Source of the DNA: a virus | Lineage: Duplodnaviria; Heunggongvirae; Uroviricota; Caudoviricetes | Length of the DNA stretch: 26,777 bases | Virus record (IMG/VR): IMGVR_UViG_2778261535_000011 | Location: 1 to 26,777 of that record | Reading direction: 5' to 3' (one strand) | Part shown: positions 1-26,777 of the stretch, piece by piece | Layout: each line of letters starts with the position of its first letter | Numbering within the stretch: the stretch's first letter is position 1 | The notes under the pieces: model-generated | Seen by the model: only the letters and a program-made list of their open reading frames with translations | What the model was told of the DNA's origin: nothing | The model's database searches: none | Translations under genes and position numbers: made by a program

Positions 1-2283
1 CTGAATAAGAACATTCACCTTTACGTAATTATCATTCACGACAACTCGAGACACTTTAACAGCCTGTTTCCAGATATCATTGTCAATTTCGCCTGATACC
101 ACGCCTTTTTTCGCCATCACACCAGCGTAATAGTCCTTTGCGATCTCGTATGCCATTGATGCCCCCTGAGCATCACCAGCAAATGCATCCTTCACCATGT
201 CAGAAAACTCAAGGCGAAGATCAGCATCTTTAGGCATCGGAATACCTTTCGCGTCATCAGTACCTTTACGAGCCGCCGCGCCAGCAAGAATTGTCTGCGC
301 AGCGGTTTCAGGAGACACGGAAACATCCGGATTAAACCAGTTTTTTTCTGCCAAAATACCACCTGGCTTATCCATCAGTATCCCGGCAACGGCAGCAGAT
401 GGAGCGTTGGCACTGATCTGCTGTAGTGCTGACATATACACCTGCCCACCACCAGTGCTCTGCCTGATGGTATCGAGATATGCTGCCTGTTGGGAAACGG
501 GCGCATCACGAAAGAAAACACCGATCTGATTGGCCTCGTCTTTGGAAAAGAACGTCAGTGGAGTGCCATATGACTTAGCAAGGTCACTGACCTGAGCGGC
601 ACGCAAGGCAACGCTCTGTCCAAAGTTATCCTTATTGCTCATGTCGATAGGCTTTGCCTGTCCGGCGGCAAGAGAGAACTGTACAGGATCAGCCTGTCGC
701 TGCTTTATCACCTGACTTGCAGCCGACACAACGTTGTCATAAAGAGCGGCTCGTGCCGCATAACCCTCCCCTGTCTCACCAGTATCCGGGCGTAATTGCT
801 CAACATATGCTGTAATGCTGCTTGTCGGCATGTTGCGGAAAGAGCCTATATACTGTCCGGCGATTTGCGTATTTCTGAACTCGGTATATCGCAGGTTTCC
901 TTCTCTGACTCCATAAGCTGCAATAAAATCAGCCTCACCAGGTGGGTTAGGAAATTCAACGCCACGCATATACGCAGCTGTCGCATCGCGAACCTGGCTG
1001 TCAATCATCGTTTTATATTCAGCCTGCTGCTGCCGACGCAGTTGATCCGCCTGTCGCATAAAACTTGCCTGCGCCTCAGGAGATGCCGCATCGAATGCTG
1101 CATTACCGGTATAGCGTTTGGTGTTGGTTGGAATTGTTGATAAACCAAGTGCTGCACTGACACCAGCAGTTAACTGCTGATCACTGTATGGCTGGCTACC
1201 GTTCTCATGATGGATAATGGCTGCACAAAGCGCCTTCAGGGTATCAGGATTAGATGCATCGAGAGGCTCATCAGCAGAAACGCCAAGTTGTTCGCACACT
1301 GCTTTGATATACGACATAGTGTCATTTTTATCAGTAGGCGGTGCCCAGCGATTAATTATCTCGCTGACGGTATCAATACCCTGCCTCTGATACGACATCA
1401 GGTTCCGCCCTAATGCACGAATCCCGTGTTCAGGTGTTTCGAATTTAGCAAATCGACCATCATCACCGGTCTGGCCTACCCACGGATTAGTTTTGCTGTA
1501 TTCGAGATTTCCTGGGTTATTGTTGCGTATGCCACGGGCACGCTCGGAAGAGTCACTATCTGCTACAGCACGGCGAGCTCCAGCAGCAGTATCACTTAAC
1601 TCGCCATTACTTTGGATGAATGCGGTCGCATTGTTTGCCGACCACTGGGACAATGCAGCATCAGCAACCTTCTCTTTAAACTCGATTTTCTTGGCCTGGA
1701 TTTGCTCGTTGCTCCAGCCATGTGCAACACCGTACTCCTCAATTTGCTGGAAAGTTTGCTTGTTAGCCAATACGTATGCGGCGTTGTCGCCATACAATGC
1801 TGCGGCATTTTTACCATTGTTCAGCAGTGTCGCCTGAAACTGGCCTTCTTCGTAGGCATTAATTTGCCCTATCTCGTGTCGCCCGGCCTGCGTAGTGAAC
1901 TGAATGCGCTGCTGCTGCGCCTGCTGCATGAAAGCATTACGAGCCTGTTCATCCGGCAGCGACATAGCCAGTTGTTCGACCTGAGCATCAAACTGCTGCG
2001 TATACTCCTGACCTTTTCCAATAGCATTTTTCCCTTTCAGGTTAAGCAAACCTGTTTCAGGGTTATTCAGCAGATCTCTGCCTGTCTGACTGAGTTTAAG
2101 TGATGCCTCCTGAACCAAGGCAATATTGGCACGCTGTTTTGCCTGACCCAGAACATCAATTGCCTCTGTCCCTGCCCGAACAAAAGCATCACTAATACCT
2201 GGCTGAGAAAACGTCTGCAAGCCTGCTGACTGAACTCCACGACTCTCAACCTGACGTCCGGATACTGTTGGTACGACTGGCAT
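1..2283 (-). CDS. Large virion protein, N-terminal 761 codons (internal virion / DNA-ejection protein position); 3' end lies outside the window
   Basis: Seen: ATG at 2283 preceded by GGAGG (rev-comp of 2290-2294); the frame is open to position 1 (2283 nt = 761 codons, no stop when read by eye). Not in the ORF track because it has no stop in the window. Gln/Ala-rich protein. Inference: position after a gp13-like small protein in a T7-like order suggests an internal core/ejection protein. Confidence 0.55.
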   Translation of the reverse strand, partial: MPVVPTVSGRQVESRGVQSAGLQTFSQPGISDAFVRAGTEAIDVLGQAKQRANIALVQEASLKLSQTGRDLLNNPETGLLNLKGKNAIGKGQEYTQQFDAQVEQLAMSLPDEQARNAFMQQAQQQRIQFTTQAGRHEIGQINAYEEGQFQATLLNNGKNAAALYGDNAAYVLANKQTFQQIEEYGVAHGWSNEQIQAKKIEFKEKVADAALSQWSANNATAFIQSNGELSDTAAGARRAVADSDSSERARGIRNNNPGNLEYSKTNPWVGQTGDDGRFAKFETPEHGIRALGRNLMSYQRQGIDTVSEIINRWAPPTDKNDTMSYIKAVCEQLGVSADEPLDASNPDTLKALCAAIIHHENGSQPYSDQQLTAGVSAALGLSTIPTNTKRYTGNAAFDAASPEAQASFMRQADQLRRQQQAEYKTMIDSQVRDATAAYMRGVEFPNPPGEADFIAAYGVREGNLRYTEFRNTQIAGQYIGSFRNMPTSSITAYVEQLRPDTGETGEGYAARAALYDNVVSAASQVIKQRQADPVQFSLAAGQAKPIDMSNKDNFGQSVALRAAQVSDLAKSYGTPLTFFSKDEANQIGVFFRDAPVSQQAAYLDTIRQSTGGGQVYMSALQQISANAPSAAVAGILMDKPGGILAEKNWFNPDVSVSPETAAQTILAGAAARKGTDDAKGIPMPKDADLRLEFSDMVKDAFAGDAQGASMAYEIAKDYYAGVMAKKGVVSGEIDNDIWKQAVKVSRVVVNDNYVKVNVLIQ

Positions 2284-2363
2284 TATAATCCTCCGGGTAA
2301 TCTGGTTCCTGCTGCTGCCACTCATGGCGAGCATTGCGCCACCAGCAATAACCGGATCGCACA

Positions 2364-2828
2364 TTATTTTCTCTCCATGTGAAATCTGTGGAAATTAAGA
2401 CCAAGAGCACCATAAGGCGCGGCTTCTTCAAGCCTGAATCCAAGCCAGTGCAGCCATGCTTTGGCAACATGGTTTCGCTCGTCGACGTAGTTTTCCAGGC
2501 GCGGATAAACTGCCAACATCTGCTGCAATACAGGTCGGCAGTGGCGAAGAAATGTATTCTGATATTTTTCAATACGGCTGGTACCGACCAGCCAGGGCGT
2601 ACCATTGCCACCGATCATTGACGCCGGAGATACACCAAACATGGTTACCAGTTCTCCGTTCGCGAACCCTGACCAGGCCATAGTCGCAGTGCGCAGACCA
2701 ACACGCAGCGCATCTTCGGTAGTCATCAGCGATACCGCATACAGTTCGTCAATATCAGCCTGACGAACATCCGGCAAAATCATCTGAAGATGCTCTTCGG
2801 TAGCGGGAATAATTTGAACATCGATCAT
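2364..2828 (-). CDS. Virion protein, 154 aa (T7 gp13-like position)
   Basis: Seen: ORF whose start overlaps the stop of the upstream 823-aa gene at 2828 (translational coupling). Function inferred from position only. Confidence 0.5.
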   Translation of the reverse strand: MIDVQIIPATEEHLQMILPDVRQADIDELYAVSLMTTEDALRVGLRTATMAWSGFANGELVTMFGVSPASMIGGNGTPWLVGTSRIEKYQNTFLRHCRPVLQQMLAVYPRLENYVDERNHVAKAWLHWLGFRLEEAAPYGALGLNFHRFHMERK

Positions 2829-5299
2829 CAGAATCCCCCAACAGTAAGGCGAGGAATAACGGCAAGAACAGACAGCGGCAACGGATCAAGCTGACGGATT
2901 TTTACACGTCCGTTTTTGCCCCAGTTACTGTCCAGTTTCACTTCTACTTTTCCGGTAGCGTCATCAACAGGATCATCGTAGAACTCGAATTCACGCTGTG
3001 GATATTCGTACCATTTACCGCCGGGCGTAGTCGCCCAGATGCCGCGACTGGCATTCACAACCAGAGTAACGGAGGGGATCACCTGTTTTTTGTCCAGCAG
3101 CGTTTCCTGTCCGTTAATGTTGATATCCAGTGTTTCGAATTCAGCAGTTATTGGCAGGCCGATGTGCACTACAGCCCCCGGAGATTCCAGCGTGACGGCA
3201 CCTCCGGAAACCACTTTCTGTGGTTCCACGTTCGCATCAGAGAGAATGTTTACGGTCTGGCCTTCAAGATGAGACAGGCCTCCAAATGTCCGGCGCGCCA
3301 TCTGCCAGTTCGTGGTGGCCGCATTCCTGAGGGATGGCGGGACGTTCCTGTTGGCACGAACCACTACAGCGATATTGCTGGTTACAGAAATAATGTCGCA
3401 ACGTAATTCTTTTGACACTTCATCGCCAGTATCAGGATCAGTTCCGGCATAAGGGAACTGTAGTTGCGCACCGACATCACTACTGGTGAAGTACGCACCA
3501 CCAGAAACACTGATTGTATATTCCGCGCGGTAATCCCATTCACCAGAACCACCAGTGATGGTCATCGTTCTGTCAGACGTATTTCTTCCATCATAGCTAA
3601 GGCCAGAATCAACAAAGAAAGCATCTTCATCGCTGGTAAATAAACGGCTAGACAGTCGCTCTATGTATCTCACTGTTTGCCCGTTAACGGTTCGGTTAAC
3701 GACGAAATACACCGCATCTTCATTGCCTTCGCTGATACTGCATGTGCTTTCATATTTCCCGGTACTGGATTGTGGTGCCCATGCAAAAACCTGCTGATCA
3801 CGCAAATAGGTCATCACCAGTAATTTACCGTCATCACGAATGCAGAAGGCGCTGGAGTAAGGGACAATAGAGAAGCACCAGTCAACAATGCTGTGCTTCT
3901 GAAAAAGATGATTGGCAAGGATAGTAAGGTCGTTCCCCTGATAGCCATCAACATCGAATGAGTAGGCCAGATCACGGACAACACTGCCTTTCTCCTGGAC
4001 GAACAGAGCAATATTCGCCACAGCAATTGGTGGGACGTTGCTTGAGCCATTTGATCCCTGAGAGCTGAATGCAAATGATGATGGGGTTAACACTTTGTTC
4101 TGGTCGCCGGTGATGACGTACTCACCTCCGGAAGTCAGCGCCACCAGCGAACCAACATCAATCAGGTGGCGGATCTCATTAACCTGACGCCCGGCATAGG
4201 TGTAGATAATTCTGTCGTCATCCTGCGTAGGATTGCTTTTGCCAAAATCCTTATAATCCCCAGTACGGCTGGCCCAGATAGTCTGAGGGAACGCAGTCGA
4301 TGCGGCGAAGTAAAGACGTTGTTGATAATAAACAACAGTGCCAGGATAACCATTAACACTGTTCCAGGCATATTTAGCCCATTTATAGCTGGCATTATCC
4401 TCGCCAACGACCTGCGAAGGGATATAGGAAATCACCTCAGCAGTTGCAGTAGTGCCGTTTACAGCAGTGATACGGGCAATGCCAAAACCACTGTGCAGAT
4501 ACTCCCACTCAATGCCAGTATCATCATCACCGGATCCGCCCCAGCCATCCCATGATGTGCCTTCTGTATGCGAAGGGCGCAAAGTACCTGTTTTGCCTGC
4601 TGTAACGGCGCGATAGTAGTTACTGTCTGCACGGCGAATATCGCCAATCGACGTACTCTTACTGGTTTCCCATACCGGCACAGAATCCACTGCAGGCTGT
4701 TCCAGATAGAACAATTTGCCTACCTGCTCCGCGCCAAAAATAGAGGCGCTTGCCGTTAACGTAATTGTCCCGGTGCTGGCGCTGGCATAAACCGTCACTG
4801 ACTCGTCAATATTGATATCTTCAAATGGCCCGTTCTTCGTTACCACATCAACCAGTTGCCAGTTGTCATGCGCATAGCGGCGCAACTCTTTCGGCGGGTA
4901 TGCCGGATGAACCAGCGTAAGCACGTCTGCGCTTTGCGTGAATTTAATTCGGAACAGATCGGCTTCGGTATATGGCGTGGCAATTTCATAAATAACATTG
5001 CTGCTGTTCAGCACCAACGCACCATCTTTGATAACGCGCATGTACTGGTGTCCGAACTCCAGAGCATAAGTCTGAACCGTCGAGAACTGGAACGGGATCA
5101 GACGGCATTTCCGATTTGGGTATTTGGCGGCACCGACAAAACGCGTACCAGGTCGATTCTCAACGCCGCCATACTGCCGCACGATAAAATTATCGCACTT
5201 GCGCAATGCCACCTGGTACTTCGCCATGTCGATACGTCCGTACAACGACGGTCCAATCTCACCACCAGCAAAGCTGGGCTGGATCCAACTGATAGCCAT
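2828..5299 (-). CDS. Tail tubular protein B-like (nozzle), 823 aa
   Basis: Seen: 823-aa ORF coupled to the flanking genes by overlapping stop/start. Inference: size and position directly after a gp11-like protein match the T7 gp11/gp12 pair (196/794 aa). Confidence 0.55.
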   Translation of the reverse strand: MAISWIQPSFAGGEIGPSLYGRIDMAKYQVALRKCDNFIVRQYGGVENRPGTRFVGAAKYPNRKCRLIPFQFSTVQTYALEFGHQYMRVIKDGALVLNSSNVIYEIATPYTEADLFRIKFTQSADVLTLVHPAYPPKELRRYAHDNWQLVDVVTKNGPFEDINIDESVTVYASASTGTITLTASASIFGAEQVGKLFYLEQPAVDSVPVWETSKSTSIGDIRRADSNYYRAVTAGKTGTLRPSHTEGTSWDGWGGSGDDDTGIEWEYLHSGFGIARITAVNGTTATAEVISYIPSQVVGEDNASYKWAKYAWNSVNGYPGTVVYYQQRLYFAASTAFPQTIWASRTGDYKDFGKSNPTQDDDRIIYTYAGRQVNEIRHLIDVGSLVALTSGGEYVITGDQNKVLTPSSFAFSSQGSNGSSNVPPIAVANIALFVQEKGSVVRDLAYSFDVDGYQGNDLTILANHLFQKHSIVDWCFSIVPYSSAFCIRDDGKLLVMTYLRDQQVFAWAPQSSTGKYESTCSISEGNEDAVYFVVNRTVNGQTVRYIERLSSRLFTSDEDAFFVDSGLSYDGRNTSDRTMTITGGSGEWDYRAEYTISVSGGAYFTSSDVGAQLQFPYAGTDPDTGDEVSKELRCDIISVTSNIAVVVRANRNVPPSLRNAATTNWQMARRTFGGLSHLEGQTVNILSDANVEPQKVVSGGAVTLESPGAVVHIGLPITAEFETLDININGQETLLDKKQVIPSVTLVVNASRGIWATTPGGKWYEYPQREFEFYDDPVDDATGKVEVKLDSNWGKNGRVKIRQLDPLPLSVLAVIPRLTVGGF

Positions 5300-5904
5300 C
5301 AGGACAACCTCGCAATGGTAAACTCATCAACCGGTGGCTGTGGTTCCTGTGATTCATTCTGGCTATGCGAGCCAGCACTAAGAATCACGCGATTGTACAT
5401 ATTGAGGGCAAACGTACCGAGGTCTGCATTCCCAGTCAGCGCCATGTTAATAGCTGCCGCAAGACGCCAGGCCAGCGCCTCCATAAAAATGGCATCAAAC
5501 ATGTTCACATCTGTAACGCGAGAGACATACTTGAGCCATGCCTGCGGCTGGTCTGTGTAGATCAATTTTCCTGTTCCGTTGGTGTCTGCACCAACTTCGT
5601 ACTGAACGCGCATTGCTGCTGTTGGATTACGTACACCAGGAAGCATAATTTCAGTAATGCGCAGACAATCGGACGGGTACTGGTACGCATATTCCCAGTC
5701 AGGCGGTGGATTGCTCGTATCTGCAAGCGCCACGCGTTTGGTAGCAAAGTTCCAGTCAAAATCAGAAAGAACAGCATCACGGCAGGCCTCAAAGTGCAGC
5801 GAACATTCCCCCGCTTCCTTGCTGGCTTCCGTCAGGCTGTTAATGCTGCGGCTGTTGCCAATATTGGACAGCGCACGATTGCAGATCTCTACTACAGAGG
5901 CCAT
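5299..5904 (-). CDS. Tail tubular protein A-like (adaptor), 201 aa
   Basis: Seen: 201-aa ORF. The N-terminal pattern (ICNRALSNIG...INSLTE...FDWNF) resembles the T7 gp11 N-terminus as recalled from memory (VNDILASIGEPPVSTLEG...SRGWTF); unverified. Confidence 0.5.
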   Translation of the reverse strand: MASVVEICNRALSNIGNSRSINSLTEASKEAGECSLHFEACRDAVLSDFDWNFATKRVALADTSNPPPDWEYAYQYPSDCLRITEIMLPGVRNPTAAMRVQYEVGADTNGTGKLIYTDQPQAWLKYVSRVTDVNMFDAIFMEALAWRLAAAINMALTGNADLGTFALNMYNRVILSAGSHSQNESQEPQPPVDEFTIARLS

Positions 5905-6233
5905 TACTCCCCCCCATTGCCGTACAGAGTTTCAGCCGCTGATTTTTCTACATCCCCGGAAACAGGAGCGATCGCCATATCAGTGATCTGCAGATCGGCG
6001 CTGCGATTAACACCATCGTCAGTTTCTCTGGCAGACAGGCCTCGAATAACAGCCTTTGCAGTTATCATCACTTCTGTTCCGACGCCCTGAGGTTGCGCCT
6101 TCAGCTTATTCAATGTGTCGTTATTCAGCGTGATGCACAGCCCCCACGGGTATTCATCGCGAGTTCTGGTTTCTCCGCTCTCATCCTGGTAGCTGTCAGT
6201 GCCGGTTTTGAGGTTTACGAGTTCCATATACAC
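5904..6233 (-). CDS. Small virion/connector protein, about 107-109 aa
   Basis: Seen: ORF in the late operon. Two candidate ATGs (6233 and 6227); GGAG is better spaced for 6227. Confidence 0.45.
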   Translation of the reverse strand: MYMELVNLKTGTDSYQDESGETRTRDEYPWGLCITLNNDTLNKLKAQPQGVGTEVMITAKAVIRGLSARETDDGVNRSADLQITDMAIAPVSGDVEKSAAETLYGNGGE

Positions 6234-6236
6234 TCC

Positions 6237-6260
6237 TGCAATAAAGGGGCCGAAGCCCCT
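6237..6260 (-). terminator. Intrinsic terminator-like hairpin inside the late operon (AGGGGC-ttcg-GCCCCT followed by TTATT on the minus strand)
   Basis: Seen: 6-bp GC stem at 6245-6250/6255-6260 with a 4-nt loop and a short T-run on the minus strand, between the 114-aa and 109-aa genes. Confidence 0.45.
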
Positions 6261-6277
6261 TGTCTGATCCGCGAGGC

Positions 6278-6622
6278 TTACACGCCCAGTTCTTTACGCT
6301 TATCTGCGATCTTCTCGCGGAGCGTTTCGGCTTTGGCGTTATGGTGTGGCTTCTCGTTATAGAGCAATTCGTACTCTTCACGGAGCTGATCCAGTTCACC
6401 ATCATCTGACACATCGTTGATGATTTTGGTGCTGGTTGCTGCCATAGACACCTTTCCGGCTACCTTTGCTTTTGCCTGTCTGGCTGCATCGTTAACAGGT
6501 TCCAGTGCGCTACCTGGCTCACCTTCGTATTCGATTTCTGCCCCCTCCGGCCACAGAGTGTTATGGATATGAGAGAGGCGCAGAACGCGGTATCTTGGTT
6601 TCTCACCTGACATCGATATCAC
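6278..6622 (-). CDS. Small virion protein, 114 aa
   Basis: Seen: ORF tightly packed (2-nt gap to the upstream gene). Function unknown. Confidence 0.45.
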   Translation of the reverse strand: MISMSGEKPRYRVLRLSHIHNTLWPEGAEIEYEGEPGSALEPVNDAARQAKAKVAGKVSMAATSTKIINDVSDDGELDQLREEYELLYNEKPHHNAKAETLREKIADKRKELGV

Positions 6623-6623
6623 C

Positions 6624-7061
6624 TTAACCAGTTACTTTTGAGCGGATCGGATACGGCGTATTGGCATCAACATCAAGACTGATACCAGCAGTGAATTTGC
6701 CGGCCGTTAGTGGGCCAGTTGCGACGGAGTAGTTAACACGCAGATATCGCTGAACACCGGCAGGCACCTTTGCAGAAACAACACGTTTACCTGCAGTCAT
6801 GGTGGCCTTTGCCAACGCACCACTATCATAAATAGTGGTCCAAGAGCTGTTATTCTCACTCGTCTGCAACTGGATGTTTACAGTTGCCTCACCACTTGCC
6901 GTGGCGGCTTCGTTAACCAGCGCCCAAAACTCAAGCGGGTAACCCACGCCGATATCGCGACGATTTCCATCAATTGGACCAAGATCGATTACGTCAGTAG
7001 AAGCCGCGGTATCAGTTACCGCCTGTGCTTCGGAGAACATCAACAGTTTGTCGGTGATCAT
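6624..7061 (-). CDS. Virion protein, 145 aa (possible capsid decoration / minor capsid protein)
   Basis: Seen: ORF immediately downstream of the major capsid gene; Ala/Thr/Gly/Val-rich, beta-rich-looking composition. Role inferred from position. Confidence 0.45.
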   Translation of the reverse strand: MITDKLLMFSEAQAVTDTAASTDVIDLGPIDGNRRDIGVGYPLEFWALVNEAATASGEATVNIQLQTSENNSSWTTIYDSGALAKATMTAGKRVVSAKVPAGVQRYLRVNYSVATGPLTAGKFTAGISLDVDANTPYPIRSKVTG

Positions 7062-7066
7062 CTTCT

Positions 7067-7088
7067 TTCTCCATTAGTGGGTCTGTTA
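7067..7088 (-). other. Stem-loop between major capsid gene and next gene (AGTGGGTC / GACCCACT, 8-bp stem)
   Basis: Seen: perfect 8-bp inverted repeat with a 6-nt loop, no T-run. Inference: mRNA stability or partial-termination element after the capsid gene, analogous in position to T7 T-phi. Confidence 0.4.
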
Positions 7089-7112
7089 CGACCCACTGGT
7101 TAATAACAGGCG

Positions 7113-8105
7113 TTACACCACACGGGCTTCTGTTTCCAGAAGCGCATCAGTTTCACGGATTGGTACACCACGGAATGAAGTCCACCACTCGCCTTCTGTC
7201 TCTTTTACGCTGATCGCCAGAGATGTTTTCTCCAGAGATTGCAGATCAAGAGCCTGGCCTACAGTGCGGTTCATGTAGAACACCGGGCGACCCATTCCAC
7301 GGTTTGGAATGCGATGCAGTGCTTTAACCATCAACTTCGCAATATTTGCGGCAGAGGAAGGTTCTGAAAGATTGCTGACATCGATGTTTGCAATGCGAAC
7401 AACATAACGCCAGTCACGCAGAGCAAGTCCGTTGTCCCATTTGTAATGGGTGCGATAGCCTTCGTACTTGCCGCCATTAGCATCTTTCAGTGTCACCTGG
7501 CCTTTATCTTCCATCTGGATGCCAGCCTTCTGCCCTTTCGGGAAGATGCCATGCACGGTGTTTTCGCCCCACACCACTAACCAGATTGAGGTGTTATCTG
7601 TACCCGTGCCACCAGCATCAATGATGTTCTGAGCATTACCCGCAGACAGGCTGGAATAGCGGGAGGACAGTCCCATAAACTGCTGAGGGTTAACGCTGGA
7701 ATCACCATAAAACAGCGTCTGCGCCATCTGCTGATTCATCGCTTCAATAAATGCGCGGTCTTCAGACAGGCGGAATTCAGCGGTATTGCCGTTCAGATCA
7801 GCCAGTGACTTATCGACTTCAGCATAGGTTTCCAGCATGCCAACGGAATCGGTTACCTGCACTGTGGTTGATTTGCTTGGCTGTACGCCATAGTTCAGCA
7901 AACGCCAGGTAGCTGAAGGTAAACCAGAACGAATGGTGGTTCGGTGTCCGGTAGGAAGGTTCCCTTCGACAAAAGGCATATCCTGAAGGATCGGGTTAGT
8001 TTGACCGAGAAGCTCGATAATCTTATCGACTTTCCCGTTTGGATCGACGCGCTTACCCCAGTCAGCCAGCGTTAGCGCAGTTAAGCCTTTAACAGCCATT
8101 GTCAT
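7113..8105 (-). CDS. Major capsid protein, 330 aa
   Basis: Seen: 330-aa ORF directly after an acidic scaffold-like gene and after portal. Inference from position and size (T7 gp10-like). Confidence 0.7.
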   Translation of the reverse strand: MTMAVKGLTALTLADWGKRVDPNGKVDKIIELLGQTNPILQDMPFVEGNLPTGHRTTIRSGLPSATWRLLNYGVQPSKSTTVQVTDSVGMLETYAEVDKSLADLNGNTAEFRLSEDRAFIEAMNQQMAQTLFYGDSSVNPQQFMGLSSRYSSLSAGNAQNIIDAGGTGTDNTSIWLVVWGENTVHGIFPKGQKAGIQMEDKGQVTLKDANGGKYEGYRTHYKWDNGLALRDWRYVVRIANIDVSNLSEPSSAANIAKLMVKALHRIPNRGMGRPVFYMNRTVGQALDLQSLEKTSLAISVKETEGEWWTSFRGVPIRETDALLETEARVV

Positions 8106-8113
8106 TTCCTCTC

Positions 8114-8815
8114 TTATTTGCCATAGAGCACTTCGGCCGCACTACGCTGGCCTTCATTACCACCGGTGACCATGCCATCTTCAGACATCGCCTTTCCGAT
8201 TTTCACGAACGTTTTGACCAGATCAGGGTGATTACCCAGCCCGGTGGTGTTCAGATATTCTTTGAGTTCAGGTGTCCCGAACTGGTCAAGCGCACGCTGT
8301 GCGGCGCTAAGGTTAGAAATCAACTTGTCGCCACCGATTTCTTTGTCAGCTTTTACATCCGCAGCCCACTGCTCGGTTGTTTTCTGCCAGGCTTCTGCCT
8401 GGCGCTGCTGAACACCTGCCAGAATCTTCGGATAAGCATCAACCAGCTTTTGCGCTTGCTCGTTGGTCAGGTTAAGTTCTCGCGCCACCGGCTCGAATTC
8501 CTTCAACGCTTCTGTATCCAGCTCTACGCCTTCGGCAGCCTGAAACTCGTACTTCTCAGGCGCACCCTCTGGTTTATCGCCGTCCTTTTTTTCATCCTGC
8601 TTATCGTTTTCAGGCTTTTTGTCATCAGCAGGTTTATCGCCATCAGCAACAGGTTGTGGCTTATCGCCTTCCTGTTGTGATGGATCACCAACTGGAGCAG
8701 GGGTATCACCTGCAGGCGCTGACGGTTCTGACGCAGCCGGAGCTGCTCCACCATCGACTGGTTGCTCATTGCAAAGACGGCGATACAGCAAACGCTCAAA
8801 TAAATTCATGATCAC
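8114..8815 (-). CDS. Scaffolding protein, about 233 aa
   Basis: Seen: acidic, Pro/Lys/Asp-rich low-complexity protein (PAPVGDPSQQEGDKPQPVADGDKPADDKKPENDKQDEKKDGDKPEG) between portal and capsid; ATGA overlap with the upstream gene. The true start may be an internal Met. Confidence 0.6.
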   Translation of the reverse strand: MIMNLFERLLYRRLCNEQPVDGGAAPAASEPSAPAGDTPAPVGDPSQQEGDKPQPVADGDKPADDKKPENDKQDEKKDGDKPEGAPEKYEFQAAEGVELDTEALKEFEPVARELNLTNEQAQKLVDAYPKILAGVQQRQAEAWQKTTEQWAADVKADKEIGGDKLISNLSAAQRALDQFGTPELKEYLNTTGLGNHPDLVKTFVKIGKAMSEDGMVTGGNEGQRSAAEVLYGK

Positions 8816-9108
8816 TCCTGTTCACTGGCCTCTTTGGCCATCTTCAAATACTGTTCAGGGCAATGCGCCATAACGCGCTGAAACAGTTCCAGCGCCAGAT
8901 TGCGTTGCCCCTCATTAAATGCCATTGCCATAGCGTCCATCGGTGAGATAGCGGAAAACACACGGCCTTTCTCCAGCACCGACCAGACAACGCGACGCCC
9001 TTGTTCACTGCTCATGACAAAGCGAATGTCATCAATTTCACGCTGCGCCATGTCACGTTGCTTACGGGCGTTTTCTTCTTTCAGTTGATCGTCTTCGTAA
9101 TCTGTCAT
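8812..9108 (-). CDS. Small head-assembly protein, 98 aa
   Basis: Seen: ORF translationally coupled to portal (overlap at 9105-9108) and to scaffold (8812-8815). Confidence 0.5.
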   Translation of the reverse strand: MTDYEDDQLKEENARKQRDMAQREIDDIRFVMSSEQGRRVVWSVLEKGRVFSAISPMDAMAMAFNEGQRNLALELFQRVMAHCPEQYLKMAKEASEQE

Positions 9109-16580: not shown

Positions 16581-16674
16581 TCATTACCGCCCTTTCGGGC
16601 GGCCTCCTGATGATTTGAGGGTGAAGGAATCCCTCCGGTTAAGGATTAAATTTTATTTACAACACTAAATTTAA

Positions 16675-17124
16675 TTATTCAGGCGCGCGAATCTGTTCCG
16701 CACAATGCAATAATGCTTCTGTCACTTCCTTAAGCGTTACGGTATCGGCATCATCCAGTCCTGCAACTTTTGCGTGCCGGACAAACGCCGCGCGAAGCTC
16801 GTTAAACGCCACCGCCCGTACATCAGCCAGGAAAGCATCTGTAGCCTGGGTTTGCGGCATACCTCCGTCTGTTGCGCAGATATACGCATCAGATATTTCA
16901 TCCTGCTCGCCATTAAACACATAGCAACTCTGTACGATAAATTTATTCAGCCCCGCATTCTCCGCCGCAAGCGCATTAGCACGCACCAGTTGCACTTCCA
17001 GTTGCGTTGCCAAATCGCTGATCAGCTTTGCCACACTGCGCATATCAACGGCACCACATTCTGCTTTCAGTTCCGAAGCCATCTCATGCCCGGCGGCAAC
17101 TAACCCTTTGATATTCCTTTCCAT
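16675..17124 (-). CDS. Hypothetical protein, 149 aa
   Basis: Seen: ORF with GAGGG RBS 5 nt upstream of the ATG. No recognisable motif. Confidence 0.5.
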   Translation of the reverse strand: MERNIKGLVAAGHEMASELKAECGAVDMRSVAKLISDLATQLEVQLVRANALAAENAGLNKFIVQSCYVFNGEQDEISDAYICATDGGMPQTQATDAFLADVRAVAFNELRAAFVRHAKVAGLDDADTVTLKEVTEALLHCAEQIRAPE

Positions 17125-17185
17125 CTTTACCCTCGCTTATCCACATAACTTATTGATTACATTGATAACTAAAAAGATCGTCGAT

Positions 17186-17530
17186 TCAGAACTCTTCGAT
17201 GTTCCAGCCACCACCTGCTTTCTTTGGTTTAACCGTTACCCCGATGATTCGGAACGGATACTGATCTGCGGCGACTTTGGTTTTCACCCTGGCGTCGTCG
17301 GTCCAGAAACCTTTCACTTCGTGCAGTTCCATCTCGCCGGTGGCGAGCATCACAGCAAAATCGGGCGTATAGAACGTGTTATCAGCTAACCGCAGCTTGA
17401 TACCCTCGAATCGATACCAGGCGATTTCCCCTGCACGTTTACGCTGCTCAAGGTGCTGGCAATACGCAGATTCTGTTTTGTTCATCTGTCCTGTTTTGAG
17501 TCGACCAAGAGCCTGCATCTGTTTTCTCAT
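17186..17530 (-). CDS. Small protein, 114 aa, with a PD-(D/E)xK-like motif (putative nuclease)
   Basis: Seen: FYTPDFAVMLATGEMELHEVKG (D ... E-x-K spacing). Start ATG lies 3 nt downstream of an operator-like palindrome. The nuclease call is inference from the motif only. Confidence 0.45.
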   Translation of the reverse strand: MRKQMQALGRLKTGQMNKTESAYCQHLEQRKRAGEIAWYRFEGIKLRLADNTFYTPDFAVMLATGEMELHEVKGFWTDDARVKTKVAADQYPFRIIGVTVKPKKAGGGWNIEEF

Positions 17531-17533
17531 GAT

Positions 17534-17610
17534 TTACCCCTGAGGTAATTAAAAACCACATAAGACACGAAATCAATAGATTTTAGAACATTTTATTACC
17601 TAACAGGTAA
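17534..17610 (-). promoter_or_regulatory. Two perfect TTACC-N5-GGTAA palindromes (17534-17548 and 17596-17610) flanking a putative internal promoter upstream of gene 17186-17530
   Basis: Seen: both 15-mers perfect, separated by 47 bp containing TTGATT and an AT-rich -10-like segment on the minus strand; the proximal site ends 3 nt before the ATG. Confidence 0.5.
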
Positions 17611-17647
17611 TCATGTAGGCGTAAAAAAATGCGCTATCGCGCTGGTA

Positions 17648-18448
17648 TTACTTGATAAATCCTACCGCCTTTCCCCGCCTGTATTCCTCCATCAGCCACT
17701 GCGCCGGTGTTATTCCCCTAAGGGTGGCGGCGTTAGGCATGCACCCGAAACTTCGCCCTTGTGGATGGTAAACGTCTATCCCTGTGTCCGGAGGTGTACT
17801 CATGGGCTCTGGCTTTGCCTGTATGCTGATCACCGGATCGGGTATCTGCTGTCCGGAAGCCACCTTTTTCGCCCAATCATCGAGCAGCCTGCGCGCGTGT
17901 TTCTCAACCTCAATCTCGCTAAGCTGGCGCTGATACATTGCACGGCGGGTATCACATACGACCCAGTACATAACCGGATGCCGCCACGGGAATCTTTCGG
18001 GACCACCAGGATATAAACTTTTTTCCTTGCTGTACCGGTGAAACTCCGCCATCACATCGTCAATGGTGACGCCAAGAACCATCTTGCTGTCTTTACACCA
18101 CTTGATAAATTGCCCTGGCGACGGCCAGAACGGAGATTCACTGGCGCGGGCGTGGCGCATACCAGCAGAAACCTGTTCACGGGTTCGGATCCCCCCTTCG
18201 GCAAACGCAGCAATCCACTGCTGTTTTGCAGCAACTTCCTGCTCTGGCGTCTTCAGGTTGGTTACCACTGCCGCCGGAAACAGTTGTTTCAACTGTTTGA
18301 AAAGGGCATCAACAAGCCTCTCTGCTGACATGTTCACCACGTTGTCATTGTTGGTGTACTGATGCTCATAACCTGACATACGAGAAAGAGCTTCTCCGTC
18401 ACGGTTTTGTATCGCGGTAAAAACGTTGTTCACAAGAAATCCTCCCAT
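17648..18448 (-). CDS. Replication protein P-like (helicase loader), 266 aa
   Basis: Seen: QQWIAAFAEGGIRTREQVSAGMRHARASESPFWPSPGQFIKWCKD aligns with lambda P as recalled (QWVLAFRENGITTMEQVNAGMRVARRQNRPFLPSPGQFVAWCRE). Start overlaps the O-like gene by 19 nt. Confidence 0.8.
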   Translation of the reverse strand: MGGFLVNNVFTAIQNRDGEALSRMSGYEHQYTNNDNVVNMSAERLVDALFKQLKQLFPAAVVTNLKTPEQEVAAKQQWIAAFAEGGIRTREQVSAGMRHARASESPFWPSPGQFIKWCKDSKMVLGVTIDDVMAEFHRYSKEKSLYPGGPERFPWRHPVMYWVVCDTRRAMYQRQLSEIEVEKHARRLLDDWAKKVASGQQIPDPVISIQAKPEPMSTPPDTGIDVYHPQGRSFGCMPNAATLRGITPAQWLMEEYRRGKAVGFIK

Positions 18449-19245
18449 GCTTCAGGGCTGTTCCAGTGCGGAACGTTGTTATCAGGTAATGTTGATTGCT
18501 TCTGTCTGCTAATCTGCAGCCTCCTTGCCAGCTTCTGCTCCCACTGTGCCTGATGGTATGCCTTACCCTCAGCCATCCAGTAAATTCTGAACTCTGCAAG
18601 TTCCTGTGCCGTTGGCAGACTGTCCAGGTAGATCCCCTGCAATGAGCTTTTCCGAAGAAAGTCATCTGATGGTTGCCATTGTTCATGCATGACAAATTTG
18701 CCTAATTGCCCTGGCCCACCAGGAGGAACAAAGTTATTCATCACGGCGTTGTTTGCGCCGGGGTCATGAGGCACAGAATCCCCGCTTTTTGTCCTGCTCT
18801 CCCTCTCTTGGTTAAATGACTGGTTATATGACTGGTTCTGGATCCCGTTTTTGGGATCATTCAACATCCCGTTTTTGGGATCATTCAACATCCCGTTTTT
18901 GGGTATATTCCCGTTTTCGGGAACATTACCGTTTTCGGGTTCATTACACCCTTCCAGGTTGCCTTTAATGTTCCCTTTTTTGGTTATATTAAGAGAGAAA
19001 ACCCGCACTCTTTTCGTCGCCCCCTTTCTCTCTCCGGTATCTGAAATAAGCCCCATTTTCATGAGCGATATAAGTCCGGCCTGCACGGTTTTTTTATTCA
19101 GGCAAGTGTCTTTAACGAGGCGTTCTATGCTGGGGTAGCAGAGGTTATATTCATCGGCTCTGTCAGCCATCGAGAGCAGTATGAGCTTTAATGACGAGCT
19201 ACCTGGATCTGTCTCCCAGGCCCAATCTGTTGCATGTCTGCTCAT
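18430..19245 (-). CDS. Replication initiator, O-like (winged-helix N-terminal domain), 271 aa, with internal iterons
   Basis: Seen: N-terminal HTH-like region, a central NG-repeat segment encoded by DNA iterons, gene immediately upstream of the P-like gene, GGAG RBS. Established: lambda ori lies inside gene O. Confidence 0.7.
   Translation of the reverse strand: MSRHATDWAWETDPGSSSLKLILLSMADRADEYNLCYPSIERLVKDTCLNKKTVQAGLISLMKMGLISDTGERKGATKRVRVFSLNITKKGNIKGNLEGCNEPENGNVPENGNIPKNGMLNDPKNGMLNDPKNGIQNQSYNQSFNQERESRTKSGDSVPHDPGANNAVMNNFVPPGGPGQLGKFVMHEQWQPSDDFLRKSSLQGIYLDSLPTAQELAEFRIYWMAEGKAYHQAQWEQKLARRLQISRQKQSTLPDNNVPHWNSPEAWEDFL
18842..18949. repeat. Iteron array (putative origin of replication): five direct repeats with core CCCGTTTT(T/C)GGG
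   Basis: Seen: units at 18842-18865, 18866-18889, 18890-18910, 18911-18929 and 18930-18949; each core is an inverted repeat (TCCC ... GGGA); a second small repeat ATGACTGGTT x2 sits at 18816-18837. Confidence 0.7.
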
Positions 19246-19260
19246 GATTAATCTCCGCTA

Positions 19261-19461
19261 TCAGCTTGAATGTTGTGGGGAGGAATTAATCATGATCTGC
19301 TTAATCTCTTCCCTGATACGACGGTTTGATTCCATGGTGCACTCAACACAGTGTCCGTTGTAAACCCAGCGTTCACTGTCATGTCCGTGCTTACATGTTT
19401 TTCCGGTGTAATAGCGTTTAAGTCCGCGCTTTGCGGCATCAATACGTGTAATGATTTCCAT
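19261..19461 (-). CDS. Small Cys/His-rich protein (about 66 aa) at the cII-equivalent position
   Basis: Seen: YYTGKTCKHGHDSERWVYNGHCVECT; start set at the Met preceded by an AGGG RBS (19461), with longer alternatives at 19497 and 19524. Function unknown. Confidence 0.4.
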   Translation of the reverse strand: MEIITRIDAAKRGLKRYYTGKTCKHGHDSERWVYNGHCVECTMESNRRIREEIKQIMINSSPQHSS

Positions 19462-19542
19462 GGTAAGCCCTGTTATTAGTATTGGGATTACGGTCATTTT
19501 GTGCTGACACAAAAAAAAGATCAACCAGATTTGGTTTTTTAT

Positions 19543-19557
19543 TACCTTTGAGGTACG
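19543..19557. promoter_or_regulatory. Operator-like site TTACC-tttga-GGTAC (one mismatch) between the Cro-like gene and the next gene
   Basis: Seen: near-perfect copy of the dispersed palindrome. Confidence 0.4.
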
Positions 19558-19565
19558 AATAGATA

Positions 19566-19589
19566 TGAAAAGACCGCCGGGTGGCGGTC
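19566..19589 (-). terminator. Intrinsic terminator just downstream of the Cro-like gene (GACCGCC-accc-GGCGGTC followed by TTTTCAT on the minus strand); tR1-like
   Basis: Seen: 7-bp GC-rich stem at 19572-19578/19583-19589 plus a four-T run on the minus strand. Confidence 0.55.
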
Positions 19590-19611
19590 TACAGAGGGTT
19601 GTAGCTGGATA

Positions 19612-19842
19612 TCATGAGTAGAAGAAGTATGCCAGTTCTGCTTTTGAGCGCAGCCATTGTCTTGTTTTACAGGCTTTAAAAAGCCCATTCATCAATACTT
19701 TACCTGGCATTTTGCGCTTACCTGTTAAGTGAGTCTGGATATAGTGACTCGTCGTTCCGGCTTCCTGTGCGAAGGCTTCACGCTCATCCGGAGTAAGTGC
19801 AAGCCAGTGCTTTTTGAAATCGAAATGTCCGTTATCGCTCAT
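19612..19842 (-). CDS. Cro-like small DNA-binding regulator, 76 aa
   Basis: Seen: 76-aa ORF divergent from the repressor gene across an operator-rich intergenic region. Inference: Cro/YdaS-like role from position and size. Confidence 0.6.
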   Translation of the reverse strand: MSDNGHFDFKKHWLALTPDEREAFAQEAGTTSHYIQTHLTGKRKMPGKVLMNGLFKACKTRQWLRSKAELAYFFYS

Positions 19843-19878
19843 AGCTATTGCCTGATATTTATTTCAGATAATAAATAT

Positions 19879-19941
19879 TCACCCATAAGGTAACAAAAAT
19901 CAAGGATAGTTACCTATGAGGTGCATTTACCTGTTGGGTAA
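19879..19941. promoter_or_regulatory. Immunity-region operator cluster: three TTACC-N5-GGTAA-type sites (19879-19893 one mismatch, 19910-19924 two mismatches, 19927-19941 perfect) with divergent promoters
   Basis: Seen: three 15-bp palindromic or near-palindromic sites in the 154-bp gap between the divergent Cro-like and repressor genes. Established: lambdoid OR regions have this layout. Confidence 0.65.
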
Positions 19942-19996
19942 TATTGCTTTAAATTGAATCATCTACTGATTCATATATGAGGCGATTTTCCAGAAA

Positions 19997-20581
19997 ATGA
20001 AAAGTATCCAGGACGTCCGCAGGCAAAATCTCAACGACTTGATCGACCGTGAATTCAATGGTGTTCAGACGCGGATGGCAGAAAAACTTGGAACTCAGGC
20101 AAATCTGGTAAACCGCTGGGCTCTTGGCAAGAAGGTTATCGGCGACCAGGTTGCACGAAAAATTGAAGCTGCCGCCAATAAACCCCGTAACTGGCTTGAT
20201 ATTGATCGCTCGCTTTCTCAGGAGGGTTTTCAGCCTGTCGGCCCGAGTGATATAGGTCAGCTGGCGGCTCACAACCTGGAACGCTGGATGAGCGAAAGCC
20301 GCGACCTTTCAACGCAGGGAAAACTACACCGCGCATCCGGCGTCGCCCAGGTGACAATCAGCCGCCTGTTAAACAATGAGGTCAGCGTTTCCATTTCCAC
20401 CCTGGAGAATGTTGCATCCGCATTCGGGCGTCACGGCTATGAATTACTGATTCACCCGCACGACCCTGCGACCATCAACTATGATCGCTCGCGCTACGCA
20501 TTGTTACCCGAAACCGAGAAAGCAAAGATCGAAAGTTACATTGAATTTGTCATCAACCAGAACGAAAAAAACAAACAATAA
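19997..20581 (+). CDS. Prophage repressor (CI-like), dual HTH, no LexA/S24 peptidase domain, 194 aa
   Basis: Seen: N-terminal HTH-like segment (QTRMAEKLGTQANLVNRWALGKKVIG) and a second HTH-like segment (ASGVAQVTISRLLNNEVSVSISTLENVASAF); no Ser-Lys dyad or GDSM-type motif in the C-terminus; divergent from the Cro-like gene. Confidence 0.7.
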   Translation: MKSIQDVRRQNLNDLIDREFNGVQTRMAEKLGTQANLVNRWALGKKVIGDQVARKIEAAANKPRNWLDIDRSLSQEGFQPVGPSDIGQLAAHNLERWMSESRDLSTQGKLHRASGVAQVTISRLLNNEVSVSISTLENVASAFGRHGYELLIHPHDPATINYDRSRYALLPETEKAKIESYIEFVINQNEKNKQ

Positions 20582-20602
20582 AATCATATTTTTCAGTAAG
20601 TA

Positions 20603-20629
20603 AGCCGCCTTCTGGCGGCTTTTTTATTG
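20603..20629 (+). terminator. Intrinsic terminator after the repressor gene (AGCCGCC-ttct-GGCGGCT followed by TTTTTTATT)
   Basis: Seen: 7-bp stem and T-run about 20 nt after the repressor stop. Confidence 0.8.
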
Positions 20630-20638
20630 CCTATTCGA

Positions 20639-20715
20639 TTACCTAATGGGTAATTTTTTTAACTCATATCTATTGACACCAAACCAGATACGCATAATTA
20701 TTACCTCAACGGTAA
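20639..20715 (+). promoter_or_regulatory. Early-left (PL-like) promoter region with two perfect operators (20639-20653 and 20701-20715) flanking TTGACA (20673-20678) and TAATTA (20695-20700)
   Basis: Seen: -35 and -10-like hexamers with 16-nt spacing, bracketed by two perfect palindromes, directly upstream of the plus-strand operon. Confidence 0.6.
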
Positions 20716-20734
20716 CAGACCGAGGTAACAAGTT

Positions 20735-20887
20735 ATGCAGTGGAAAATCATCAACGGTTGGTACTGCGTTACTGCATGCGGATTCATGAGCTGGAAGTTC
20801 CGCACCTTACAGGAAGGCATTAAGTGGGCTTTCGTCAGCAAAGAAGCTCGCGATGTGGCCAACGATAACGAGATATGGGAGGGCTGA
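20735..20887 (+). CDS. Small ORF, 50 aa (first gene of the early-left operon; uncertain)
   Basis: Seen: ATG at 20735 with GAGG about 10 nt upstream; below the ORF-track cutoff. Could be a Kil-like or regulatory peptide; purely positional. Confidence 0.3.
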   Translation: MQWKIINGWYCVTACGFMSWKFRTLQEGIKWAFVSKEARDVANDNEIWEG

Positions 20888-20889
20888 TA

Positions 20890-21189
20890 ATGAACGTTAA
20901 TCAGCAGAAAAATCTTCAAAAAATCATGCTGGCATTCGACAAGGACTACCGCCTGTCAGAACAGCTATATGACCGACAAGTTGAACTGATTGAGAGTATC
21001 CGGCTTCATCAACTGGCATCAACTTTCGACGTTGTAACAGTTAAAGGCGTTCGCCAGGAAGTACTGGAGGCCGCTAAAGACAGCCCTGAGTTCGAAGAAC
21101 TAATGGATGCCTACCGGCGCGAGGCAATGGCAATTATCGCCCGCTGGGATCTGGCTGATCAGATTGATGGGCAGAGGGACGCGGCATGA
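20890..21189 (+). CDS. Hypothetical protein, about 100 aa (Gam-equivalent position)
   Basis: Seen: ATG at 20890 with GGAGGG RBS 7 nt upstream; ATGA overlap with the downstream exonuclease gene. Confidence 0.5.
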   Translation: MNVNQQKNLQKIMLAFDKDYRLSEQLYDRQVELIESIRLHQLASTFDVVTVKGVRQEVLEAAKDSPEFEELMDAYRREAMAIIARWDLADQIDGQRDAA

Positions 21190-22007
21190 ATCCGGGAATT
21201 TATTTCGATATCAGCAACGAGGACTACCACGCCGGTGACGGCGTGAGTAAGTCGCAGCTAGATATGGTGGCTAAGAACCCTGCCCTTCTGAAATGGGTGA
21301 AGGCTGCTCCGGAAGACGAAGAGAAGAAGTCTGCACTGGACATGGGTACTGCTCTGCACTGTCTGCTTCTGGAACCTGGAGAGTTTGACAAACGCTTCAT
21401 CGTTTCACCGAAGTTCGATCGTCGGACAAAACAAGGTAAAGCTGACGAAGAGGCATTTATTCGTGATGTAGCGGATATGGGGATTTCGGTACTTGATGCA
21501 GAGCAGTGGCGAAAACTGGAGCTGATGCGTGATAGCGCAATGGCTCACCCGGCGGCACGCTGGATGTTAGAAGCACCTGGTTACTGCGAAGCATCAATGT
21601 ACTGGAACGATGAAGATACGGGTGAGTTGTGCCGAATTCGTCCAGACAAATGGCTGAAAGAGCACAACGTGATCGTCGACGTGAAAAAGGTTGCAGATAT
21701 GGACCGTTTTGCACGCCACATCGAGGAGTTCCGCTACCACGTGCAGGACGCAATGTACCGCGAAGGCGCAATGAGGGTTACTGGTCAGCCACATGGTTTT
21801 TTCTTTCTTGCCGTGAGCGAAAGCATTGATTGTGGTCGGTATCCGGTACGCGTGTTCGAGCTGGATGCGCCGGATGTCGATGCCGGGCACGCTCTGTTCC
21901 GCCGGGATCTGAATACCTATCACGAATGCCGCATCAACGATGAATGGGGCGGAGTGGAAATTATTAAACGCCCTGACTGGGCACGTAAACAGGATATGTA
22001 CGTATGA
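21186..22007 (+). CDS. Putative recombination exonuclease, PD-(D/E)xK family (RecE-like), 273 aa
   Basis: Seen: motif IRPDKW...VIVDVKKV (D ... D-x-K), translationally coupled (ATGA) to the Bet-like gene. Established: phage annealase genes pair with a 5'-3' exonuclease. Confidence 0.55.
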   Translation: MNPGIYFDISNEDYHAGDGVSKSQLDMVAKNPALLKWVKAAPEDEEKKSALDMGTALHCLLLEPGEFDKRFIVSPKFDRRTKQGKADEEAFIRDVADMGISVLDAEQWRKLELMRDSAMAHPAARWMLEAPGYCEASMYWNDEDTGELCRIRPDKWLKEHNVIVDVKKVADMDRFARHIEEFRYHVQDAMYREGAMRVTGQPHGFFFLAVSESIDCGRYPVRVFELDAPDVDAGHALFRRDLNTYHECRINDEWGGVEIIKRPDWARKQDMYV

Positions 22008-22885
22008 GCAATGATATCGCAATCACATCACAACCAGGCGCAACTGTAGGCACTGCTGCGGCAATCTTCAGCCCCGAGGGCATGAATCAACTGGTGCGTT
22101 TCGCGGAGTTGATGTCACAAAGCAAAGCGACTGTACCGAAACATCTTGAAGGCAAACCTGCCGATTGCCTGGCGGTGACCATGCAGGCGGCACAGTGGGG
22201 AATGAACCCTTTCGCCGTGGCGCAGAAAACGCATGTGGTAAACGGAACGTTAGGCTACGAAGCACAGTTGGTAAACGCGGTCGTATCCTCTTCCAGCCTG
22301 CTGGCGACACGCCTGAATTATCGCTGGAGCGGTGACTGGTCGAATGTTAACGGCAAAACAGATAAATCACCGAATCTGACGGTAACTGTGTCAGCAGTTC
22401 TTAAAGGAGAAGCAGAACCACGTGAGCTTACCATCAGTATGGCGCAAGCAGGAGTGCGTAACTCTCCATTGTGGGAACAGGATCCGCGCCAGCAACTTGC
22501 CTATCTTTGCACGAAACGATGGGCTCGCCTGCACGCTCCTGATGTACTTCTCGGTGTTTACACCCCTGACGAATTACAGGAAACGGCACCGCGCGTTGAG
22601 CGAGACATTACTCCGCAAATGACTACGGCTGCGGGAATGAACAGTCTGATCAACGCTAAATCAGTGAAAAAGCCTGATGAGCAAACGCGTAAAGCGGATA
22701 GCCGTGAGCCAGAAGAAATGCTGATGGCCTTTACCAGCGCAGCGATGAATTACAGCACTGTATCCGAACTGGATAAGGCTTACAAATACATTGCACAAAA
22801 ACTTTCAGATGATGACGAACTGCTGGCAAAAGCCACCGACGTTTACAGCGTTCGTCGGGAAGAATTAAACGAAACATCTATGTAA
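22004..22885 (+). CDS. Single-strand annealing protein, Bet/RecT family, 293 aa
   Basis: Seen: segments GMNPFAVAQKTHVVNGTLGYEAQLVN, SPLWEQDPRQQLAYLCTKRWARL and ERDITPQ align with lambda Bet as recalled (GLNPWTKEIYAFPDKQNGIVPVVGVDGW; GPWQSHPKRMLRHKAMIQCARL; ERDITPV). Confidence 0.75.
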   Translation: MSNDIAITSQPGATVGTAAAIFSPEGMNQLVRFAELMSQSKATVPKHLEGKPADCLAVTMQAAQWGMNPFAVAQKTHVVNGTLGYEAQLVNAVVSSSSLLATRLNYRWSGDWSNVNGKTDKSPNLTVTVSAVLKGEAEPRELTISMAQAGVRNSPLWEQDPRQQLAYLCTKRWARLHAPDVLLGVYTPDELQETAPRVERDITPQMTTAAGMNSLINAKSVKKPDEQTRKADSREPEEMLMAFTSAAMNYSTVSELDKAYKYIAQKLSDDDELLAKATDVYSVRREELNETSM

Positions 22886-22934
22886 CCACCACCGCGGCGC
22901 CACGCGCGCCGCACTGCAACCAAGAGAGGTATTT

Positions 22935-23183
22935 ATGAAAGGTGCATTAGGTAAGAAGGAACTCCTGGCGGTGGTGCCACTGTCATGGAGCACTATCGAC
23001 CGTATGGAGCGCGCAGGGGAATTTCCTAAACGCTGGTATATCACCGATAAACGCTGCGCATGGAACCGTGATGAAGTTGAGCGTTGGCTTGATGAACGTC
23101 AGGCAGCAAGCCCGGCAGAGTTCCAGGGTAAAAAGCCTCCTGTTCAGCAACGTGTATATCGTCCTGTGAGCAACGCTGCATGA
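22935..23183 (+). CDS. AlpA-family HTH regulator / excisionase-like protein, 82 aa
   Basis: Seen: LLAVVPLSWSTIDRMERAGEFPKRWYITDKRCAWNRDEVERWL fits the AlpA/Xis winged-helix pattern as recalled. Excisionase versus transcription factor cannot be told apart here. Confidence 0.65.
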   Translation: MKGALGKKELLAVVPLSWSTIDRMERAGEFPKRWYITDKRCAWNRDEVERWLDERQAASPAEFQGKKPPVQQRVYRPVSNAA

Positions 23184-23292
23184 GTGTGCTGCTAAGGCAC
23201 TGGAGCAAATGGTCAGGATGGTACTTATTCCTGGCCTCTGTTTCAGCATGGCTTTATCTGCTGGCATTAATTTTCAGAGAGGGTTGGATTAA

Positions 23293-23592
23293 GTGAGAAA
23301 GTTAAGCCGACTTGAAAAATATCACATGAACAAGGTTTCAATGCGCAGCCCTTCAAAGGTTGTTGCCGTTACTCCTGCGGCAATAGAGATCGAAAAACGC
23401 TCGATTGAAAGAGAGAAAAAAGGGCAGTTCCGCATTGCCGCCCACCTTTGGCTTCAGTGTATGGATGTTGCTTCTGGTGATGTTGAGCGTGCAAGGATCG
23501 CGGTTCGCAGGGACCAATGTATCACAAAAGGTAACGGCCTTCGCCGTGGCGACTATAGCGGCATAGGATGTTGCGGGGTGGTTTATGAATAA
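23293..23592 (+). CDS. Hypothetical protein (up to 99 aa; start uncertain)
   Basis: Seen: ORF with GTG start at 23293 and alternative ATGs at 23326 and 23341; Arg/Lys-rich. No motif recognised. Confidence 0.4.
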   Translation: MRKLSRLEKYHMNKVSMRSPSKVVAVTPAAIEIEKRSIEREKKGQFRIAAHLWLQCMDVASGDVERARIAVRRDQCITKGNGLRRGDYSGIGCCGVVYE

Positions 23593-23620
23593 TCAAAACA
23601 ATAATATAAAAGGTAATATC

Positions 23621-24688
23621 ATGAGCAAGGTAGGCGATTATTTCTTTGAATTTCCCGCATCACGAGGAACGCAGGGAAGCACTGTAATACTTATGATGAC
23701 AGTACCAGCAAGAGCACTATCGAGAGTATTGGCAACCGACAATACGGGAAGTACCCTTGAACGTTCTCAACGTGAAATTAATCCAACCAGGGTAAAAAAG
23801 TTTTATCAATATTTAGTCAACGCTTACGAGAAAAAGGAACCATTTATTGTTCCACCATTGGTCGGAAATTGTAACTCAGAAATAGAGTTCCATGAGATTG
23901 GAAATACTAATGTCGGTTTAGCTAGATTTCCTATGGATGCAGAAATAAAATTATTTGATGGACAGCATCGTGCTGCAGGATTAGCTGAGTTCTGCCGTAA
24001 TTATGGTGAAACAATTATGATTCCTCTTATGCTTACGCATAACCTTCCTTTGAAGGCGCGTCAGCAGTTCTTTTCTGACATTAATAATAATGTTTCAAAA
24101 CCATCTGCAGCAATTAATATGGCGTATGACGGACGAAACGATGTTGCCCAAGAAATGGTGTCTTTCCTGTCGCAACATGACACTTTTGCAGAAGTCACTG
24201 ACTTCGAGCACAACGTTGTTCCGTCAAAGTCAAACATGTGGGTGAGTTTCAAAGCATTAAGTGATTCAACATCAAAATTTTGTATTCATAATGGAAAAAA
24301 ACTAGAAATTGGTAACATCGAGTCAGTATGGGAATCATGGTTATGTCTTACACAACTAGAAGCAATTCGCCATGGTACAAAGCAATCAGAATACAAAAGA
24401 GAATATATCCAGTTTCATGCAGTGATGATTAACGCTTTTGGTTATGCTGTTCAGCAAATGATGGTTAATCACTCAATAAAAGAAATAATTTCAATGATTG
24501 AAACATTATGTGCAAATACTGACTTCGCAGAAAGAGAGAATTTTTTCCTAATGGATAATTGGGTTGGGATCTGCACGAAAGCAAGCCAGGAAAAACTATC
24601 AGTTATTGCCAATGTAACAGCACAGAAAGCGGCAGCAAACAGGCTGATACAAGCCTTTACCAAAGGAAGTCTGGGAGCAGAACAATGA
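23621..24688 (+). CDS. DGQHR-domain protein (DndB/DpdB-like, ParB/sulfiredoxin fold), 355-367 aa, AT-rich
   Basis: Seen: pentapeptide DGQHR inside KLFDGQHRAAGLAEF; gene markedly more AT-rich than its neighbours; stop overlaps the start of the methyltransferase gene (ATGA at 24685-24688). Start placed at the MSKVGDYFF Met (AAAGG RBS) rather than the poly-Asn ATG at 23585. Established: DGQHR is the signature of the DndB/DpdB family of DNA-modification-associated proteins. Confidence 0.7.
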   Translation: MSKVGDYFFEFPASRGTQGSTVILMMTVPARALSRVLATDNTGSTLERSQREINPTRVKKFYQYLVNAYEKKEPFIVPPLVGNCNSEIEFHEIGNTNVGLARFPMDAEIKLFDGQHRAAGLAEFCRNYGETIMIPLMLTHNLPLKARQQFFSDINNNVSKPSAAINMAYDGRNDVAQEMVSFLSQHDTFAEVTDFEHNVVPSKSNMWVSFKALSDSTSKFCIHNGKKLEIGNIESVWESWLCLTQLEAIRHGTKQSEYKREYIQFHAVMINAFGYAVQQMMVNHSIKEIISMIETLCANTDFAERENFFLMDNWVGICTKASQEKLSVIANVTAQKAAANRLIQAFTKGSLGAEQ

Positions 24689-25332
24689 AAAAATACACAC
24701 TAATCTATGCAGATCCCCCCTGGGTATACCGGGACAAAGCCGCAGATGGTAATCGCGGTGCCGGTTTTAAATATCCGGTTATGAGTGTGCTGGATATCTG
24801 CCGCCTTCCTGTGTGGGATTTGGCCGATGAAAACTGTCTGTTGGCCATGTGGTGGGTGCCAACACAACCACTCGAAGCACTAAAAGTTATTGAAGCCTGG
24901 GGATTCCGTCTGATGACCATGAAGGGCTTCACGTGGATAAAATGTGGTAGTCGACAACCAGATAAACTGGTTATGGGTATGGGACACATGACTCGCGCCA
25001 ATAGTGAAGATTGCCTGTTTGCAGTAAAGGGAAAACTACCTCCGCGCATTAATGCAGGGATCGTTCAGTCATTTACCGCACCGCGGCTTGAGCATTCAAG
25101 AAAACCAGATGTCGTTCGTGAAAAACTTGTGCAATTGTTAGGCGATGTTTCTCGCATTGAACTGTTCGCCCGCCAGTCGTCTCATGGCTTCGATGTTTGG
25201 GGTAATCAGTGCGAAGACCCGGCAGTGCAACTACACCCTGGATACGCATTGGATATTGCCAGATTAACAAATGCATTCAGCAATGCTCCGCTGTCACCAA
25301 CAGACAACCAGGGGCGGGAGCGTGCAGCATGA
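24685..25332 (+). CDS. MT-A70-family N6-adenine DNA methyltransferase, 215 aa
   Basis: Seen: catalytic motif DPPW inside MKKYTLIYADPPWVYRD; GGAG RBS 7 nt upstream; ATGA overlaps at both ends. The track start at 24559 is rejected as an out-of-context extension inside the upstream gene. Confidence 0.8.
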   Translation: MKKYTLIYADPPWVYRDKAADGNRGAGFKYPVMSVLDICRLPVWDLADENCLLAMWWVPTQPLEALKVIEAWGFRLMTMKGFTWIKCGSRQPDKLVMGMGHMTRANSEDCLFAVKGKLPPRINAGIVQSFTAPRLEHSRKPDVVREKLVQLLGDVSRIELFARQSSHGFDVWGNQCEDPAVQLHPGYALDIARLTNAFSNAPLSPTDNQGRERAA

Positions 25333-25523
25333 ACAGGGCATCACCAGCAGATTTAAGGAAATGCCTTGAAACTGCAAACATGCTTGCACACAGCGGGATC
25401 AGGTTTGTTCCAGTTCCCGCTGTCACTGATGCTGAATTTGCAACGCTGTCAGCAATATTCGCAGACAAAATTGAATCACTGGCAGCAGAAGCCGAGATGG
25501 AAGAAAATCAGCAGAATAATTAA
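25329..25523 (+). CDS. Small acidic protein, 64 aa, third gene of the DGQHR/methyltransferase operon
   Basis: Seen: ATG overlapping the methyltransferase stop (ATGA at 25329-25332); acidic C-terminus (AAEAEMEENQQNN). Function unknown. Confidence 0.4.
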   Translation: MNRASPADLRKCLETANMLAHSGIRFVPVPAVTDAEFATLSAIFADKIESLAAEAEMEENQQNN

Positions 25524-25526
25524 ACG

Positions 25527-26777
25527 TTATTCCCCCGCCATCCACTTCTCAAACTTCGACGGGGAGAACGGAATCAGATCCGTATGCTCCCCGTTAATCC
25601 AGGAATCAATCATATCGGCCCACTGCTGCAACATGTAGGCGCGCTGTCTGGCGTATTCCGCTTTGTTATATACGGCGCGCACACCTTTCTGCTCATGTGC
25701 CAGAGCCTTTTCAATCCAGTCTGAAGGATAACCAGCCTCATGCAACAACGTACTGGCTGTACGGCGCATATCGTGTACGGTGAAGTCCTGAATATGCTCA
25801 CCATCTTCATTTATTATTTTCACCGTTCTGTCGATCAGAGAGTTCAGCGCGGCATTAGATAATGGCTTCCGGAAATTGTAACGACCAGGAACCAGATATT
25901 CACTTCCACCAGCGCACATCTGCAACCCGACCAATATATCCTGTGCCTGTTTAGGCAGGTAAATAACGTGCGCCCGGCTTCCCTTCATACGGTCTGAAGG
26001 AATTGTCCATGTCCATTTTTTAAAATCTATTTCATCCCACGTTGCATTGGTGAATTCGCCTTTACGAACCATAGTGATAAGCACCAGCTTTAAAGCCATT
26101 TTCATAGTGCCCATAGCGCCAATGGCATCCAACGTGCGGAAGAACAGGCCAATTTCTTCTGGTGTCAGTGTTCGCTCTCGTGGTTTAAATATGGCGATAG
26201 ACGAAGGTTTAATGTCAGCCGCAGGATTAAACAAACCATGACCACGGTCATTGGCGTGACGGTATACGCTGCTGATGATCTCCCGGGCCTGCACTGCTGT
26301 TGCCCGGCCACCGCGTTCGACAATCCGGTCACACAAATCACGAACCATCGATGTGGTAATTTCAGCCATCATTTTGTTGCCAAGAACCGGAAGTATGTCA
26401 CGGTCGATCACCGCCTGCTTCATTGCGCGGGTACTTTCAGCCAGGATGACGTGTTTCATATAACTGTCGGTATGTACCGCAAATGTCTCGGCACCACGAA
26501 TCTTTTTGATACCGTCACGTTTAGCCGCAGCCGGCGACTGGCCTGCTTTAAGCAGCTTCTTTGCAGCAATCAGTTCTTCCCGCGCTTCTGCCAGGCTGAT
26601 ACCGTCACGCCCATACTGCCCGATTACCAGTGTTTCGCGGCGACCGTTGATACGGTAGTCATAGCGAAACGAGACCGTGCCTGACGTAAGCACAGCTACA
26701 TACAGCCCGTCACGATCGGAGACCTTATACAGTTTGTCCTGCGGCTTGAGGTTTTTTAATTTTGTATCGGTAAGCAC
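25527..26777 (-). CDS. int: Tyrosine integrase, P4-type (N-terminal arm-binding domain); 5' end cut by the window edge
   Basis: Seen: N-terminal LTDTKLKNLKPQDKLYKVSDRDGLYVAVLTSGTVSFRYDYRINGR pattern, C-terminal HDMRRT (HxxR) and a downstream Tyr (VYNKAEY). The first codon in the window is GTG at the very edge, so the true start may lie just outside. Convergent with the plus-strand operon (3-nt gap between stops). Confidence 0.9.
   Translation of the reverse strand: MLTDTKLKNLKPQDKLYKVSDRDGLYVAVLTSGTVSFRYDYRINGRRETLVIGQYGRDGISLAEAREELIAAKKLLKAGQSPAAAKRDGIKKIRGAETFAVHTDSYMKHVILAESTRAMKQAVIDRDILPVLGNKMMAEITTSMVRDLCDRIVERGGRATAVQAREIISSVYRHANDRGHGLFNPAADIKPSSIAIFKPRERTLTPEEIGLFFRTLDAIGAMGTMKMALKLVLITMVRKGEFTNATWDEIDFKKWTWTIPSDRMKGSRAHVIYLPKQAQDILVGLQMCAGGSEYLVPGRYNFRKPLSNAALNSLIDRTVKIINEDGEHIQDFTVHDMRRTASTLLHEAGYPSDWIEKALAHEQKGVRAVYNKAEYARQRAYMLQQWADMIDSWINGEHTDLIPFSPSKFEKWMAGE

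Follow-up and report, generated by a model that had tools for sequence, protein, structure and literature searches.

DpdB is the DGQHR-family ATPase partner of DpdA in 7-deazaguanine DNA modification. The motifs listed for the family are a QR pair, the DGQHR pentapeptide and FxxxN (PMC4619093), and DndB/DGQHR proteins have been claimed to be fusions of ParB with a C-terminal HEPN domain that bears an Rx4-6H motif (PMC3632139). The biochemical role of DndB is still unsettled (PMC10853773); a bacterial DndB-like protein binds both ATP and GTP (PMC12704722). Fusions of the ParB fold to methylases are common in phages (PMC12704722), and the methylases of prophages and plasmids are thought to protect the element at acquisition (PMC4659465, PMC7736820).

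The window, meaning the whole 26,777-nucleotide stretch of DNA that was analysed, is a phiV10/epsilon15-like (Uetakevirus) prophage adjoining guaA. Near its integrase lie a gene of the DGQHR family, an MT-A70 adenine methyltransferase gene and a gene for a small acidic protein, which the original prediction presented as a candidate DNA-modification or restriction-like module whose exact pairing it did not recognise as a described system. We likewise found no description of the pairing in the literature searched: work on DGQHR/DndB-like phage proteins, on leading regions and on phiV10 methyltransferases yielded no study of either the family or the pairing.

The operon and its three terminal genes

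The three-gene region is the integrase-proximal accessory end of an early-left-type operon, which probably starts at a promoter-like site at 20673..20701. No further promoter-like or terminator-like site was found on the plus strand between this site and 25523. phiV10 has a terminator annotated at a relative position equivalent to that of the hairpin at 20602..20621. The features of the region are these:

20602..20621, plus strand, terminator-like hairpin 3' of a repressor-like HTH gene (19997-20581)
20673..20701, plus strand, promoter-like site TTGACA-17-AATTAT, a consensus match only
20875..23183, plus strand, upstream operon genes, the first three linked by ATGA overlaps
from 20875, plus strand, 104-aa ORF, the first gene of this upstream set
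21186-22007, plus strand, PDDEXK/DUF3799 exonuclease
22004-22885, plus strand, RecT
22935-23183, plus strand, AlpA-like HTH protein
23180..23296, plus strand, small membrane-protein ORF of 38 aa, homologous to annotated phiV10 gp35
23293..23592, plus strand, PerC-family gene (PF06069, E 1.5e-06; phrog_868)
23585..23620, plus strand, left insert junction: ancestral methylase ATG(A), then about 30 nt of DUF1317-like DNA
23621..24688, plus strand, DGQHR/DndB-family protein of 355 aa (ORF 23585-24688, 367 aa; likely start 23621)
24685..25332, plus strand, MT-A70-family N6-adenine DNA methyltransferase of 215 aa (PF05063, DPPW)
25329..25523, plus strand, DUF1382 small acidic protein of 64 aa (PF07131)
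25527..26777, minus strand, P4-type tyrosine integrase, convergent with the operon; this prophage end adjoins guaA

The three genes are indeed chained by ATGA overlaps, at 24685-24688 and 25329-25332, as had been noticed. We rejected these overlaps as evidence for a module because 4-nt overlaps run throughout the operon, with further ones at 21186, 22004, 23180 and 23293, so coupling of this kind is uninformative; the 38-aa ORF, for instance, overlaps the AlpA-like gene by ATGA and perC by GTGA.

The start of the DGQHR gene, originally placed at 23585, needs correction. It is most likely the ATG at 23621 (MSKVG...), since the closest homologs begin there and RefSeq uses the same start in a 99.5%-identical genome, and we rejected 23585 in its favour. 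The ribosome-binding site that serves the ATG at 23621, AAAAGG, lies inside 23585..23620. The protein matches the Pfam DndB profile PF14072 (E 2.6e-46; 158.7 bits against a cutoff of 29.1) over profile positions 1-331 of 338 and NCBIfam TIGR03187 at 192.5 bits against a cutoff of 58.85, which agrees with the DGQHR signature and DndB-type family first assigned to it. Its motifs read RSQRE (Q50, R51), FDGQHR (113-117) and FFSDIN (F151...N155); QR, DGQHR and FxxxN are invariant in a 30-sequence alignment, and 82 positions are invariant among family sequences down to about 51% identity. The N-terminal domain has a ParB/Srx fold and the C-terminal half is helical. Pfam matched DndB only, with no recognisable nuclease domain and no HTH domain in the protein, and the helical C-terminal half had no match to a His-Me finger. 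A sequence search with the protein returned no match in the PDB copy used, and no DndB-family structure was detectable by sequence in that copy. PADLOC matched generic DndB and Type II methylase models only, with no system-level match.

The second protein was correctly read as an MT-A70 adenine methyltransferase. It matches the full PF05063 profile (E 5e-22; 79.1 bits against a cutoff of 23.9) and carries its DPPW motif within YADPPW at residues 9-14, and its relatives in the PDB are MT-A70 and METTL3 chains. The phiV10 lineage conserves it as an orphan methylase; it is 97% identical to phiV10 gp33, which holds the same position before the integrase. All 120 of its closest homologs are single-domain proteins with no ParB-fold or other added functional domain. 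The enzyme would most likely self-methylate phage DNA against host restriction, independently of the DGQHR protein; the literature searched held no biochemical characterisation of the target sequence of gp33-type enzymes. Two identities considered for it were dropped: M.EcoGIX is plasmid-borne, single-strand-specific and described without a stated MT-A70 relation, and nothing was found that ties M.EcoGII to the window protein. The third protein matches PF07131 over its full length (E 2e-30; 105.2 bits against a cutoff of 27) and has 10 acidic and 5 basic residues. It is lineage cargo, and sister phages have a NinI phosphatase or other genes instead. The conserved content of a phiV10-type region is perC, the orphan MT-A70 gene, a variable small gene and the integrase.

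Acquisition of the DGQHR gene

In phiV10 the 3' end of perC directly overlaps the start of the methylase gene, and in phiV10 and 16 other phage records perC runs directly into a 97%-identical methylase. The flanks of the window region match these records as two pieces that cover 46-54% of the query and lack the DGQHR gene; query coverage reaches at least 80% in 21 of the 545 E. coli genomes having this region. The insert is about 1.1 kb long and consists of the DGQHR gene and, before it, the 3' end of a DUF1317 gene. Junction alignments place an ATGA at each end of it together with the DUF1317 3' remnant, and about 30 nt of the left junction align to the 3' end of the DUF1317 gene that precedes DGQHR in SPN1S and in lambdoid prophages. 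GC content runs at 35-40% along the insert against 48-52% in the flanks. The DGQHR gene itself has 38.6% GC (31.3% at third codon positions) and uses AGA or AGG for 7 of its 15 Arg codons, whereas GC is 49.4% in the methylase gene and 49-53% in the upstream operon genes. The earlier observation of an AT-rich, AGA-using gene beside a methylase gene of host-like composition is thus borne out, as is the suggestion that the two genes have separate origins, given the perC-methylase order in phiV10 and its relatives and the readable boundaries of the insert.

These comparisons show that the DGQHR gene was acquired horizontally and placed before a methylase that the phage lineage normally carries alone. 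An AT-rich cassette of about 1.1 kb recombined precisely at the methylase start codon, in a minority sub-lineage, and the methylase gained its new ATGA junction upon entry of the cassette. With such a history the three genes are co-transcribed neighbours and not a co-evolved module. A scan in and around the cassette found repeats at chance level only and no candidate operator or parS-like site.

Occurrence with and without methylases

The DGQHR and MT-A70 genes are each also found widely without the other. Lambdoid prophages that carry DGQHR without a nearby methylase occur in 284 of 5,426 E. coli genomes (about 5% of complete genomes), and one prophage that was viewed from its capsid genes to its integrase has no annotated DNA methyltransferase in that span. 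Prophages of Klebsiella and Salmonella also carry DGQHR with no methylase nearby, and the family is present in several isolated phages of both genera. Distant homologs (about 40% identity) are found in 1,055 plasmid records, 878 of them conjugative, where they adjoin RadC, anti-restriction, DUF4942 or ParAB/TrfB-like genes. The gene also assorts independently: three different contexts share an identical DGQHR protein, a single allele group (95-98% identical) is found with a D12 Dam, with MT-A70 or without a methylase, and in one Klebsiella phage backbone the slot after 'HTH_ParB-44aa' holds DGQHR or MT-A70 as alternatives. We are highly confident that DGQHR is an independent mobile gene and that the anatomy and history of the insert are as described above.

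Methylases do recur beside the gene. By raw count, about 13 of about 30 distinct phage contexts have a DNA methylase one or two genes downstream of DGQHR, often joined by 4-nt overlaps, and these methylases span five Pfam families (MT-A70, PF05869 Dam, D12 Dam, N6_N4 and C5). One of the methylase-adjacent contexts is in a Vibrio phage, where the identity of the DGQHR protein is down to 31%. Where a 154-aa or 172-aa gene intervenes, the methylase comes next in every sufficiently long locus of these prophage groups (one contig ends before the next gene), and the methylase family varies among the loci; the 154-aa protein had no match in Pfam or in the phage collection. A scan of species-representative genomes with strict peptide patterns gave 11 loci only, a number too small for statistical treatment. 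The association looks facultative yet non-random, and the recurrence of methylases could reflect functional cooperation instead of a shared neighbourhood. DndB and DpdB work with DNA-modifying enzymes, and phages often have the ParB fold and a methylase fused (PMC12704722); both points count against seeing DGQHR as an independent gene.

The proposal of a dedicated three-gene module expressed at fixed ratio is not supported, since the overlaps are generic, the methylase allele runs without DGQHR, DUF1382 is swapped in sister phages and DGQHR homologs are common with no methylase nearby. Conservation of the trio across prophages fails in the sense of a fixed unit and survives as a facultative combination of DGQHR with a downstream methylase, in the contexts counted above.

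Possible functions and comparison with known systems

Our best guess is that the DGQHR protein is an autonomous, NTP-binding, DNA-modification-related conflict protein. The protein would act alone as an NTP-binding, DNA-associated switch and would serve the mobile element in conflicts over DNA modification. Such conflicts are also the theme of the orphan methylases, Lar-type genes and anti-restriction genes that accompany DGQHR in phage early operons and in plasmid regions with anti-restriction genes. Counter-defence during establishment would be the most likely of such services, although we assign this function only tentatively, at less than even confidence. The explanation as a whole, an independent mobile gene that encodes an autonomous modification-related conflict protein, is one that we favour with moderate confidence. 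A narrower form of it, which strikes us as rather improbable, makes the stand-alone DGQHR proteins of phages and plasmids a so far undescribed class of counter-defence factors. With the help of NTP they would bind the (methylated) DNA of their own element and shield it from restriction. They would be relatives, without the nuclease, of the ParB/DUF262 heads with which SspE, DndI and GmrSD sense modification, and the shielding would cover modification-dependent enzymes to which self-methylation exposes the element. Such shielding would explain why DGQHR lies directly upstream of whichever orphan methylase, from five families, a phage has, why it does as well alone on conjugative plasmids and why it shows no co-evolution with methylases.

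Several other functions have to be weighed against an autonomous conflict protein. DGQHR may be a methylase-agnostic accessory protein or regulator that cooperates with whichever DNA methylase lies downstream, a role that we consider unlikely. It might curb over-methylation in the way that DndB curbs phosphorothioation, or serve as a ParB-like, NTP-dependent DNA loader through which the methylase gains access, as the DpdB ATPase supports DpdA; DGQHR and methylase would then be a split version of the ParB-methylase fusions. The recurrence of five methylase families one or two genes downstream, often with 4-nt overlaps, fits this role, as does the constancy of a methylase after the 154-aa or 172-aa gene even though its family changes. 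Furthermore, DndB is the regulator of a DNA-modification operon (PMC4507180), phages are enriched in proteins that fuse the ParB fold to N6_N4 and Methyltransf_23 methylases, and fusions to MT-A70 are found in archaea (PMC12704722). In a Pseudoalteromonas phage, PAPS-reductase-like and C5-methylase genes surround a gene of DndB type. However, most of the phiV10 lineage runs the same methylase without DGQHR, DGQHR often has no methylase nearby, the alleles of the two do not co-vary, DGQHR and MT-A70 alternate in one slot, and the close MT-A70 homologs are all single-domain. Of the regulator-plus-methylase unit that had been suggested, an obligate pair is not supported; DGQHR does lie beside methylases of five families more often than looks accidental. 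Two-component restriction-modification had also been suggested, in which DGQHR would restrict and MT-A70 would protect self DNA. Adjacency and translational coupling to a methylase, here and in several other contexts, would suit such a system, and the ParB fold is sometimes termed 'nuclease-like', but the protein has no nuclease domain, hundreds of genomes and plasmids carry DGQHR stably in the absence of a methylase, and near-identical DGQHR alleles pair with different methylase families, whose specificities presumably differ. We regard this idea as effectively refuted and its probability as minimal.

The protein might also be a stand-alone defence or exclusion effector against competing elements that protects the lysogen, acting through NTP depletion or nuclease activity like the Osa/FiwA-type proteins of the ParB superfamily. 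Members of this superfamily have been proposed as conflict effectors (PMC10853773), and defence genes share the prophage moron slots in which DGQHR sits (RexAB and SieB close by, and an AbiL-like pair). That the same hot spots hold defence genes also counts against the counter-defence guess. We nevertheless think a defence effector unlikely: no nuclease domain or motif was detected, PADLOC matched a DndB model and no defence effector, the plasmid homologs sit among anti-restriction and establishment genes, and the location in a lytic-phase early operon, downstream of the post-repressor terminator, makes expression in the lysogen doubtful. An NTP-dependent transcriptional silencer of the element's genes, similar to KorB or ParB and possibly working with a small HTH partner, would accord with the report of DndB as an ATP-modulated repressor (PMC4507180), with the TrfB/KorA-related and ParAB/KorB genes that adjoin plasmid homologs, and with the small multi-HTH proteins that phage homologs often precede. 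We find this very unlikely, because the gene travels among unrelated phage backbones with about 30 nt of flank, too little for a portable operator to fit beyond the coding sequence, there are no significant repeats in or around it, and the protein has no detected HTH domain.

The pairing in the window is ordinary, a junction between mosaic pieces in the accessory region of a phage. It is the DGQHR gene family that merits attention, as a highly conserved and common relative of DndB outside the Dnd system that is found repeatedly beside unrelated DNA methylases. With the role of DndB in dispute, a relative that is a single gene and readily cloned is a convenient entry point to the action of DGQHR proteins, and if it is proven to be an anti-restriction or defence factor, this would bear on the spread of plasmids and prophages in Enterobacteriaceae.

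Compared with known systems, the DGQHR protein shares with DndB the PF14072 and TIGR03187 profiles, the QR, DGQHR and FxxxN motifs, a similar length and a ParB/Srx-fold N-terminus, and the window gene, like dndB, is encoded beside a DNA-modifying enzyme. It is not DndB proper: it scores 110.1 bits against the TIGR03233 equivalog cutoff of 328, Salmonella DndB is about 24% identical to it (tblastn), and neither dndCDE nor dndA/iscS is present in the operon or the annotated prophage. The neighbour of DndB is a sulfur-insertion machine whereas that of the window protein is a methyltransferase, and DGQHR of the window type is a single gene on phages and plasmids. DpdB is alike in that it too is ParB-like, belongs to the DGQHR family and serves a DNA-modifying enzyme, but the prophage annotation includes no TGT-like DpdA or other dpd gene, and no DpdB-named NCBIfam model matches. 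The DUF262/GmrSD heads of SspE, DndI and BrxU combine a modification-sensing ParB-like NTPase with an HNH nuclease, while the window protein has no DUF1524/HNH domain, belongs to another Pfam family and carries no implied restriction activity. The fusions of a ParB-CTPase fold to methyltransferases (PMC12704722) likewise bring together, on mobile elements, a ParB-fold module and a methylase for adenine or cytosine, and orphan methylases such as M.EcoGIX have ParB homologs around them in the leading regions of plasmids (PMC7736820); both share with the window an early or establishment location and suspected anti-defence roles. Unlike in the fusions, the window has separate ORFs with a stop codon at 24686-24688 and independent assortment, and its ParB-fold protein, whose C-terminal half is large and helical, falls in the DndB/DGQHR branch. 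The window methylase, for its part, is the same protein as phiV10 gp33 at the same site, with no substantive difference between the two.

Composition and setting of the three genes

The DGQHR gene is independently mobile, horizontally acquired cargo ahead of its lineage's own orphan methylase, and the three overlapping genes that the original prediction read as a candidate DNA-modification or restriction-like module are a mosaic. The ORFs themselves are present, with domain matches to PF14072/TIGR03187, PF05063 and DUF1382:

23585-24688, + strand, DGQHR/DndB-family ORF (Pfam DndB PF14072, E 2.6e-46; NCBIfam TIGR03187)
24685-25332, + strand, MT-A70 methyltransferase (PF05063, E 5e-22; YADPPW motif)
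25329-25523, + strand, DUF1382 protein (10 acidic and 5 basic residues)
20602-20621, terminator-like hairpin after a repressor-like HTH gene
20673-20701, promoter-like site 3' of the hairpin, ahead of the operon

The first ORF scores 192.5 bits against TIGR03187 (cutoff 58.85) in the NCBIfam profile search, and the solved structures closest to the second are MT-A70 and METTL3 chains. The first ORF does open at 23585, but translation likely starts at 23621, because the nearest homologs and the RefSeq annotation of a 99.5%-identical genome begin at the MSKVG methionine; an AAAAGG ribosome-binding site lies ahead of 23621. The predicted contrast in composition holds: the DGQHR gene has 38.6% GC (GC3 31.3%) and AGA or AGG at 7 of 15 Arg codons, versus 49.4% GC in the methylase and 49-53% in upstream genes.

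The whole window is a prophage of the phiV10/epsilon15-like (Uetakevirus) kind, with guaA next to its integration site. The trio ends a plus-strand operon that converges on a P4-type integrase and reads 104-aa ORF, PDDEXK exonuclease, RecT, AlpA-like, 38-aa membrane protein, PerC, DGQHR, MT-A70, DUF1382. Both predicted ATGA overlaps are found, but 4-nt overlaps occur at almost all operon junctions (21186, 22004, 23180, 23293 and the two in the trio), and this coupling is therefore no evidence that the last three genes are a unit. Elsewhere in the window, a tRNA-Arg gene whose TCT anticodon reads AGA lies at 11433-11509 (+); AGA occurs five times in the AT-rich DGQHR insert. Adjoining this tRNA is an ORF at ~11730-12582 (+), listed from a TTG at 11476, with a hydrophobic N-terminus, a long C-terminal coiled coil and no match in Pfam. 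A 'Gp49 family protein' fills the same slot in a 99.5%-related prophage, and the position is probably another exchangeable cargo slot.

Boundaries of the insertion

The original prediction that the pair was assembled from different sources can be read directly from the insert boundaries. The flanks match phiV10 and 16 other phage records at 97-99% identity, but broken into pieces that span 46-54% of the query; in these phages perC directly overlaps the methylase start. Among 5,426 complete E. coli genomes the region is present in 545, only 21 of them at 80% coverage or more. At the left junction the alignment runs through GGTTTATGA, after which phiV10 enters the methylase (ATGACTAAGAAATACACA); in the window some 30 nt and the DGQHR gene follow instead, and the methylase regains its start from a second ATGA at 24685. 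Those 30 nt align to the 3' end of a DUF1317 gene (52 aa) that lies ahead of DGQHR in Salmonella phage SPN1S and E. coli lambdoid prophages, so the donor carried DUF1317-DGQHR and the window retains only the DUF1317 tail. The methylase is 97% identical in protein sequence to phiV10 gp33 and thus did not come in with the insert; it and DUF1382 are already known as phiV10 genes. The DUF1382 position is itself exchangeable, holding a NinI phosphatase in phage PAS61 and two unrelated genes in HEMP4.

Spread and company of DGQHR genes

DGQHR proteins form a large, strongly conserved family: 229 clusters matched in a search at E ≤ 1e-5, and PHROG gives it an entry of its own (phrog_7901). Homologs occupy the integrase-proximal part of early operons in many enterobacterial prophages and occur in isolated phages (the SPN1S group, Klebsiella ST101-KPC2phi6.3). 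Plasmids too carry homologs, of ~40% identity, in 1,055 records (878 conjugative). The four plasmid records examined have them as solitary genes, amid ParAB, TrfB-like, RadC, DUF4942, anti-restriction and orphan-methylase genes.

DGQHR and methylase genes assort independently. The commonest E. coli allele (284 genomes) lies in the order exo-DUF1317-DGQHR-TraR/DksA-DUF551-Eag-xis-int, and one prophage carrying it has no annotated DNA methyltransferase from the capsid genes to the integrase. An identical DGQHR protein occurs in three unrelated contexts, and one allele group (95-98% identical) is found with D12 Dam, with MT-A70 or with neither. ST101-KPC2phi6.3 carries DGQHR after 'HTH_ParB (261 aa)-44 aa' in a Klebsiella phage backbone, a slot where seven other loci have MT-A70; the upstream gene common to both arrangements is 89% identical. 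DGQHR alone, in varied company and as one of the alternatives in a slot together exclude an obligate two-component system; the dedicated three-gene system first proposed is not supported.

Other genes were seen around these slots. In Klebsiella prophages L121-L127, at about 4156-5915 (-), the MT-A70 gene in the 'DGQHR slot' abuts a convergent RloB-like and AAA_21/AAA_15 ATPase pair that, on our reading, resembles an AbiL-type defence system. E. coli NCTC9066 has, in a lambdoid prophage (L136, 15857-17322), a Ser/Thr kinase and PP2C phosphatase pair directly 3' of a cI-like repressor, at the rexAB position of related prophages. Often a second ParB-related protein (HTH_ParB, 261-346 aa) lies directly upstream of the DGQHR/MT-A70 slot in Klebsiella and Salmonella prophages (locus-local coordinates):

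L006, 5216-6004, HTH_ParB protein
L007, 3294-4334, HTH_ParB protein
L016, 2588-3373, HTH_ParB protein
L121, 2588-3373, HTH_ParB protein

Neighbours were called in 100 loci and checked by phmmer and Pfam. Unexpectedly, a DNA methylase follows DGQHR at +1 (mostly with a 4-nt overlap) or +2 in ~13 of ~30 distinct phage contexts: MT-A70 in three size classes, phage Dam (PF05869), D12 Dam (PF02086), N6_N4 (PF01555, sometimes then a C5 methylase) and, beside a Vibrio phage DGQHR protein only 31% identical, C5 (PF00145). Among the other downstream neighbours are dATP/dGTP pyrophosphohydrolase proteins, one of which carries a Lar restriction-alleviation domain in fusion. In two prophage groups a small multi-HTH gene comes after DGQHR, and a methylase of changing family is next in every locus long enough (one contig ends first):

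L035, 5065-5529, multi-HTH protein between DGQHR and methylase
L030, 1729-2247, multi-HTH protein between DGQHR and methylase
L111, L115 and L105, further examples among many prophages

The 154-aa form has no Pfam match and the 172-aa form several weak HTH matches. The 172-aa family also occurs in Shewanella without DGQHR, between PF05869 Dam and a C5 methylase, and adjoins gpA in Yersinia P2-like phages. Pseudoalteromonas phage KB12-38 (L108, 935-5553) carries a DndB-like gene with a PAPS-reductase-domain gene, a C5 DNA methylase and a 'sulfate reductase' gene, possibly a sulfur-type DNA modification cluster carried by the phage.

On a rough rule of thumb, fewer than one in ten genes of the region would have a methylase within two genes, and judged against this the co-localisation looks non-random. 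It is weaker as evidence of partnership because DGQHR and methylase genes both favour the same short accessory stretch before xis/int, and because many of the contexts share ancestry.

Possible roles and relation to DndB

We tentatively favour counter-defence. DGQHR genes keep company with orphan methylases, Lar-type genes and anti-restriction genes, both in the early operons of phages and in plasmid regions with anti-restriction genes. The protein would work alone, as an NTP-binding, DNA-associated factor in conflicts involving DNA modification, and the MT-A70 methylase would most likely shield phage DNA against host restriction, the role usually suggested for methylases of prophages and plasmids (PMC4659465, PMC7736820). 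A less probable reading is an accessory or regulator indifferent to the methylase beside it. Lower again we place a stand-alone defence or exclusion effector. A KorB-like silencer is improbable. Restriction-modification-like pairing with MT-A70, one of the roles originally suggested, is very unlikely, given that the gene cast as restriction arm is stable unprotected and pairs with methylases of different families.

In the AF2 model (pLDDT 81.9) the N-terminal domain is rich in beta structure and the C-terminal half is helical; the DGQHR motif sits where a strand turns into a helix. The model's matches in the viral structure library are DndB-like, GmrSD-N, AIPR and ParB/Spo0J proteins. Pfam detects no nuclease or HTH domain. 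A possible HEPN-type R-x5-H motif (R260...H266), a lead from PMC3632139, has Lys for Arg in many homologs. In an alignment of 30 sequences, down to 51% identity, 82 positions never vary. The invariant stretch NNNVSKPSAAINMAY falls mostly in a loop modelled at low confidence (residues 155-168) and may bind a ligand or DNA. Binding of ATP and GTP via the motif arginine has been reported for a bacterial DndB-like protein (PMC12704722). DndB itself has been reported as a repressor modulated by ATP (PMC4507180); others have argued that it may be an NTPase or nuclease effector (PMC10853773).

RefSeq already annotates the protein as DGQHR, and our literature search found no study on the phage/plasmid branch; screens for anti-defence or defence activity could reasonably include the family. 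With 110 bits against the DndB equivalog, far under the cutoff of 328, this is a DGQHR-family ParB-fold protein and not DndB or DpdB in the strict sense: a DndB relative outside the Dnd system, moving on its own with mobile elements and often found next to methylases.
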